A DNA stretch of 64,000 nucleotides, taken from the NCBI GenBank assembly GCA_041690135.1, contig JAWLHY010000003.1:32001-96000 (forward strand), given 5' to 3'. A program made the translations under genes and the position numbers. The notes under the pieces are model-generated. The model did not search any database. It saw nothing but the letters and a program-made list of their open reading frames with translations, and was not told the origin of the DNA. Every line of letters starts with the position of its first letter. The first letter of the stretch is position 1. This DNA is from Armatimonadota bacterium. Lineage in GTDB: Bacteria; Armatimonadota; SYMT01. Below are positions 1-64,000 of the stretch, one piece after another.

Positions 1-27
1 GGGCATGCGTTCCCGAACGGTCTCCTC

Positions 28-76
28 CCCGGATTGAAATCCGTGGCTGACTGACCGAAGTCCGCCTGCGCGGACT
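28..76 (-). repeat. REP-like two-hairpin element (same family as 24914-24960)
   Basis: Minus strand reads AGTCCGC-GCAG-GCGGACT-TCG...AGCC-ACGGA-TTTCAA-TCCG; same layout as the copy at 24914 with covarying stems. Confidence 0.55.
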
Positions 77-294
77 CAGGTGACATCGAGAGTACGCCTG
101 ATACATTCGAATACCAAGTGGAGTCATTTGCCGCACGGGTTCGCATTCTATCGGTGGAAGCGGAGTCCCACACGGCATGACAAGTACGTACCCAGGCCCA
201 GGCAGGCATCGGAGAGCCTGCCCTACTTCTACCGATGCGAGAACAGAGGCCACCCCGGTTACCAGACAACCGGGTTTGCGTGGCCAATGTCCCA

Positions 295-1161
295 CTAGGG
301 TTCGTCGTAGCCTTTGAGCTCGCGGACCCAGACGTTGCGGTAGCGGACCGGGTTGCCGTGGTCCTGGAAGCTGATGGGGCCTTTAGGACCATGGGGCGTG
401 TACTTGGGTAGCGCTCGGAAGGACATGGGGCCCAGCAACTCAACGGCGTGGTGGACCGCTACCCCGTTGTGGAGCACCGTCACCACCGCCGGAGAAATGA
501 GCTTGTCGCCGTCGAACCGGGGCGCGCGGAAGAGGATGTCGTACGTCTGCCACTCGCCCGGCTTCCGCATGGCGTTCACCAGCGGCGGGAACTGGCCGTA
601 GATGGCGGATGCCTGCCCATCGGGATAGGTGGGGTTCTGGTAGCTGTCGAGCACCTGGACCTCGTACCGGCCGAACAGGAACACGCCGCTGTTGCCCCGC
701 CCCTGGCTCTCGCCCTGGATCTGGGTGGGGGCGGACCACTCCACATGGAGCTGGCAGTCGCCGAACTCGTCGCGGGTGTAGATGGCGCCCCCGCCGGGCG
801 TGCCTTTGGGCGGCACCACCATGGCGCCGTCTTCCAGCTTCCAGCCGGAGGGGTTCCCCTTGTCGTCGCGCCACTTCGCGAGGTCCTTCCCGTCGAACAG
901 CACCACGGCATCCGAGGGCGGCTGGCCTGGGACTTCCTGTGTGCTGAAGGTGCCGGGTTGAACCACCTTCGGCTGCGGGCGGGTGCCGTCGTGGACGCGC
1001 CATTTGCCTCCGGGGAGAAAGGGGGTATCGGTATAGCCGAGCTGCTTGCCCTGGGCCTGGGCGCTCAGGCCGATGAACACGCCGGTTCCGACGGCGGCCG
1101 TCAGGGCCAGGGTGAGGCCGAAACCGCGCTTGAGGCGGGTGGATAGGGATGGGTTCTTCAT
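295..1161 (-). CDS. Secreted DUF1080 (3-keto-disaccharide hydrolase-like) protein
   Basis: Signal peptide; motifs VLFDGKDL, FGDCQLHVEW, GNSGVF, YEVQVLDS, FQDHGNPVRYRNVW; start moved to ATG at 1161. Confidence 0.9.
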   Translation of the reverse strand: MKNPSLSTRLKRGFGLTLALTAAVGTGVFIGLSAQAQGKQLGYTDTPFLPGGKWRVHDGTRPQPKVVQPGTFSTQEVPGQPPSDAVVLFDGKDLAKWRDDKGNPSGWKLEDGAMVVPPKGTPGGGAIYTRDEFGDCQLHVEWSAPTQIQGESQGRGNSGVFLFGRYEVQVLDSYQNPTYPDGQASAIYGQFPPLVNAMRKPGEWQTYDILFRAPRFDGDKLISPAVVTVLHNGVAVHHAVELLGPMSFRALPKYTPHGPKGPISFQDHGNPVRYRNVWVRELKGYDEP

Positions 1162-1315
1162 GGTCTTCACCTGCGAAGGGAGGCGAGGCCGCACCGCTCG
1201 CATCCGCGGTTTCCGGAGCCGTCACGGAGAACCGGTTGGTGCGGTGGCTGGTCGCGGTAGGAAATCCGTTAACGAAAGGTCTCTTCCGCTTTCGGCCTCC
1301 AGAGTCCTCCGGTAG

Positions 1316-1918
1316 TCAGGGGCGGGAGACCCGGAAGCCGACCTCGTAATCGTCCCACGGCTCGCTGACCACGCGGTTCCGGCAGGAGCCTTCGAATTCC
1401 ATCCCGTGGGTATCGATCAACTCCACCCGCACCACGCCGCGCTCGCCGGGGGAAAGCAGCCCGGCGTGGACGACCGCCGCCGCGAGCTTCGAGTCGAGGG
1501 TGTAGAGATCCGTGCCCCACAGGGGGCCGCCGGTCTGGCCCACCACTTCGAAGAGGAAGCTCCGTCCCACGTGGTGCACGTAGCCCTCCAGTGTGTCCGG
1601 CCCCGGTTCCACGGCTCTGCCTCCCTGCCGCAACCGGCGGATCTCCGCGCGAATCGCTAGGGCTTCATCGAGCAGTCCCTCGCGGGCGTACTGCGTCTGG
1701 AGCGGCTTCAGCTTCTCCGCCAGTTCCTGTTGAAGGGCCTGCACGCTCTCATCGCGCTTTTCCTGCAGCAGGGTGAGATCGCGGTCCGCCTTCTGGCGGA
1801 TCCGGTGCGCCTCCCGCTCCGCCTTGCCGGAAACCACCTCGATCGCGCGGGAGGTCGCCTCGATCAGGGTGCGCGCATCCGCCGGAAGATCCTCGTCCAG
1901 ACCCACCTCGAGACTCAT
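1316..1918 (-). CDS. Coiled-coil plus C-terminal LCCL-domain protein
   Basis: LWGTDLYTLDSKLAAAVVHAG is an LCCL signature; helical N-terminus; GAGGAG RBS before ATG 1918. Confidence 0.75.
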   Translation of the reverse strand: MSLEVGLDEDLPADARTLIEATSRAIEVVSGKAEREAHRIRQKADRDLTLLQEKRDESVQALQQELAEKLKPLQTQYAREGLLDEALAIRAEIRRLRQGGRAVEPGPDTLEGYVHHVGRSFLFEVVGQTGGPLWGTDLYTLDSKLAAAVVHAGLLSPGERGVVRVELIDTHGMEFEGSCRNRVVSEPWDDYEVGFRVSRP

Positions 1919-2101
1919 GGTCCGCTCCTCGTGCGCCCGCTTGCAGGGAAAGCGCGAGACTTGCTTACTTCTCCGACCCATGTCCGACACATCGCTCGGG
2001 AGTTCCTACTTGTTTGCCGAAACGGGACAAGGGGGGAATGCTCCCGTTTGCGAACTCTTCTGATAGACACATTTCGAACGGGGCCGGACGGGAGAGGGTT
2101 T

Positions 2102-3280
2102 ATGGAGCCGAAGGTCGCCTATCTGGCGGATGGAAAGCTGTTCCTGCACGACGGGGGAGCCGCTGCGCGCGAGGTGGGGAGCCGCTACGCACAAGAGATG
2201 GTGGAAGACCTGCAGCGGGCGCGGCAGAAGAACGAGTGGAAGACGCGCAGCCAGACCGGCCGCATGATGGCGGGAGGTATGCCCTGGGGGGTGGATTCCT
2301 CCGACCCCTCCGCCCGGAACTTCCGGATCGTGGGGGTCGCGCCGGGTGAAGAACCGGGGAGCCTCCTCTACGCGCTCGACACCGGCACCGTTTCCGGTCT
2401 CTTCCGGTACGAGGTGGCGGAGGATGCCGAGCACCGGCTCTTCCACAACAACCGGTTCCACATCCGCCACCTGGCGCCGCACCCGGATGGAAAGCAGGTG
2501 GCATTCTCCAACGCCAACGACGACGGCACCGCCGGTATCGCCCTGATCCCGATGAATGGGAACGGTCTGCAGGTGCTGACGGAAGGGGACTCGCAAGACG
2601 AGGCCCCCGCCTGGGTGCCGGGTGGGGGCAACCGGCTGGTGTTCCAGTCCGCCGGGATTGGTCGCAACCAGGAAGGCCACTTCGCCGGTATCGGCCCCAC
2701 CGCGATCCAACTCCTCGACCTGGACCGCGAGGACCTGGAGACGCTGCTGGAAGACCCCAAGATAGACTACCTCCTGCCCCGGATGACGGCGGACGGCACG
2801 CTGTACTACATCCGGCGGCCCTACCAGCCCCACCGCGCGCCGGGCGCCGGCCACCTGATCAAGGACCTACTGCTCCTCCCGGTGCGCATCGTCTTCGCCC
2901 TCTTCGGCTTCCTCAACTTCTTCTCCCAGGTGTTCGCGGGCAAGCCCCTGATGACGGCCGGCGGCCCGAAGAAGGAAGGGTCCGACCCCCGCTACGTGAT
3001 GCTGTGGGGGAAGGTGGTGGACGCCGAGCGGGCGGAGCGGGCAGCGAAGAAAGGGGAGCCGGCCGCCCTGGTCCCGAAGGACTGGGAGTTGATCGCCCGC
3101 ACCGCGGACGGAACGGAGCAGGTTCTGGCCGAGAGCGTGGTCTCCTATGACCTGAGCCCGGATGGGAGCGTGGTGTACACGGACGGGAGCACGATCTATC
3201 GCTTGAGCCCCAAGGGGGAGAAGGAGCGCCTCGGCGGAGGTAAGCGGATCGAGCACGTCATGATTCTCGACCGGTGTTGA
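2102..3280 (+). CDS. TolB-like beta-propeller protein with an internal hydrophobic segment
   Basis: PD40-like repeats (PHPDGKQVAF, DEAPAWVPGG, LSPDGSVVY); GGGAGAGG RBS before ATG 2102. Confidence 0.75.
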   Translation: MEPKVAYLADGKLFLHDGGAAAREVGSRYAQEMVEDLQRARQKNEWKTRSQTGRMMAGGMPWGVDSSDPSARNFRIVGVAPGEEPGSLLYALDTGTVSGLFRYEVAEDAEHRLFHNNRFHIRHLAPHPDGKQVAFSNANDDGTAGIALIPMNGNGLQVLTEGDSQDEAPAWVPGGGNRLVFQSAGIGRNQEGHFAGIGPTAIQLLDLDREDLETLLEDPKIDYLLPRMTADGTLYYIRRPYQPHRAPGAGHLIKDLLLLPVRIVFALFGFLNFFSQVFAGKPLMTAGGPKKEGSDPRYVMLWGKVVDAERAERAAKKGEPAALVPKDWELIARTADGTEQVLAESVVSYDLSPDGSVVYTDGSTIYRLSPKGEKERLGGGKRIEHVMILDRC

Positions 3281-3558
3281 GGCTCCAATCATACTTGCGG
3301 AAACTGATGCGGGAGTGCTGAACCTTCGCCGCCAACTCGGGCGGCAGGTGGCGGGCGAGGAAGTCTCGCGGGTCCGGATCAAAGTCGCGCCGGTACCACT
3401 TCAGCAGGGGGCTCGTTACGATCCGGTCTCCTTCTACCTCGGTTTCCGTGCCTAAATAGGAACGGGTCGCAAGGTCGAGTTGCATGTCAATCCGGTCGGG
3501 CGTGTAGTAGGCGATGGGCGGGCAGGAGCGGCTGCCGCAGTTGAGGGCGAAGTGGACC
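3258..3558 (-). pseudogene. Orphan 3' fragment of a DUF547 gene (copy of 9183-9466)
   Basis: Encodes VHFALNCGSRSCPP...YDWSLN; colinear with the end of the 9175-10785 gene; no 5' part. Confidence 0.85.
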
Positions 3559-3568
3559 AGGTGGAACC

Positions 3569-5023
3569 GGGTGTGATTACGAGGTACGGTAACTGCACTT
3601 TTGGTGCCCCCGTGCGATTCACTTCGGGTAAGTGATCGCGGCCTCCTCTCTGCGGGCCGCCCGACCCGGAGACCTGCATGACCCCCGAAGAACGTCAACG
3701 CCGCATTCGCGAGGTCGCGGAGCGCCTCGCCGAGCGCCTCGCCGAACACTGGCCGGAAGAGGGAGCCGACATTAACGACCTTGAGGATTTCGCCGCACCG
3801 GGCACCCTCTGGGTGGAGGTCGCGACGTGCAGCGGGAGATTAATGAGGGAACGCTCCAAGAGGAATGCGGGCGCAAGGAAGGAAACCCGTCCGCCTATCC
3901 TTGTGGGGGCGTAGCTACCTACCAACGGCACCACGGTCTGACCTTGGTAACGGCAGCGGGCAGAGTACGAGTGCGTCGTCCCTACTATCATTGCGAGCGT
4001 TGCGGGCACGGGCACTGTCCGGCGGATGCGCGGCTGCATTTGGGTCCCAACAACACCACGCCGACGGCCCAGGCCGGGTGCCCCCTGGGCGTCGCGGTCC
4101 TCTCGACGCTGGAGCCGTACGTGCAGGTGGACGACCTGATCTTCCAACTCGGACTGCCACTGCAGGTGGACCTCAAGAGCACGGAGCGGGTCACGCAGGC
4201 CGTGGGCGCCTGCCTCACGGCGGCCGGGCCACGCCGTCCCCACGGGCGCACCGCGCGGCCGGTGGCTGTGGGCTTTGACGGGGTGATGATCCCTACCTGG
4301 GAAGGGCGCAAAGAGATGCGGGTGGGGGTGGTCTATGAACCCGACCCCGAAGCGCCCCGCACGCCGGCCGGGGAAGCGCGGCTGCGCAAGGAGTACTTTG
4401 CCACCAGCGGCAGTCGCGAGAGCCTGGTCGCGGCGGTGTGCGCGCGGGCTCGCGAACGCGCGGGAGGGGGCGTAGTGGCAGTGGTCTCGGACGGAGCGGC
4501 GCTCGAATGGGTGGACCTGGACCGGTATCTGCCGCTGCGGGTGGAGATCCTGGACTTTTACCACGTGCTGGAGCGGGTGGGCGAGATTGCGCGGGCGATG
4601 CATCCCGACGCACCCCAGAGTGCGAATGCGTGGCAGGCCGCGATGAAAAAGGAACTGTATGAGATCGGGCCGTGGGAGTTGCTGCGGAAATTGGTCGCTT
4701 GGGAGCCGGCGAGTGCGGAAGCGCAGGGGGTCCGGCGAGTCCAACTGGCCTACTTCCAGAAGCAACAAGATCGGATGCGGTATCCAGAGTATCTCCGTCG
4801 GGGCTTCCCGCTAGGCAGTGGCGCCGTGGAAGGTGCGTGTAAGCACGTCGTGGTAGATCGGATGCGGCGGAGCGGGATGCGCTGGAAGCCGCCGACCGCC
4901 GATCCCGTGCTGCAGTTGCGAGCGGCGTTACTCACCGAACCGCGTTTGGATTTCCGGAGCTACGCCGCGACCAAACCTGCCGTAGCTGCAGCGTAGACCC
5001 TACCGTACCAGAGAATCACACCC
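3569..5023 (+). mobile_element. ISKra4-family insertion sequence, 1455 bp
   Basis: Terminal IRs GGGTGTGATTACGAGGTACGGTA (3569-3591) and TACCGTACCAGAGAATCACACCC (5001-5023), 19/23 match; 9-bp target duplication GGTGGAACC at 3560-3568 and 5024-5032. Confidence 0.9.
3678..4996 (+). pseudogene. ISKra4-family DDE transposase split by a frameshift near 3795-3826
   Basis: ORF 3678-3914 continues into 3827-4996; motifs RPYYHCERC, FDG, SDGA, LDFYH, GSGAVEGACK, RSGMRW. Confidence 0.8.
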
Positions 5024-5292
5024 GGTGGAACCCCTTGTGTATATTCCGCCGCAGCCGCCGCCGCGTGTTCCACGTATCCGCTTGCTTACTCCCGATGTGT
5101 GTCTCAGCTTGGGGGTTCACTTCAAATACAGCATACAAGAGATCAAAAACATTCTCGCCGTTGTAGGACAAGTAGCCTAACGTATGCTAACATAACACGG
5201 AGCCTCCCAGTGGACCAAGATGCAATGGACCGCTGGATGCAGTCAGCGGCAATGATGCCCGAGGCTGCCCGGTTAATCTCAAGGAGCATTTC

Positions 5293-6297
5293 GTGTTATT
5301 GCGTCATTATGTGGGTGAACTCAAATCCGCCCTAGTGACTCCTGTTGCTTGCCTCGTAGCAGGGCTGACGTTGCTCTTCTCCACTGGACCGGCGGAAGCC
5401 GGTTACTACGAACTCGTGCGTCACACGGGTTCAGGTACTCTGAATGGCAACCCCATTGAGAAGGGCGAGTACGATCCGTTCGAGAACGGGGATTGCACAC
5501 CAACTAGTGGTTCATACACCTTCACGGACACCTACGAGTATCAGTGGGTGCCGAATGGAGGTGACACCGTGGCCGACCCACCGGTAGAGACTGTGATTGT
5601 GGCGATGGCCGACGTCTCCTGGGGCGGATCTCCGACCGGAGCTTGGGAGCAAGAATGTAGCACTCAGGCTTCTGCGGTAGCAGGTGAGACCAGCTTGTCG
5701 GCAAGCTGGTATAACACCATTGATAGCCAGGGTGATGGCCAGTTCTACGAGGCGACTTCTGGAGGGGGCGTGCTCCACAAGGACGGCATTCTCTCCGGAG
5801 CAAATCCAGTGTTCGAAGTCACCTGGAGTATGTCCACTACAAGATCTGGATACAACCCCGCCCTCCAGGAACCGTACTGGGACTACATGACGCTCTCTCG
5901 GCAAGTTCCTGGCGGCAAGTATATCGCCATTTCGAGTGCCACAGTTTCCTCTCCACCGTTGACGAACCCTAATACCCCCATGCCGCTATCGGTTAATGGA
6001 GTGTGGACGACGGTACCTGGCTGCGGCACACTTCGACTGGAGTATTGGATCAAGTGCTACCACAAGGGAAGTCCAGGGAACTACACAACCACCCCAGGTT
6101 GGGAGGGTCATCCAACCAACAGCCCGAGTGGGACTTGGTCGGCCACATGGAATATTGCTTGGAGCGGCTATGGGGAGGCAGGAGTCGTCAAGGCAGAACT
6201 CTATTATGACTCCACACCCCTAGCTTTCGGCCCTACGTGGGTTCGATGCACACCTCTAGCGAAATCGTATAACACTCGGACTGTGGTCTCGCCGTGA
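5293..6297 (+). CDS. Hypothetical secreted S/T/G/W-rich (beta-rich) protein in AT-richer island
   Basis: AAGGAG RBS at 5281; signal peptide ending PAEA; atypical codon usage. Confidence 0.7.
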   Translation: MLLRHYVGELKSALVTPVACLVAGLTLLFSTGPAEAGYYELVRHTGSGTLNGNPIEKGEYDPFENGDCTPTSGSYTFTDTYEYQWVPNGGDTVADPPVETVIVAMADVSWGGSPTGAWEQECSTQASAVAGETSLSASWYNTIDSQGDGQFYEATSGGGVLHKDGILSGANPVFEVTWSMSTTRSGYNPALQEPYWDYMTLSRQVPGGKYIAISSATVSSPPLTNPNTPMPLSVNGVWTTVPGCGTLRLEYWIKCYHKGSPGNYTTTPGWEGHPTNSPSGTWSATWNIAWSGYGEAGVVKAELYYDSTPLAFGPTWVRCTPLAKSYNTRTVVSP

Positions 6298-7763
6298 CTA
6301 CAAGAGGCTTGTGTGGCGTGAATGGCGCCTGGGCTTGGCTTATATTCGGTGTATACCCGATCATGGGCATAGGGCCAGCACGCGCAGATTCCAAGCAACT
6401 CCCCACACTCAGGGAACAGGCGCATTTCCGTGCGCCTGTTCTCGTGAGCGGGCGGCCATCACCACTAGGCGAAATCATCAAGAACGTCACGGGCGTGGTT
6501 TCGCGCATTGCGAACACTTCGCCGGATGTTCGTGTGCCCCGTGTAGTATTGGACCCAGGTATACATGATGAACGCGCGGTCATCACTGGCGGTGCGGCAC
6601 CCGCTTGGGAGATTATGGAAGGTCTGGCTCGATTGTCGCACACGAAGTGGCGTCAAATCGGACAAGATTGGGTGCTTTCTCCCATACCAGATCTTGCGGG
6701 GCTGGCAGTCAAAGATAATCAGGAACGTGTTGCAGCCTTGACTTCGAGAATTCAGCCGCTGAAGTCTCTTACTGCAGCACAAGTTCGCCTCCTTCAAAGC
6801 CGTCGCGTATTCCGATCTTCCGACTTGACGCCTCAACAGCGCGATGCGATGCGGTCTGTTGCTCGCCATGCCTATGTGTACTATGGCCCGAGTGGCATTG
6901 GCCGAGAGGCTTTAGAGCTCCACAACGTTTCGCTGAGAGTGTCGCCGTCAGCGTCAACTCTACCTAACACTCCCCAAGTCTTCGTTGATATTGTAATGCC
7001 TGCTGCCGACGGTGGAGATGAAACGCCCATTCTCTCCGTTGGGGTAGAGCAACTTCGCGCGATTCCGCTCTTACCGGCTAATTCGGAATTGCCTGCCCCG
7101 AAGGGCGAGCCGCCACCGAGTTTCACGGGCTGGACGTTGCCAAAGACCGCGTCGGACTACGTCGACGATGTGGCACTGGCGCCCAAAATAGGCAAAGCGA
7201 GGCTTGTCGTTCAATCAGCGTTATCGGCTCTTGGACGTTTGACGGCTGCGAACAGGACCCCTCGCCGGTTTATTTGCAATACTCGATTTCAATTCAGGGC
7301 ACTGCACGCTGCGAACGCGGAAAGTACTGGAACAGAGGTGATGCGAGTTGTTGAGAGGCGAACGGGTGGTCAATGGAGACGCATTGGCGACACCTATGTC
7401 CTGGAGACGGATCCCCTACTTGACCGACTCGGGCGGCTTGAGGGAACCGCACGGAGCGAGTGGTTGCTCGCCGCTTGCAAAGAGATGCACCGAAAGTTGG
7501 GCATCCGTTCCCGTGAAATACTCCATGGCAGAGGGATACTTACCAGTGAGGACTTGAATAAGGAACAGCAGCGCCAGCTTGCGTGGATCGCGGGAGTTGC
7601 GTTCGCGACCCGGAATTCCGTGGCTTTCGATGCACTGGAGCTAAAGAAAGCCTTCCTCAGGCAGCGAAGCGCGGATGCTGCATCGGGGTCACGTCGAAGA
7701 GTACAGTACATCGTACCCACTTACTGGGGTGGAGAGGAAGTATTGGCAGAGTTGCCAATCTGA
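6294..7763 (+). CDS. Hypothetical secreted protein built from two homologous halves
   Basis: GTGA overlap with upstream gene; signal-like N-terminus ending PARA; repeated W-R-x-I-G-x-x-(W/Y)-V-L and ALEL motifs. Confidence 0.7.
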   Translation: MTTRGLCGVNGAWAWLIFGVYPIMGIGPARADSKQLPTLREQAHFRAPVLVSGRPSPLGEIIKNVTGVVSRIANTSPDVRVPRVVLDPGIHDERAVITGGAAPAWEIMEGLARLSHTKWRQIGQDWVLSPIPDLAGLAVKDNQERVAALTSRIQPLKSLTAAQVRLLQSRRVFRSSDLTPQQRDAMRSVARHAYVYYGPSGIGREALELHNVSLRVSPSASTLPNTPQVFVDIVMPAADGGDETPILSVGVEQLRAIPLLPANSELPAPKGEPPPSFTGWTLPKTASDYVDDVALAPKIGKARLVVQSALSALGRLTAANRTPRRFICNTRFQFRALHAANAESTGTEVMRVVERRTGGQWRRIGDTYVLETDPLLDRLGRLEGTARSEWLLAACKEMHRKLGIRSREILHGRGILTSEDLNKEQQRQLAWIAGVAFATRNSVAFDALELKKAFLRQRSADAASGSRRRVQYIVPTYWGGEEVLAELPI

Positions 7764-7952
7764 TCACGTTTGCGGGTCAGCCCACTAGTGGTAGCACCCC
7801 ACTTGAGCGTGGTCGAGGGTTAGAAGTCAAGCAGTGGGGCCGTGTGATTCAATTCCGGTGGGATGTCTACCAGAGCTTCCCGTCGTGATGAACCCATGGC
7901 CCCGGCAGAGATGTTCTGCGCGGCCGACACATGTCCTCGGCGTGGTCAAATC

Positions 7953-9144
7953 GGGTGCCCGTCAGGTTTTCGCGTGAACGGAGAGTGCGGTGGGGCGAAT
8001 ACGGGCGAGTACGGCGGCAGTCGCCTGCCACGCCGCTTTCCACCGGCCGCTACACTGCGCATTCCGGAGGGCGAGCATGGGGTTTACGTGCGCCTCTCCC
8101 CGGCCCACCAGTGCTGGTTCCCTTCGCTCCGCGCCCAGCGGACGCGGCTAAAGGTATGGAGATGTTCGGCCGCGTGCCAGAAGTCGAGCCCGCGGAACGC
8201 CTCCGGACAGTAGCGTTCCGGAAAGCGTGGACACCACGGGGCGCCGTCCGAGCCGAAAGCGACCACCGGAGCTTCCGCCAAGCCGCAGAGCGCCACTTCT
8301 CCGGTCGCTTGTTCCACAGATTCCTCGGCGGTTACCTTCCGGGAGAAATAGGAGAGGGCTGTGCACGGGGGAGTACCGTCCGCGCTCGGCTCTACCGCGC
8401 CGATCACCAACGTGCGCACTTCGGCCCACCGGCCGCCGGTCAAGGGGACATGTGCCTCATCGACACTCGTATACAACCGGTCCGGTGGGTCGTCTCCTGC
8501 CGCCACGGGGGCGGGGCCAAGACCAGCAGCACCGGCCCGGCCCGTTCTACGTACCGCCGCACCGTCGTTTCGCTAACCGGCGTGCCGGTGAAGGCGGTGA
8601 ACAACTCGCCCGCCCGCCCGAACGAAGGCACCATGTTGCCCGGCTGGACGAGCCGCTCGTGCAGCAACGGGGTCAGGTCTCCCGACCGGAGGCCCAGTTC
8701 TTCATCCAGAGGGGAAAAAAGCCTGCTCGCAACCGGAGCAGGTCGCATGTTCGCCAAACGGACCTCCTGATCTCCGTGGCCCCGCAGCGTCCGCGTTTTG
8801 GCGCCGCGGGGCTGCACCGGCACGCCGCGCGTGGGGCACACCGGGCGCTCCTCTGGAGGGTGGGTGGAGAAGAACGCGGCCTCGCTGTGCTGCGCCAGGT
8901 CTTGCACCAGAGTTGCTTGTAGACGGGTCAGTACGCGCTGGGCCTCCGCTTCGATGGCGGCCAGGGTGGCCTGCGGATGTTCCCGCCGCCACGCGGTCAA
9001 GTGCTCCTGGACTTCGGTGAAGATTTCGGACCAATCGGGCTGGAAATCATGTCGGGTCATCGGTGTGTCCACTGAAGGTTGAATCACAGTCCGTTCCGGA
9101 TGAGTCATTTATCTCCCATCGGCCCGAAACCCTGACGGGCACCC
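7953..9144 (-). mobile_element. Degenerate ISKra4-like IS with decayed transposase
   Basis: IRs GGGTGCCCGTCAGGTTTTCG (7953-7972) and CGAAACCCTGACGGGCACCC (9125-9144), 19/20; fragments 8440-9108 (WRREHPQATLAAIE) and 8084-8506 (SDGAPW, LDFWHAAEHL) in different frames; no target duplication. Confidence 0.8.
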
Positions 9145-9174
9145 CGTTTCTGCAGTCCTGGTACTCGATGGACC

Positions 9175-10785
9175 TCACCCGCTGTTCAGACTCCAATCAT
9201 ACTTACGGAAACTGATGCGGGAGTGCTGAACCTTTTCCGCCAACTCGGGCGGCAGGTGGCGGGCCAGGAAGTCTCGCGGGTCCGGATCAAAGTCGCGCCG
9301 GTACCACTTCAGGAGCGGGCTCGTTACGATCCGATCCCCATCCACCTCGGTTTCCGTGCTTAGATAGGAACGGGTCGCAACGTCGAGCTGCCTGTCGATC
9401 CCGTCGGGTGTGTAGAAGGCGAGGGGCGGGCAGGAGCGGCTGCCGCAGTTGAGGGCGAAGTGGACCCGCGGGTCGAACTCCGCCTCCGCCAGTGCGAACC
9501 TCCGGCGGGGATCGGAAGCGCGGAACGGACGCCACCAGGTATACGGCGCGGGACGGTTGGCCCGCAGGATGCCATGCTCAACGGTGTGCAGGCTGAACCG
9601 GCAGCCTCCCACGTCGTAGGCGGCCCGCTGGAAGAACCCCGGCACGAACCAGACCGTTCCCCGCGGGCGGAAGGTGATTATTGCGTGGATCGTCAGGGCG
9701 TTGTAGACGTTGATCCAGAACGCCTGCTTCTCCGCGGTGCCTTGCAGCGATCTCGGATCGAAGCCCCGCAACTCCTGGGCTGCCTCCAGCAGCGTGTCGA
9801 ACTCCAGTGAGCGGGCGGCGCGTTCATAGTCGAGAGTGCCCGTCGCGGAGTCCGTATAGGCTGCGGTGAGTGCCAGTGTCGCCTGCCGCAGCTTCCGCGC
9901 CGGATCGGCGGCAGGCTGCTCGGGGAGTGCCGGACCGTCGTTGAGCACCCCTGGGGACCACCACCCGGAGCGGCTCGAGCCCCTCGGTGGTGGTTGAGAG
10001 CGCGGATTCACTTCCACGGACAACCGCGCGGGGTCCGCCACGGGCAGTTGCTCCCGCGCGGCCGTCTTCAACAGACGTTTGCGCTGGTACCTGATCAACA
10101 GGGCTGCCAGTGAGGCGAAGGGGAGAATCGCCAGAGGAACAAGGCATACGAGCAGAAGTATCAGCAGCACGATCAGCCAGCCAGTGCTGATCTCCCACGG
10201 TTGGTAATAGAAGAGCCACCAGATAACGGCAAGTGGGACGGGGGTCCAGCCAGCGAGGAGGCAGAGCCTGCTTACGTAACTCTCATCTGCGTGGACGAAC
10301 TGGACTTTCTCCTGAAGGACCGCGGCCCGGTGGCTGGCGTAAGCGGCCCTACGCACTTCCACGGGCGCATCCGTTCGTGCGGTGATCTCGATAGCCTCGG
10401 CCCGAGCTCGCGCGAACGCTAGTCGTCGGATTCCTCTGCCGGCCAGGACCAGCATTCCGCTTAGCGGAAGCAGTAGAGCCGCCATGATCAGGAGACGAAT
10501 AGCCCAAGGGAGCAAGAACGCGGCGTGCTCCGCCCGGTTTGGCAGCGCGAACACCACCGAGACGACCTCCAGTAAGCCTGCCAGGACGCAGCCGCTCATC
10601 CCGCGTTCCTCCAGGCGATGGGCCATTACGAGGCGCTTTCGTAGGGCCTCCTCTCGCTCCCACCGCCATTGCTGGTCGGCGGCCAGGCCGGCTTCCAGGC
10701 GTTCTCCCGTCGTGGGTTCCGCCACGGTAAGCGCTGGAGTCGTCTGGGGAGTCGCTTCTTCGGAGCGATGCGTCTGCACAGGCAT
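9175..10785 (-). CDS. Membrane protein with C-terminal DUF547 domain
   Basis: About 4 TM segments, then KQAFWINVYNAL, VEHGILR, DPRVHFALNCGSRSCPP, YDWSLN. Confidence 0.85.
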   Translation of the reverse strand: MPVQTHRSEEATPQTTPALTVAEPTTGERLEAGLAADQQWRWEREEALRKRLVMAHRLEERGMSGCVLAGLLEVVSVVFALPNRAEHAAFLLPWAIRLLIMAALLLPLSGMLVLAGRGIRRLAFARARAEAIEITARTDAPVEVRRAAYASHRAAVLQEKVQFVHADESYVSRLCLLAGWTPVPLAVIWWLFYYQPWEISTGWLIVLLILLLVCLVPLAILPFASLAALLIRYQRKRLLKTAAREQLPVADPARLSVEVNPRSQPPPRGSSRSGWWSPGVLNDGPALPEQPAADPARKLRQATLALTAAYTDSATGTLDYERAARSLEFDTLLEAAQELRGFDPRSLQGTAEKQAFWINVYNALTIHAIITFRPRGTVWFVPGFFQRAAYDVGGCRFSLHTVEHGILRANRPAPYTWWRPFRASDPRRRFALAEAEFDPRVHFALNCGSRSCPPLAFYTPDGIDRQLDVATRSYLSTETEVDGDRIVTSPLLKWYRRDFDPDPRDFLARHLPPELAEKVQHSRISFRKYDWSLNSG

Positions 10786-10788
10786 GCC

Positions 10789-11700
10789 TCAGGTCAAGCG
10801 ATTCCAACCGCGGACTTCCGAGTTCGTGGGAGGGTGATAGACACCTACCGCCTCCGCCTGGGGCCGGTCGTGCTTCAAGTAAGGTGAAACCCGGGCGGGG
10901 TCGTGGACAGCCGCTCCACAACGGACAGCTTGCTGGAGGAGATGCTTCCGGCGGCACCAGCTATACAGGCTGCCGATCGCCGCGAACGGCACGGCGATCA
11001 GGGGCAGTGCGGCAATCACGCCGGTGAGTACTAACAGACTCCCCTCGATCCTTCCGGTCGTCAGTGGGAACACTCGCAGGGCAGTGATCACACCCCAGAG
11101 AACGAGGGAACACCAGCCCGCCAGCACACAGATTCCACTCCCCAGTCGCTCATCCGCGAGGCTGACTTCCAGCTTCTCCTGAACCGCGCCCGCGTTATGA
11201 GCACCGGACGGTACCGGCGTGGATTGGAGGTGGGGCGCGGAGACCGCGGGAAGCTCGACCGCATTCCGCCGTGCCTGCCCGAGGAAGATTCGCTGCAGGA
11301 GGGCGCCGGCCAGCCCCACCAGGCTGCTCGCCGGAAGCAGCAGAGAAAGGACCTTGAAGAGCTGCCCGGCTACTTCCCACGAGGCATGCGGCTGCACGAA
11401 GGGGTCGTACCGGAGAATCCCGCACGGAAGTACCAACAAGCCCGACAGGACACACCCGGCTCTCCCGAGATTCTCCAGGCACAAGGCCATTGCGAGCCTT
11501 CGCCGCAGTGCTTCTTCCCGCTCGCGGCGCCAGTTCCGGTCTCGGGTCAGGGCGGCATCCATCCGGCATCCCGGGTTGCGCACGTGCCCGGGCGACTCGA
11601 GATCGACCACGGATGAAGCCTCCTCCCCACGTGTGTCCGCGGCCGTCGGAGCGGACAGCGCCGTCGCCGTTGGATTTTCGATCGTGCTCTGGGTTTGCAC
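10789..11700 (-). CDS. Membrane protein paralogous to the N-terminal half of 9175-10785
   Basis: WRREREEALRRRL...GCVLSGLL vs WRWEREEALRKRL...GCVLAGLL; both have QEK..ADE..CxLAGW and DPAR. Confidence 0.75.
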   Translation of the reverse strand: MQTQSTIENPTATALSAPTAADTRGEEASSVVDLESPGHVRNPGCRMDAALTRDRNWRREREEALRRRLAMALCLENLGRAGCVLSGLLVLPCGILRYDPFVQPHASWEVAGQLFKVLSLLLPASSLVGLAGALLQRIFLGQARRNAVELPAVSAPHLQSTPVPSGAHNAGAVQEKLEVSLADERLGSGICVLAGWCSLVLWGVITALRVFPLTTGRIEGSLLVLTGVIAALPLIAVPFAAIGSLYSWCRRKHLLQQAVRCGAAVHDPARVSPYLKHDRPQAEAVGVYHPPTNSEVRGWNRLT

Positions 11701-11951
11701 GTATCCCTCCCGCTGGCCCGGCGACGCACATCCGGGCCGTTACTTCAAGAATGCACTCACGTTGGCAAGTGGAAGAAATGTCGAGCCAATTTGCCGGCGT
11801 GCTGCCTTTCCGGGGCTGCTTCGGCTACCTGAGGAATCCGGTCCTTATCGTTGGAGGTCAGGGGGAATTCGAACCTTCTGTCGAACTGTTCGTCAAAGGG
11901 GCCGGTCCATTACTCCCCCGTGCGGACCCCGATTTGTAAACGAGAGCAGGA

Positions 11952-13376
11952 ATGAATCCGAAACGCCTTCCCCGCCTTCCGTTCGCCGGCACGTTGCTGG
12001 CCACGTTCGCCACGCTGGGGGCATTGTTGCCCTCCACGGCGGCTCCGGGTACCCCGAAGGGGCCTCGGCGGCCCGTCGACAAGCCGAACCTCATCTTCAT
12101 CATGGCCGATGACCTGGGGTACGGCGACGTGGGCTGCTACGGGCAGAAGGAGATCCGCACTCCGAACATCGACCGGCTCGCCCGGGAAGGCCTCCGGTTC
12201 ACGCAAGCCTACGCCGGGTCTACCGTCTGTGCCCCCTCGCGCTGCGTGCTGATGACCGGCCTGCACACCGGCCACTCGGTAGTCCGGGGCAACCGCGAGA
12301 TCAAGCCGGAGGGGCAGACGCCGCTGCCGGAAGGCGCAACCACGCTCGGAACCGTGCTGAAGAGCGTCGGCTACGCCACGGGGGCTACGGGCAAGTGGGG
12401 GCTGGGCTTCCCCGGCTCCTCGGGCGAGCCGCACAAGCAGGGTTTCGACTTCTTCTACGGCTACAACTGCCAGCGCCAGGCCCACAACTACTATCCCGAG
12501 CACCTGTGGCACAACGGCGAGAAGGTGATCCTGGAAGGCAACCTAGGCGGCAAGGAGGGGCAGTACTCGCACGACCTGATCGCGGCCCAGTCGCTCCAGT
12601 TCATCCGCAAGCACCGCGATCGTCCCTTCTTCCTGTACGTGCCGTTCACTATTCCGCACACCCGCTTCCAGGTTCCGGACCTGGGCCAGTACTCGGACCG
12701 CCCGTGGACGCCGCAGCAGAAGATGCAGGCGGCGATGATCAGCCGGATGGACGGCGACGTGGGGCGCATCCTGAACCTGCTCAAGGAGCTAAGTCTGGAC
12801 GACAACACACTGGTGATCTTCACCAGCGACAACGGTCCCCACGGCGACGCGGGCACCCTGCAGCACTTCCGGGCCGCAGGTCCCCTCCGCGGGAAGAAGC
12901 GCGACATGTACGAGGGCGGCGTGCGCGTGCCCTTTATCGCGCGCTGGCCGGGGAAGATCCGCGCCGGGGCCGTGAGCGAGCATGTCACCGCCTTCCAGGA
13001 CATCCTGCCCACCTTCGCCGAGCTGGCCGGCGCGCCGGCTCCGCAAAAGATCGACGGCCATTCCCTCGTGCCGGCCCTTCTGGGTAGGCCCGGACAGAAG
13101 CAGCACCCCTACCTCTACTGGGAGCTTTACGAGCAGGGTGGCAAGCAGGGCATCCGGGTCCTGGACGACCCCGCGCATGCGTGGAAAGGTGTCCGCCTGC
13201 AAGTCTCCCGCGACCGGAACGCCCCCATCGAGCTCTACGACCTGAAGACCGACCCGGCCGAGGAGCGGAACGTCGCGGCCGAGCATCCCGAGGTCGTGGC
13301 GCGGATCGCGAAGCTTATGGACGAGGCACACCGCCCCTCCGAGTTGTGGACCTGGGCGCCCCGCCAACAGAGATGA
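11952..13376 (+). CDS. Secreted arylsulfatase (S1 family)
   Basis: PNLIFIMADDLG, CAPSRCVLMTG, GKWGLG, FTSDNG, YEGGVRVP. Confidence 0.95.
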   Translation: MNPKRLPRLPFAGTLLATFATLGALLPSTAAPGTPKGPRRPVDKPNLIFIMADDLGYGDVGCYGQKEIRTPNIDRLAREGLRFTQAYAGSTVCAPSRCVLMTGLHTGHSVVRGNREIKPEGQTPLPEGATTLGTVLKSVGYATGATGKWGLGFPGSSGEPHKQGFDFFYGYNCQRQAHNYYPEHLWHNGEKVILEGNLGGKEGQYSHDLIAAQSLQFIRKHRDRPFFLYVPFTIPHTRFQVPDLGQYSDRPWTPQQKMQAAMISRMDGDVGRILNLLKELSLDDNTLVIFTSDNGPHGDAGTLQHFRAAGPLRGKKRDMYEGGVRVPFIARWPGKIRAGAVSEHVTAFQDILPTFAELAGAPAPQKIDGHSLVPALLGRPGQKQHPYLYWELYEQGGKQGIRVLDDPAHAWKGVRLQVSRDRNAPIELYDLKTDPAEERNVAAEHPEVVARIAKLMDEAHRPSELWTWAPRQQR

Positions 13377-13475
13377 GAACCGTAAGTGAACCTGCCACGG
13401 GTAGCGGAAACGTGCTCCTGGATCTCGTCCCCGGCCGCAGCAAGTTGATCGTGCAGCCTCCGGGTTAGATCCGTG

Positions 13476-13504
13476 TTACACGTCAAACGGGAACCGCGTA
13501 TAAT
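13476..13504 (+). promoter_or_regulatory. Sigma70-type promoter of uvrC
   Basis: TTACAC-17 bp-TATAAT ending 27 bp before the ATG. Confidence 0.55.
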
Positions 13505-13530
13505 GGGAGGCGAACAATGGTTTGCCTCCC
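13505..13530. promoter_or_regulatory. 26-bp palindrome containing a Cheo-type LexA box
   Basis: GGGAGGCGAAC-AATG-GTTTGCCTCCC; core CGAAC-N4-GTTTG at 13511-13524, between the -10 box and uvrC ATG. Confidence 0.65.
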
Positions 13531-15378
13531 ATGAATGAAGTTCTTCAGCAAAAACTGGCGCTGCTGCCCGACAAGCCCGGCTGTTACCTGTTCAAGGACG
13601 GCGCGGGCCAGGTGCTGTACGTGGGTAAAGCGGAAGTGCTGCGCAACCGGGTGCGCTCCTACTTCCAGGAGAGTGCCGCGCACTCGGCTCGCATCCGCCT
13701 GATGGTGTCGCGGGTGGCGGACCTGGAGGTGGTGGTCACCGACAGCCCGGTGGAAGCGCTCCTGCTGGAGTGCAACCTGATCAAGCGCCACCGGCCGCAC
13801 TTCAACGTGCGCCTGCGCGACGACAAGCAGTACCCGTACATCTGCCTGACGATGAACGAACCGTTCCCCCGGCCGATCATCGTCCGACGCGTGCGGCGGG
13901 ACGGCAACCGCTACTTCGGCCCCTACACTAATAGCTGGTCGATGCGGCAGGCGCTCCGCGTCATCAAGGCGGTTTTCAAGCTGCGGAGCTGCGGGCGGTC
14001 CATCAAAGAAGGCGACCGCCAGAAGCTCTGCCTCGACTACCACCTGGGTCTCTGTTCCGGTCCCTGCGCGAGCATGATCACCCGGGCGGATTACCTCCAG
14101 GCCGTGGACGAGGTGACCGAATTCCTGGAAGGCAAGGCGGACCGGGCGCTCGCGCAGCTCCAGCGGGAGATGGAGCAGGCCGCGGAAGACCTCAACTTCG
14201 AGGCCGCCGCGCGCTACCGGGACCAGATCCAGGCGATCGAACGGGTCATCGAGCGACAGAAGATGATCTCCACGGACCTGGAAGACCAGGACGTGGCGGC
14301 GCTGGTGAGCGATGGCTACCACACGGTGGCCTGCGTGCTGCAGGTCCGCGGCGGGCGGCTCCAGGGGCAGGAGCAGTTCTTCCTGGAAGGAGCGCACCCC
14401 GACGAGCTTCCGGAGGCGGTCCGGCAGTTTGTGGAGCAGTATTACCAGCGCGTGACGCACTTCCCCCGGCAGCTTCTGCTGAGCCACGACGTGCTGGACC
14501 GGGAAGTGCTGGAGACCTGGCTCACCGAACGCCGCGACCAGACGTCCCGCGGGAAAGAGCGGCACAAGGTCCATGTGCTCGTCCCCCAGCGCGGCGAGAA
14601 GCGCCGGCTGGTGGAACTGGCCGAGAAGAATGCCAGCCTGCAGATGGCCGAGCAGAAGACGCGCCTCGCCTCCGACCAGGCCCGCGCGGAAGAGGCGGTG
14701 ATGGAGTTGCAAGAGGCGCTCGACCTCCCCGGCGTGCCGTACCGCATCGAGTGTTACGACATCAGCAACACGCAGGGAACCGAGTCGGTAGGCGCGATGG
14801 TCGTGTTCGAGGGCGGGCAGTCCAAGAAGAGCGACTACCGTAAGTTCAAGATCAAGACCGTGGAGGGCCCGAACGACTTCGCCAGCATGCAGGAGGTGCT
14901 CCGCCGGCGGCTGGAGCGCGGTAAGTCCGGCGACCAAAAGTTCGGCGACCTCCCGGACCTGATCGTCATCGACGGCGGTAAGGGACAATTGAACGCCGCC
15001 CTGGAAGTGGAACAGGAGATCGGCGTCGAAATTCCTACCGTGGGCCTGGCCAAGCGCCTGGAAGAGGTATTTGTGCCCGGCCGGTCGGAGTCGGTGCTGC
15101 TCCCCCGCAACAGCCAGGGACTGTTCCTGCTGCAGCGCATCCGGGACGAGGCGCACCGCTTCGGGCTCACCTACCACCGGAAGCTGCGTGGCCAGCGCCA
15201 GACGCGCAGCGCCCTGGACGAGATCCCCGGCATCGGTGAGAAGCGCCGGCAGGCCCTATTGAAACACTTTGGCAGCGTCGATAAGATGAAGCAGGCCTCC
15301 GTGGAGGAGCTGGGCCGCGCCCCCGGCATGAACCGACCCACTGCGGAAAAGCTGTTCGAGGCACTGCATACGCAGTAG
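13531..15378 (+). CDS. uvrC: Excinuclease ABC subunit C
   Basis: GIY-YIG (PGCYLF..YVGKA), UVR domain, RIECYDISN, IDGGKGQ, RDEAHRF, HhH IPGIG. Confidence 0.98.
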   Translation: MNEVLQQKLALLPDKPGCYLFKDGAGQVLYVGKAEVLRNRVRSYFQESAAHSARIRLMVSRVADLEVVVTDSPVEALLLECNLIKRHRPHFNVRLRDDKQYPYICLTMNEPFPRPIIVRRVRRDGNRYFGPYTNSWSMRQALRVIKAVFKLRSCGRSIKEGDRQKLCLDYHLGLCSGPCASMITRADYLQAVDEVTEFLEGKADRALAQLQREMEQAAEDLNFEAAARYRDQIQAIERVIERQKMISTDLEDQDVAALVSDGYHTVACVLQVRGGRLQGQEQFFLEGAHPDELPEAVRQFVEQYYQRVTHFPRQLLLSHDVLDREVLETWLTERRDQTSRGKERHKVHVLVPQRGEKRRLVELAEKNASLQMAEQKTRLASDQARAEEAVMELQEALDLPGVPYRIECYDISNTQGTESVGAMVVFEGGQSKKSDYRKFKIKTVEGPNDFASMQEVLRRRLERGKSGDQKFGDLPDLIVIDGGKGQLNAALEVEQEIGVEIPTVGLAKRLEEVFVPGRSESVLLPRNSQGLFLLQRIRDEAHRFGLTYHRKLRGQRQTRSALDEIPGIGEKRRQALLKHFGSVDKMKQASVEELGRAPGMNRPTAEKLFEALHTQ

Positions 15379-15387
15379 AAAACCACC

Positions 15388-15771
15388 ATGCAATTGCTCC
15401 TGAGATGGGCCATCACCGCGGGCGCGCTTTACGCCACGGTCTTCATCCTGAGCCAGCTCAACCTCGCCAGCCTGGGCAAGGGGCCGTGGTATTCCTGGTT
15501 CATTGCGGTTATCATCATGGCGTTGGTCAACGCACTCATCCGGCCGGTCCTCCGGTTCATGACCGCGCCGCTCAACTGTTTGACGTTCGGCCTGGTAGGG
15601 GTGGTGATCAATGCCCTGATGTTCTGGCTGGTCCCGGTGATCTCGGAGGCCGCCGGAATGCCGATCTTTACCGTGAAGCCGTTGGGGGCGGTGCTCGGCT
15701 CACTCCTGGTGGGGCTGATTGGCGGTATCGCGAGCAAGTTGATCATCCGGAAGGAAGAGGAAGAAGACTAG
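15388..15771 (+). CDS. YvlD/phage-holin-family membrane protein
   Basis: 4 TM; LVNALIRPVL...PLNCLTFGL...VINALM; conserved position before rapZ. Confidence 0.85.
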   Translation: MQLLLRWAITAGALYATVFILSQLNLASLGKGPWYSWFIAVIIMALVNALIRPVLRFMTAPLNCLTFGLVGVVINALMFWLVPVISEAAGMPIFTVKPLGAVLGSLLVGLIGGIASKLIIRKEEEED

Positions 15772-16737
15772 ATGGCGGAGGGCACAGTAGACAAGTCGCT
15801 GCCGGCGGTTACGGACCATCCCTCCGTCACGTCCACTCCCGCGGTGGCCGGCGCCCACCCGTTGAACGGCCGGCGCGGCTCCGCGGCCCGCTTCGTGATC
15901 ATTACGGGCATTTCCGGCTCGGGCAAGTCGCAGGCGCTGCGGATCTTCGAGGACCTGGGCTACTACTGCGTGGACAACCTCCCGCCCGCGCTGCTGCCGC
16001 AGCTCGCGGACCTCGGCAACGGCCGCTCGCCCAACATCGCCTGCGTGGTCGACGTGCGCGCGGGAACGGGGCTCGACTCCCTGGAGCCGGCGCTCAATGC
16101 CCTGGAGGACCGCGAGGTCAATACCACCATCCTCTTCCTCGAGGCCTCCGACCCGGTGCTCGTCAACCGGTTCAAGGAGACGCGGCGCAAGCACCCGCTG
16201 CTGCTGGAGGTCGGGGGGATCCTTCCCTCCATCCAGCGCGAGCGGGAGTTGCTGACGGACCTCAAGGACCGGGCGCACAAGATCATCGATACCAGCGACC
16301 ACACGCCTCGCTCCCTCTCCACCCTCATCACGGAGTTGTTCGGCGACCAGCCGGGACCCCAAGCCGGCCTGGTCATTACCGTCGTCTCCTTCGGCTTCAA
16401 GCACGGATTGCCCCTGGACGCGGACCTGGTGTTCGACGTGCGGTTCCTCGCCAACCCGCACTACGTTCGCGAACTCCGGTGGCAGGACGGGCTACAATCC
16501 CCAGTAGAGGAGTTCATCCGGCAGGACCCCGTTACCCAGCCGTTCCTGGATAAACTGAGCGATCTCGTGAACTTCACGATCCCCCATTACATCCAGGAGG
16601 GTAAAGCGTACCTGACGATCGCTATCGGATGCACCGGGGGACGCCATCGTTCGGTGATGGTTGCGGAGGACCTGGCCCTGTTCCTGCGAAGTCGCGGTTA
16701 CGAGCCACTCGTCCAGCATCGCGACATCAAGAAGTAG
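15772..16737 (+). CDS. rapZ: RNase adapter / P-loop nucleotide-binding protein RapZ (YvcJ)
   Basis: ITGISGSGKS, YCVDNLP, SFGFKHG, FDVRFLANP, IGCTGGRHRSV. Confidence 0.95.
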   Translation: MAEGTVDKSLPAVTDHPSVTSTPAVAGAHPLNGRRGSAARFVIITGISGSGKSQALRIFEDLGYYCVDNLPPALLPQLADLGNGRSPNIACVVDVRAGTGLDSLEPALNALEDREVNTTILFLEASDPVLVNRFKETRRKHPLLLEVGGILPSIQRERELLTDLKDRAHKIIDTSDHTPRSLSTLITELFGDQPGPQAGLVITVVSFGFKHGLPLDADLVFDVRFLANPHYVRELRWQDGLQSPVEEFIRQDPVTQPFLDKLSDLVNFTIPHYIQEGKAYLTIAIGCTGGRHRSVMVAEDLALFLRSRGYEPLVQHRDIKK

Positions 16738-16796
16738 CGTCTCCCGGCACCCGGCAGCCGTCCGGCTGCGATAGGGGACCTACGGGCAGTTTGTTG

Positions 16797-18353
16797 ATGC
16801 CGATACAGGAGCAAGAAAACCAACCGCGGACGGCCAACGGCTCTCCGCGTTCGGGGACCGCCGGATCCGAGGAAGCCGAGCGGAGGCGGGAGGCGCGCTC
16901 CGTATCGGTTGCCCGCCGGGCCAGCGGCTCCCCTTCCGAGCGCTCCGCTTCCGCTCCCAGCTTGCGGGAGAAGATCCTGCACACCATCAAGTGGCTGCGG
17001 CCCGGAATGCGCGTCAAGCGCTGGGTGATGGTCGCGCTCCTCGGGATCTTTATCCTGGTGGTGGGCGCCGACCTGATGTTCCTGATGCAGCTCGCCGACC
17101 TGGGCGACGAGTTGAACCGGTGGCTCTTCACCCGTTTCGGGATCCTCCTTCCCGGTCGTTCGGTCCTCTCCTTCTCCTACCAGATCCTCATCGGATTTCC
17201 GACCGCAGTCCTTGGCCTGCTCGTTTTCCTGTACGGCGTTCGGAATGTCCTCGTCTCCGTGACCTCCGCGGTGATGCCCACCGGCAACCAGTCGATCGCG
17301 GACGTGATCTGGCGGCGGCGGCAACTCGCCCAGGGCGCTCGCATCGTCGTGATCGGCGGGGGAACGGGGCTGTCTACCCTGCTCCGGGGCCTGAAGGAGT
17401 ACACCAGCAACATCACAGCGGTCGTCACGGTTACGGACGACGGCGGCAGCAGCGGACGCCTCCAGCGGGAGTTCAACATGCTGCCGCCGGGGGATATCCG
17501 CAACTGCATCCTGGCCCTGGCCGATGCCGAACCCCTGATGCAGCGGCTGTTCGACTACCGTTTCCCGACCAACGGGTCCAACGGCTCGAAGCCGGACGGC
17601 GCGGAGCACGAGAACGGCCTGGAGGGGCATGCGTTCGGCAACTTGCTCATCGCCGCGATGCTGCATGTGACGGGAGACTTCGAGGAAGCCGTCCGCCAGA
17701 CGAGCCGGGTCCTGGCGATCCGCGGCCGCGTGCTCCCCTCGACCACCCGCAACGTGCGACTGATCGCCGAGATGGCGGACGGCGAGACCGTGGAGGGCGA
17801 AACGAACATCTCCGCCCTGGGACACCGGATCGAACGCATGCGGTTGAGCGAGCCGGACGTGGCGCCGCTGGACGAGACGCTGGAGGCGATCCGTACTGCC
17901 GACGCAATCATCATCGGCCCCGGCAGTGTATACACCAGCATCGTACCTAACTTCCTGGTGAAGGGAGTGGCCGATGCGGTGGCCGAAAGCCGCGCCATCA
18001 AGATCTACGTCTGCAACGTGATGACCCAGCCGGGCGAAACCACCGCCTTCACCGCCAGCGATCATGTGAGCGCCGTCCTCAAACAGGCCGGCGTGCCTGT
18101 GTTCGATTACGTGCTGGTCAACACGGAGGAACCGAGCGAGGCCCTGCGCGAACGTTACGCCGGGGTCGGCTCGGCGTGGGTGGCGCCCGACGTGGATCGC
18201 ATCAAAATGCTCGGCCTGAAGCCGATTACCGGAAGTTTCATCAGCCAGAATGCCGTCGTCCGCCACGATCCGGATAAACTGGCCGAAGCTATCGTCCACC
18301 AGATCAACCGCAAAGCCCGCCCCCTCTTCTGGATGCTAGACCGGCGGGAATAG
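16797..18353 (+). CDS. yvcK: YvcK/UPF0052 gluconeogenesis factor with N-terminal TM extension
   Basis: IGGGTGLS, DDGGSSG, PPGDIRN, GHAFGNL, GPGSVYTS, NVMTQPGET. Confidence 0.92.
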   Translation: MPIQEQENQPRTANGSPRSGTAGSEEAERRREARSVSVARRASGSPSERSASAPSLREKILHTIKWLRPGMRVKRWVMVALLGIFILVVGADLMFLMQLADLGDELNRWLFTRFGILLPGRSVLSFSYQILIGFPTAVLGLLVFLYGVRNVLVSVTSAVMPTGNQSIADVIWRRRQLAQGARIVVIGGGTGLSTLLRGLKEYTSNITAVVTVTDDGGSSGRLQREFNMLPPGDIRNCILALADAEPLMQRLFDYRFPTNGSNGSKPDGAEHENGLEGHAFGNLLIAAMLHVTGDFEEAVRQTSRVLAIRGRVLPSTTRNVRLIAEMADGETVEGETNISALGHRIERMRLSEPDVAPLDETLEAIRTADAIIIGPGSVYTSIVPNFLVKGVADAVAESRAIKIYVCNVMTQPGETTAFTASDHVSAVLKQAGVPVFDYVLVNTEEPSEALRERYAGVGSAWVAPDVDRIKMLGLKPITGSFISQNAVVRHDPDKLAEAIVHQINRKARPLFWMLDRRE

Positions 18354-18360
18354 CCGGTGA

Positions 18361-18392
18361 GGGAGTATGGAAGTAGGGGAGTATGGGGGTGG
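18361..18392. repeat. Degenerate 8-bp tandem repeat (GGGAGTAT-like)
   Basis: GGGAGTAT GGAAGTAG GGGAGTAT GGGGGTGG directly after the yvcK stop. Confidence 0.5.
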
Positions 18393-18593
18393 GGAATTCA
18401 CCCCAACGCTCACCGCCCGAGTTGCTGGATATCTGAACGCCTGAACGATATCGTTGAAAAATCCGATCGCGGGCAGTGCAACTGCAGCCGATCAATCCGA
18501 ATTTACCAATAACTTTCCGAATCCCCGAACACCGCCTCCCCAATTCGCTTTATTCGCGCCATTCGCGGATCGTTTACCTGACTCCTAACGCCC

Positions 18594-19841
18594 ATGCATC
18601 GCCGAACCCTCCTTTCCTCTCTCCTCCTCGTGGGCCTCGCCGCATCGGCGGAAGCCGCCACCCAGGAAATCCGTTTTAAGGTCTCCGCCGGCAAGCACGA
18701 TCGAACCCACACCCCGGTGGTCGTGCCCGTTAAGGTCTCTTCCGGGGTCGCGGACGTCCAGGCGGCGACGCTCACGATCGGCAAGGGCAGCGTGCTGGCC
18801 GGACAGGTCACTCGCCCCGGCCTCCACTCGGACGCCACGGACCCGCTCGCCCGCGAGATCCACTTTCTCCTCCCGAAGTTGGCCGCGGGCGAGTCGCTGG
18901 AAGTCAAAGCGGTGCTCAAGTCCGGGCCGGCCGCTTCCGCCGCGGGCTTCGCGTGGGCCGATACCCGCGGCAAGCACATGGACCTTACCTGGGCCGGGCG
19001 GCCGGTGCTTCGGTATATGTACGAAGCGCTGGACGACAGCAGCAAGGAGCGACGGGAGCTGACCTACAAGCCGTTCCATCACCTCTTCGATCCCACCGGC
19101 AAGGTGCTGTTGACGAAGGGGGCGGGCGGGCAGTTCACCCACCACCGGGGCCTCTACTACGGCTTCAACAAGGTCACCTACCGGGTCGGCAAAACGGCCG
19201 ACGTGTGGCACTGTACCGGCGACGCACACCAGTCCCACCAGAAGTTTCTGTCGCAAGAGGCCGGACCGGTGCTGGGTCGCCACCGGGTGGAGATCCACTG
19301 GCACGGGCAGGGGAAAGAGGTCTTCGCCCGGGAAGAACGGGAGATGACCGTCTACAACGTTCCCGGCGGACACCTCGTGCAGTTCGCCAGCCGGCTGCAC
19401 AGCGCGGGTGGACCGGTCCACCTCGACGGGGACCCGCAGCACGCCGGGTTCCATTTCCGCGCCGATAACGAGGTCGCCGCCACGACCAAGGGGCAAACGT
19501 TCTACGTGCGTCCGGACGGCGTAGGCGCGCCGGGCCAGACCCGGAATTGGCCCGGCAACAAGGACCATGTGAACCTGCCGTGGAACGCCATGAGCTTTGT
19601 CCTCGGCGGGCAGCGTTACACCGCGGCCTATCTCGACCGGCCGCAGAACCCGAAGGAAGCCCGGTTCAGCGAGCGGGATTACGGGCGCTTCGGCTCCTAC
19701 TTCGTTTACGACCTGGACGACGAGAGGCCGCTCGACGTGCGCTACCGCCTCTGGCTGCAGCCCGGGGAGATGACCGTTCCGGCCGTCGCCGCTCGCAGTG
19801 CCGATTTCGTAGAGCCGGTCGGCGTGACCGTGCGGCGGTAG
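18594..19841 (+). CDS. Secreted DUF6807/PmoA-like family protein
   Basis: Signal peptide; YKPFHHL, HHRGLYYG, HAGFHFR, RDYGRFG motifs. Confidence 0.7.
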   Translation: MHRRTLLSSLLLVGLAASAEAATQEIRFKVSAGKHDRTHTPVVVPVKVSSGVADVQAATLTIGKGSVLAGQVTRPGLHSDATDPLAREIHFLLPKLAAGESLEVKAVLKSGPAASAAGFAWADTRGKHMDLTWAGRPVLRYMYEALDDSSKERRELTYKPFHHLFDPTGKVLLTKGAGGQFTHHRGLYYGFNKVTYRVGKTADVWHCTGDAHQSHQKFLSQEAGPVLGRHRVEIHWHGQGKEVFAREEREMTVYNVPGGHLVQFASRLHSAGGPVHLDGDPQHAGFHFRADNEVAATTKGQTFYVRPDGVGAPGQTRNWPGNKDHVNLPWNAMSFVLGGQRYTAAYLDRPQNPKEARFSERDYGRFGSYFVYDLDDERPLDVRYRLWLQPGEMTVPAVAARSADFVEPVGVTVRR

Positions 19842-19847
19842 GGTGCG

Positions 19848-20966
19848 ATGATCCGACCGGCGGGACGCGGGGTCGTCCACGTCACCTCACAGTTTCCGCC
19901 GCACTCCAACGGGGGCCTGGGCACGCACGTCCAGGCTCTCTGCTGCGCCCTGGCTCCCCACGTCCCCGTCTCCGTCCTCGTTCCGGCCGAGCCGCGTTAT
20001 CCCAGCCTGCCGGGCGTGCGGTATTGGCTGCAGGCCGGTGATCCCCTCCAACCGTCGGCTGCCGAGGCCTGGGGGGAGACCCTCGTCCAGGCGGTCGCCG
20101 CGCTGCGCGGACCGAGCGGACGCCTGCCGATCATCCACGCCCATAACTACGAGGCCGCCCTGCCGGCGCTGCATGCCCGGTCCCGATCGGGTGCGCCGCT
20201 GGTCGTAACGCTGCATCTACCGGCGCCCGCAGACCTAGTCGAGCTGGAGCGGCAGCTTCTGGAGCAGGCCGACGCGGTGATTGCGGTGAGTCGCTCGCTG
20301 GCGGAGGATTACCGGAAGCGGGGCTGGAGAATTCCCGACCCGATCCCCGTTCCGAACGGCGTGGACCTCGCCACGTTCCATGGTGCTCCGACCGGACACA
20401 GCACGCGCCGCCACGGGCAACTACTTATTGCCGGCCGTCTCACGCCCCAGAAGGGGGTCGACCTCGCCATCCGGGCCCTGGCGCGCCTGCTGCCGGACTG
20501 TCCCAATCTGCATCTGCGCATCGCGGGCATCGGCCCCTGGGAGCGGGCCTATCGGAACCTGGCGCGCGAGTTGGGTGTTTCCGATCGCGTGAACTGGCTG
20601 GGTTTCCTCGGTCCGGAGGCGCTACGCCAGGAATACCAGCACTGCGGGATCCTGTTGATGCCCAGCCGGTTCGAACCGTTCGGCCTCTCCGCGCTGGAAG
20701 CGATGGCCTGCGGCGCGCCCGTGATCGCCTCCTGGGTGGGCGGGTTGCCGGAGTTCATCACCCCCGACCAGAGCGGCTTGTTGGTCCCTCCGTGCGATGT
20801 CCCGGCGCTGGCGGAGGCGATCCGCTATCTGGTGGCGTTTCCGGAAGAGGCCGCCTGGCTCGGCGCCGGCGCCATGACCGCGGCCCGTGCCCTTAGCTGG
20901 GAGCGAACCGCGCAGGGCACGCTAGAGGTCTACCGCAGCCTCCCGGACCTGGGGGAGGCCGCCTGA
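19848..20966 (+). CDS. GT4 family glycosyltransferase
   Basis: FPPHSNGGLG, VPNGVD, GRLTPQKG, EPFGLSALEAMACG (EX7E). Confidence 0.92.
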   Translation: MIRPAGRGVVHVTSQFPPHSNGGLGTHVQALCCALAPHVPVSVLVPAEPRYPSLPGVRYWLQAGDPLQPSAAEAWGETLVQAVAALRGPSGRLPIIHAHNYEAALPALHARSRSGAPLVVTLHLPAPADLVELERQLLEQADAVIAVSRSLAEDYRKRGWRIPDPIPVPNGVDLATFHGAPTGHSTRRHGQLLIAGRLTPQKGVDLAIRALARLLPDCPNLHLRIAGIGPWERAYRNLARELGVSDRVNWLGFLGPEALRQEYQHCGILLMPSRFEPFGLSALEAMACGAPVIASWVGGLPEFITPDQSGLLVPPCDVPALAEAIRYLVAFPEEAAWLGAGAMTAARALSWERTAQGTLEVYRSLPDLGEAA

Positions 20967-20968
20967 CC

Positions 20969-21529
20969 GTGGACGTCGATATCTTCCTCAACGACCCGAA
21001 CCCGCGGCTGGGCGCCACCCTGGAAGAGGTGCTGCGAGGCTATCCCGAGCTATTCCGAGTCCGCTGGCACCCGCGGTCGGAGCCGGAGCTTTATCAGCAG
21101 CTGTACCTCGCCTCGTACCCCCTGGACTTGTGCAGCGGACATCCGCTAGAAGCCGACGAGCCATGCGAGGCTACCGGTTACCTGATAGGCTACGGAGAAC
21201 CCGAACTGGCGATGCCCCCAGCCGTCGCCCTTTTCAACCGCCTTGCGCTGCTGGATGCGCCCGGTGGGGTGAAAGAGCTACGGGCCGGCGTGTGGACCGC
21301 CGCTTTCACGGAGCCCGAAACCCTGCGAGCCGGCTTCTACCGGGCTTTCCAGGATGCCCTCCGCGCCCTCACCGCCGCCGATCAGGCACTTCTCAGCCGC
21401 TGTCCGGACCTCTCCGATACCGACGCCGCGCATCAACTGGAAGTCACCATCGCAGCCCTCCGCCGCGCCCGCGAGGCCATCTGGGAACCCATCCGGGCCG
21501 GGAAGGAACAGGATGGACAGGATGGGTAG
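20969..21529 (+). CDS. Hypothetical protein coupled to the GT4 gene
   Basis: GGGGAGG RBS, GTG 2 bp after GT4 stop, typical codon bias. Confidence 0.65.
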   Translation: MDVDIFLNDPNPRLGATLEEVLRGYPELFRVRWHPRSEPELYQQLYLASYPLDLCSGHPLEADEPCEATGYLIGYGEPELAMPPAVALFNRLALLDAPGGVKELRAGVWTAAFTEPETLRAGFYRAFQDALRALTAADQALLSRCPDLSDTDAAHQLEVTIAALRRAREAIWEPIRAGKEQDGQDG

Positions 21530-21674
21530 GATGATTGGGATCACCTTACCGCAGGGATAAAGTTATGTTTGTAACGCAGAGTCGCCGCGAGGAGGGGTAG
21601 AGCCCCGCCGACTTCCCAGACACAGGCCGCCGCATGGTCGGAGCGCAACCACCTTGAGTCTGAACCTTGTGACC

Positions 21675-21939
21675 CGACGTGGCAGGCCCCCTGGTCAGGG
21701 CACCAGTCGTTGCGCGGTCCGGCAGGCCACTGGTCAGGGCACTCGTTCCGCTCCGAGGTCCTTATCTTAATCGTAATCCTGGTCTTAATCCTTCCCGGCT
21801 CCCTAGCCGGGGCAGGACAGCGGATTGGGACTCAGATTACGATAAGGATAGGGAGTCCCCATCCATGACAACCTCCCTGACCCGGGGGCTGGCGGTCCGT
21901 GTAAGCGCGACTTCCCTGACCAGGGGGCTGGCCACGTCG
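21675..21939. repeat. ~265-bp imperfect palindrome (MITE/foldback-like)
   Basis: Arms CGACGTGGCAGGCCCCCTGGTCAGGG (21675-21700) and CCCTGACCAGGGGGCTGGCCACGTCG (21914-21939); nested inner arms and central CCGGCT-CCCT-AGCCGG hairpin. Confidence 0.8.
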
Positions 21940-22049
21940 CTGACGACTTCAGGTATGTCAGGCTGTTTGCTCCGGTGGAAGGTTCATCAGATTCGGGGAA
22001 GTTGCTGCGGGTCTATCGCTCCTCGCCATGACGATCAGAATCATGGACT

Positions 22050-22081
22050 GAACACCCGAACACCCGAATACCCGACCACCC
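22050..22081. repeat. GAACACCC 8-bp tandem repeat
   Basis: 4 degenerate units; same unit at 30950-30986. Confidence 0.6.
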
Positions 22082-22094
22082 CAACTACCCCAAT

Positions 22095-22868
22095 TCAAAA
22101 GCAGTTGAACTCGGTGCAGAATTCCTGGACCACGTCGGCGAGGCCGTCGTTGAGATAGGTCCAAACCCGGTCCGCGATGGAGGCGGGCACCCCGCCGTAG
22201 AGCGCCTGGGCCATCCCTCCCGTAATGCAGGCCAGGGTATCGCTGTCGCCGCCGAGGGAGATCGCTTTCCGCACGGCATCCTCGTAGTTTTCCGACTCCA
22301 GTAGCGCGAGGATCGCCGGCGGCACCGTCCCCTGGCAGGAGATGTCGAACCGGTAACCGGGCCGGATCTCGTCCAGGGTGGTCCCCAGGTTGTAGCGGAA
22401 CGTATCGGCGACGTAGGTGCGGATCGCCTCGCGGGAGTGCCCCGTGCGGGCCAGGTAGATGACCGCCGCCGTCGCCTGCGCGCCCTTGATCCCCTCCGGG
22501 TGGTTGTGCGTGGCCGCCGCGCTCCGCTCCGCCTCCGCCAGCACTTGTTCCAGCGAATCGAAGGCAAACCCCACCGGGCTGACCCGCATCGCGGAGCCGT
22601 TTCCCCAACTGTTGTAGGGCTCCCGCGTGTTTGATCGAGACCACCGGATAAACGTGCCGCCGTACCCCGCGTTCGGGTACTCGCGGGCGTACTGCTTCAG
22701 GTTGTCCACCCAGTCGTCCCCTGTCAGCAGGGTGTCCGCGAGAGCCACGGTGAGGACGGTGTCGTCTGTAAACCGACATTCGGAATGGAACAGTGGGAAA
22801 TCCGTCCGCTTGATCGGCCGGGTCTCGTAGACCGACCCGATGATATCCCCGGCAATCGCACCCAGCAT
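22095..22868 (-). CDS. ADP-ribosylglycohydrolase (DraG/ARH family)
   Basis: GAIAGDIIG, FTDDT, SWGNGSAMRVSP, THNH, GGDSDT. Confidence 0.95.
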   Translation of the reverse strand: MLGAIAGDIIGSVYETRPIKRTDFPLFHSECRFTDDTVLTVALADTLLTGDDWVDNLKQYAREYPNAGYGGTFIRWSRSNTREPYNSWGNGSAMRVSPVGFAFDSLEQVLAEAERSAAATHNHPEGIKGAQATAAVIYLARTGHSREAIRTYVADTFRYNLGTTLDEIRPGYRFDISCQGTVPPAILALLESENYEDAVRKAISLGGDSDTLACITGGMAQALYGGVPASIADRVWTYLNDGLADVVQEFCTEFNCF

Positions 22869-22981
22869 TGAGAACTCCTATTGCGTATTGCGTATGCGAC
22901 GTATCAGGATCGGGAGGGGAGCAAACGGAGTCGCCCGCGGGCGTGTACCCTTCGGAGCCCCACTCCCTTCGGAGAAAATGC

Positions 22982-23398
22982 ATGACTGTTGAACCCATGA
23001 TCGCCGTTTCCGACGTCGAGCGCAGCTCGGCGTGGTACTGCCGCCTCCTCGGCTGCGTCAGCACGCACGGAGGGCCCTACTTCGACCGGCTCACCTCCCC
23101 CGCGGGAGAGGTGGTAATACTGCTCCATCATTGGGACGCGGAAGAGCATCCCGCCATGGCTGGCGGTCGCGAGACGGGGGTGGTCCCCGGCCTCGAGCTG
23201 TACTTCCGCGTTGGCTCGTTGGAGGAGCTGCACGCCATCCACCAGCGCGCCGTCGAGTTGGAAGCGACCGTGCTCGCCGAGCCCGCCTTCCGCGAGATCT
23301 CCCACCAGCATGAAGTTCGGATCCAGGACCCGGATGGTTACGTCCTGACCCCCTGCTGGGCGCCCAGCGAGGAGATTTTCGCGGGTGCGGCCCAATAG
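22982..23398 (+). CDS. VOC/glyoxalase-family protein
   Basis: PMIAVSDVERSSAWY...LYFRV...DPDGY; GGAG RBS. Confidence 0.85.
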   Translation: MTVEPMIAVSDVERSSAWYCRLLGCVSTHGGPYFDRLTSPAGEVVILLHHWDAEEHPAMAGGRETGVVPGLELYFRVGSLEELHAIHQRAVELEATVLAEPAFREISHQHEVRIQDPDGYVLTPCWAPSEEIFAGAAQ

Positions 23399-23431
23399 GG
23401 TAGGGTTGCTTTCCGGAAAGGATCTCCCGCC

Positions 23432-24739
23432 ATGGACCGCCGAACTCTCCTGACCGCCGGGGCCGCCCTGCTGTGCGGCCGTCCCGCGCCTGCCGCGGAA
23501 CCTTCCGGCGAGGACTGGCCCCAATACCGCGGACGGAACCGCGACGGCTTCTGGCGGGAAACCGGTATTCTGGAACGGTTCTCCGGGGCGGAGTTGCAGC
23601 CGAAATGGCGGGCGCCGCTCTCCAACGGTTACTCCAGCCCCACGGTGGCCGCAGGTCGCGTGTACGTCAGCGATCTCGTCCTGGAGCCGCAGCCATCGGA
23701 ACGGGTCCACTGTTTCGACTGGCAGACGGGACGCTCCCTCTGGTCTCACAGCTACCCCTGCAATCACCGAGCGGTCGCCTTTCCCAATGGGCCCCGCGCG
23801 GCCGTAACGGTCCACCAGGGTCGCGCCTATTCCCTGGGGGCGGTGGGCCACCTCCACTGCTTCGACGCCGCGACCGGCAAGTTGCATTGGTCGCATGACT
23901 CCGAGAAGGAGTTCGAGGCCCGGATCCCCACCTTCGGCATCTCGTCGGACCCGTTCATCGACGGCGATCGGGTGATCGTCCAGATCGGCGGCAGCAAGGG
24001 CGCGTGCGTGGTCGCCTTCGACCGGAACACCGGTGAGGAGCGGTGGCGCAGCCTGAACGACCAGGCCGGCTACGGAGCTCCTGTTGTTGTGAACCATGCG
24101 GGCAAACGGGTCCTGGTGGTCTGGACCGGAGAGCGCCTGGCGGGCCTCGAAGCGGCGACGGGAGCACCGCTCTGGGAGTATCCGCTGCGCTCCCCGGGTG
24201 AGATCGACGCGATCATCAGCCCGATGGTCCAGGGTGACCGGCTGTTCATCTCCTGCTGGTTCGGCGGCGCGCACATGCTGCGACTCTTGCCGGACCGCCC
24301 CTCCATCGAGAAGATCTGGGTCCGCAAGGGGCAGGGCGAGCGCAGCACGGACGCCATCCACGCGCTGTTCACCGCACCCCTATGGCTGAGCGACCACCTG
24401 TACGGTGTCGACACCTTCGGCGAGCTGCGCTGCCTGGACGCCCGCACCGGAGACCGCGTCTGGTCGACCCAGGAAGCCGTGCCCCGCGGCCGGAACGCGG
24501 GGGCGCACCTGGTGCGGCAGGGGGACCGCGTCTGGATCTTCAACGAGAAAGGCGAGCTGATCATCGCCCGACTCTCGCCCCAGGGTTACCAGGAGCTCTC
24601 GCGCGCCGCCCTGATCCGGCCCACCCGCGGCCAGTTCAACCAGCGGGGCGGGGTAGCCTGGTCCCACCCCGCCTTCGCCTACCGGCACGTCTTCGCCCGC
24701 AACGACGAAGAGCTCCTCTGTACCAGCCTTCAGGGATAA
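23432..24739 (+). CDS. Tat-exported PQQ-like beta-propeller (BamB-like) protein
   Basis: MDRRTLL signal; DWPQYRG; repeated CFDxxTGxxxW blades. Confidence 0.88.
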   Translation: MDRRTLLTAGAALLCGRPAPAAEPSGEDWPQYRGRNRDGFWRETGILERFSGAELQPKWRAPLSNGYSSPTVAAGRVYVSDLVLEPQPSERVHCFDWQTGRSLWSHSYPCNHRAVAFPNGPRAAVTVHQGRAYSLGAVGHLHCFDAATGKLHWSHDSEKEFEARIPTFGISSDPFIDGDRVIVQIGGSKGACVVAFDRNTGEERWRSLNDQAGYGAPVVVNHAGKRVLVVWTGERLAGLEAATGAPLWEYPLRSPGEIDAIISPMVQGDRLFISCWFGGAHMLRLLPDRPSIEKIWVRKGQGERSTDAIHALFTAPLWLSDHLYGVDTFGELRCLDARTGDRVWSTQEAVPRGRNAGAHLVRQGDRVWIFNEKGELIIARLSPQGYQELSRAALIRPTRGQFNQRGGVAWSHPAFAYRHVFARNDEELLCTSLQG

Positions 24740-24841
24740 TGACGGAAGCGGGTTGCCAGAGGAGCCGGCGTAGGTTTACGCCCGGGTACCCATGGAGTGG
24801 GTGTGGGTGCCGGCTTCGCAGGCTGAGATGGCTATAATCCA

Positions 24842-24908
24842 GGCACTTCCACGATTGGCAACCTTCTTGATCGTGACAACAACCCCTACTCTACGGAGGT
24901 GGAATGCC
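24842..24908 (+). ncRNA. Candidate small structured RNA
   Basis: TATAAT at 24833-24838; 5' GGCACTTCC pairs with 3' GGAATGCC; inner stems CACGATTGG/TTGATCGTG and CTC-TACG-GAG; no ORF. Confidence 0.35.
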
Positions 24909-24913
24909 CGAAG

Positions 24914-24960
24914 AGCCGGCTTAGGCCGGCTTCGCTGTTTGTAGCCGCGAGTTTACTCGC
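24914..24960 (+). repeat. REP-like two-hairpin element, possibly acting as terminator
   Basis: AGCCGGC-TTAG-GCCGGCT-TCG...AGCC-GCGAG-TTTA-CTCGC. Confidence 0.55.
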
Positions 24961-24986
24961 CCACCCGGAACCTTCCCGCGGCATCC

Positions 24987-26447
24987 TTATCCCCGCTTCA
25001 CCTCCAGCACGATCACCGAAACGGCGGGGTCCGGGCCCTGGGAGGGGACCATCACCACGCTCCCGCTGCCGGACTGGCTCACCTGGAGCTTCGTGCCCTT
25101 ATCCGCCAGGAGGTAGGCGCGCTTGACTTCCTGTGCCAGGGGCGGGACCGCGAGCTTGCCGTCCTTCGGCCAGTCGAAGACGTGGAGGTAGATCTTGCCC
25201 GGGCGGGTGGTGGCGCGGCCCCACGGGAGCTGCTTTTCGAACGGGCTGGCCTGGGTACCGTAAACCGCGTCCCCGTTCACCTTCGTCCACCGACCCACAT
25301 CCGCCAGGCGCTCCACGCTGGGACCGGGGATCAGCCCCTCGGAGGTCGGCCCCACGTTCAGCAGGAAGTTGCCGCCCTTGCTGGCGATGTCGGAGAGCTT
25401 CCGGATCAGGTCGGCGGAGGTCTTCCAGTTCTGGTCGAACGACTTGTAGCCCCAGGTGTCGTTCATCGTCATGCAGGCTTCCCAGTCCACGCCGGGGAGC
25501 CCCGTCGGCGGGATCTGCTGCTCGGGCGTGCCGAAGTCGCCGGCGTAGCCCTCGCCCTTGTTCAGGCCTTCCATCCCCTTGCGTCCCTTGCCGATCCGGT
25601 TGTTGATGATCAGCTTCGGGTTCAGGGTGCGCAGGTAGTTGTACAGCGCCTTCCCGTCCGGCTCCGTCCACCAGCCGACCCACTCCCCGTCGAACCAGAG
25701 CACGGCCGGGTCCAGCTCCTCCACGATCTCGCGGAGCTGGGTCTTCATGTAGGTGACGTACTCTTCCTTACGCCCGTCCTTCATCGCGTTCGAGGCGAGC
25801 GACTGGTGCGGGGTCTTCCCCATGGGGTTGGGCATCTGCGACGGGTGGTGCCAGTCGAGGATCGAGTAGTAGGTGCAGAACTTGAGCCCCTGCTTCTTGC
25901 ACTCCCGGCTCAGCGCCTTGAGGACGTCCTTCTTGTAGGGCGTTCCGTCCACGATGTCCCAATCCGTGACCTTGCTGTCGAACAGGCAGAAGCCGTCGTG
26001 GTGCTTGGAGGTGATCACGAGGTACTTCATGCCGGCGTTCTTCGCGGTCCGCACCCACTCCGCCGCGTCGAACTTCACCGGGTTGAACTGCGGGGGGTAC
26101 TTCCGGTACTCCTCGGGCGGGATGTTCGCCGAGGCCTGGATCCATTCCCCGATGCCGTCGATCCGCTTGCCCTGGTAGGTCCCGGCGGGCACGGAGTAGA
26201 CGCCCCAGTGGATGAACATCCCGAAGCGGGCGTCGCGCCACCACTTCATTCGAGAATCGCGCTGCGGCTTCGCTTCACTCAAGAAGTCCCTCGGCTGCAG
26301 GTCCTCGGCGAAGAGCGCCGGGAGCGACGACCCGCCCGCGGCGAAGGCGAGCGAGGTGCCGAGAACGGTCCGTCGGGATAGGCGGGTTCCATTCTGGGAA
26401 GAACCGGGTGCGGAAGGGTGGTGGTCGTTGGGCATGGCGGTCTCCAT
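24987..26447 (-). CDS. Tat-exported alpha-L-fucosidase (GH29)
   Basis: SRRTVL signal; RFGMFIHWG, SKHHDGF, LWFDGEW, NFLLNVGP. Confidence 0.95.
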   Translation of the reverse strand: METAMPNDHHPSAPGSSQNGTRLSRRTVLGTSLAFAAGGSSLPALFAEDLQPRDFLSEAKPQRDSRMKWWRDARFGMFIHWGVYSVPAGTYQGKRIDGIGEWIQASANIPPEEYRKYPPQFNPVKFDAAEWVRTAKNAGMKYLVITSKHHDGFCLFDSKVTDWDIVDGTPYKKDVLKALSRECKKQGLKFCTYYSILDWHHPSQMPNPMGKTPHQSLASNAMKDGRKEEYVTYMKTQLREIVEELDPAVLWFDGEWVGWWTEPDGKALYNYLRTLNPKLIINNRIGKGRKGMEGLNKGEGYAGDFGTPEQQIPPTGLPGVDWEACMTMNDTWGYKSFDQNWKTSADLIRKLSDIASKGGNFLLNVGPTSEGLIPGPSVERLADVGRWTKVNGDAVYGTQASPFEKQLPWGRATTRPGKIYLHVFDWPKDGKLAVPPLAQEVKRAYLLADKGTKLQVSQSGSGSVVMVPSQGPDPAVSVIVLEVKRG

Positions 26448-26694
26448 TGAGCCAGGCGAAACGGGTGCGGAATCCGGCCCCGGAGACGGGCACCGGAATC
26501 CTCTGGGTACGTATACGTTGTCCCTGTGGAACGCGGCACCCTGCGTGGAAGCGGAGTGCTACCGTACAGATTGCCCGTGCCTGCTCCGGAGTTTCGTGAC
26601 CCAACCGGCACCGGGTGGCTGCCCTTCCCATCGAACCTGGGTATAAATAATCAAATGACTGTTTGATTTACGGAGTGCGGAATGGGGAGAACGG

Positions 26695-26889
26695 ATGCAG
26701 ACCTGGCGGAACACGGAAGAAGAAGCGGAGTTGAAGCGGGAAGCCGGCTACGACGCGTGGCTGTTGCAGTTCGAGTACGTTGCCTGGCGTCGCGGCCAGG
26801 GGCTGGAGCCGGATCGGACGCGCCTGAACCTCTGGGAACTGGCCATGGACAGGATCGGTGAGGACCTGGAGGGTAACCCAGGTAAATAA
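26695..26889 (+). CDS. Small acidic hypothetical protein (64 aa)
   Basis: GGGGAG RBS, AT-rich upstream region, host-like codon usage. Confidence 0.55.
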   Translation: MQTWRNTEEEAELKREAGYDAWLLQFEYVAWRRGQGLEPDRTRLNLWELAMDRIGEDLEGNPGK

Positions 26890-26891
26890 TC

Positions 26892-27638
26892 CTAACGGGT
26901 CTCGGCCCATTCCCAGCAGCGCACGGTCACTACATTGCCTTCGGTCACCAGCGCTCCCGCGTAGCCGGGGCCGGGGTCGAGCGACCAGAGCCGCCACCGA
27001 TGCAGGGCTTCCGGATCGTGGCGCGCACCCAGCAGCGCCGCCGGTTGGTCCGGGTGGAGCGACACGTCAAACTCGTCCAGGGGCAGCGCCAACCCCGTTC
27101 CGAGCGCCTTGATGTACGCTTCTTTCCGGGACCAGCAGAGGAAGAAGGCCGTCCGCCGCGCCTCCGCGGGCAGCGCGAACAGCGCCTCCACCTCGGCCGG
27201 GGAGAAGAACCGGTGGGCGATCTTCTCGCACTCCACCTCCGGGCGGAACCGCTCCACGTCCACCCCCACCTCCCCACCCCACGTCACCGCATAGAGCGCC
27301 AGCCCCCCCGAGTGCGACATATTGAACCGGATCCCCGCCGCCGCGCCCGCTCCGGCAAGAGACGGCTTGCCGTGGGGACCGTACTCGAACCGCAGGTCGC
27401 GCGGCGCCGCACCGGTGTACCGCGCCAGGATCTCCCGCAGGAACCCCCGCCCGGCGATGAAGTGCCCGCGGTGTTTCGGAAACCGAAAGCGGTCCGCCCG
27501 TTCCCGTTCGTCCGGTGAGAGCCACTCGTAGTAGCGGGACAGATAAGCCCCGGGCAGCGCTAGGGATGCACGCCAGACGTGCACCTCATCCGCACTGAGT
27601 TCCGGAGTCGTGGAAGGAGTCACCCAGGGCTTCTGCAT
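26892..27638 (-). CDS. Sfp/HetI-type 4'-phosphopantetheinyl transferase
   Basis: GPHGKP, FNMSHS, VGVDVE, WSRKEAYIKALG. Confidence 0.93.
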   Translation of the reverse strand: MQKPWVTPSTTPELSADEVHVWRASLALPGAYLSRYYEWLSPDERERADRFRFPKHRGHFIAGRGFLREILARYTGAAPRDLRFEYGPHGKPSLAGAGAAAGIRFNMSHSGGLALYAVTWGGEVGVDVERFRPEVECEKIAHRFFSPAEVEALFALPAEARRTAFFLCWSRKEAYIKALGTGLALPLDEFDVSLHPDQPAALLGARHDPEALHRWRLWSLDPGPGYAGALVTEGNVVTVRCWEWAETR

Positions 27639-27641
27639 GGC

Positions 27642-28235
27642 TTATCGGTCACCACTCCTTGAATGCCTCCCGTTAGGAGGTGCGGGAGGCACCGGCACTA
27701 CCAGGCGCTGTGTGGAAAGTGGGTAAACCTCGATATCCTCCGACCGCCGGATCGCGCCGGGCCACGATGCCGGCATCCAGTCCCTCCGGCCCCGCGGCAA
27801 TTGGGTGCATCCCTCCACCTTCAGACAAAGCGATCCGGAAGACGGCTGTCCAGTCCGAAGAGAGACGGTGACCTCTCCCGACCGTACCGCCTTCCCTTCG
27901 AGCAGACTCTGGACAGGGCTGATCCACGCATGCGAGCTACCCAACCGGCTCCACTCCACCCGGAGGCCGTGCGGACCGGACATCAGTCCCCCGTCCGCGC
28001 GGCGCAGCCGGAACTTCACCTCAAGCGACCTGGACCGGCCAGGCAGCCAGCGGGTCGCCACAATTTCGATAGTATCCGGCCGGTGTCGGGCGCGCCGCGC
28101 CGCTTCCGCACGCCGGACGCCCAGGACGGTCGCCACTCCGAGGATCACTCCGCTCACCAACAGGACGATCCCGGCCACTCTCCAACAACGCACGGTGGCC
28201 GGACTCCAGCTATCGATTCGAATCTCATCAGTCAT
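27642..28235 (-). CDS. Hypothetical single-TM protein
   Basis: From MTDEIR; one hydrophobic helix; stop 3 bp before PPTase start. Confidence 0.45.
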   Translation of the reverse strand: MTDEIRIDSWSPATVRCWRVAGIVLLVSGVILGVATVLGVRRAEAARRARHRPDTIEIVATRWLPGRSRSLEVKFRLRRADGGLMSGPHGLRVEWSRLGSSHAWISPVQSLLEGKAVRSGEVTVSLRTGQPSSGSLCLKVEGCTQLPRGRRDWMPASWPGAIRRSEDIEVYPLSTQRLVVPVPPAPPNGRHSRSGDR

Positions 28236-28458
28236 CTCTGCAGTCAGGACGGTTGCGGGCGCTCTCGAGTTATCTTCGCACGCTCGGCGGCAACACGCCA
28301 GCCCGCCTGCGGATCCTCGCACGGTTGATATCAATGGGGCCCTCGAGGAAACCGCCACCGCATAGGAAACTCCGATATGACGGAACGAGAACACCGCGAT
28401 AGGGTACCTTGGAGAGGTGGGAAGTCGCCTTTCTCTCCAGGCGAGGGAAGCACGGATA

Positions 28459-29037
28459 GTGGCAGTGGCGTGCGGAAACAGCGGAGCGACGTGCGACCAG
28501 TGCGGCGCGGCGGTTTGCGGAAGGCAGGCGGTGATGAGCCGGATCCTGGGTGGAAAGGAACGCCGGCTGTGCCTCCCCTGCCTGAGCGGCTCGCTGGATA
28601 CGCCGCCCGACCGCCTGTGCGAGTTGGTGGGCAACTACCTGGCGCGGCGGGACTGCTATCGACGGGACTGGCGCCGCGCTTCGGTGTGCGACCGGGACGG
28701 GCAGGCTCCCTGCTGCCCCAGTCGGCTGGAGAATGCGCCCGACCCGCCCGCGTGGTTCCGGCCGGAACTGTTCGAGCGGACGGACCTGGACGATTTGCCC
28801 GACCCGGACCTGGTGGTCGACGCCGAGGAAGCCGGCTGCGGGGACCTGATGGTGCTCTTGATGCGCTCCATCCGGAAGCTTGCACCGGGGCAGGTCCTCT
28901 CGATCACCGCCCGCGACCCGGGCGCCGAAGCCGACATCCCGAGCTGGAGCCGCCTCACGGGACACGCCCTGCTGGCCGGCCCCACCGGTGAAGATGAAGC
29001 CACGTACTACATCCAGAAGAAGCAGGAGGGCGGATAA
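28459..29037 (+). CDS. Cys-rich domain fused to TusA/SirA sulfur-carrier domain
   Basis: CxxC..C, CxxC, CCP then DAEEAGCG...LAPGQVL...DPGAEADIPSW..LTGH. Confidence 0.75.
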   Translation: MAVACGNSGATCDQCGAAVCGRQAVMSRILGGKERRLCLPCLSGSLDTPPDRLCELVGNYLARRDCYRRDWRRASVCDRDGQAPCCPSRLENAPDPPAWFRPELFERTDLDDLPDPDLVVDAEEAGCGDLMVLLMRSIRKLAPGQVLSITARDPGAEADIPSWSRLTGHALLAGPTGEDEATYYIQKKQEGG

Positions 29038-29174
29038 CCCCTCCCACGGCGCCATGCGCCAACCTTCAACCCCTGGCCCCCGCGGGGGGCTTCAACCTTC
29101 AACCTGCAACCTGCAAACCTTCCAACTTTGATCCCCTTATGGGGAACACGTACCGACCATTGGAGGATCCAAAG

Positions 29175-29534
29175 ATGCCTAAGCTGATGATCTCGCTCAC
29201 CTGCGCCAGGGACAATACGGACAAGGCTACCGTGGCCTTTGTCGTCGCCAACGCCTCCGTCGCGTCCGACGTGGAGACGGTGGTCTTCCTCAGCACCGAG
29301 GGCGTCCGCCTCGCACAGAAGGGGTACGCCGATGATATCCACGAAGAGGGCTTCAAGGCCCTGAAGGAGCTGATGGACGACTTCGCCGAGTTCGGCGGCA
29401 AGATCTACGTCTGCTCGCCCTGTTTCAAGAAGCGCGGCCTGGATGAGAACAACCTGGTGGAAGGCGCGGCCATCGTCGGTGGGGCCAAGGCGGTCGAGTT
29501 CCTGACCAGCGGCGCGAGCTGCATTAGCTATTGA
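29175..29534 (+). CDS. DsrE/DsrF-like protein
   Basis: VFLSTEGVRL, GKIYVCSPCFKKRG; GGAGG RBS. Confidence 0.9.
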   Translation: MPKLMISLTCARDNTDKATVAFVVANASVASDVETVVFLSTEGVRLAQKGYADDIHEEGFKALKELMDDFAEFGGKIYVCSPCFKKRGLDENNLVEGAAIVGGAKAVEFLTSGASCISY

Positions 29535-29540
29535 TCTTCC

Positions 29541-30833
29541 ATGAGTGAATCGATCGACGAACGAGATGCCTTCTCCGTCATCGGCATCACCCCGGACCGG
29601 GTGGTGGATGGCGGAGATCTCGACTGCGGGTCCGGCCTGCTGCTGATCATCCGGCGCGCCATGAACCAGCTCGAGCCAGGGCAGGTGTTGGAGGTGGACA
29701 GCACCGAGATCAGCGTGCGTGACGACCTGCCCGCCTGGTGCCGGATGACCCAGAACGAGTTCCTCACCGCGCTGGACGGGGGAGACCGGATCAAGTACCT
29801 GGTCCGGAAGGGCCCCGGCACGGGCGCCTGGGGCAAGCCGGACTGGGGCATCGAGCTGCCGCGGCGCACCGGCAACCGCCTGGACGTGCGGGACTGGCTG
29901 ACCGGCCGCGTGGGGGAGATCCCGCAGGAGGCGCCAACCTACTTCGGGTTCGTGCCGCGGGGAGCGGTGCCGGAGCCGGGCATGCCGGACTACGGCTTTG
30001 CCATCAACCACAAGGACGACGTGTGGGCGGACAACATTGGCGACCTGTACGAGCAGGCGAAGGCCGCCCAGTGGGACGCCTCCTCCGCCATCGCCTGGGA
30101 CCAGCTCCCCAAGCTGGATGAGGACGTGGAGCGGGCGGTCTGCCAGATCATGACGTTCCTGGCGGAGAACGAGTACTCGGCCCTTTACATCCCGAGCAAG
30201 TTCTTGCCGCAGATCAACCCGCAGTTCACGGAAGTGGTCCTCTTCCTGGCTACCGTGGTGAACGACGAGGCCCGTCACATCGAGGCGTTCACCAAGCGCG
30301 CCCTCGCCAATGGCGGCGGTCTCCAGTACGCGTCCGCGGCGACGGAGTGGTCCCTCTACAGCCTGCTGATCCAGGAAGACTACTTCAACTCCAGCTTCCT
30401 GCTCCATGTGCTAGGGGAGGGGACCTTCCTCGACCTGCTGCGGTTCTGCGAGGAGTTCGCGCCGGATCCCGTGACGAAAGATGTCGTTCGGCGCGCTCGC
30501 CAGGACGAGGCACGGCACGTGGCTTACGGCGTGGCGCACCTGAAGCACCAGCTCCAGCAGCACCCGGAGAACATGAACCGGCTGTTGGAAGCCGTGGAGT
30601 CCCGCGCGGATGCCATCGCGGCGACCTCCGGCACCACCCCCTTCGTGATGGAAGCGCTGGCCGTACTGGCCGGCGGCGGTGCCTCGCCGAAGCAGATGTC
30701 CGCCGGGGTGGAGAAGGTGAAGGAGCTGTACCGGACCATGGACCAGAACCGCACGCAGCGCCTGGTCCAGGCCGGGGTTTCTCTCGATCTCGCCCGTAAG
30801 ATGAGCGAGATGCACACGCCGAATTTCATGTAA
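29541..30833 (+). CDS. TusA/SirA domain fused to ferritin-like diiron domain
   Basis: N-terminal DGGDLDCG..LEPGQVL..DLPAWC; diiron ligands E(YSA)...DEARH...E(GTF)...DEARH. Confidence 0.85.
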   Translation: MSESIDERDAFSVIGITPDRVVDGGDLDCGSGLLLIIRRAMNQLEPGQVLEVDSTEISVRDDLPAWCRMTQNEFLTALDGGDRIKYLVRKGPGTGAWGKPDWGIELPRRTGNRLDVRDWLTGRVGEIPQEAPTYFGFVPRGAVPEPGMPDYGFAINHKDDVWADNIGDLYEQAKAAQWDASSAIAWDQLPKLDEDVERAVCQIMTFLAENEYSALYIPSKFLPQINPQFTEVVLFLATVVNDEARHIEAFTKRALANGGGLQYASAATEWSLYSLLIQEDYFNSSFLLHVLGEGTFLDLLRFCEEFAPDPVTKDVVRRARQDEARHVAYGVAHLKHQLQQHPENMNRLLEAVESRADAIAATSGTTPFVMEALAVLAGGGASPKQMSAGVEKVKELYRTMDQNRTQRLVQAGVSLDLARKMSEMHTPNFM

Positions 30834-30986
30834 TTCAGGTGTTCAGGTAGTCAGGTGTTCAGGTAGTCAGGTGTTCAGGTGGTCAGGTAGTCAGGTGGTC
30901 AGGTAGTCAGGTGTTGAGGTAGTCAGGTGTTCAGGTGTTCAGGTAGACCGAACACCCGAACACCGAACACCCGAACACCGAACACC
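30834..30986. repeat. 14 x 8-bp (T/G)TCAGGT(G/A) array followed by complementary GAACACC(C) units
   Basis: Array 30834-30945, inverse units 30950-30986; fills the gap between two convergent stops. Confidence 0.9.
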
Positions 30987-32131
30987 TACTTCTTCGTTTC
31001 CATCGCCGGCCGGGTGCCGCCGCGCTTGCCGCCGAAGCGGTGCGTTACGCTCGCGATGATGGAGTAATCCGCGAACGTCGAGTCGCGCGGCACGCCGGGG
31101 ATCTGCGCCCGGATGTTGCGCTGGGTCACCACCGGGAAGGTGATGGAGAACACCGTGCGCCCTGTGGAGTAGAGTAGGCCGGGTTCCACGGCGATGCTAT
31201 AGCCGGGGCGTCGGAAACCCTCGGTCTTTCCGATGAAGTCTTCCGTCGGCACCCCTTCCAACCGGCCCGCCAGGATCACGTTGAGACCGCGGACGTCCGG
31301 CACCGGATGGCTCCAGCCGAGGCGGGCCACGTACTGGTCGGGCACGGTGTTGAACCGCTGGAACGCGGGCACGGCGCTGGGGCCGTTGGGGTTCAGGAAC
31401 GCCGGAGGCGACAGCGTGTTGTTTTGACCGCGCGGGTTCGCCAGGTAGACGCCGGAGAAGAACACCGTGCCCGTGCCCACCTGCCGGAACGCCTGCACGT
31501 CGAAGATGATCCCCCAGCCGCCGTCGCCGGGTTGGATGGAGGGGTCGAGAGGACGCAGTTGAGGGTTCTCGCCACGGCCGTTCGGGAAGCGGTCCATCGC
31601 GTTCGAGTTACCGGTTGGGGCTTTGAAACCGAACCCGAGCGAGATGTTATGCTGCATGTGCTCGTCGCAGTCAAGCAGCCACCGGCGTGCGACCAGGGAG
31701 ATATCTCCCAGGCCCTCGACGCTCTGGACGAAGCGCGGGCTCCCGGCCATGTTCGCCGGCAGGGCGCGGCTCGAACTGCCGTAGGTAATGTACGGCACGT
31801 TCAGCGTGAGGTTGAGCTGCCGGTTGAGGGCGTAGGTGCCGGTCAGGTCCAGGGTCTGCAGCTTGGAGATCACCTGGGTGCCGAGGTCGGTCACCGGCTG
31901 GCTCAGGCGGGTGCCCTGGTACTGCTCGTCCGCGCGGAAGGTGCGGAAGGTCGAGCCTACCTGCCACTCGCCTCTTTCAAGATAGGGTCCCAGATTGGCG
32001 CCAAACACGGGCGCACTTTGACGGGTGAGGATTCAACCCTGGGCCCAGGCGTGCCGGTTGGGGAGCAGGAGCCCGACCGTGGCGACGGTGCCGGCCAGGG
32101 CATAACGCATCCAGGAAGATTTGCTTTTCAT
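30986..32131 (-). CDS. Probable selenocysteine-containing outer-membrane (beta-barrel-like) protein
   Basis: ATG 32131 gives a signal peptide ending AWA-QG, then in-frame TGA (32033-32035) continuing into ORF 30986-32008 (GLGDISL, GFKAPTG, IQPGDGGWG, FRRPGY); hairpin downstream of TGA. Confidence 0.75.
31998..32014 (-). promoter_or_regulatory. SECIS-like hairpin
   Basis: GCGCC-CGUGUUU-GGCGC beginning 18 nt after the UGA. Confidence 0.5.
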
Positions 32132-32437
32132 TGGGAGCAACGCTGTGGATCGAAGGTGGGTCCCGGTAGAGATGACCGAGCTGGCCCCAGGGTAGGAAGA
32201 GATGGGGCTCTCCTAAACCCTACCTTGACCAGGCAAGCGCCGTCACCAGAATCTTCGATTCGACCAATGGAATTTTTCTATGACAGAGCATTCGGTTATC
32301 GGTCCTGGCTATCCGGCGTTGCTTTGCTTGGCCTCAAGCCCCGGTGCGGTGCCGAAGTGCGAAAGGTGGCATAGCACAGCGAACTCCGAGGGGGCTTTTG
32401 CGTCTATCAAAGCGAAGGCGGGAGCGGAGGTGAGCAG

Positions 32438-33838
32438 ATGCGCGGGAAGATCCGGGTTGGAGTACTGATGCTGCTGGGAGCGGGTCTCCTGGCGAGTGGC
32501 GGCAACCTCTGGGGTGCTGCACCCGCGAAGGGGGTCCCCGCGAGCCCGGCCGTCGAGCCCGAATATGTGCCGCGGCCCCGGGGGAGCTTGACCTTCAACC
32601 GGGAGATCGCGCCCGTTATCTTCCAGAACTGCTCCGGCTGCCACCGGCCGGGGGAGGTGGCGCCGTTCTCGCTGTTGACCTACGCGGACGTGCAGAAGCG
32701 TGCCCGGCAGATCGCCCTGGTTACCGAGCGGCGGCTGATGCCGCCCTGGAAGGCCGAGCCGAATGATCCGCCGCACGAGGACGTGATGCGCCTCACCGCG
32801 GATCAGATCGGCATGCTCAAGCAGTGGGCAGAAGAGGGCGCGAAGGAAGGGGATCCGACCGCTCGTCCCGCGCCGCCGAAGTTCACCCAGGGCTGGCGCC
32901 TGGGCGAGCCGGACCTGGTCCTCCAACCGGCCGAGGCCTACCAGCTCGAGGCAGAAGGGAAGGACGTCTACCGCAACTTCGTGATCCCCTCCAACTTCAC
33001 CGAGGACCGCTGGCTCTCCGCCATCGAAGTCCGGCCGGACAACCGGGTGGTGGTACACCACGCGCTGGTTTACTTCGATACCCGCGGTAAAGCGCGGGAG
33101 TTGGACGCCGCCCAGCCGGGACCCGGCTACTCAACTTTCGGGGGTATCGGCTTCTCACCCGGGGGTCAGCTCGGCGGTTGGGCACCTGGCAACTACCCGC
33201 GCCACCTTCCGGACGGCGTGGGCATGCACATCCCCAGGGGGGCGGATATCGTCCTCCAGGTGCATTATCACAGGAGCGGCAAGGTGGAGACCGATCGCAC
33301 CCGGCTCGGGCTGTACTTCTCGAAAAAGCCGGTGGATAAACAGCGACGGGTGCTGCCCCTCCTTGGCCGGCCCCTGCGCATCCCGGCCGGAGACGCGAAC
33401 TACACGGTGCGCGCCAGCATGACGGTGCCGCTCAACGCCACCCTGCTGGAAGTGATGCCGCACATGCACCTGCTGGGGAAGGAGATCTCCGTTACGGCCA
33501 CGCTGCCGGACGGCAAGCAGCTCTCGCTGGTGCGCATTCCGGACTGGGACTTCAACTGGCAGGCCACCTACGCCTTCCGGGAGCCGGTGAAACTGCCTCG
33601 GGGCACGAAGATCGAGCTGGTGGCGCGGTACGACAACTCGGCGAACAATCCCCGCAACCCCTCCAACCCGCCGCGCCTGGTCACCTGGGGCGAGGAAACC
33701 ACGGACGAGATGTGCATCGCCTTCCTGCACTACACCCTGGACCACGAGCGCGCTGCCCAACAGGGCCAACGCCCCGGTCTTCTCAGCGACCGTCTCTTGA
33801 ACCTATTCCAGCGCCTCCAGGACCTGGGCAAGAAATAA
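32438..33838 (+). CDS. Secreted c-type heme / copper type II ascorbate-dependent monooxygenase-like protein
   Basis: CSGCH heme motif; VVHHAL, QVHYH, PHMHLLG, WDFNWQ, TTDEMC. Confidence 0.85.
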   Translation: MRGKIRVGVLMLLGAGLLASGGNLWGAAPAKGVPASPAVEPEYVPRPRGSLTFNREIAPVIFQNCSGCHRPGEVAPFSLLTYADVQKRARQIALVTERRLMPPWKAEPNDPPHEDVMRLTADQIGMLKQWAEEGAKEGDPTARPAPPKFTQGWRLGEPDLVLQPAEAYQLEAEGKDVYRNFVIPSNFTEDRWLSAIEVRPDNRVVVHHALVYFDTRGKARELDAAQPGPGYSTFGGIGFSPGGQLGGWAPGNYPRHLPDGVGMHIPRGADIVLQVHYHRSGKVETDRTRLGLYFSKKPVDKQRRVLPLLGRPLRIPAGDANYTVRASMTVPLNATLLEVMPHMHLLGKEISVTATLPDGKQLSLVRIPDWDFNWQATYAFREPVKLPRGTKIELVARYDNSANNPRNPSNPPRLVTWGEETTDEMCIAFLHYTLDHERAAQQGQRPGLLSDRLLNLFQRLQDLGKK

Positions 33839-33892
33839 CTTATCCGCTTCCTTTGCGGCTTTGCGTCTTTGCGCGAGACACACCCTTGCGGC

Positions 33893-34492
33893 TTAAGGCT
33901 CGGGGATGAAGCACCCGATCGCCCTGGTTCGCGTAACTGCCGGCTGTTTCCCCGCCAGCACCGCGTCCAGGGCATCGCGGAGATCTCGGGTTGTAGGCGG
34001 AAAGCGCTTCTTGCCCAGGTCGACGTAAAGGTCGTTGATGCGGCCCCGGTAAACGAGCCGGCCGGTCGCATCGAACACGGCTGCCTCCGGCGTGAGGGTG
34101 GCGCCCGCCTTGCGGACCAGCTTCTGCTGGGGGTCGAGCAACAGGGGGAAGCGCAGGCCGAAGTCCTTCCCGTGGCGCGCCGCGGCCGCGGTCTCCAGCG
34201 TAGGGTCCGGATAGATCCCGAACAGGGCTACCCCCTTCGGCGCGTATTCGGCGTGGATCCGCCCCAACTCCGGCGCGAAGGCGTTGGAGATCGGGCAGTC
34301 GCTGCCCAGGAATACCAGGACTGCCGCCTTCTTTCCCTTCATATCCAGCGGCACGTAAGTCTTACCGTCCACCCCGCGCACCCGGATCGCCTCCGGCGCC
34401 GCCGTTCCGCTCTCCATCGCCGCCAAAGCGAAGACCAGACTCCCTCCACAAAACAAGCGCCGCGTCAGCTTACGCCTCCCCTTCACTCGCAT
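33893..34492 (-). CDS. Secreted redoxin (AhpC/TSA-like) protein
   Basis: FLGSDCPISN, TLTPEA, YRGRIND, AIGCFI. Confidence 0.85.
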   Translation of the reverse strand: MRVKGRRKLTRRLFCGGSLVFALAAMESGTAAPEAIRVRGVDGKTYVPLDMKGKKAAVLVFLGSDCPISNAFAPELGRIHAEYAPKGVALFGIYPDPTLETAAAARHGKDFGLRFPLLLDPQQKLVRKAGATLTPEAAVFDATGRLVYRGRINDLYVDLGKKRFPPTTRDLRDALDAVLAGKQPAVTRTRAIGCFIPEP

Positions 34493-34558
34493 CCCTCCCC
34501 TTTCCGAGGCTCCGCCCTCCTGATCTTCATCCTCATCGGCGAAGCTCTCCCCCACTCG

Positions 34559-34593
34559 CCTCTTACTCCTACTCTTACTCCTACTCTTACTCC
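34559..34593. repeat. CTCTTA/CTCCTA hexamer tandem repeat
   Basis: About 6 alternating units after the stop at 34599. Confidence 0.65.
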
Positions 34594-34598
34594 CTACG

Positions 34599-35447
34599 TC
34601 AGAGTCCCCCCCGCGGCCGCACGCGCACTGCCAATTCCTTACCCCGGCGCACCACCCGTAGTTCCGCGAGTTGCCCCGGCGCAACCTGGCCTGCGGCCTG
34701 GTGCAGGTCTTCCAGACTGTCTGTCCACCATCCGTCCAGTGTGGTGATCCGGTCCCCCACCTTCAGGCCGGCAGCGGCGGCGGCACCCCCCGGGTAGATG
34801 CGAGTGATCCGCATGCCGGGGTGATCGTCGGGACGGTCCACTTCCAGGCCCCAGAGGGCGGGCGATCCCAGGACTTTCCGCTGCGGGGCGGCCGTGAAGA
34901 GACGGGTCACGAGGCCAGACATCACGTCCTGTGGCTGGTAGTCGACGGGGGTGAGGGTCATCTTTCCCGCTTCGTAGTCGAGCACGGTGCGGTAGCGGGA
35001 GAAGAAGGAGTAGCCAATGATCCCGTCGATCTCCCCCTCGTAACGTGAAAGGACGTCGATGACGGGATGGTCCATTACCAGCAGGTTGAAGTTCCCCAGT
35101 TCCACCGCGCCCACGGCCAGCGTCTTCACCGCAAACTGGCCGCGCATGCCGAAGAAGGACGGCTGCTTCGCGCGCTCCGGCGTGATGAGCCCTGCCTTCA
35201 ACGCCGCCCGCCCGCTGATGAACGTCAGGGGAGAGCCCGTATCGAAGACCAGTCGGAAGGGACCGGCGCCGTTCACCTTGACGGAGACCAGGGCATGACG
35301 CGTCCGGGTGAGCTCCATCGGCACCGAAACGGCCACCGGCGCCGCGACCGGCTTCCCGGGCGGCTCATCCGCGCAGGAAGGCCGCGCACCGCCCAGCAGC
35401 CCACCGGCCAACACGACCGCCGCCCATACTCCGAAGTGCCTTCTCAT
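34599..35447 (-). CDS. Secreted retropepsin-like aspartyl protease with PDZ domain
   Basis: VFDTGS, DGIIG, AAAAGLKVGDRI. Confidence 0.88.
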   Translation of the reverse strand: MRRHFGVWAAVVLAGGLLGGARPSCADEPPGKPVAAPVAVSVPMELTRTRHALVSVKVNGAGPFRLVFDTGSPLTFISGRAALKAGLITPERAKQPSFFGMRGQFAVKTLAVGAVELGNFNLLVMDHPVIDVLSRYEGEIDGIIGYSFFSRYRTVLDYEAGKMTLTPVDYQPQDVMSGLVTRLFTAAPQRKVLGSPALWGLEVDRPDDHPGMRITRIYPGGAAAAAGLKVGDRITTLDGWWTDSLEDLHQAAGQVAPGQLAELRVVRRGKELAVRVRPRGGL

Positions 35448-35541
35448 TGTCTCCACACCTTGTCCAGCCACCCGTTCCAAGAACCCTGCCCCATCCTGAT
35501 CCTTATCCTAACCCGGCGTAGCCGGAACCCAGAGGAAGACG

Positions 35542-35800
35542 GCGTCATTGCGAAGGAGCCTTAGCGACTGCGGCAATCCCCCTGCCTTCCGCGCCGCTGC
35601 CTTTGCCACTACTCGTCCGCTTTGCAGTATTCACTGCGGACCTCCAAGGCTGGAGGGCGACCTACGGGGGGCGAGACCCGCTGCGGTCACCACGGGGATT
35701 GCCGCGCCCCGCAGAGGTCGGACCACGCACCCGAATGCGATATCAACCAAAGCTCGGCCCACGTGGTTAGATGCGGCCGGATTGGGGCTCGCAATGACGC
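35542..35800. repeat. Nested palindromic repeat element (GTCATTGCGA...GCAATC class)
   Basis: Perfect IRs GCGTCATTGCGA/TCGCAATGACGC and GCGGCAATCCCC (35570-35581)/GGGGATTGCCGC (35694-35705). Confidence 0.8.
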
Positions 35801-35949
35801 ACTCTGGTTTCCAAGAAACACAGTATCTCTGTGCGTGCCACCCAGTGGAGCGGCAATCGAGCACCCTACCCTGGTAGTTACGCATCCTTCCTTATCTTTA
35901 TCCTCATCGCAATCTTAATCGGGCCGCAGGCCCCTTCCGCCTTCATCCT

Positions 35950-36903
35950 TCAAAACCCGTTCCCGGCCCGCACGACCACCGCCAGCTTCCGCTTGCCGCG
36001 GAGGACGGTCAGCCGGACCGCTTCGCCCGCCGCTACCTGGGTCGCCAGGGTCTGGAGCTCCTCGACGGACTTCACGGGCTGCGCCGTCTTGCCGAGGAGT
36101 GCCAGGTGCGTGATGCGGTCTCCGACGGCCAGCTTCGCGCGAGCGGCGGGGCTCTGCGGGAGGACCCGGGTAATCCGTGGGATGCCCGGCGCGGAAGCTA
36201 GTTCGAAGCCGAGGAAGCCACGGGCGACCTGTGGGATCTCGGCACGCTTGGGGACCAGCGTGCCGAGCAGTCCGGGCAGCTTCTCCATCGCCGCGAGTTC
36301 GGCCGGCGGCTCCCCGGGCGTCTCCGGTGGCGCGGAGTTGCCGGCGGGAGGCTTCGATGCGGGCGCTCCCGGTTCGGGGAGTTCCGTGATGGAGACTAAC
36401 GGCAGCGGCTGGTACTTCAGTGGCGTCCAGACCATCACCGGGCGAGTTAGGTCGATCTCCATCCGGAACCGGGCAATCAGGTTATAGCCGAGAACACCGT
36501 CCAGCCGCGCGCCGGGAAGTCCCACCAGGTTCATGCCGGTCAACTGCGGTGGCTCCTGGACGCGTGCCTCCTGCTTCTCGACGACCGCGCCCCCTTCGAT
36601 CTCCAGGCGCTTCACCGTGGCCCAGCCTTCCTCATCCGCCTTCAGCCCCGCCTTCTTCGCGGCCTCCGGAGAGATGAAGAGCGCCGGCGCCCCGGTATCC
36701 AGGATGAAGTTGAAGGGACCTTTCCCGTGCAATTTCGCACGGACCAGGAGATGCTTGGTCGCCGTCAGCCGGTAGGGCACCCGGTAGGTGCGGCCCGGAG
36801 GGGAAGGTGCCGGGGTTGCCGGCACCGCCGGAACCGGGGGAGCCGCGCCCACGGGCAAACCGAGCGCGAGAAACAGGTAAAGGGTGGAGGATAGCTGTCG
36901 CAT
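35950..36903 (-). CDS. Second secreted aspartyl protease with PDZ domain
   Basis: ILDTGA, DGVLG, SPAARAKLAVGDRI. Confidence 0.88.
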   Translation of the reverse strand: MRQLSSTLYLFLALGLPVGAAPPVPAVPATPAPSPPGRTYRVPYRLTATKHLLVRAKLHGKGPFNFILDTGAPALFISPEAAKKAGLKADEEGWATVKRLEIEGGAVVEKQEARVQEPPQLTGMNLVGLPGARLDGVLGYNLIARFRMEIDLTRPVMVWTPLKYQPLPLVSITELPEPGAPASKPPAGNSAPPETPGEPPAELAAMEKLPGLLGTLVPKRAEIPQVARGFLGFELASAPGIPRITRVLPQSPAARAKLAVGDRITHLALLGKTAQPVKSVEELQTLATQVAAGEAVRLTVLRGKRKLAVVVRAGNGF

Positions 36904-37076
36904 AGAATGGGATGGGAGTAGAAGGCTCATCTGCAGTGTAGCGCGCCCGACGCCGGTTGGCCGATACCCACGTGCGCTCCGCGCAGAGCCGCCGTAGAAC
37001 TCGCCCTCCTAAGGATACGGTTACCAGGGTGTGGAATGATCGACAGAGTTTCAGCGAGGGCAGGGAGGGTGGCGGC

Positions 37077-37478
37077 ATGACTGTCTCCCCGGTGCGCAAG
37101 CTGGCCGTGTTGTTCCTGGCGGCGCAGGGGTTCGGCGCGTTCGGCTGGTGGCTGCTGCTGTGGGCTGTCCCGTCCAGCCGGGCGGCATTTCTCCCGCCGG
37201 GATGGCCCACGTCTACTCTGGCGCCGTTCCTGGTGGGAGACCTGACCCTCTTCGCGGGCGGAGCGCTCGCGGCGGCGTACGGTATCGCGCGCCGCCGTCC
37301 CTGGGCCTGGACGGTCCTCTGCATCCATTCGGGGGCTGCGCTCTATGCCGGGCTTTTCAGCCTGTCCCTGCCGCTCCTGTTCGGCTCTCCGTGGCTGGCC
37401 GCGGCGGTGATGGCGCCCTCCGTGATCGGCCCGCCGCTCCTGCTCTGGCGACTGCGCCCGGAGGCCCGTACGTGGTGA
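37077..37478 (+). CDS. Small 4-TM membrane protein
   Basis: GGGAGG RBS; hydrophobic helices; overlaps next start. Confidence 0.6.
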   Translation: MTVSPVRKLAVLFLAAQGFGAFGWWLLLWAVPSSRAAFLPPGWPTSTLAPFLVGDLTLFAGGALAAAYGIARRRPWAWTVLCIHSGAALYAGLFSLSLPLLFGSPWLAAAVMAPSVIGPPLLLWRLRPEARTW

Positions 37479-38023
37479 AGGCGCTGCGGGGACGAGAAGC
37501 CCCACCCGCAACCACTGCCGGGAACGTGGCGCGCACGCTGCGCCAGGCCGCGGGGTTCTGGACCGTCTTCTTCCTCCTCATACCGGCGGGGCTCTACGCG
37601 CTGGAAGAGATGCTGGGGTTCGCGGGCTTCCGCTTTGCCGCGCCCATCGGGAGGTGGACCGGCGCGGCCGTGTTCGGGATCGGTGGCGCCTTCAACCTCG
37701 CTGCGGCCCGCGACCTGGCGGTCACCGGCGAAGGGACCCCGCTCCCCCTCACCTGCCCGCGCAAGCTGGTCGTGACCGGCCTCTACCGCTACGTTTGCAA
37801 TCCGATGGCCATGGCCGCCCTCGCCCAGGGCACCGGGGTCGGCCTCTTCCTCGGCTCGCCCCTGGTGCTGCTGTACGCGGCAGCGGGCGCGGTGGTCTGG
37901 CACCTTTTCGTGCGCCCCTGGGAAGAGCGCGACCTGGAAGCGCGCTTTGGCGATAGTTACCGGCACTACCAACGCTGGGTGCGCTGCTGGATCCCCCGGC
38001 GCCCCGACGGCGAAGGGCCGTAG
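37472..38023 (+). CDS. Isoprenylcysteine carboxyl methyltransferase/PEMT-family membrane protein
   Basis: GEGTPLP..PRKLVVTGLYRYVCNPM, EERDLEARFGDSY, WIP. Confidence 0.85.
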   Translation: MVKALRGREAPPATTAGNVARTLRQAAGFWTVFFLLIPAGLYALEEMLGFAGFRFAAPIGRWTGAAVFGIGGAFNLAAARDLAVTGEGTPLPLTCPRKLVVTGLYRYVCNPMAMAALAQGTGVGLFLGSPLVLLYAAAGAVVWHLFVRPWEERDLEARFGDSYRHYQRWVRCWIPRRPDGEGP

Positions 38024-38052
38024 GGCGCAGGAGTTTCCGCTTCCGGGGGAGC

Positions 38053-39063
<1,011 letters not shown>

Positions 39064-39215
39064 TGCAGTCCTATAAGATCAGCGGAGCCCGCAACCTGCT
39101 ATCGGCCACATATCTCGCTGCGGCACTCTCCGGGCTCCCGGAAGAGTGTAGCGATTCGGGGCGAAAGCGCCAATCTCTCGGCGCAGAAAGTTGTCCATCC
39201 CGTGCCTGCCCATGG

Positions 39216-41047
39216 TCAAGCGGAGGCATGGCTTCCGCCCCGGGTTAGTCGCCGCGCTTCTCCCGAATGTACCCCCGCCCCGTTGGTCCGCCCAGGTCCG
39301 CAGCCAGGCTCCTCTTCCAAGCTCGTTTCCGCGTTCTGCAGCGAGTACATTCCGGCGTATAACCCTCCTGCCATCAGCAGCTCGGCATGGGTCCCCGCTT
39401 CCGCGATGCGGCCTTCGTCCAGGACCACGATCCGGTCGGCCCACCGCGCCATGGAGAGCCGGTGGGTGATGATCAGGGTAGTCCGGTCCTGCGCCAGGCG
39501 CTGCAGCGCCTGCTGGATCAGCCATTCCGACTCCGGCTCCACCGCGGAGGTCGGCTCGTCTAGGATCAGGATCCGGGGATCGGCAAGGAAGGCGCGGGCG
39601 ATGCAGAGCCGCTGCCGCTGGCCTCCGGAGAGCCGGACGCCGCGCTCGCCGACCTCCGTATTCCAGCCTTCCGGCAGCTCCTCTTCGATGAACCGGAGCG
39701 CGTTCGCCGCCGCCGCCGCGGTACGGGCTTCCTCCAGGGTGGCTTCCGGGCGGGCATACCGTACGTTCTCCAGCACCGTGCCGGTGAAAAGAAACGGCTC
39801 CTGCAGCACCATCCCGATCTGCCGGCGCAGGCTCTGCAGGGTGGCCTCTCGGAGGGCCCGGCCGTCGATCCGCACGCAACCGGCCGTGGGATCCCAGAAC
39901 CGGGGAAGCAGGTTCACGAGTGTGCTCTTGCCGCCGCCGCTGCTCCCCACGATCGCCACGACCTCGCCGGCCGCCACCTCCAGATCGATCTCGCACAATA
40001 CCGGCCGCGAGCCGTAGGCGAAGTGGACCCCCTCGAAGGTCACCCGGCCGGAAAGGCGGGGCAGCTCCACGGCCCCCGGCGCGTCGGCGACTTCGACCGG
40101 CGCATCGAGCACCTCGAAGACCCGGGCCGCCGCCGCGTTGCCCCGCTGGAACAGGTCGTTGACCTGGGCCAGGCCGTACACCGGCTCCAGCAACTCGCCG
40201 GCATAGGCGCGGAACGCCACCAGCCCCCCCCAGCGTGAAGCGGCCCTGGAGAATGAGCCAGGCGCCGGCCGCGATGGAGAGGGTGGTGGTGACGTGCCCC
40301 AGCAACCGGAGCGACGGATAGAAGAGCGACCGCGCGTTCAGCGCCTGCTGCTCCGCTTCCCAGTGCTCGCCCGTCAACCGCCGGAAACGGACCGCCTCCT
40401 GCGGTTCCTGCGCGAACGCCTTCACGACCAGCGTTCCCGCGAGCAGTTCCTGGAGACGGGCGCTCACATGGCCGAGCCTCCCGCGGGTCGTGCGGTACAG
40501 GTCCCGGATCTTCTCGTTGAAACGGCGGACCAGCACCCACACGATCGCCACCGGCGGCACCACGATGGCGGCGAGGAGCGGGTTCAGCAGCATGATACAG
40601 GTTCCAATCACCAGGAAGGCATAGACATTGGCTAGCACCGACTGCGTGATCCGCAGCGCGACCGACTGCAGCAGGTCCACGTCGCCGACGACCCGCGCGA
40701 TCAGGTCTCCGGACCGGTGCTGCTGCAGATAGCCCACGGATTGGCTCTGCAGCTTCCGGTGGACCTCGTTCCGCAGGTCCCGCACGAACGCCAGGGCGAC
40801 GCGCTCCAACAGGTTCTCCCGCAGCGCGTCGAGGGCGGTCCCCAGCAGGTATGTCCCCAGCATCACCGCCGCCGCGCCGGCCAGGCGGTCGGCGCGCCTC
40901 GCCAGCACCACTTCGTCCACCAGGTACCGCCAGATCCACGGGTGGGCCAGGGAAAGCGGCGTCGCCACCGCCATGCACAACAGCCCGAACCCCGCCTGCC
41001 AGCGGTAGGGGCGAAGGTAACCGAGGAGCCGGAGATAGGTCTTCATC
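39216..41047 (-). pseudogene. ABC exporter (TMD+NBD) frameshifted in a G8 run
   Basis: TMD from MKTYLRLL; after FTLGG the frame shifts at the C8 run 40224-40231 into ORF 39216-40220 (GSSGGGKST, LSGGQRQR, ILDEPT); removing one G restores FTLGGLVAF. Confidence 0.85.
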
Positions 41048-41130
41048 AGAAACCACCTGGGAGTGGGGCCGCGTTGAGGGAGGTCGTACAGCATGGCGGA
41101 TAGCTCTTCTTCCACCGGACAAAAACACGG

Positions 41131-41159
41131 TTGACATCCCTCGGCCCTTATTGCATACT
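41131..41159 (+). promoter_or_regulatory. Sigma70-type promoter of the plus-strand lasso operon
   Basis: TTGACA-17 bp-CATACT. Confidence 0.6.
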
Positions 41160-41171
41160 CATTGCAGTAAG

Positions 41172-41183
41172 TATACACACTGA
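41172..41183 (+). promoter_or_regulatory. TATACACACTGA motif, copy 1
   Basis: Identical 12-mer at 52053-52064 (-); 9-mer core at 53032-53040 (-). Confidence 0.55.
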
Positions 41184-41216
41184 ATACGCATCCGGGTGGT
41201 GCAGGTGAGGGGAACG

Positions 41217-42089
41217 ATGTCCGGCCCAGGATCCAAAACTCGAAAGCCAGGGAGAACGCCCGGAGTACCGGGAGCTCACTCGCGACGCCGGCGGGGGTTC
41301 ACCCTCATCGAGTTCCTGGTGGTCATTGCCATCCTGGCAATCCTCGCCGGGCTGCTCTTTCCCGTCTTCGCCCAGGCGCGGGAGGCGGCCCGCAAGGCCA
41401 ACTGCCTCTCCAACCTGAAGCAGATCGGCGCGGCCTGGCTGCTCTACGCGCAGGACCACGACGAAACCATCGTGACCTATAACGGCAGCCAGGTGGGGAA
41501 CGTGCTCTACAGCTGGGACGCCGCCTACGACGTGGCGAACGAGACCTTCGATATCTCGCAGGGGCTGCTCCAGCCGTACATGAAGAATGCCGCCGTGCTG
41601 GATTGCCTCTCCGCCGGCGGCATCGCCGCACAGCGCAGCTATCGGCTGGCGTACGGCATCAATCACCTCTACCTCTATTACCCGCGCTACCCCGCCGCGG
41701 ACTACCTGGGCAAGTACCAGCCGGCCACCCTGGCACAGGTTGAGCGCCCGGCGGACACAGTCATCATGGCCGACTCGGCCAGCCGGGGCATCGCGCCGCA
41801 CAACCTCGGCCAGATCATCCGCACGCGCAACCTGCGGGCTCCGAGCTACGAGGGCACCGTCGGTCCCTCGGCCCACGGCCGTCATGCCGGGTTTGCGGCG
41901 GTCCTATGGGGCGACGGCCACGTCAAGGCGGTCCGGACGACGCCCCGCGCCGCCCATCCGGACGGAGCGGCGATGGCCGAGTGGTACCGCTCGCACCAGA
42001 TCGGCGACCTCCTCCCGCCCGGGTGCGGGCACGACCAGCCGTGCCAGGACTACTACTTCGAGCTGCGCAAGACGACGGCGGGCCGCTGA
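41217..42089 (+). CDS. Prepilin-type N-terminal cleavage / DUF1559 protein
   Basis: [32 protein letters not shown]; CLSNLKQ; C-terminal H-X9-DGH. Confidence 0.92.
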
Positions 42090-42120
42090 TCTCCCCCGCG
42101 GGTGCGACAGGAGTTTTCTC

Positions 42121-43968
42121 ATGCCGGCATGGGTGGGTGTGTTGAACCTGGATGGCTCCCCACTGGAGGAGGCGGACCTTCGCCGCCTCCAGTGGGCCGC
42201 CGCGGACCTGCGGGGTTCGGCTGTGAGCCTCTGCGCCCCGTCGGGATCGCCCTGTGGAATGGCGATCGCCTCCTGGGAGCACGGGCCCAGGATCGCGGGC
42301 TGGCCGAGCGTTCCGGCTCCCCAGGACGGAAATCATCTGCGCGTCGTGTGCGAAGGCTGGATCGACGCGGAGGGAACGACCAGGGTGACCGGGGCGACCG
42401 GGGAAGGGGAAGGCTCCGCGGAGATCGTTGCGGAGGCTTACCGCAAGTGGGGCGACGGTTGCCCGGCACACCTGCACGGGGATTACGCCTTTGCCCTCTG
42501 GGACGCCCGGGAGCAGCGCCTGTTGTGTGCCCGCGACACCGGCCAGACGAAGCCGTTCTTTTACGCGGTGTGCGGCCACCGCTTCCTCTGGGCCTCGGAT
42601 CCGCGCCCGCTCCTGGAGCACTGGCCGCTCTCCCGTGACTTCGATGTTCCCTATCTCACCACTTACATGGTGATCGCCGACCGGAACTGGGAGCGAACAC
42701 CCTACACCGCCGTCCGGAAGCTGTCGGGAGGGCATGCCCTGGTGGCGGAGCGTGGCGGCGTACGCTCCTGGCGCTGGTGGGAGCTTCCCGAGCCCGGCTC
42801 CCTCCGCTACCGGCGGGCGGAAGAATACCAGGAGCACCTGCGGGAGCTTCTGGAGCAGGCGGTGCGTGCCCGGCTCCGGGGAGCCGAGCGGGTCTCCGTG
42901 GCCCTCAGCCGGGGGATCGACTCGGCCTCGATCGCCGCCGTGGGCGCCGCCGCCTTCCGGCAGGAAGGCGCGTCCCCTTCCCGCCTGCACTGTGTGACGG
43001 TAAGCTGCACGGACTATCCGGAGGCAGACGAGAGCCCGGATGCCCGCCGCATCGCGAAGCGCCTGGGGCTGCCGCACCAGGTGGTGCCCGCCACCCCGGA
43101 GGCCTGGGATGCCCGTGAGGCACTGGCGCTGCTTGCCGAGCCGAGCGGCATCGTCGGCTACTGGGGCATCTGGGAGGCAATCGCGGCCGGCTGCCTCGCC
43201 ACCGGCAGCCGCGTGCTGCTTACCGGGCAGGGGGGCGAGCTGGTTTCCTGCGACTGCTACCTTTCCCGCCTCTTCCGCGCGAAGCGTTACGGGGAGGTCG
43301 CGCGGGAGCTGTGGCGGTGGCGCCGGGCCGGCGCTCCGCACGCGCCCCTGCTCCGGTTGGAGCTGGCGCAGCTCCAGAACCCGGTGACCCACTGGGCGCC
43401 CGTGGACGGCCTGGAGCCCTACGATTGGCTCCGGCACCCCGAGCTCTGCCGGATGGACATGGAGTGCCTGGGGCAGGCGCACCCTATCCTCCGAAACAAC
43501 CACTACGACTTCGTGGAGGTCGCGCAGGCCACGACCGGGCTCCAGCCGCTCTTCACCCGCCACGGGATCGAGCTGCGCCATCCGCTGCAAGACCGGCGGC
43601 TGGTGGAGTTCGCCTACAGCCTCCCCGTGGAATGGAAGCTGCCGGCGAAAGGTCCTGGGAGTCGCCTGCTTGACAAGCCCCTCCTGCGCCGCGCCCTGGC
43701 GCCGGAGCTGACCCTGGAGCTGCCGAAACCTAGCGCGAGCGTCCGGCGCATGCTGGGACGGCATCGGCACCGGTACTGGACGGCGTTCCGGGACCTCCTC
43801 CAGGACCCGCCGGAGGCGCTGGCCGCGGTGGCCGACATCGATCGTTTGCGTGAGCGCTCCGTGGACCTGCTGCAAGATCGCGGCGGAAAGCGGTTCGTGG
43901 CGCTCACGGCCATTCTTGCCTGGTGGCTCGCAGCCGCGGAACAGGCAAGGCATCCCGCCGTTGTTTGA
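42121..43968 (+). CDS. Lasso peptide cyclase (asparagine synthetase-like)
   Basis: No N-terminal catalytic Cys; GDYAFALWD, CARD, LSRGIDS, LLTGQGGE, RHPLQDRRLVEF, KPLLRRAL; next to precursor, RRE and B2. Confidence 0.9.
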   Translation: MPAWVGVLNLDGSPLEEADLRRLQWAAADLRGSAVSLCAPSGSPCGMAIASWEHGPRIAGWPSVPAPQDGNHLRVVCEGWIDAEGTTRVTGATGEGEGSAEIVAEAYRKWGDGCPAHLHGDYAFALWDAREQRLLCARDTGQTKPFFYAVCGHRFLWASDPRPLLEHWPLSRDFDVPYLTTYMVIADRNWERTPYTAVRKLSGGHALVAERGGVRSWRWWELPEPGSLRYRRAEEYQEHLRELLEQAVRARLRGAERVSVALSRGIDSASIAAVGAAAFRQEGASPSRLHCVTVSCTDYPEADESPDARRIAKRLGLPHQVVPATPEAWDAREALALLAEPSGIVGYWGIWEAIAAGCLATGSRVLLTGQGGELVSCDCYLSRLFRAKRYGEVARELWRWRRAGAPHAPLLRLELAQLQNPVTHWAPVDGLEPYDWLRHPELCRMDMECLGQAHPILRNNHYDFVEVAQATTGLQPLFTRHGIELRHPLQDRRLVEFAYSLPVEWKLPAKGPGSRLLDKPLLRRALAPELTLELPKPSASVRRMLGRHRHRYWTAFRDLLQDPPEALAAVADIDRLRERSVDLLQDRGGKRFVALTAILAWWLAAAEQARHPAVV

Positions 43969-44015
43969 CGGGCGGCGGAGATCGCTCCTCTACGTCAAGA
44001 TAGGAAACCTGTCCG

Positions 44016-44174
44016 ATGAACAAGCAGAAGAAGCAGTATGAAGGAATCCGTCTGGAAGCATACGGCTCGCTGACCGAGCTGGTGCTCGACCGCTGCAACG
44101 GCGGCGACGGCGACTTCAACACCGTCCATGGCGGCGAGGACTCGAGCCCGCTGCCGTTCCAGACCAACAAGTAA
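44016..44174 (+). CDS. Lasso peptide precursor (52 aa, not in ORF track)
   Basis: MNKQKKQYEGIRLEAYGSLTELVL-DRCNGGDGDFNTVHGGEDSSPLPFQTNK; Y-17, L-12, G-8 register; Asp at core 7 and 9; AGGA RBS. Confidence 0.85.
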   Translation: MNKQKKQYEGIRLEAYGSLTELVLDRCNGGDGDFNTVHGGEDSSPLPFQTNK

Positions 44175-44195
44175 ACCCGGAGCGGCAAGCAGCGT

Positions 44196-44259
44196 CCGGC
44201 CCCTCTCGTTGACCCCGCGAGGGGCCGGCACTTCCGGAGACCGGGGAAACCCGGTCTCC
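44196..44259 (+). terminator. Twin GC hairpins after the precursor gene
   Basis: CCGGCCCCTC...GAGGGGCCGG (44196-44228) and GGAGACCGGG-GAAA-CCCGGTCTCC (44236-44259); no strong U tail. Confidence 0.55.
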
Positions 44260-44301
44260 ACCCATCTCATTGTAGATTGAAACGATCACCCGAGCAAAAC
44301 C

Positions 44302-44598
44302 ATGATGGAGCTGGACCAACCCTTTGTGCTCTCCCCCGCCGTGCAGGATACGGAGGCGGACGGCGATCTCGTGCTGCTCGATCTCGAGCGCGAGCAGTTC
44401 TTCGGGCTGAACGAGGCGGGCGCCCACCTGTGGCGCGGCCTGGCGGAAGGACGCACCCCGCGTCAGATCATCGCAGAGCTGGCCGAGTGCTACGACGCAC
44501 CGGAAGAGCGGCTGCGGGCGGATGTGCTGGCCACGCTGGAACAGTTCGCGACGCGCGGATGGGTGACCCCGCAGGCCTCGCCCGCAGTGGGAGGGTAG
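44302..44598 (+). CDS. PqqD-family RiPP recognition element (B1)
   Basis: DLVLLDL..FFGLNEAGAHLW..IIAELAECYDA..DVLATLEQF. Confidence 0.92.
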   Translation: MMELDQPFVLSPAVQDTEADGDLVLLDLEREQFFGLNEAGAHLWRGLAEGRTPRQIIAELAECYDAPEERLRADVLATLEQFATRGWVTPQASPAVGG

Positions 44599-44603
44599 CC
44601 GGG

Positions 44604-45104
44604 ATGATCGGCACTCTCCGCCGGGCATGGCTCTTCACCCGGGCCTATGCGCAACTGCTCCGGATCCAGAGGGTCCTCCTCCAGCGGGGCTTCTCCGGTC
44701 TCCAGGCGGATTATCTCCTTCCCTGGAAGCCGGGGAGCCGGCCCGTCCGCGCGCAGGACCGCCTGGCCCAGGAGGTGGAATGGGCCGTGGAGCAGGCCTG
44801 CGCCTGGCAACTCCGGCGCACCGTCTGCCTGCATCGCGCCACCCTCGCCTACAGCCTTCTTCGCGCCATCGGCGGCCGGCCCCGCTTCGTGATGGGCGTG
44901 GCCGGCCGCCCGTTCGGCTCGCACGCCTGGGTCGAGCTGGAAGGAGAGCCTTTTGCCGACGGCGAGATGGAAGCCTCTCGCTATCATTTCCGGCCGATCC
45001 TCTCACTTCCGGCGACTGCCCGTCTCAACCCGTCAGGCGGAGAGGAACCGCGATCACCGCTAGCGCGTTGTAATAGCTCAGCACCCGCGCGTCGCGGCGC
45101 ATGA
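44604..45104 (+). CDS. Lasso peptide leader peptidase (B2)
   Basis: VCLHRA...MGV...PFGSHAWVE; GGGAGG RBS; 3' end overlaps the convergent gene by 80 bp. Confidence 0.92.
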   Translation: MIGTLRRAWLFTRAYAQLLRIQRVLLQRGFSGLQADYLLPWKPGSRPVRAQDRLAQEVEWAVEQACAWQLRRTVCLHRATLAYSLLRAIGGRPRFVMGVAGRPFGSHAWVELEGEPFADGEMEASRYHFRPILSLPATARLNPSGGEEPRSPLARCNSSAPARRGA

Positions 45105-46572
45105 GCGTCAGGAAGAGGCGGGCCGGGCTTCCCGCGCGCAGCAGCGGCACGAGCGAGGGCCAGGCGATCCGGACCCGCACTTCATACATGGGATGACCGG
45201 GCTGCACCACCGCATCACCCGGTCCCGCGAGCCGCATCTCGTCGTCTCCTCCGAGCTCAACGGAAAAGCACTCCCCACAGCCTTCGCCGTCTAGCCGCAG
45301 GCGGTACTCCAGACGGGGGTCGGTCAATCGCGGCAACCGCAGCGCCAATCCCAGGCTACCTTCCTCGCGCCAGGCGCAGAGTGCCGGGAGGTCGAAGTCC
45401 TCGTCCGACGCATGCACGAGGAGCCGGTCCAGGCCTCCCGGCGCCGGTGGAACCGGGCCGCGGCTCCACGGCCCCTCGGCCCGCTCGACTCGCAGCCTGC
45501 TCCACCCTACCTGCTCCAGCAGGTCCATCGGTTCGGGAGCGAGGAGAGCGGTCTCCGGCGCCCCCAGGTCCACCCAGGCACCCCGGAACCCCAGGCAGCG
45601 GGGATAGCTCCGGCGCGGCCGGCCCGGTACCGGGCCGCTTCCGGAGAGAGGGTCCTCACCGCAGAGCCGGCCCAGCAGGCGCCGGGCGAGGTCGACCGCG
45701 TCGCCGGCGCCGAACTCCCACACCAGCTCGCCGAAGCGGCCCGCGTCGAAGTCCGGCAGCCGGAACAGGTCGCGGATCTCCGCCAGCAGTCCCAGCCGGA
45801 CCGGCTGCGCGAGCAGGAACGGCGACTGGAGGTACTCCTTGAACTCGTGCGCGCAGAGGATGAGCGCGGCCATTTCGGGCCGGGGGACGCGGAAGCCCTC
45901 CAGGTCCGGAGTTCGCGCCCGGGTCAGGTGCGGCAGCAGATCCGCGAACCGGAGTTCTCTCTGGCGGGGCATGGCGTGAGGCTGAAGCCAGATTCCCGGG
46001 TTCCGCTCCGGCGTGAGATCGAGGTCATGCATCCCGGGCGGATAGGAGTAGACCGGAAAGTAGCGGTGAATCTCCAGGGCCACACCGCCGCGCCGGAAAC
46101 TTCCGAGCTCGTGCCGCCATTCATAGTCGAACGCGCCGGTGTAGCCCAATGCCTCCAGTGCGGGCTGAAGCGTTTCCACTTCCGAACAGAGGAGGTCGAC
46201 GTCGCCGCTGTAGCGCAGCCCCGCCTGATTTCCGGTCAGAGCGTAGGTAGTCATCCCCTTGATGACCACCGGACGGTGCTCCGGTGTGAGAACGGTGTGA
46301 AGCTCCCGCAGGGCTCCCACCTGACGCTCGTAGTTGGCCAGCGCGGCGGCCCGCTGGGCGCGCATCGCCTGGAGCAGCGCCGGGGTGCACCACGGGGGGA
46401 CCTCTCCCTCCTTGACCCGCCGCAAGAACCGCCCGGCGAGCCGGTGCCGGACCAGCAGATCACAAAGATGGCCGGGGTCGAGACCGGCCTCCACCGGCGC
46501 CTCTTCCCGCAGGCCGGCGGCCCAGCAAAGCGCCTCGAGCCCGGGCGGGTAAGTCTCCTCCGGGGCCCTCAT
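45025..46572 (-). CDS. Nucleotidyltransferase (NTP_transf_5-like) with C-terminal extension
   Basis: VVIKG...RYSGDVDLL...LEALGY...LEIH; family common in lasso clusters. Confidence 0.82.
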   Translation of the reverse strand: MRAPEETYPPGLEALCWAAGLREEAPVEAGLDPGHLCDLLVRHRLAGRFLRRVKEGEVPPWCTPALLQAMRAQRAAALANYERQVGALRELHTVLTPEHRPVVIKGMTTYALTGNQAGLRYSGDVDLLCSEVETLQPALEALGYTGAFDYEWRHELGSFRRGGVALEIHRYFPVYSYPPGMHDLDLTPERNPGIWLQPHAMPRQRELRFADLLPHLTRARTPDLEGFRVPRPEMAALILCAHEFKEYLQSPFLLAQPVRLGLLAEIRDLFRLPDFDAGRFGELVWEFGAGDAVDLARRLLGRLCGEDPLSGSGPVPGRPRRSYPRCLGFRGAWVDLGAPETALLAPEPMDLLEQVGWSRLRVERAEGPWSRGPVPPAPGGLDRLLVHASDEDFDLPALCAWREEGSLGLALRLPRLTDPRLEYRLRLDGEGCGECFSVELGGDDEMRLAGPGDAVVQPGHPMYEVRVRIAWPSLVPLLRAGSPARLFLTLMRRDARVLSYYNALAVIAVPLRLTG

Positions 46573-47540
46573 GCCGCCGCCTCTCCCCGGCTCAAACCGG
46601 CGTCGTTGGCCCTGAGCGCCAGGGAGCGGATGACGGATACCAGCTCGGGCAGGATGTCGAACCGCTTCGGATACTCCAGGGTATAGACGGGTACCGCCCG
46701 CGCGACCGCCGCGTACTGCGCCATGACGTGTCGCGTCTCAAAAGGGGGCGCGGAACCGAGCACCGCCATCGAGTTCCGCATCAAGAGGGGAACGACCCGG
46801 GCCGCCGGCTGACGCTCGGCGCGTACTTCGGCGGCCTCGGGCCGGGGCTGGAGCGCGAACACGGCGGCCAGGGGAGCCGCCTGGACGGCCCGGCGCTCCG
46901 GGGGCACGGGATACCACCACTTGTCTCGCCCGTTTCCCACTTCCGGCATTCCGCCGCCGTCCACGCCGTACCGGTCGAGCAGTTCGCGTCCGACCTTGGG
47001 GTAAAGGGAAACGGCGGGAACGGCAATCGCCCGCCCGTGCTCCAGGCGCACCGGAACCGCGTCGTCATTGGCGAAGAGCCCGCCCGCCTCCAGCAGCGCC
47101 CAGAGCGTCGTCGATTTGCCCGTTCCCGAAGGGGCGAGGAGGGCGACACGGCGATCCTCCAGGTCCACCGCGGCGGCATGGAGAGACAGATACCCCCGGA
47201 TAGCTGAGCAGAGCCCCAGCCCCATTCCGAGGACGTAGGTCGCGGCCTCCGCGTGGTGCTCGGGCGGCGCGTCCACCCCGATCCGCTCGCCGCGCTCGTG
47301 AACGTGCAACCGGAAGCGGTCGCGCACCCGCAGGAGGAAACCCTCCTCCTGCCGGTACCACGCCAGGGCCCCACCGAAGTAACTGGCGAGGCAATCCGTC
47401 TCCACCGCGGGCGGCAGGTCCTGAAACTCCACGCGGAGGGGTTCGGAGCCGCCGGCGCCCTCCGCGGGACGACAGCGCGCGTCGCACGGGAGCACCAGGT
47501 CGCTCTTCACCTGGAACTGCTGAATGAAATAATGTTGCAT
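46569..47540 (-). CDS. HPr-kinase-like peptide kinase
   Basis: LHAAAV, APSGTGKST, ANDD; ATGA overlap with nucleotidyltransferase. Confidence 0.88.
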   Translation of the reverse strand: MQHYFIQQFQVKSDLVLPCDARCRPAEGAGGSEPLRVEFQDLPPAVETDCLASYFGGALAWYRQEEGFLLRVRDRFRLHVHERGERIGVDAPPEHHAEAATYVLGMGLGLCSAIRGYLSLHAAAVDLEDRRVALLAPSGTGKSTTLWALLEAGGLFANDDAVPVRLEHGRAIAVPAVSLYPKVGRELLDRYGVDGGGMPEVGNGRDKWWYPVPPERRAVQAAPLAAVFALQPRPEAAEVRAERQPAARVVPLLMRNSMAVLGSAPPFETRHVMAQYAAVARAVPVYTLEYPKRFDILPELVSVIRSLALRANDAGLSRGEAAA

Positions 47541-47558
47541 TTTCAATCGATGCGAAAA

Positions 47559-48326
47559 CTACGGCACCTTGGTCAGGGTGAAGAGGTTGTCCTGCTTTGC
47601 GTCGCCTCGGCCCACGCCCGGCGGAAGCAGGTCGCCGAGGCGGTTCTGCCGGTGGAAGTCGGTAATTGCCGCGCTGCCGCCCACACTGTCGCGCGGCGTC
47701 ACCCGGACCGCCTTCGCATGGCCGTCGTACCACACCACGTTGGCCCACTCGTTGTGCCTGCCGTGCGCGGTCGGCGTCCCGGCGAAGGAGGGCTGCCGCA
47801 GTGTGCGAGAGCGGGCCAGGGCGCCCGTGGCCGGCGAGCGCCAGCCGGTATCCGCGAGGATGATTGTATCCGTCGGCGCTTCGAAGGCCGCCTGGGAGGG
47901 CGGGGGAACGAACCCCGCCCCGTAAACCATGATGTTGAGACCGTAGGCCAGGCGGTAGTTGTTCGCTACCGGAATACCCGCCGCCGAGGGACAGTCCACA
48001 ATCGGCGCGCTCTTCATATACGGCTGGATCAGCCCCTGGGAGATGTCGAACTGCCCGGTGCTCGCGTCGTAGACGGAGTCCCAGTAGTAGAAGAGATTTC
48101 CGGTCGGGTCGGTGCCGCCGTTCACCACGCAGAACGTCTCGTCGTAGTCCTGGGCGTACATCAGCCAGGCCGTGCCGAACTGCTTCAGGTTGGAAAGGCA
48201 ACTGGTGGAGCGGGCGGCTTCCCGCGCCCGGGCGAACACCGGAAAGAGGATGGCGGCCAAGATGGCGATGATGGCTATCACGACGAGCAGTTCGATCAGC
48301 GTGAAGCCGCGCGCGGATCTGCGCAT
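47559..48326 (-). CDS. Prepilin-type / DUF1559 protein, paralog of 41217-42089
   Basis: [36 protein letters not shown]; [13 protein letters not shown]; H-X9-DGH; AGGAG RBS. Confidence 0.92.
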
Positions 48327-48385
48327 GGTAGGTCTCCTGAATGAATGGCCGCTCCGAACGGGAACGGCAGGATGGAAGGCAAAGC

Positions 48386-50491
48386 TTATTCCCGGCACAT
48401 GCCCAGTTCCCGCATCTTCGCCAGCACGTCGCGACCGTGAGAGCTCACGCTTACGTTGCGCGTGATCCAGCGCACGATGCCGCGACGGTCGATCAACACG
48501 GACTGCCGGGTGGCGAGCTCGCCGGAGCCGTTGGCGGCGCCGTACAGGACGGAAAGGTTGCGGCTGGTGTCCGAAAGGTAGCGGAACTCGGTCCCCAGCT
48601 CGCCGGCAAAGGCGCGCTGCTGGTCGCCGGCATCCACGGAAACCGCCAGCACCGTCGTGTCGTTCTTCTCGAAGTTCTGGCGCTCGGCACGGAGCGACCC
48701 CAGATGGTTCCGTCAACCATCGGTGAAGCACTTGGGAAAGTAGGTCAACAGCAGGTGCCGCCGGTCGCGGAAATCGGCGAGCCGAACCTCCGCGCCGGAG
48801 GCGTCGGTGAGGGTGAACTCGGGCGCGGGCTCCCCCACCCGGAACGCGGGCGTCGGGTCGGGCGCGGCGGTGCGGAGCAGGGCCCGTAGCGCCGCGGCAT
48901 CCTGCGGCAATTCCCGGCTGCGGCGGACGAAGCCCGCCCGATCGACCAGCAGGAGCGCGCCCGCCGGCGGCACCCGCGAGAGCAACTCGCCGGAGGGGTC
49001 GTGGAGGGGCACCAGTCCCGGAGCAGCGGAGGCGCGCCGCACCGGTTGGGGGGAGACCAGAACCGGCTCCATCCCGGCGGCGCGCCAGCGCTCGATCGTC
49101 CCTGCGTCCATCGCCTCCAGAATCGGGGGCAGCGTCTCGGGCTGCGCTACCGCCACCAGGGCCAGCCCGCGCCGGCCGCGCATCGATTTGGAGCTCCACT
49201 CCGCGGCGATCCCGGCGTGCGGCAGCACAAAGTCCGGAAGGGGCGCGCCTACCGGCAGGGGTGCGGGGGACTTCCGGCCGAGCCCGGCGGTGAGGAGCCT
49301 CTGCCCCTTCTCCACGTCGCGCTCCTCGCGCACCAGGAGGGCCAGGTGTTCCAGCCGCTCGACCCGGCCCCGGAGGGCGCTCCCTTCCTGAAGGTATCCG
49401 GCGGTCCGGATGAGGTGGTCTCCGGCCGACATTGGAATGACTGCCAGCGGCCTTCCCAGCCGTCGGGACAGCTCCGTCACCCGCGCCTGCTGTGGCCGGA
49501 ACTGGTCGATATCAACGAACGGGGCGAGCCAGCGGCCTTCGAGGAACACCCCGTCGAACCGGCCCGTGCCGAGCCACGCGTACCAGTCTTGCGCCGTGCG
49601 CACGTCGTGGAAGTCGCGGTCGGTGTAATACTCGGCGTAGCCGTTGATCCACACCCGGCCGCCGGTCCGGCGCTTCCGGTAATGGTCCGCCAGCTCCACC
49701 GCCAGCCGTCGCAGCGCGTCGCGCCGGGCGTCCACCCAGGCCCGCAGGACCGGGTTGAGCCGGAGCCCGGCGATATTGTCGAGCCCGAAGTCGATGGGGT
49801 CGAGCCCGTGCTTCCGTGCGAACTCCGCGCGGGCCAGCGGGTGGAATCCGTAGATCTCGCGCTCGCTGTAGCGCACATCGAGCACGACACCGGCCGCTTC
49901 CGGAAAGCGCTCCGCCAGCTCGCTCAGGAGATCCGCCAGGGCGCGCCGGGTCTCCGGATGGCTGGGCGAAGCGTAGCGGGCCTCCGGTCGCGGATCGGCG
50001 AACCCGTACTGGTTCAGTTCCTCGAGCCGCGGATGACGCTGAAAGAGACCCTGCGGCCGCTCAACGCCGGTCTTCTGCCAGGCCAGCACGTCCAGTCCCA
50101 GGTACACCGGCACTCCCGCCGTCTGGGCGGCGCGGAGCAGCTCTCGCAGGCTGCGCTCGTCCCGCTCTGGGTCGGGGTTCCGGTCCCGGAAGAGGGAAAC
50201 TTGCGTGCCGTAGAAGCAGCGGCCGTCATCGAATACCGGCACAATAAGACCGCCGACCTTACTGCCGGAGGCCCGGAACGGCTCCAGGGCCCGGCCCCCG
50301 GCACACTGGGAGCGCAGCCACTCCCAATCCGGGGGACGGGAGTCGAGGGTCGAGTGCCCCAGCGAAAGCCAGACCGCCGGGTCGGGGCTCGTCTTCGGAG
50401 GGGCGGGAGCAGCGCCGGCCGCGGGCAGCAGCCGGGTCGCGAGCAGGCCCGCGGCGAGGCCCAGGGGAAGGGGATGCAGGGGAGTTCGCAT
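48386..50491 (-). CDS. Probable selenoprotein: GH-like TIM-barrel domain + degenerate redoxin + Sec-peroxiredoxin
   Basis: ORF ends [12 protein letters not shown] (48713-48715) at the peroxidatic Cys position and continues in frame RNHLGSLR...VLAVSVD...LSD...LIDRRGIVR to TAA at 48386. Confidence 0.82.
48677..48703 (-). promoter_or_regulatory. SECIS-like hairpin
   Basis: CUGG-GGU-CGCUC-CGUGCC-GAGCG-CCAG starting 9 nt after the UGA. Confidence 0.6.
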
Positions 50492-50509
50492 GGGGAGACC
50501 TGACCTTTC

Positions 50510-51862
50510 CTACTGCAGCAAGAACCGGTGCCGGCCGAGAACGGTAGGCGGGCGCCCCGCGGCGGGCTCCGTCACGTACAGCACCTCCAGGTGCTCGCGC
50601 TGGGTCACCATCACCCGGCCCCGCTTCAGGAACTCCGGAGGAGAGATCCGCCGGGCACCGGTATGACCCTCGGCCCGCAGGCGGCGCAGCTCGGCCAGGA
50701 GCGTCTCGCGGGTCTTGGCGTCGAGAGCCTGGGGCGTGATCCAGCGCGGCCGGGTGATGAAAGGGGTGAAGAGCGGGAGATAGAGATCCCCACGGGCCTG
50801 CGCCCACCGGCCAAGAAACCGGAACCGCTCCTCGCGCCCCGCGTCGAGCCACGGGCCGAAAAACTCCACCGGCCCGAGCTCCCGCCGCTCGACGCCCACC
50901 CCGCGCTCCAGGAGCGGCCAAAGGGACCGCTCCCGATACGGGGCGGGCACGGCGATCCGGAGCGGTAGCTCTCGCAGCCGTCGATCGACCACGATCTCCG
51001 CCCCCGGCCTCTGTTTCGGCAGCAGGTTGCCGCCCCGCAGCAGGTCCCCGAGCTTCCCCTGGATCAGCACCGTGCCGGCGGGTGCGGAACGCTGCAGCGA
51101 CTGCCGGAGAGGTGCGGAGACCCCGGCCAACGGGTGCTGGACCGCATAGCGAGACAGGGAGAGCGGAAACTCCAGCGGCACGGACTCCGCGCCGAGCCCG
51201 CACACGGCGAGAGTCTGCCCCCGGAGGCGGAGCCGGAGCCGTTCACCGGAGACCGAATGCAGGGCCACCGGCCGGCCCGAGGAGTCTCCCCCGCCGATCC
51301 GGACCTCCGCCTGCCGCAGCAGTTCCCGCAACTCCGCGGCGCTGTTCGGGTGTTCTCGCTCCCATTCCGCCAGGGTGATCCCCTCCCGGATCGGATCGGG
51401 CTCCGCGCCGGTCGTCAACTCTCCCATCACCGGCGCGACACGCGCCAGCAGGGCGGGCGGGAGCGAGTGCAGGAGGGGCAGCACCTGGTGCACGACGAGC
51501 TGGTCGTCGTGATGTGCCGGGCGCACGTGCCGGAAGGTGCCGGGGGCGAGGAAAAAGACCGCGTCGGGGGTGCAGAACGAAACCGTCTGCCACTGTTCCG
51601 CCCAGTGGTTCGCGACCTCTACCAGGGAGCCGGCCCCCGGGGGGACCGTCACGCCGCGGCCCACGGGCTTGCCGACATAGACCACCACCCGGCCCGAGTG
51701 GGAGGCGAGGGCCTGAAGGGCCGGGGACAGCGCCACTCCCGAGGAGGCGACTTGCCCAGCGGCCGGACGCCGATCGCTTCCGGTCCGGACCGCGTCCGGA
51801 GCGGCCGTCGCGGAGACTCCCAGCGCCAGGCATGCGATCCCCCAGAGGACCCTTCGCCCCAT
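50510..51862 (-). CDS. Hypothetical secreted protein
   Basis: Signal peptide MGRRVLWGIACLALGVSATA; start could be as far upstream as 52030. Confidence 0.65.
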   Translation of the reverse strand: MGRRVLWGIACLALGVSATAAPDAVRTGSDRRPAAGQVASSGVALSPALQALASHSGRVVVYVGKPVGRGVTVPPGAGSLVEVANHWAEQWQTVSFCTPDAVFFLAPGTFRHVRPAHHDDQLVVHQVLPLLHSLPPALLARVAPVMGELTTGAEPDPIREGITLAEWEREHPNSAAELRELLRQAEVRIGGGDSSGRPVALHSVSGERLRLRLRGQTLAVCGLGAESVPLEFPLSLSRYAVQHPLAGVSAPLRQSLQRSAPAGTVLIQGKLGDLLRGGNLLPKQRPGAEIVVDRRLRELPLRIAVPAPYRERSLWPLLERGVGVERRELGPVEFFGPWLDAGREERFRFLGRWAQARGDLYLPLFTPFITRPRWITPQALDAKTRETLLAELRRLRAEGHTGARRISPPEFLKRGRVMVTQREHLEVLYVTEPAAGRPPTVLGRHRFLLQ

Positions 51863-52052
51863 CCGTGATTGGGTCCTGAAGGTGGTGTTCCCGGATGCGT
51901 TCGCAAGTACGTCGGCAGCGTGGCCCATTCGCTGCGATCGGCGGAAGGGCGTTCCGGATCCGATTGCAAGGTTCCTGGCTGGTGCTTCAGGCAAGTTTCG
52001 ACGCAGGTTCATCCCGACGCGAGGTTCCATGAATACGTATCAAGTCTCTATA

Positions 52053-52064
52053 TCAGTGTGTATA
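52053..52064 (-). promoter_or_regulatory. TATACACACTGA motif, copy 2
   Basis: Exact reverse complement of 41172-41183 in an AT-rich intergenic patch. Confidence 0.55.
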
Positions 52065-52101
52065 AGCGGCGCCGGAGATACGTTGGCGAACCGGACTCCG
52101 C

Positions 52102-52995
52102 TTAACGGCGGAGAACGAGGCCTACCCAGTTTCCATGTGCTTGTTGCTCAACGAGACGGAAGCCCGCGTCCCCGGCGGCCCCGAGAAGCTGCGAGAGCCG
52201 GGCGGAAGTGAACCCGGAAGCCAGCAGAAGCCCTCCCGGCCGTACATTCGCCGCCAGTGCCGGCGCGAGGGAGGTAACCACCGCGGAAGGGAGGTTTACC
52301 AGGGTGACATCGCAGCCGTCGCACTCAACCGGGGAGAGCTCCACCTGTTCCACGTGAACCACTCCCGCCACGCCATTGAGGGCCACGTTCCGGCGCGCAA
52401 CCGTAACCGCCGCCGCGTCCGGATCGATCGCTCGTACCGTGGCGGCGCCGAGAAGCGCTGCCGCAAGGGCGAGGATGCCGGACCCGGTGCCCACGTCGAG
52501 CACCCGGTCTCCGGTCCGAAGCCTTTCCCTCAGCATCTGCAAAAGCAACTGCGTGGTGGGATGGGATCCCGTACCGAACACCTGCTGGGAGGGTAGGACG
52601 CCGGGGTCGAGCCGGATCAGATGTTCGACTTCCGGCACTTCCACGCTGTTAGCGGCAACGATCGCCAGGGATTCTCCGAGCCGGACCGGTGCAAACGTCG
52701 GGGTCCACTCCTCTGCGTAGGCAAAGTCGGTGGCCGAAGGATGGGGTAGCGCCAGGGCGCTGACGGGCTTCCCGGTAACCTGCCGGAGCTGTTCCTGCTG
52801 CTCGTTGGTGAGCGGAAGCAGCGTGACGCGGTCCCGGAGCTCCGGCCGGCCGCCCGCATCCAGGACCCGGGCCAGCAGCAGGGCGGCATGCAACTGCTTT
52901 CGTTCCAATTCCACAAACCGGCGGCGCAGGCCGCCGGCGAGGAAGTAGTTCTCCTCTTGTTCGGGAGTCAGATCGATGCGTACCGGATATCCCAT
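52102..52995 (-). CDS. PrmA-like SAM-dependent methyltransferase with divergent N-terminus
   Basis: FGTGSHPTT, VLDVGTGSGILA, AIDPD, ARRNVALN, LLASG. Confidence 0.85.
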   Translation of the reverse strand: MGYPVRIDLTPEQEENYFLAGGLRRRFVELERKQLHAALLLARVLDAGGRPELRDRVTLLPLTNEQQEQLRQVTGKPVSALALPHPSATDFAYAEEWTPTFAPVRLGESLAIVAANSVEVPEVEHLIRLDPGVLPSQQVFGTGSHPTTQLLLQMLRERLRTGDRVLDVGTGSGILALAAALLGAATVRAIDPDAAAVTVARRNVALNGVAGVVHVEQVELSPVECDGCDVTLVNLPSAVVTSLAPALAANVRPGGLLLASGFTSARLSQLLGAAGDAGFRLVEQQAHGNWVGLVLRR

Positions 52996-53031
52996 GAACT
53001 TCCCCGGGCGTGATCGCAGGGTGTGGATCGG

Positions 53032-53040
53032 GTGTGTATA
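53032..53040 (-). promoter_or_regulatory. TATACACAC motif, copy 3
   Basis: 36 nt before the ATG at 52995, same spacing as copy 1 to ATG 41217. Confidence 0.5.
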
Positions 53041-53168
53041 TCCAGTTTATCGCATCAGTGTTGCAGCATCAAGGGTTTTGCAGTGTTGTTTCAGGAGTGA
53101 GGAGCGCCGGGTCGGTTTTAGTCCCGATGGGCTCGGCCGGGACGAGTATCACCACGGCCCGATGGGAG

Positions 53169-53504
53169 TCAGGAGGCGGTTTGCTCCACGCAGTTGGAGC
53201 AGTCGAGCCAGTTCTCATGCGGCAGCCGGGGAAGCGCCCTGGGTCCTTCGCCGCGTTGGAAGACGGGGCGATAGAGAATATCGCCCTCCGGGTGCGGATC
53301 GCCGCAGGTGTGGCAACTGGTCTGCCGGTCGACGACCACCGGCGTATGGCCGGTCACGATCCAGCCCTCATGCCCCGCATGCGCCGCGAGCGACTCCAGG
53401 GCCGAGCGCACGGTCAGAGATTTGTTGCCCTGGTAGTACTTCTCGGCAAGCCGCTCGAGCAGCCTGACCGTATCGTCGTCGAGCGTGAAGTTGAGCCGCT
53501 GCAT
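53169..53504 (-). CDS. Ribbon-helix-helix-like regulator with CxxC...CxxC domain (111 aa)
   Basis: MQRLNFTLDDDTVRLLERLA...NKSLTVRSAL; CHTC and CSNC; hidden at the end of shadow ORF 53169-55286. Confidence 0.7.
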   Translation of the reverse strand: MQRLNFTLDDDTVRLLERLAEKYYQGNKSLTVRSALESLAAHAGHEGWIVTGHTPVVVDRQTSCHTCGDPHPEGDILYRPVFQRGEGPRALPRLPHENWLDCSNCVEQTAS

Positions 53505-53783
53505 CGTTGGTCCGTGTCGGGAAAAGAGGTGAGCCGATCCCTTACATGATACCCGCTGGGCGACCCCGGTGGGGGGTTCTATCGCCGGACCCCCCAAGCC
53601 AGGCAAGTTCGATCTCAACGAGTCGTTCCGGCGCGCCGCGGCATCGCCTGCGTGGCAGTATGTACTCCGCATGTCGGCAGGGACGCCGGCGAACGGCGAG
53701 CAAGCGCACGCATGTGGTATCGTTGAGCGAGGCGGCACCCGGTCGATGGGAGCATGATGGGGAATGGAATGCGGAGACGATCG

Positions 53784-55364
53784 ATGGAGAGGAACGGACG
53801 TAACATCCTGGCGGGCCTGGGATTGCTGGGTACACTGCTCGCGGCCGGTTCCGGGCGGGCGGCGGTGGTCGGCACGGAGCTGATCAGTCTCGGCCAGGCC
53901 GGAACCCAGGCGGCGGCGGGCTCCAACTTCAATCGCGGCTTCGTCATCAGCGGCGACGGGCGTTACGTCGTGTTCGTCTCGACCGCCAGCACGCTGGTGC
54001 CGGACGACACCAACGGCGTGGCCGACGTGTTCCTGCGCAACCGGGAGCTGGGGACCACCGAGCGGATCAGTGTTAACAGCGACGGCCTGCAGGCGAACGG
54101 TGCCTGCGAGGACCCGTTCATCAGCGCGGATGGACGGTTTGTCGCCTTCGTATCCACGGCGAACAACCTGGTACCCGGCGACGGAAACGGGGTGCGGGAC
54201 GTGTTCATCCGCGACCTGCAGGGTGGCACGACGGAGCGCGTGAGCGTGGCCGGATCCGGGGCGGAGGGAAACGGCGCCTCTGAATCGCCGGCTCTCAGTG
54301 CGGACGGCCGCTTCGTCGCTTTCGTTTCCGCCGCCACCAACCTGGATGGCCCCGACCACAACAGTGCGGATGATATCTTCCTCCGTGATCGGACGGAGGG
54401 AACGACCGAGCGCGTCAGCATTAACAGCGCCCGCTCGGAGGCCAATGGGCGCTGCTGGGCACCCAGCATGAACGCGAATGGATTGCTGATCGCTTTCGCC
54501 TCTTCCGCGACCAACCTGGACTCCGGCGATACCAACGGCACCGCGGACATCTTTACGCGCAACCGCTCCACCGGCATCACGGAACGCGTCAGCGTGGGAA
54601 TGAGCGGCGCCCAGAGCAACGGCCCCAGCGATTACCCGGTGGTGAACGCCACCGGGCGGTTCGTCACCTTCAACTCGCGCGCCACCAACCTGGTCCAGCC
54701 GGACATCAACCAGGGGGAAGACGTCTTCGTGCGCGACCGTCTGGACGAGGTGACGGAGCTTGTCAGCGTCACCGGAAACCGTCTGCAGGCCCGCGGCGAC
54801 AGCTTCCTCGAGTCGGTGAGTGCGGACGGCCGGTTCGTCGCCTTCCGCTCTTACGCCGCCAACCTGGTACGGCGGGACACGAACCGCACCTTCGACCTCT
54901 TCGTGCGGGACCGGTGGCAGTGGCGCACGGAACGGTTGAACGTGGGCGCCGGGGGAAGCCAGGCGAACGGGCACAGCTACGCCGCGGCTCTTTCGGCCAA
55001 TGGGCAGCATGTGGCCTTCTGGTCGACGGCGACCAACCTGGTATCCGGTGACGCCAATACCGCCGCCGATGTCTTCGCCGCCCGCCTGCTGGCAAACCAG
55101 CCTCCCACGGCCCATGCCGGCCCGGACCAGACGCTCGTCAGTTCCCGGCGCAACCTCCGTGTCCGGTTGGACGGCACCGCCTCCACCGACCCGGAAGGCG
55201 GAAAGCTCCGTTACACCTGGACGGAAGGCCGTCGTCGCCTGAGCACCCGTCCCAACCCACTGGTGCGGCTGCGGCAGGGTGTCCACGAGATCACCCTCAC
55301 CGTCAAGGACCTCTCGGGCGTTACCGCCATGGATACGGTGACCATCACCGTTCAGCCGGAATGA
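53784..55364 (+). CDS. Secreted TolB/PD40-repeat propeller with C-terminal PKD-like domain
   Basis: About 7 repeats of SADGRFVAF.S.A.NLV..D.N...DVF.RD; NQPPTAHAGPDQ...LDGTASTDPEG. Confidence 0.9.
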   Translation: MERNGRNILAGLGLLGTLLAAGSGRAAVVGTELISLGQAGTQAAAGSNFNRGFVISGDGRYVVFVSTASTLVPDDTNGVADVFLRNRELGTTERISVNSDGLQANGACEDPFISADGRFVAFVSTANNLVPGDGNGVRDVFIRDLQGGTTERVSVAGSGAEGNGASESPALSADGRFVAFVSAATNLDGPDHNSADDIFLRDRTEGTTERVSINSARSEANGRCWAPSMNANGLLIAFASSATNLDSGDTNGTADIFTRNRSTGITERVSVGMSGAQSNGPSDYPVVNATGRFVTFNSRATNLVQPDINQGEDVFVRDRLDEVTELVSVTGNRLQARGDSFLESVSADGRFVAFRSYAANLVRRDTNRTFDLFVRDRWQWRTERLNVGAGGSQANGHSYAAALSANGQHVAFWSTATNLVSGDANTAADVFAARLLANQPPTAHAGPDQTLVSSRRNLRVRLDGTASTDPEGGKLRYTWTEGRRRLSTRPNPLVRLRQGVHEITLTVKDLSGVTAMDTVTITVQPE

Positions 55365-55412
55365 ACCTGCCCGGGGACTTCATTTCCAACCAGCGGCAAA
55401 CTCGCACGGGGT

Positions 55413-55499
55413 CTACGCGGCCCACTCGTGTCCGCAGGCCTCGCACAGGTAGTACGTCTTCTTGCGCTCACGGCAGTTGCCACACCTCTCTTTGAACAC
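55413..55499 (-). CDS. Candidate 28-aa zinc-ribbon microprotein
   Basis: GGAG-N9-GTG; MFKERCGNCRERKKTYYLCEACGHEWAA. Confidence 0.45.
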   Translation of the reverse strand: MFKERCGNCRERKKTYYLCEACGHEWAA

Positions 55500-55657
55500 G
55501 GAACGGTTCTCCGCGGAACGGAGGTGTCCGAATCGGAGCGGCCATGTAACCCTGAGGGTGGGAATAGCTTCCAAACAGGCAGCGAATTCCGAACCTTCCG
55601 GGCCGCTGGTCTCGCCACCCCGGCGAGTGCCGCAGCCCATCCTCCGGAGAGAGTGTT

Positions 55658-57772
55658 ATGAAGCGATACCCGTTTCTCATCGTCGCCCTCGGCGGCGCCC
55701 TGTGCGGCTCCGCGGCGATTGCGCAAGCCCCCGAGCAGCCGATCCCGCTGCAGAACGTGGTTCTGTTCAGCAGCGGCGTGGGTTACTTCCAGCGCGAGGG
55801 GAGGGTCAACGGCAATGCCGAGATCGACCTCAGCTTCCGCGCGGATCAGATCAACGACATCCTCAAATCCCTGGTGCTGTTCGACCCGCAGGGCACGGTC
55901 CGGCCCGTAACCTACACGACCAAAGACGCGGTGCTGCGCCGCCTCCAATCCGTGGGGCAGTCGATCGACCGCAGCATCTCGCTGGGCGCGCTCCTGCGGC
56001 AGTTCCAGGGCGCCCGCGTGCGGCTGGAGACCGGCTCGGAAGGGATCGAGGGGCGGATCCTCAGCGTCAGCCTGAAGGCCGTGCCGGTTGATAAAGGCGG
56101 GGTGGTGCAACAGGAGGTGATCAACATCCTCACCGAAGGGGGCCTGCGCGCGGTGCCCCTGGACCAGGTCACCCAGGTGAAGCTGCTCGACGAGCGGCTC
56201 GACCGCGAACTGCGAGAAGCCCTGGAACTGCTGGCCACCGGCCTCGACGACAACCGCCGCCAGGTCGAACTGCGGTTCACCGGCAACGGCGAGCGGGTCG
56301 TGAAGGCGGGTTATCTCCAGGAGATGCCGGTCTGGAAGACGAGCTACCGGCTGGTGCTGGACGAGAAAGCCAAGGAGAAGCCGTACTTGCAGGGGTGGGC
56401 CATCGTGGAGAACACGACGGACGAGGACTGGCGGAACGTACAGCTCAGCCTGGTCTCGGGGCGGCCGGTCAGCTTCATCCAGGACCTGTACCAGCCGCTC
56501 TACGTGCCGCGCCCGGTGGTTCAGGCACAGGTGATCGGGTCTCCCACTCCCCAGACCTATGGCGAGGTCCTCGAGTACGCGGACGCCCTGCGCGAGCGCG
56601 CCGATAAGGCCGAAGCAGATCGGTTCGGAGGCGTTGCGGGAGCTCGCGGGCTCCCTCCAGCGGCCGCGCCGGGACCGGCGGGACCTCCGGGCCTGCCCCG
56701 GATCTCCGGGGGCGCCGACGTGCGCTTCCGGGACGCCGAAACCCGGCGCAAGAATATCGCGGCGTCGGCAGACGAACTGGCGAAGAGCGTCGTCTCCCAG
56801 GCCGCCGGGGCGGAGCGGGGCGAACTGTTCGAGTATGCCATCCAGCAGCCGGTGACGCTGCCCAAGGGTCAGGCCGCGATGGTGCCGATCGTCAGCGAGA
56901 ACATCGGTGGCGAGCTCCTCTCCATCTACGATCCCACCTCCGATGCAACCCACGCGCTGAACGGCTTCCGGCTCAAGAACACGACCGGGCTCCACCTCTC
57001 CGGTGGTCCGATCACCGTGTTCCGCGACGGCATCTACGCCGGCGACGCGCAGATCTCCAATCTGCAGCCGCAGGAGGACCGCCTGATCTCCTACGCCGTG
57101 GACCTCGACCTGGTGGCCGACCGGAAGGCGCCGCGCTTCCACCAGGAGACCCTCTCCGTCTCCGCGAAGAGCGGCGTGCTGGTTATCACCCGGAAGCAGC
57201 AGCGGGAGAATACCTACTCCTTCCGCAACCAGTCCGAAACGCCGAAGACGGTGCTGGTGCTCCAGGATATCGAGCCGGAATTCAAGCTGGCGGTCCCGGA
57301 GAAGCCGGCGGAGAAGACGCCGGAAGAGTACCGCTTCAAGCTGCAGGTGCCGGCGAAGAAGACGGCGGAGCTCAAGGTCGTCACCGAGCGGCCCCTTACC
57401 GAGACTATCGCGCTGCTGAACGCGGATCTCAACGTCTTGATCTCGTACGCCCAGAACGCTCAGGTTTCGGAGAAGCTGCGGGCCGCCCTGAAGCAACTCG
57501 TGGCGATGCGGCGGAAGATCACCGACCTCCAGGCGCAGCGGAGCGCGCTGGAGAACGAGATCAAGACGATCGACCAGGAGCAGTCGCGCATCCGCCAGAA
57601 CATGGAGCGCCTCGACCGGAACAGCCCGCTCTACCAGCAGTACGTGAAGAAGCTGACTGAGCAGGAAGCCCGCATCGAGAAGCTGCGGATGGAGATCGCC
57701 CGCCTCCGCGAGGAAGAAAACGCCGCGCAAAAGGAGCTGCGGGAGTTCGTGGACACCCTCACCGTGGAGTAG
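55658..57772 (+). CDS. Secreted DUF4139-family protein with C-terminal coiled coil
   Basis: VVLFSSGVGYF, INDILKSL, PVWKTSYRL, GWAIVENTTDEDW, GELFEY. Confidence 0.88.
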   Translation: MKRYPFLIVALGGALCGSAAIAQAPEQPIPLQNVVLFSSGVGYFQREGRVNGNAEIDLSFRADQINDILKSLVLFDPQGTVRPVTYTTKDAVLRRLQSVGQSIDRSISLGALLRQFQGARVRLETGSEGIEGRILSVSLKAVPVDKGGVVQQEVINILTEGGLRAVPLDQVTQVKLLDERLDRELREALELLATGLDDNRRQVELRFTGNGERVVKAGYLQEMPVWKTSYRLVLDEKAKEKPYLQGWAIVENTTDEDWRNVQLSLVSGRPVSFIQDLYQPLYVPRPVVQAQVIGSPTPQTYGEVLEYADALRERADKAEADRFGGVAGARGLPPAAAPGPAGPPGLPRISGGADVRFRDAETRRKNIAASADELAKSVVSQAAGAERGELFEYAIQQPVTLPKGQAAMVPIVSENIGGELLSIYDPTSDATHALNGFRLKNTTGLHLSGGPITVFRDGIYAGDAQISNLQPQEDRLISYAVDLDLVADRKAPRFHQETLSVSAKSGVLVITRKQQRENTYSFRNQSETPKTVLVLQDIEPEFKLAVPEKPAEKTPEEYRFKLQVPAKKTAELKVVTERPLTETIALLNADLNVLISYAQNAQVSEKLRAALKQLVAMRRKITDLQAQRSALENEIKTIDQEQSRIRQNMERLDRNSPLYQQYVKKLTEQEARIEKLRMEIARLREEENAAQKELREFVDTLTVE

Positions 57773-57778
57773 AGGCGA

Positions 57779-57895
57779 GTTGAAAGTTCAAAGTTGAAGG
57801 TTGAAGGTTGGGACCGCAGGAGGCGGTAGCGGTTACGGTTTGGCAGGGGGTTCCCAACCTTCAACCTTCAACCTTCAACATGCCAACTTGCAACC
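57779..57895. repeat. Inverted pair of GTTGAAG / CTTCAAC heptamer arrays
   Basis: 57779-57810 vs 57855-57895 between convergent genes; same unit at 29059-29128. Confidence 0.75.
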
Positions 57896-57910
57896 CTGAT
57901 CCGGTTCGGA

Positions 57911-59263
57911 TTACTCGTAGCCGGCGTTGGCCCACATGGTGGCGTTGCGGAGGATGGTCCGCACTTCTTCCTGGTAGTGGATGGGGAAGCTCTCGTGGCC
58001 GGGTTCGAACGCAAAGAGTCGACCCCGGCCCACCTTCCAGGCCATTCCCTGCCAGGTGTTCTCGCCGGACGCCTCGTACCGGCCGTCGAAGATCACCACG
58101 TCGGGCTTGGGGCCGGCAAAGGTCCCTTCCCGGCGCTCGGTGCGGCCGATGCGGAATGCGGACACGCCGGCCGCGATGGGGTGGCGCGGCGCGGTGACCC
58201 GCAACTGCAGCGCAGCCGGCTCGGAAGTCGCCTGGTCCAGCCAGCGGCATTCCTCGCCCAGTACCGCTTCCAGAACCGGCGCCTCGGCGGCAGAGTGGAG
58301 AACGATCAGGCCCATGCCGCTGTGGCGGACGCGACGGGCGATGGCCGCGAGGCGCTCCGGCGGGAGGCCGCCCGGCTTCCCGAGCCACAGGACGAGCACG
58401 TCCGTCTCTTCCAGGGCACCCTCGTTCAGGTGCTTCGTGGGATCGCCGCTCACGGCGACCACCTGGAAGCGGCGCTCGGTGCGGAGGCCCTCCGCGATTG
58501 CCGCGTGGATCCCCTGCGGGTAAACCTCCAATGGCCCGGCGCTCTCCGCCCACACCCGGACCCGGACCGACTGGGGCTCGGCGGCGGCCTCGTCCATCTC
58601 GGGGATCTGGGTGAGGGCGGCGCCCGCCACGGCGGCCGCGGCGGTACCCATGCGGAGGAAGGCGCGGCGGGAGTGGGTGCGGGCCGGCGGTTCGGGTGTT
58701 TCCGCGGCCCCGGTAAGGTCGAACCCGGCCAGAAAATCTTTCAGCGCCTTGTGCGCCCGGTGCAGCCGGGAGCGGATGGTGCCCACGGGGCACGCCTCTA
58801 CGCTCGCGGCTTCCTCGTAAGTGGCGCCCTCCACGTCGCAGAGCAGCACCGTGGCCCGGTGGATCGGCTGCAGCGCTTCGAGCGCGGACTGGTAGGGATG
58901 GTCCAGCGTCTCCAGCAGCAGGAGTTGCTCCGGGTTGCTCGACTCGTCCGGCAGGTCGAGGGTCTCGCTGCCGCTCTCCAGCGTGGACTGCTCCAGGGAG
59001 ACGGTGGGGTGATACTTGCGCCGGACCCGGTCCAGGTGGTTGTTGGTCATGATCCGCGCGACCCAACTGTAGAAGTTGGTGTCCACGCGGAAGCGGTGGA
59101 ACGCCCGGTAGGCGTCGATCAGGGTCTCCTGAAGGAGATCCTGCGCGTCTTCCGGGTCTTGGGCCAGGCGCCGCGCGAGACGCTCAAACGCCGCCCGATG
59201 ATTCTTCACCAGGAGTTCGAACGTGCTGCTGGTTTCCGCCGGCGGCGCAGGGGCCACACTCAT
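57911..59263 (-). CDS. ECF sigma factor fused via internal Tat-like signal to a ThuA-like domain
   Basis: Sigma2 DAQDLLQET..FYSWVARI; sigma4 TYEEAA..CPVGTIRSRLHRA; SRRAFL at 58655-58672; ThuA VYPQGIH, GMGLIVLHSA, FEPGHESFPIH; GAGGAG RBS. Confidence 0.85.
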   Translation of the reverse strand: MSVAPAPPAETSSTFELLVKNHRAAFERLARRLAQDPEDAQDLLQETLIDAYRAFHRFRVDTNFYSWVARIMTNNHLDRVRRKYHPTVSLEQSTLESGSETLDLPDESSNPEQLLLLETLDHPYQSALEALQPIHRATVLLCDVEGATYEEAASVEACPVGTIRSRLHRAHKALKDFLAGFDLTGAAETPEPPARTHSRRAFLRMGTAAAAVAGAALTQIPEMDEAAAEPQSVRVRVWAESAGPLEVYPQGIHAAIAEGLRTERRFQVVAVSGDPTKHLNEGALEETDVLVLWLGKPGGLPPERLAAIARRVRHSGMGLIVLHSAAEAPVLEAVLGEECRWLDQATSEPAALQLRVTAPRHPIAAGVSAFRIGRTERREGTFAGPKPDVVIFDGRYEASGENTWQGMAWKVGRGRLFAFEPGHESFPIHYQEEVRTILRNATMWANAGYE

Positions 59264-59417
59264 ACTGCTTGCTCCTCACCCGAACGCGTCTGTTAAACGC
59301 ATTGTACGAGCGCAGGCGGGAAATGTTCAATACTTCCCGCCCGGATTCCCCTACTTCAGGTAAGCGTTAGCCACGCTCCGGAAGTTCCATCCTGTAAACT
59401 TCCAATATTTCAGGCGG

Positions 59418-59457
59418 CCCTCACCCCAACCCTCTCCCACCGCTGCGGGAGAGGGAG
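59418..59457. repeat. CCCTCACCCCAACCCTCTCCC...GGGAGAGGG REP-like hairpin
   Basis: CCCTCTCCC/GGGAGAGGG stem; widespread intergenic repeat type. Confidence 0.6.
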
Positions 59458-59512
59458 TATCCCACGGGCATTCCGACTTCCTGATATCCGGTCGCCCGAT
59501 GACTCTCCCTCA

Positions 59513-60931
59513 TCACTCCGACGGCGGAAGTTCGATCTGGAGTGGTGCGGGGTTATCCGTCGTTAACGGCTGGGTATCGTCGAGCTGCTGCTGCCACTCC
59601 TTGAGCCGGACCGTCATCCGCTGCACCTGTTTTGCATGACCCGGGTCGGCCGCCAGGTCCTTCATCTCCGCCGGGTCGTTCTTCAGGTCGAAGAGCTGGG
59701 TCTTGTTGACGTGCGGGTAGACGATCAGCTTCCACCGGTCGTCGCGGACGGCGCGCTGGATGTCGCGATACACCGTGAAGACCGAGTCGCGGACCGCCTT
59801 CTTCTTACCGGTCAGGACGGGCGTCAGGCTCCGGCCCTCGCTGCCCTCCGGCGCCGCCACCCCCGCCAGCTCACCCAGGGTCGGGAAGCTGTCGAGCAGA
59901 TAGGCAAAGGCGTCGGTCCGCTTCCCCTTCGGAATGCCGGGGCCTGACATCAGGAGCGGGGCGCCCATGGAGTGCTCGTAGAGGTTCTGCTTGCCCATCA
60001 GCCCGTGGCTGCCGATCGCGAGGCCATGGTCTCCCGCGAAGACGATCAGCGTGTTCTCATACTGCCCCGTTTCCTTGAGCGCATCGAGGATGCGGCCGAT
60101 CTGCGCGTCCGTGAAGGTGATGGCGGCGTAGTAGTCCGCCAGGTGTTTCCGCACCTCATCCTGCGTGCGCGGCCAGGGCGCGAGCTTCTCGTCGCGGATG
60201 ATCATCTCCCCGTTGTTGAACGGGTGCTTCGGCAGGTAGTTCGCCGGCAGCGGCATCCGGGCCGGATCATACTGGGCGTGGTACTCCCGCGGGGCCACGC
60301 GGGGGTCGTGCGGCAGGTTGAAGCTGGTGTAGCAGAGGAACGGCCGGTCTTCCTTCTTGTGCGAGCGGATGAACTCCACGGCGGCGTCCGCGAAGAGCTG
60401 GCAGGAGTGGGTGCCGCTGATCCGCCGGTTCACCAGCTTGCCGTCCGTGCTGATGTCCTGGAGCGGCAGGTTGTAGGGGTCCCCCATCCCACCCATGAAC
60501 ACCGCCTTCCCCTCCTGGAAGGAGCGCAGCAGGCCCGGCGCCTGGTTGTGCCACTTCCCGGTCGCGAAGGTGCGGTAACCCGCTTTACCGAAAAGCTCCG
60601 GCCAGGTGGTCTGCCCCTGGAGGTTCTCCCGGATCCGGAACAGCGTTCTCCCGGTCATCAGCATGGCGCGCGACGGGACACAGACCGCGCCCTGGCGCCC
60701 GCCCATGCAGTAGGCGCGGGTGAAGGCGGTCCCCTCCCGCACCAGGCGGTCGAGGTTGGGCGTGCGGATGTGCGGGTTGCCCAGCGCATGGATCGTGTCC
60801 GGGCGATGGTCGTCGCTGAACAGGAACAGCACGTTCGGCCGCTGAGCCGCGCGCACAGGAGACACGGCCGCAGCCGCGGTCAGGGAAGCAGCCGTTACGA
60901 AGAGGAGAAGTGGGCGGATCAAGTTAGGCAT
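59513..60931 (-). CDS. Secreted sulfatase (S1 family)
   Basis: PNVLFLFSDD, CVPSRAMLMTG, GKWH, PHDP, GDHG, GKQNLYE. Confidence 0.95.
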   Translation of the reverse strand: MPNLIRPLLLFVTAASLTAAAAVSPVRAAQRPNVLFLFSDDHRPDTIHALGNPHIRTPNLDRLVREGTAFTRAYCMGGRQGAVCVPSRAMLMTGRTLFRIRENLQGQTTWPELFGKAGYRTFATGKWHNQAPGLLRSFQEGKAVFMGGMGDPYNLPLQDISTDGKLVNRRISGTHSCQLFADAAVEFIRSHKKEDRPFLCYTSFNLPHDPRVAPREYHAQYDPARMPLPANYLPKHPFNNGEMIIRDEKLAPWPRTQDEVRKHLADYYAAITFTDAQIGRILDALKETGQYENTLIVFAGDHGLAIGSHGLMGKQNLYEHSMGAPLLMSGPGIPKGKRTDAFAYLLDSFPTLGELAGVAAPEGSEGRSLTPVLTGKKKAVRDSVFTVYRDIQRAVRDDRWKLIVYPHVNKTQLFDLKNDPAEMKDLAADPGHAKQVQRMTVRLKEWQQQLDDTQPLTTDNPAPLQIELPPSE

Positions 60932-60994
60932 TGGGCGTTGAGCATTGGGCGTTGAGCATTGGGCGTTGAGCATTGGGCGTTGGGTATTGGGCAT
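60929..60994. repeat. Nine heptamers (CATTGGG/CGTTGAG) over the sulfatase start
   Basis: (CATTGGGCGTTGAG)x3 plus variants, 63 bp, in frame between ATG 60994 and ATG 60931. Confidence 0.85.
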
Positions 60995-61116
60995 TCAGGT
61001 GGCCAGGACCCCTATAGGGATAAACATTTAGGATTTCGGGCGCTCAGGCTTTTGGACCCGTCCGCTAGTAACAGGAGATCGGGCGTCTTGACAGTTAGAT
61101 CTCCGAAGTATCATGT

Positions 61117-61223
61117 GCGTCATTGCGAGGCCGGCCCCGACGCCCATAGCGCGACTTATCACTGGGGATGAAGGCGGCTTTCCTGGACCGTGAGCCGCCG
61201 CGTTGCCGGCCGCGGCAATCCCC
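61117..61223. repeat. Partial second copy of the GTCATTGCGA...GCGGCAATCCCC element
   Basis: GCGTCATTGCGAGG at 61117 and GCGGCAATCCCC at 61212-61223; right arm not seen. Confidence 0.55.
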
Positions 61224-61450
61224 CTGGTACGTGGATCCTACCCCTGAACGCGCGCGCTCCCGGTTTCGCCCTCGCGCTTTGCCACGATCGGCAACTCTCG
61301 CCACTGGACAGAGCCACCCTCTCCAACCAGCGGGCTTCCCATCCGTATCACGCGCAAGAAACCGCTGCGCTCCGGCATCCTTTTCCATGAGGTTCGACAG
61401 GCGAGGCGAAAATCTCTCCTTCGCTTGGCGGCAAGTAAGGAGGCTACCCG

Positions 61451-62668
61451 ATGGATCCGAGTGCCCTGACGCTGATGCCGGAATGGCCGGACGCCGAATG
61501 CCCGGTCCGGGAGCTATTTTGCCGGGCGGGACTGGCCTTTGCCGAGGGCGACCGGGAAACCTGCCTCCGGTTGTTGGCAGAGGCGTTGGGCGAAGCCGAA
61601 GGGAGGCATGGGCCCGGTCATCCGCAGTCGCTGCATATCGGCACCTTCCTGGCGCGGCACCTCCGGCACGGAAACCAACCGGAGCGCGCCATTCCCCTCC
61701 TGCGGCGCGGGCTCCAGGCTGCGGAAGTCGTCCTCGGCGCCGATCACCGCAGCCTGGTGGAGGTCCACCTGGAACTGGCGACCTGCCTGGAACGGCTAGG
61801 CTCCATCGATGAGGGCCTGTCGAACCGCCTGCGGGCCCAGCGGATCCTGCGGGAAGTGCCGGCGGAGGAACCCGACGACCTGGATGATCCGGAAGAGCCG
61901 CAGCCGACGAGTGAGGTCGAGCGCCTGATCTTCGAGGCCCTCGACGCCCGGCTGGACCGTGACCTGGACGCGACCGAGGCGCTGCTTCTCCAGGCCCTCG
62001 ACGTGGGCGAACGGACCCTCGGCTGGGACCATCCCCATACGGCCCGCGCGCTCTCCGAATTGGCGTCCGTGGATTGGGACCGGGGGCGATCTGACCTCTG
62101 GAGACGGCGCGTCTATCAGGCGCTGGAGATCTACCGCCGCACGACCGGTTCGGAATCGGAGGACGTGGAGCATGCCTACAACGATCTGGCGTACTACCAT
62201 CAGATGCTCGGCGACTACGCGCAGGCCGAACAGTGCTGCCGGCAGGCCCTAGCCCTCCGCGAACAGCGCTATCCCGGCGCCCTTCATCCCCTCAACAGCC
62301 GGATCCACCTCGCGGAGTGCGTGGGGGCGCAGGGCCGCCGGGAGGAAGCCGCCTCACTCTTCCGGCGGGTCCAGCAGGAGTGGTGCCGGTGGCATCCGGA
62401 GCGCCTGGTGGACCCGGATCGGCTTCCGGAGTGGTGGGCGATCGTCTACCTGGGCCAGGGCACTGCGGAGCAGGCGGAGCGGTTGGAAGCCGTCACGGCG
62501 CGCACCGTTACGCTTTATGAGAAGACCTGCGGGCCCGACCACTTGCACGTCGCCGAGCAACTCGACCCACTGGCCGCCCTGCGCCGTCACCTGGGACGGA
62601 TGGAAGCGGCCGAGGAGGCCGCCACCCGGGCGGAGGCAATCCGCGCCCGCATTCGGGAAAGCTGTTAG
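61451..62668 (+). CDS. Tetratricopeptide-repeat protein (kinesin-light-chain-like repeats)
   Basis: LGxDHP-type repeats; AAGGAGG RBS. Confidence 0.85.
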   Translation: MDPSALTLMPEWPDAECPVRELFCRAGLAFAEGDRETCLRLLAEALGEAEGRHGPGHPQSLHIGTFLARHLRHGNQPERAIPLLRRGLQAAEVVLGADHRSLVEVHLELATCLERLGSIDEGLSNRLRAQRILREVPAEEPDDLDDPEEPQPTSEVERLIFEALDARLDRDLDATEALLLQALDVGERTLGWDHPHTARALSELASVDWDRGRSDLWRRRVYQALEIYRRTTGSESEDVEHAYNDLAYYHQMLGDYAQAEQCCRQALALREQRYPGALHPLNSRIHLAECVGAQGRREEAASLFRRVQQEWCRWHPERLVDPDRLPEWWAIVYLGQGTAEQAERLEAVTARTVTLYEKTCGPDHLHVAEQLDPLAALRRHLGRMEAAEEAATRAEAIRARIRESC

Positions 62669-62879
62669 TTGCGTGGCGTTCCGGTCAATCGACGGCCCGC
62701 GCGCCGGATCACCCTGGAACGTGCCGCCTGTTAGCGGCTGCTAAACACAACCGCGGAAATCCTGTCCGCATGGGGTGACGCGACGGGATAAATCCACGTC
62801 GCTTTCCCAACCCTGCGGGGTGCCGGCCTGCGCCGGCACTGCAAGATCGGGAGAAGAACTTCGAAATCCGCAGTTCTGC

Positions 62880-63779
62880 TTAGAGCCCCGGAAGCTCCGA
62901 CCACGACTCCACCTGGGCGGCGGAACGCAGCCACTGTTCCATCTGAGCCAGGTCCGTCTCCGACTCCAGTCGCCGCCGGACTGCCTCCGATGGTTCTCCC
63001 AATCGCAGGGTGCCGATAAGGAGAAGCGAGCGGCGAACCCCGTCGACCACGCCTTCCTGACGGCCTTCCTGACGGCCTTCCTGACGGCCTTCCTCGCGGC
63101 CTTCCTCGCGGCCTTCCTCGAGGATTGCTTGATAGGTATCTGACTCACGCATAGCGCTTATCCCCCGAAATAATTGTGCCACGTTCTCGCGCGAATAACG
63201 CAGCCCGAGGAGTACGAAGGTGTCGGTCCAGAGGTCTTTCCGCGCCTCCGGAGAAAGCTCACTCGCTAACCGTTGATCCATGCGGCGCAGCACCTCCGGC
63301 AACCGATCGGCGGCGGCATCCGTAAGTGGCGCCAGCGGCAGCGTCGCCAGAGAACCTTCGAGTACGGTCTCCAGATCCAGAGTCCAGGCCCGAAGAACAC
63401 CGTAGTCCAGGTGATGGCGCCGCCGGGTGACCGGAGCGACCACGAGATACTCTCCCGTCAGGCTCGGATGGTCCGCTTCCCGCCGCAACACGACCAGCAC
63501 GGTATCGACAGGCAGCAGATGGCGCCGGTGGTGGATGCCATTGTAGTTCATGGCCCGCGCCAGAATGCTGGGATCCCAGGAGGCAAAGGCTTCGAAGTGC
63601 GAGATGAAAGGCTCCGGCCCTTCGAGCCGTACCACCTTATCAGCAGCTCCGGAAACCGTCGAGATGTCCGCATCCACCAGCACCGGCTCGCCCTCCACCG
63701 GGCCGAACGCCAGGCGGACCCAGCCACCGGGATCACGCTCCAGGAGATCTTTGAACACCGAATCGAAAGGCTTGGACAT
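62880..63779 (-). CDS. Rpn/DUF4351-like putative nuclease/transposase-related protein
   Basis: FDSVFKDL, ADKV, HFE, LPLAPL, MRESDTYQAILEEG followed by (R-E/Q-EG) repeats. Confidence 0.8.
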   Translation of the reverse strand: MSKPFDSVFKDLLERDPGGWVRLAFGPVEGEPVLVDADISTVSGAADKVVRLEGPEPFISHFEAFASWDPSILARAMNYNGIHHRRHLLPVDTVLVVLRREADHPSLTGEYLVVAPVTRRRHHLDYGVLRAWTLDLETVLEGSLATLPLAPLTDAAADRLPEVLRRMDQRLASELSPEARKDLWTDTFVLLGLRYSRENVAQLFRGISAMRESDTYQAILEEGREEGREEGRQEGRQEGRQEGVVDGVRRSLLLIGTLRLGEPSEAVRRRLESETDLAQMEQWLRSAAQVESWSELPGL

Positions 63780-63824
63780 AAGGCTATCTTCGGCAGGTAT
63801 CTAACCTTCGAAAAGGTTCGATCA

Positions 63825-64000
63825 TTACTCCAGCACGTACATCACATCGGTCCGGAGTACGTACTTGCGACCCGCGGTAACGGGAGCCCCTTCGTGTAGC
63901 TGGTGGTGGTGGAACACGAGCGCCGCACCCCGCTCCGGGGCCACCCGCGCACGCTCATTCCCCTGCTCGTCGTAGAACACGGTCTCACCGCCCTGGTAGC
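63825..64000 (-). CDS. 3' end of a 2OG-Fe(II) oxygenase (prolyl-hydroxylase-like), truncated by window
   Basis: YQGGETVF...ALVF...LHEGAPVTAGRKYVLRTDVMY*. Confidence 0.85.
   Translation of the reverse strand, partial: YQGGETVFYDEQGNERARVAPERGAALVFHHHQLHEGAPVTAGRKYVLRTDVMYVLE

Follow-up and report, generated by a model that had tools for sequence, protein, structure and literature searches.

A probable selenocysteine at the third residue of a mature outer-membrane beta-barrel protein from an Armatimonadota bacterium

A gene on the reverse strand of a 64,000-nucleotide stretch of Armatimonadota DNA (assembly GCA_041690135.1, contig JAWLHY010000003.1, positions 32,001 to 96,000; referred to here as the window) very probably encodes a real outer-membrane selenoprotein in which selenocysteine (Sec) is the third residue of the mature chain (Q-G-U). 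The assignment follows from the alignment of the UGA with Cys in homologues, a covarying hairpin that fits the bacterial SECIS model, the presence of the Sec machinery, and the recurrence of the arrangement in a paralogue and in dozens of species. With regard to function, the lone Sec/Cys, carried on the N-terminal arm of a channel, may act as a nucleophile with redox activity; among the functions considered, we put the chance of this role a little below even, and on balance the evidence slightly favours redox or nucleophilic chemistry over metal binding.

Results

The initial annotation had held that the open reading frame called at this locus lacks a signal peptide and gains one when a single TGA is read through, and translation retrieved the same frame and the same N-terminus. 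The table-11 open reading frame (30986..32008; 340 amino acids, GTG start) starts 3' of the TGA and therefore without a signal peptide, while the 381-residue read-through frame contains exactly one TGA (Table 1). With this codon read through, the N-terminus is MKSKSSWMRYALAGTVATVGLLLPNRHAWA followed by QG-U-ILTRQ, and signal peptidase I cleavage is predicted after AWA, which would leave Q-G-U at the mature N-terminus. The residue before the Gln is Ala, Gly or Ser in 84 of the 85 family loci described below, and the residue at -3 is small or aliphatic in 81 of them. The -1/-3 small-residue rule is thus obeyed for cleavage before the Gln, which argues against the alternative that signal peptidase II cleaves immediately before the Cys/Sec, which would then be residue +1 of a lipoprotein and carry the lipid. 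Relative to the Cys, the Gly at -1 and the Ala at -3 do resemble part of a lipobox, the consensus of which is [LVI][ASTVI][GAS]C. However, the -2 residue is an invariant Gln that misfits this consensus, and a polar, charged c-region of 6 to 7 residues lies between the hydrophobic core and the Cys; we consider lipidation very improbable.

Table 1. Features of the selenoprotein gene, in window coordinates
Feature	Position	Strand	Remarks
Whole gene	30986..32131	-	381 codons plus TAG stop, one TGA read through (translation)
Signal peptide, residues 1-30	32042..32131	-	n-region K/K/R, hydrophobic core, c-region PNRHAWA
TGA codon 33, predicted selenocysteine, mature residue 3	32033..32035	-	aligns with invariant Cys; TGA in 48/85 loci
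SECIS-like hairpin	31998..32014	-	5-bp stem GCGCC/GGCGC, 7-nt loop CGUGUUU (32009..32003)
Conserved mature N-terminal segment, residues 1-24	31970..32041	-	QGUILTRQSAPVFGANLGPYLERGEW; precedes first barrel strand
Predicted 12-stranded beta-barrel domain, precursor residues 55-367	31031..31969	-	AlphaFold2 and fold matches
TAG stop of barrel gene	30986..30988	-	

The codon that follows Q-G was compared across 85 distinct family loci from at least six phyla and was TGA in 48 and TGC or TGT in 37. These are the counts of a cleaned set: the raw codon counts (54/28/13) include duplicates and chance matches, one chance match (L073, at 6021) was removed by hand, the pattern match in L033 is a fragment, and L067, L068, L093 and L103, which do not match the N-terminal search pattern, are excluded. 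No Trp or other residue, which had been named beforehand as evidence against selenocysteine, occurs in the 85 loci, a result partly built into the search, since the pattern accepted only Cys or stop at this codon. In alignments of 25 and of 56 full-length sequences, four positions do not vary, namely the Q, the G, the C and an Arg four residues beyond the C, and a signal peptide followed by QGC is present in 59 of the 119 database homologues listed. The statement in the initial annotation that homologues read QGC was therefore correct, and the pairing of Cys with TGA at this exact codon extends over many lineages.

Orthologues with TGA were found in Armatimonadota, Acidobacteriota, Planctomycetota, Gammaproteobacteria and Verrucomicrobiota, and all 48 distinct loci encode an intact signal peptide and QG in frame ahead of the TGA. 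Cultured genera such as Flectobacillus and Chitinophaga carry Cys forms (L062, L063, L075 and L111). Among phylum relatives, 9 of 12 matches contain one TGA, located at the QG_ codon where checked, and a second copy in the source genome (G000:C5) likewise bears TGA. On a tree of the 85 rows (quick IQ-TREE search), Sec and Cys have switched at least eight times.

These observations bear on whether the TGA is a true stop, which would make the locus a pseudogene, a split gene (a tiny signal-peptide open reading frame and an export-less barrel) or the product of an assembly or sequencing error. Gene callers agree with a stop, in that the database entry for the window gene (P0002) is the 340-amino-acid truncated form and 60 of the 119 homologues listed start just downstream of the TGA/Cys position. 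Against this, the same codon is TGA in 48 loci of several phyla and in a paralogue of the same genome, and the hairpin that follows it covaries. Moreover, a beta-barrel outer-membrane protein cannot reach the outer membrane without a signal peptide. The earlier concern over a sequencing error was answered by metagenome contigs from two studies, which cover only parts of the gene and agree letter for letter at the TGA; one contig from a soil metagenome, obtained in a separate study and approximately 91% identical, has the TGA and the hairpin unchanged and differs in the flanks. The sequencing runs listed for the locus comprised two small-share soil DNA runs and no RNA run. A true stop is thus highly unlikely.

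Another way to account for the conserved upstream frame, which read-through alone would explain, is that the UGA is translated as something other than selenocysteine, either by near-cognate suppression (Trp, Cys or Arg) or through reassignment in the lineage. TGA, however, is the stop of 35 of the 71 open frames of at least 300 codons in the 64-kb window, indicating that the codon is not reassigned genome-wide. The aligned sense-codon residue is Cys (under a pattern that accepted only Cys or stop), and the source genome carries the complete Sec machinery that the initial annotation had asked to have confirmed, comprising selA (566.6 bits), selB (383.6 bits), selD (369.6 bits, with one internal TGA) and tRNA-Sec (67.2 bits), all above their curated cut-offs. 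selA was also found in five of five relatives that carry the barrel family. Since, in addition, a SECIS-type hairpin with constrained synonymous positions accompanies only the TGA forms, we hold insertion of another amino acid to be hardly credible.

The hairpin noticed earlier downstream of the UGA was recovered, fits the bacterial model and is conserved with covariation. The bSECIS model (Fig. 2 legend of PMC13188914) specifies a loop of 3 to 9 nt with G in the first two loop positions, a stem of 4 to 16 bp, 16 to 37 nt from the UGA to the loop, and a minimum free energy of -7.5 kcal/mol or lower. The hairpin in the window agrees with the model as given there in every respect, with a 7-nt loop, a G at position 2 followed by U, a UGA-to-loop spacing of 23 nt and a folding energy of -8.1 kcal/mol for the hairpin alone. 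A 71-nt segment around the UGA was no more stable than its shuffles (z = -0.59), so that the fold of this single sequence is not significant by itself and the support for the hairpin is comparative. Across the family, the stem has 5 to 7 bp (7 bp in many relatives) and the loop reads CGUGNUN. When a 7-pair helix was applied to the 48 TGA sequences, 92.0% of cells paired compared to 83.2% in shuffles, and the covariation score of 0.245 (0.116 in shuffles) was reached by 0 of 500 shuffles; for control helices slid along the alignment, the share of paired cells never exceeded 50%. At the base of the helix, the pair is AU in 14 sequences, CG in 12 and GC in 9, and L070 and L074 show a compensatory G-C to A-U change. 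A search of 9.1 Mb for the UGA-plus-hairpin pattern gave exactly two matches, which are the two paralogues, and no control matches. In the selD of the source genome, too, the UGA is followed by a hairpin with GUG in its loop.

Because the hairpin DNA encodes a conserved peptide (A-P-V-F/L-G-A), its conservation is partly at the protein level, and a GC-rich stem is also possible in Cys forms with A-P-I-I-G-A. Nevertheless, judging from codon usage, the hairpin fixes synonymous codon positions only in TGA forms: among A-P-x-x-G members with TGA (n = 36), all use GCG-CCC-GTG (36/36) and all but one use GGC (35/36), whereas the Pro codon is CCG in 5 of 6 such members with Cys. Other stems are predicted for three members with TGA (L026 and a pair of copies in L028), in which the consensus hairpin is absent. 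An Rfam scan of 30700..32500 returned no SECIS family match; its sole matches were chance miRNA-like ones over an intergenic repeat hairpin (E = 0.037 to 0.95, far under gathering scores). On the comparative evidence, the third mature residue is almost certainly selenocysteine.

Structure prediction gives a 12-stranded outer-membrane beta-barrel of the structural class of COG4313 and FapF, in agreement with the exported, barrel-like protein first proposed. AlphaFold2 models had pLDDT values of 89.7 (precursor) and 90.6 (mature form). The best structural match was 4RL8, the COG4313 channel Pput2725 (Z = 23.1; rmsd, 2.7 Å; 256/268 residues), with an alignment range that starts at model residue 7, a range being end points only; FapF also matched (Z = 21.0; Foldseek E of about 1e-12 and TM of about 0.7 on the target, 5O65/5O67). 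At the sequence level, PF13557 (Phenol_MetA_deg) scored 17.2 bits against a gathering score of 22 (E = 0.0056) and has precomputed matches in some homologues. No family model matched in an NCBIfam scan, where NF058560 (FapF) scored weakly (21 bits against a cut-off of 700) and NF041027 and NF049945 gave no match at E <= 1.

According to its description (PMC4493636), Pput2725 of Pseudomonas putida F1 holds its N-terminal 14 residues inside the barrel lumen. The window protein is similar in having a 12-stranded barrel and a conserved segment ahead of strand 1; unlike that of Pput2725, its pre-barrel segment is 24 residues long and opens with the invariant Q-G-C/U, and the word "cysteine" has no occurrence in the Pput2725 paper. 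For the N-terminal plug suggested in the initial annotation, the support is an analogy with the lumen segment of Pput2725; mature residues 1-11 have pLDDT below 50 in both AlphaFold2 models. FapF has a similar 12-stranded barrel, whereas the window protein is without a coiled-coil N-terminal domain and no fap genes were seen among the neighbours scanned.

Two other exported outer-membrane barrels are catalogued as predicted selenoproteins (PMC13188914 Table 1), namely, the GSU2204 family (MtrB/PioB-type barrel, NF041027) and a TonB-dependent receptor with an FCYXU motif (NF049945). These resemble the window protein in location and in having a predicted Sec, but they differ in fold and size, and their Sec is not at the mature N-terminus. 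In the 2026 catalogue of 119 prokaryotic selenoprotein families (PMC13188914), the present family does not appear. A literature search returned no COG4313 member reported as a selenoprotein, and searches of the literature and a term search of BSepDB returned nothing that links Sec with COG4313/PF13557 or describes the family; the supplements of large screens could list it as an unnamed candidate.

Discussion

In the mechanism that we propose, SelB and the Sec-tRNA would decode the UGA once about 32 residues of the nascent chain have been made, and the precursor would be exported by the Sec pathway, cleaved after AWA and integrated into the outer membrane. The 24-residue conserved segment might then face the periplasm or fold into the barrel lumen, as in Pput2725, and the selenolate would be placed in the channel or at its mouth. 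There, the lone Sec/Cys could capture covalently, or reduce, oxidised, electrophilic or thiophilic cargo in transit, and periplasmic thioredoxin-fold reductases would return the Sec to the selenol state.

Four observations were counted for the redox role. A C-terminal thioredoxin domain is present in 4 of the 119 homologues listed, and the two that were inspected both have a reductase-type WCGPC motif. In 5 of 89 loci, the gene immediately downstream is of the AhpC/TSA-Redoxin type. Most Cys forms (30 of 37) have another Cys no more than 20 residues away, mostly at +8/+9, compared with only 7 of 48 Sec forms, a contrast confounded by phylogeny in that the Bacteroidota all have Cys forms. The fourth is the repeated switching between Sec and Cys. 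The thioredoxin and redoxin links concern a minority of members, and clustering of the neighbourhoods of the 89 loci, which are heterogeneous, gave no universally conserved partner; this clustering is noisy owing to spurious antisense open reading frames in GC-rich DNA, and several clusters are artefacts (e.g., the one with L022:1819-2886). A search for longer fused relatives of 668 to 2000 amino acids found none, a result of little weight.

The same residue of the same selenoprotein could instead bind a soft metal ion (for example, Cu(I), Hg(II), Cd or Ag), which the protein would gate or hand across the outer membrane; in such a site, the free amino terminus and the Q-G backbone amides may join in an ATCUN-type X-X-Cys arrangement. 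In all 85 loci, the Cys/Sec is the third residue after the predicted cleavage site, as an amino-terminus site would need, and there is no invariant His, Met or other Cys elsewhere, so that a classical site built of several side chains is not evident. Metal binding is also favoured by a C-terminal HMA domain with a GMTCDQC motif on one homologue (P0112, apparently a truncated call) and by a copper-monooxygenase-like domain in the divergent neighbour in the window, and TlpA-like redoxins are known to keep copper-binding cysteines reduced. However, the HMA fusion occurs in only 1 of the 119 homologues listed, the copper-domain neighbour was not found beside the close orthologue L034, and cyclisation of an N-terminal Gln to pyroglutamate, where it occurs, would leave no free amine. 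Redox cycling is the better fit to the WCGPC fusions and to Sec forms having lost the second Cys, and we regard metal binding as possible but rather unlikely.

A more specific and improbable form of the nucleophile proposal is that the family is a channel with a built-in covalent carrier arm, in which the N-terminal selenolate or thiolate attacks hydrophobic or oxidised chalcogens. The targets, attacked inside a COG4313-type channel for hydrophobic substrates, could be polysulfide, sulfur or selenium in elemental form, or adducts derived from selenite. Bound as a perselenide or persulfide adduct, the cargo would be drawn to the periplasm and set free by thioredoxin-fold partners; DsrE-like and TusA-domain genes, which are found near the window gene, might form the downstream relay. 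The sulfur carrier SoxY, a soluble protein without a barrel, has a flexible C-terminal arm that ends in a GGCGG-type motif. The two proteins are alike by description only, in that each would carry a single invariant Gly-flanked Cys on a flexible terminal arm in the periplasm, as suits a covalent carrier of sulfur species, and they differ in that the SoxY arm is at the other terminus and is not joined to a channel. If the chalcogen proposal were true, the family could represent the long-postulated thiol-bearing outer-membrane protein that mobilises elemental sulfur, or a dedicated route of selenium uptake. According to a 2026 review (PMC13188914), no transport system that is specific for selenium and of high affinity has been identified in any prokaryote.

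Whatever the function of the residue, Sec at position 3 of a mature outer-membrane channel would lie outside the usual thioredoxin-fold redox enzymes, and recognition of the family would add an envelope-located selenoprotein to the selenoproteomes of soil bacteria. The frequent switching between Sec and Cys would also make the family a tractable system for studying the preference for Sec over Cys in an oxidising periplasm. About half of the public entries listed appear to be truncated at the TGA codon, and recognising the family would correct many annotations of selenoproteins that gene callers systematically miss. NCBI-sourced examples are P0009 ("hypothetical protein") and P0118 ("transporter"), which start just past the codon.

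The family comprises 1516 proteins at E <= 0.001, and it occurs in at least 461 stretches of species-representative genomes. It spans several phyla and is common in soil Acidobacteriota. In one genome (G002), three copies of the family lie in tandem.

TGA/Cys pairing at the third codon of the predicted mature protein

Translation of the minus-strand gene recovered the frame, signal peptide, and TGA proposed in the initial annotation, with the readthrough product beginning MKSKSSWMRYALAGTVATVGLLLPNRHAWA/QG-U-ILTRQSAPVFGANLGPYLERGEW (slash, predicted cleavage). Elsewhere in the window TGA is a normal stop, terminating 35 of the 71 open frames of at least 300 codons. The annotation had also placed Cys at this position in homologs, and this proved correct. 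A 5.8-billion-protein collection yielded 1516 relatives at E ≤ 0.001, and among the relatives listed (the window's own entry left out), 59 of 119 had QGC after a signal peptide. The remaining 60 began a few residues downstream of the QGC position (MLGAQ..., VLIRQ..., MVNRQ...), the apparent signature of calls truncated at an unrecognized stop. Full-length members, aligned in sets of 25 and 56, showed no variation at Q, G, C, or an Arg four positions further on.

At the DNA level, the family was found in 7 of 41 same-phylum genomes, and 9 of the 12 matches had one TGA, placed at the QG_ codon wherever the DNA was read; among the copies so read were a paralogue from the window's own genome and two members of a tandem set in a relative (G002). 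The own-genome paralogue was 55% identical and shared the TGA codon and hairpin of the window gene; its signal peptide ended AAA/QG. The three G002 paralogues had one TGA apiece, confirmed at the QG_ codon in two, with a downstream hairpin unlike the family consensus. Of at least 461 relatives in species-representative genomes, 80 loci were retrieved. With duplicates and one chance pattern match removed, and four loci without an N-terminal pattern match left out, 85 distinct family loci bore out the predicted Cys/TGA pairing, with 48 TGA and 37 TGC/TGT at the same codon. TGA forms were seen in Armatimonadota, Acidobacteriota, Planctomycetota, Gammaproteobacteria, and Verrucomicrobiota; Bacteroidota members were Cys forms throughout. 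On a quick maximum-likelihood tree, built with the Sec/Cys residue omitted from the alignment, the Sec/Cys label required a minimum of 8 changes; 500 shuffles averaged 27.9, and none was as low. A sister pair of Cys (L035) and Sec (L036) forms and a Cys form (L088) nested in a Sec clade appear to show recent Sec/Cys switches.

Across the 85 loci, the residue at -1 to Q was A/G/S in 84 and that at -3 was small or aliphatic in 81, with mostly bulky residues at -2 (W in 29, F in 17). The -1/-3 pattern is that of a classical signal peptidase I site, predicting Q as mature residue 1 and Sec/Cys as residue 3. A lipobox reading, with cleavage before C/U, was a misfit: it would need an invariant Gln at -2 and is also opposed by the polar, charged c-region between hydrophobic core and Cys.

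Features of the barrel gene, its neighborhood, and its relatives (G000, the window's own genome; L numbers, DNA loci examined)
Feature	Coordinates or loci	Strand or orientation	Description
Whole gene	32131..30986	-	381-codon frame, TGA read as residue
Sole in-frame TGA, codon 33	32035..32033	-	Translation with TGA readthrough
Table-11 ORF	30986..32008	-	340 aa, GTG start, 3' of TGA, without export signal
SECIS-like hairpin	Stem 32014..31998, loop 32009..32003	-	Loop CGUGUUU; 23 nt from UGA to loop
DsrE-like gene	29139..29534	Convergent to barrel gene	Domain scan
TusA-domain/DUF455 fusion	29541..30833	Convergent to barrel gene	Follows DsrE-like gene
Divergent neighbor	32438..33838	Divergent from barrel gene	Signal peptide, CSGCH (CxxCH), copper type II monooxygenase C-terminal domain
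8-nt tandem array	30835-30944		~13.8 copies of TCAGGTGG-like units, between TusA/DUF455 and barrel genes
Near reverse-complement units	30947-30986		~5 copies of CCGAACAC, reaching into the barrel gene's stop codon
Two paralogous genes	34599-35480, 35950-36930		Each retropepsin-like aspartyl protease plus PDZ domain
selA, selD, tRNA-Sec cluster	G000:C1:1149453-1152359		L001, L003, L014
Second paralogue	G000:C5:249876-250967		L029, L114
Three tandem paralogues	G002:C287:3086-6936		L028, L031, L032
Hairpin in Cys form	L035:3031-3087		Gammaproteobacterial, TGC
TusA/DUF455 gene beside barrel orthologue	L034:180-1484		Another Armatimonadota genome
PAP2-type neighborhood	L062, L063, L069, L075, L078, L081, L085, L091, L094, L095, L099, L110, L037

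A SECIS-like hairpin follows the UGA

Nearly all TGA members carried a hairpin, (N)GCGCC-CGUGNUN-GGCGC(N), 3' of the UGA. That of the window (-8.1 kcal/mol folded alone) fits the bacterial SECIS model as set out in PMC13188914 (loop, 3-9 nt; stem, 4-16 bp; G in the first two loop positions; spacing, 16-37 nt; MFE ≤ -7.5 kcal/mol). Because the hairpin also encodes a conserved peptide, A-P-V-F/L-G-A, constraint at the RNA level was examined. TGA members with this motif (n = 36) used GCG-CCC-GTG in 36 of 36 cases and GGC in 35; in Cys members with the same motif (n = 6), the Pro codon was CCG in 5. A single-sequence fold of the window's UGA region was no better than shuffles, and the case for the hairpin therefore rests on comparison. 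Over the 48 TGA sequences, 92.0% of cells in the 7-pair helix were paired versus 83.2% when shuffled and 22-50% when slid, and the covariation score was 0.245 versus 0.116, a value reached by 0 of 500 shuffles; the hairpin initially noted after the UGA is thus present and covaries. The basal pair was AU in 14, CG in 12, and GC in 9, and two TGA sequences had a compensatory G-C to A-U change within the stem. Across the 9.1-Mb genome, the two paralogues gave the only matches to the UGA-plus-hairpin pattern, against 0 control matches. L026 and two L028 copies were TGA members lacking the consensus hairpin, with other stems predicted. The Cys form L035 keeps the SECIS-type hairpin of its TGA-bearing sister L036, which suggests a recent Sec-to-Cys change.

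Sec machinery, independent reads, and catalogued families

The Sec machinery, named in the initial annotation as a check on its reading, was all found in the window's genome (97% complete, 25 contigs): selA (566.6 bits), selB (383.6 bits), selD (369.6 bits, one internal TGA), and tRNA-Sec (67.2 bits), the last adjoining selA and selD. This selD is itself a selenoprotein (CGG-U-ASK), of a known type, with a GUG-loop hairpin after its own UGA. selA was found in 5 of 5 family-carrying relatives, of which four had TGA forms and the fifth a Cys form. Parts of the gene were found in two soil-metagenome runs from different studies. One contig, from a run that may be the source sample, was identical across the TGA; the other matched at about 91% identity (18 of 210 nt different) and had an unchanged TGA and hairpin between differing flanks. 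The sequencing runs listed for the gene included no RNA run.

Table 1 of a 2026 review (PMC13188914) holds 119 prokaryotic selenoprotein families, with the GSU2204 MtrB/PioB-type family (NF041027) and an FCYXU-type TonB-dependent receptor (NF049945) as its predicted outer-membrane selenoproteins; a PF13557/COG4313 domain or a Q-G-U N terminus is absent from that table. The window protein matched no catalogued NCBIfam selenoprotein model at E ≤ 1, no paper connecting selenocysteine to COG4313 or PF13557 turned up in full-text search, and nothing relevant appeared in the available part of Haft's 2022 preprint or, by term search, in BSepDB. We regard this as a so far unrecognized selenoprotein family, widespread and unusual in where its Sec is placed; it may already be listed as an unnamed candidate in the supplementary tables of large screens or in a groundwater-MAG study.

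Barrel fold and placement of the Sec residue

The PF13557 match was below threshold in Pfam (17.2 versus 22 bits), and NCBIfam gave noise-level matches only (FapF, 21 versus 700 bits). AlphaFold2, with 72 and 56 aligned sequences, gave confident barrels (mean pLDDT, 89.7 and 90.6), upholding the earlier assignment as an outer-membrane beta-barrel. The best structural match was the COG4313 channel Pput2725 (4RL8; Z, 23.1; rmsd, 2.7 Å; 256 of 268 residues), followed by FapF (Z, 21.0), with autotransporter beta-domains at a Z of about 18; Foldseek agreed. According to PMC4493636, the N-terminal 14 residues of Pput2725 enter the lumen from the periplasmic side, and the N terminus of two other COG4313 proteins is about twice as long. 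The window protein has 24 conserved residues before strand 1. Its first 11 mature residues fell below pLDDT 50, even with the mature chain modeled alone, and the Sec tip may therefore sit in the lumen or swing in the periplasm.

Possible function, fusions, and neighbors

With the Sec/Cys pair, SECIS element, Sec machinery, export signal, and barrel fold established, the protein would be made by SelB-dependent Sec insertion at codon 33, exported, cleaved after AWA, and inserted into the outer membrane, where its conserved N-terminal segment would lie within the lumen or beneath it. As the likeliest role, we tentatively propose that of a redox-active nucleophile for the lone selenolate: it would pass through a transient selenenylsulfide or bind thiophilic or oxidized cargo covalently, and thioredoxin-fold proteins would reset it. 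Among the homologs listed, 4 of 119 have a C-terminal thioredoxin domain, and the two fusions inspected (P0070 and P0090) both have a reductase-type WCGPC site. Both termini of an even-stranded barrel lie on the periplasmic face, which would bring these fused domains next to the N-terminal Q-G-C. An AhpC/TSA-Redoxin gene is directly downstream in 5 of 89 loci. A second Cys within 20 residues, mostly at +8/+9, occurs in 30 of 37 Cys forms versus 7 of 48 Sec forms, a contrast confounded by phylogeny; by analogy, it matches the pattern of Sec enzymes that dispense with a resolving Cys. The main rival, soft-metal ligation by Sec/Cys, possibly at an amino-terminal X-X-Cys type site, seems to us rather unlikely. 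One homolog has an HMA domain (MTCDQC). The family alignments hold no invariant His, Met, or further Cys outside the QG_ site. A bolder version, in which a SoxY-like carrier arm would move elemental or oxidized chalcogens through a hydrophobic-substrate channel, is improbable. The TusA domain near the window gene has the motif DCGSG and is fused to a DUF455/ferritin-like domain, and this gene adjoins the barrel orthologue in another Armatimonadota genome too.

No universal partner gene was found in the neighborhoods of 89 loci. Between the TusA/DUF455 and barrel genes, the tandem array and the near reverse-complement units could jointly form a long hairpin (30835-30986), for which an Rfam scan gave chance miRNA-like matches only. 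Recurrent neighbors of Acidobacteriota loci are two-component systems and large outer-membrane barrels. PAP2/vanadium-haloperoxidase-like genes flank Cys forms in 13 Bacteroidota loci, plus one planctomycete locus, among the 89; the planctomycete TGA form L037 has a DUF6851/VCPO/PAP2 neighbor. The Bacteroidota Cys-form block, which is conserved, comprises PAP2/vanadium-haloperoxidase-like proteins together with 182-aa and 332-aa proteins without Pfam matches.

Follow-up and report, generated by a model that had tools for sequence, protein, structure and literature searches.

The systems closest to the locus described here are lasso peptide clusters that encode a kinase. In the passages of Duan 2023 on which we draw (PMC10368454), Ile(-2) was validated in the precursor BsfA, and precursors with Ile or Val at -2 were predicted in three other groups; these passages report Ile/Val(-2) leaders only from kinase-encoding clusters and call the variant "rare but not uncommon". 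They also state that Tyr33 of FusE, the RRE of fusilassin, is suspected to contact Thr(-2), and that phosphorylation of the tail has so far been seen only at the C-terminal Ser. Supplementary figures S14, S16 and S19 of the same paper may show similar Val(-2) precursors and B1 alignments, and Kretsch 2023, to judge from passages that cite it, may already contain a Tyr/Thr(-2) covariance. In pseudomycoidin the terminal residue is phosphorylated and then glycosylated, as described in passages of Zyubko 2019 (PMC6993621). As for the first core residue, a passage of the palassoptide paper (PMC13632552) reports that a large-scale analysis found every residue except Pro at position 1.

Here we analyzed a lasso peptide locus from an Armatimonadota genome (the source genome, G000) within a window of 64,000 nt, which is the whole stretch of DNA examined. 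A small gene of this locus, gene A, probably encodes a precursor that a split-B, kinase/nucleotidyltransferase-associated (paeninodin-like) cluster converts into a class II-type lasso peptide, by a pathway proposed below.

Organization of the gene cluster

The genes and sites around gene A were assigned as follows; G196 is a second genome of the phylum that carries the same gene set.

38053..39063, - strand: O-methyltransferase, Methyltransf_2 plus dimerisation domain (Pfam/NCBIfam); cluster membership uncertain
39216..41178, - strand: ABC exporter, MsbA-like, membrane domain plus ATPase, in two frames (Pfam/NCBIfam)
41131..41159, + strand: promoter-like site TTGACA-17-CATACT, 5' of C within the divergent region (consensus match only)
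42121..43968, + strand: lasso cyclase C, asparagine-synthase-like (Pfam/NCBIfam); start ATG 42121 chosen by alignment with the G196 homologue, ORF open from 41587
44196..44259, + strand: two G+C-rich hairpins (44196-44228 and 44236-44259) in the A-B1 spacer (folding)
44302..44598, + strand: B1, PqqD-type RiPP recognition element, 98 aa, with Phe33 (Pfam/NCBIfam, alignment)
44604..45104, + strand: B2, transglutaminase-like leader peptidase, 166 aa from ATG 44604 (NF033537, 61.7 bits, cut-off 33)
45025..46572, - strand: NTP_transf_5 nucleotidyltransferase, the "N" gene of paeninodin-like clusters (Pfam)
46569..47546, - strand: HprK-related kinase, with 43% identity to its G196 counterpart

The gene order is C-A-B1-B2 on the + strand, with the kinase and nucleotidyltransferase genes on the opposite strand. 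Gene A begins 47 nt behind the cyclase gene and is followed by B1 after 127 nt, and B2 comes next. The cyclase and B1 scored above the Pfam cut-offs and below the lineage-specific cut-offs of NCBIfam, and B2 scored above its NCBIfam cut-off. The 127-nt A-B1 spacer folds with a minimum free energy of -57.3 kcal/mol (z -4.03). A search for intrinsic terminators 3' of gene A gave no match, the hairpins there being without a U-tract; they are possibly an attenuator or an RNA stabiliser. The O-methyltransferase gene is missing from the G196 cluster, and its tie to the lasso peptide is therefore uncertain. Just outside the cluster, on the - strand at 47559-49199 of the window, lies a gene whose product has DUF1559 and an N-terminal methylation motif of the prepilin type.

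The two frames of the ABC exporter gene meet at a run of eight G (8 C on the + strand, 40224-40231). The change from the membrane-domain frame to the ATPase frame takes place at this run, with zero aligned profile positions lost. The frameshift may be a sequencing or assembly error or may be real, and if it is real, the cluster may be decaying.

The precursor gene

Gene A is a short ORF with the following features.

44016..44174, + strand: precursor gene A, 52 aa, ATG start, product MNKQKKQYEGIRLEAYGSLTELVLDRCNGGDGDFNTVHGGEDSSPLPFQTNK
44016-44087, + strand: leader, residues 1-24 (register from alignment)
44088-44171, + strand: predicted core, residues 25-52, with the stop codon at 44172-44174
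44082..44090, + strand: predicted junction codons, Val(-2) Leu(-1) / Asp1 (cut inferred from alignment)
44106-44108, + strand: codon of core Asp7, unconserved (alignment)
44112..44114, + strand: codon of core Asp9, candidate ring acceptor, invariant (alignment)

Counting back from Asp25 in MNKQKKQYEGIRLEAYGSLTELVLDRCNGGDGDFNTVHGGEDSSPLPFQTNK, Tyr8 is residue -17, Ile11 is -14, Leu13 is -12, Gly17 is -8, Val23 is -2 and Leu24 is -1. The core has 28 residues, with Asp at positions 1, 7 and 9, a single Cys at position 3 and a C-terminal Lys. In all of this the earlier, sequence-only reading was accurate: it had given the coordinates and the register of Y-17, L-12 and G-8, and the translation bears out the Ile at -14 for Pro, the Val at -2 for Thr, and the core with Asp1, Asp7, Asp9 and one Cys that it had listed. 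It had also called the precursor hidden, which does not hold for gene calling: the exact protein is present in a public protein collection with NCBI as its source, indicating that gene callers do not miss gene A.

The GC content of gene A at the three codon positions is 0.585/0.358/0.849. Neighboring genes have third-position values of 0.77-0.88, and overlapping alternative frames differ. A putative ribosome-binding site, AGGAA, lies 9 nt 5' of the ATG, and the stop-to-stop frame contains no earlier in-frame start.

Relatives of the peptide and the cluster

A direct search found one peptide that was 86% identical to the gene A product (P0010), and a cluster look-up added P0019. Profile searches added P0011 and P0012, and then P0013, P0014, P0017 and P0018; two of the seven proteins at E ≤ 0.001 in the profile search were long repeat proteins and were rejected as precursors. 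A peptide search at the level of the order, covering eight genomes, returned the genome's own copy only, plus chance-level matches (E 0.27 and 0.88). A single-sequence cyclase search of genome contigs gave no relatives, and an alignment-based search was then used. Among 401 genomes of the phylum, the cyclase search found a single full-length homologue, in G196, with 44% identity. Its cluster runs in the order C, A, B1, B2, kinase (43% identical) and nucleotidyltransferase, and its A gene has the ribosome-binding site AAGGAGG.

The same peptide as in G196 is encoded on a metagenome contig (L119). Among the 165 bases of the A gene the two sources show three differences, against 93.9% identity over 3857 nt of the cluster. 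All three differences are third-position and synonymous, indicating purifying selection on this sister, G196-type A gene.

The gene A product and nine related peptides from genomes and metagenomes were aligned, without gaps over the leader/core junction (alignment A4). A search of the 401 phylum genomes with A4 produced matches at E ≤ 0.01 for 14 genomes, of which only the source genome and G196 contained the full peptide; the others matched in the leader only. Near relatives in soil and root metagenomes retain the peptide with few changes. Those colinear with the locus over the end of C, A, B1 and B2 include record 9 of X2, with 207 differing letters and 13 gaps across 43018-45004, and record 25 of X4, with 53 differing letters across 43438-44174. 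Four soil or root sequencing runs contain small shares, and no RNA runs were found among the sequencing runs listed.

These data bear on two readings in which gene A would have no function. That gene A is merely a chance ORF is a reading to which we give a negligible probability. The Pfam and NCBIfam searches with the peptide matched no family, as would be expected of such an ORF, but the codon-position GC, the ribosome-binding site, the synteny, the nine homologues and the synonymous-only change in the sister gene effectively refute it. Very unlikely, too, is a decaying or silent remnant that yields no product because the exporter is broken and Pro(-14) is lost. The frameshift at the G8 run of the ABC gene would fit a remnant, but a frameshift in a homopolymer may be an assembly error, and the A, B1, B2, C, kinase and nucleotidyltransferase frames are all intact and have normal codon bias. 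The Ile at -14 would fit it as well, but BsfA with Ala in place of Pro(-14) still underwent cleavage, according to passages of Duan 2023 (PMC10368454). Also in favor of a remnant, those passages say that the bsf cluster gave no mature lasso peptide in five hosts. The retention of the peptide in soil and root metagenome relatives also argues against decay. We conclude that gene A is a genuine lasso peptide precursor.

Other precursor-like genes

A scan of the source genome's 160,204 stop-to-stop frames (25-200 aa) with the family profile gave four matches at E < 0.01, gene A included, and two of the others lie directly 3' of other lasso cyclase genes. A second precursor, at C4:143317-143508 (L221:7318-7509), lies 43 nt behind another cyclase gene; its leader ends in ...AVTQ, and its core begins with DGGGAFVD.... 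Here Asp1 follows a leader with the canonical Thr(-2), and gene A is therefore not alone in having an Asp1 core. A third C-A pair, at C9:288845-289147 (L220), has a core beginning with GGNGAFSD... and no B2 match nearby, and has as its neighbors genes for a CHAT/TPR protein and for a protein of very large size with SdrD repeats. At C1:72983-73453 (L219:8984-9454), a leader-like motif, YQAPCLRRLGNIADVTK, is followed by a Gly-rich stretch without Asp or Glu at positions 7-9; this ORF lies beside two large S8 subtilase genes, not lasso genes, and may belong to another peptide system.

Elsewhere in the phylum there is a paralogue with Glu1 (L211). In the public collection, a protein of 382 aa (P0016) contains five tandem lasso-leader-like motifs, PYxAPxLxDHGxxxxxT, and another (P0015) contains eight leader-region-like repeats.

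Leader/core boundary and predicted cleavage site

Of the leader motif Y(-17)xxP(-14)xL(-12), gene A has the Tyr and the Leu, and also Gly(-8), with Ile replacing Pro. In A4, Tyr(-17), Gly(-8) and core Asp9 were invariant (10/10), Val(-2) was found in nine of the ten peptides (Thr in P0017) and Leu(-1) likewise in nine (Met in P0010). Pro(-14) was retained except in the gene A product, P0010 and P0019; with Pro in the more distant relatives, Ile(-14) is a recent change. Core position 1 was variable (D, D, D, N, N, N, N, A, S, H), and it was preceded by a conserved [LVI]-V-[LM].

We searched the small ORFs of 198 loci with a profile built from the first three peptides. Dozens of precursors with a canonical YxxPxLxxxGxxxxxTx leader were found directly behind cyclase genes. 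The family set collected here comprises 69 distinct precursors, including the 10 subfamily peptides and one likely false match. Position -2 was Thr in 55 of them, Val in 13 and Phe in one, the last being the likely false match. Pro(-14) was present in 64, and the 17-residue spacing from Tyr was common to the set. Core position 1 was A in 13, G in 13, S in 9, T in 7, N in 6, K in 6 and D in 5, with other residues in the rest. Given the shared register, other members have Ala, Gly or Ser exactly where the gene A product has Asp1. The comparisons thus support a leader of residues 1-24 and a core from Asp25 as the best-supported cleavage site. The sequence-only reading had placed the cut by register and had proposed a comparison with precursors from homologous clusters. 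That comparison backs its placement: the junction is ungapped over ten peptides, the first core residue varies behind V-[LM], and the wider family has the same column after Thr(-2)-x.

A genuine precursor cut one or two residues later would form its ring between Arg1 and Asp8 or between Cys1 and Asp7, using the same invariant Asp. Rings may have 7, 8 or 9 residues and Cys is acceptable as a first residue, as far as the passages of the literature drawn on here go, and each of the ten A4 peptides has Cys, His or Glu at predicted core position 3. A later cut is nonetheless unlikely, since it would place Asp/Asn or Arg/Leu at -2, would break the fixed 17-residue spacing from Tyr that the 69 family precursors share and would leave the conserved V-[LM] pair without a role. 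The calculated neutral monoisotopic masses are 2945.263 for the dehydrated Asp1 core (2963.274 for its linear form), 2830.237 for the Arg-start core and 2674.135 for the Cys-start core.

Likely ring acceptor

With the cut before Asp1, the gene A product has two Asp or Glu residues at core positions 7, 8 or 9, namely Asp7 and Asp9. The sequence-only reading had named both as possible acceptors; both are there, but they are not equal, and conservation points to Asp9. Asp9 is present in all ten A4 peptides, and Asp7 occurs only in three close peptides, the gene A product, P0010 and P0019, so the likely acceptor is Asp9 and not Asp7. Closure on Asp7, which would give a 7-residue ring after the same cut, would suit those three peptides, but Thr or Ser stands in its place in the other relatives, and Asp at position 9, found in 44 of the 69 family precursors, is the commonest arrangement in the family. 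We consider a ring on Asp7 quite unlikely. In the tail that would be threaded through a ring closed on Asp9, Phe10, His14 and Phe24 are candidate plugs.

Val(-2) and Phe33 of B1

B1 belongs to the same PqqD fold family as TbiB1 and TfuB1, whose RRE-leader complexes have been solved (PDB 5v1u/5v1v and 6jx3), and it aligns with them over 73-81 residues (E 3.2e-07 and 0.0022). Phe33 of B1 sits at a β-strand Tyr of these two RREs, and we infer from the alignment that this Tyr corresponds to Tyr33 of FusE.

Over 87 distinct B1 proteins, the Phe33 column contained Tyr in 64, Cys in 18 and Phe in 5. Among precursor/B1 pairs in the loci, the rows of which are not independent lineages, all 28 pairs with Thr(-2) had Tyr in this column, and the three pairs with a Phe-bearing B1 (the gene A cluster, G196 and L056) all had Val(-2). 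The L056 core has no Asp or Glu at positions 7-9, which makes its register doubtful, and in L170 and L193 a Val(-2) precursor has Tyr in the nearest B1, on the opposite strand. With these exceptions, the missing acceptor in L056 and the dependence among rows, the pairing of Val(-2) with Phe33 is only suggestive. For three more Val(-2) candidates (L217, L191 and L178), no B1 partner was found in the stretches examined. A further one, in L208/L218, is probably not genuine and overlaps with a different precursor ORF.

Co-folding of B1 with the precursor gave a score of 0.46, the best of three controls scoring 0.00, with contacts between runs agreeing to at least 91% and a partner pLDDT of at least 51. 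Of the 157 solved complexes, 116 attained that mark, as did 2 of 215 mismatches, and the range up to 0.60 held only 18 of the 157 and both mismatches. Since like complexes have been solved (5v1v, 6jx3), the pass may reflect memory. The co-fold gives weak backing to binding of the leader by B1.

Kinase and candidate phosphosites

By-eye comparison showed that the kinase has seven of the eight motif residues of BsfK (H...GxxGxGKS...DD) at identical spacing, with Ala for Gly163. Against NCBIfam HprK_rel_A it scored 27.4 bits, under the cut-off of 200, and a PDB sequence search with it returned nothing significant (best E 0.048, an unrelated transporter).

In A4, core position 12 was Thr in nine peptides and Ser in one, Ser19 was found in 9/10, and the Asp-Ser pair at positions 18-19 also in 9/10. 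A C-terminal Ser was confined to three G196-type peptides, and the near relatives P0010 and P0019 end in Ala. The gene A peptide has neither a C-terminal Ser nor Ser3, which leaves the conserved Thr12 and Ser19 as candidate phosphosites. Across the loci with a kinase homologue, 43 distinct precursors were found; the last residue is Ser in 14 of them, Thr in 7 and some other residue in 22. Many of the kinase-locus precursors without a terminal Ser (L052, L136, L047, L096, L090, L137 and others) end in Arg-Thr plus one residue (NRTF, RRTR, SRTA, NRTI). Such endings hint at the penultimate Thr as the phosphosite in these groups.

Proposed pathway

In the preferred reading, that gene A encodes the precursor of a lasso peptide of the paeninodin-like type, the leader would be bound by B1 via Tyr(-17), Leu(-12) and neighboring residues. 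B1 and B2 would jointly cleave after Val(-2)-Leu(-1), with a hydrophobic contact between Val(-2) and B1 Phe33 standing in for the usual pairing of Thr(-2) with Tyr, and the cyclase would link the α-amine of Asp1 to the side chain of Asp9, giving a 9-residue ring and a 19-residue tail. The HprK-like kinase probably phosphorylates a conserved hydroxyl away from the C terminus, Thr12 or Ser19, and the nucleotidyltransferase may extend from that kinase-added phosphate. The product would be exported by the ABC transporter. Several points count against this explanation: Pro(-14) of the B1 recognition motif is Ile here, the cut site is placed by alignment, the pairing of Val(-2) with Phe has exceptions, 18 of the 87 B1 proteins have Cys in the Phe33 column, the exporter gene is frameshifted, the kinase has Ala for Gly163, and the peptide lacks a C-terminal Ser.

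A more far-reaching proposal is that these peptides form a distinct branch of phosphorylated lasso peptides, with leaders in ...[LVI]-V-[LM] and cores of the form X1...D9...T12.HGGxDS19. In this branch, the hydrogen-bonded Thr(-2)/Tyr pair of the S2 pocket would have been swapped as a unit for the hydrophobic Val(-2)/Phe33, the internal Thr12/Ser19 would be decorated by the kinase and the nucleotidyltransferase, and the gene A product would be the first Asp1-initiated lasso peptide. We put this forward as a tentative and rather doubtful possibility. If true, the Val(-2)/Phe33 swap would be a natural compensatory change that reveals how B1/B2 read the cleavage site.

Comparison with known systems

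The sequence-only reading had called the leader and core non-canonical. Val(-2) and Asp1 are real, but Val/Ile(-2) was already published in 2023, and Glu1 and Asn1 are documented as first residues. A Val/Ile(-2) leader and a first residue other than Gly are thus both on record, and neither feature is new as a kind. A literature search for "lasso peptide" with "Asp1" as whole words found no paper. The locus extends the small Val/Ile(-2) set by a conserved, uncharacterized lasso subfamily from a phylum that has been little studied. It is also an example of a cluster in which a kinase accompanies a substrate lacking both known phosphosites. The natural pair of Val(-2) and a B1 Phe provides a test case for the role of the RRE tyrosine in cleavage-site recognition. 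For genome mining, rules that require Thr(-2) and Gly1 would under-score such a real precursor.

Palassoptide A2, with a Glu1-Glu8 ring (PMC13632552), and metanodin, with Asn1 (PMC12670498), resemble the gene A peptide in that a charged or amide first residue gives the α-amine of the ring, and the G196-type sister peptides begin with Asn, like metanodin. The passages drawn on from those two papers, however, describe leaders with Thr(-2), and rings that differ in size or acceptor from the one predicted for the gene A peptide.

Paeninodin and pseudomycoidin (PMC6993621, PMC13381572) share with this cluster the HprK-like kinase and NTP-transferase, the MsbA-like exporter and the split B1/B2, to go by passages of those papers. 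According to the same passages, they are modified on a C-terminal Ser, whereas the gene A peptide ends in Lys, and paeninodin-type leaders have WxxP (PMC13381572), whereas the gene A leader has Y. The gene arrangement differs as well, being C-A-B1-B2 here with the kinase and nucleotidyltransferase genes on the other strand.

The bsf cluster of Bradymonas sediminis and the predicted precursors from Acidobacteriaceae and Sphingomonadales, as given in passages of Duan 2023 (PMC10368454), have a hydrophobic residue at -2 as found here. The bsf cluster is likewise described there with a split B1/B2, a distant HprK-like kinase and N gene, Tyr(-17), Leu(-12) and a phosphosite other than a C-terminal Ser, but it comes from a phylum other than Armatimonadota. 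In those passages BsfA has Ile(-2), Pro(-14), a Gly1-Asp8 ring and a phosphorylated Ser3, whereas the gene A product has Val(-2), Ile(-14), a predicted Asp1-Asp9 ring and Cys3.
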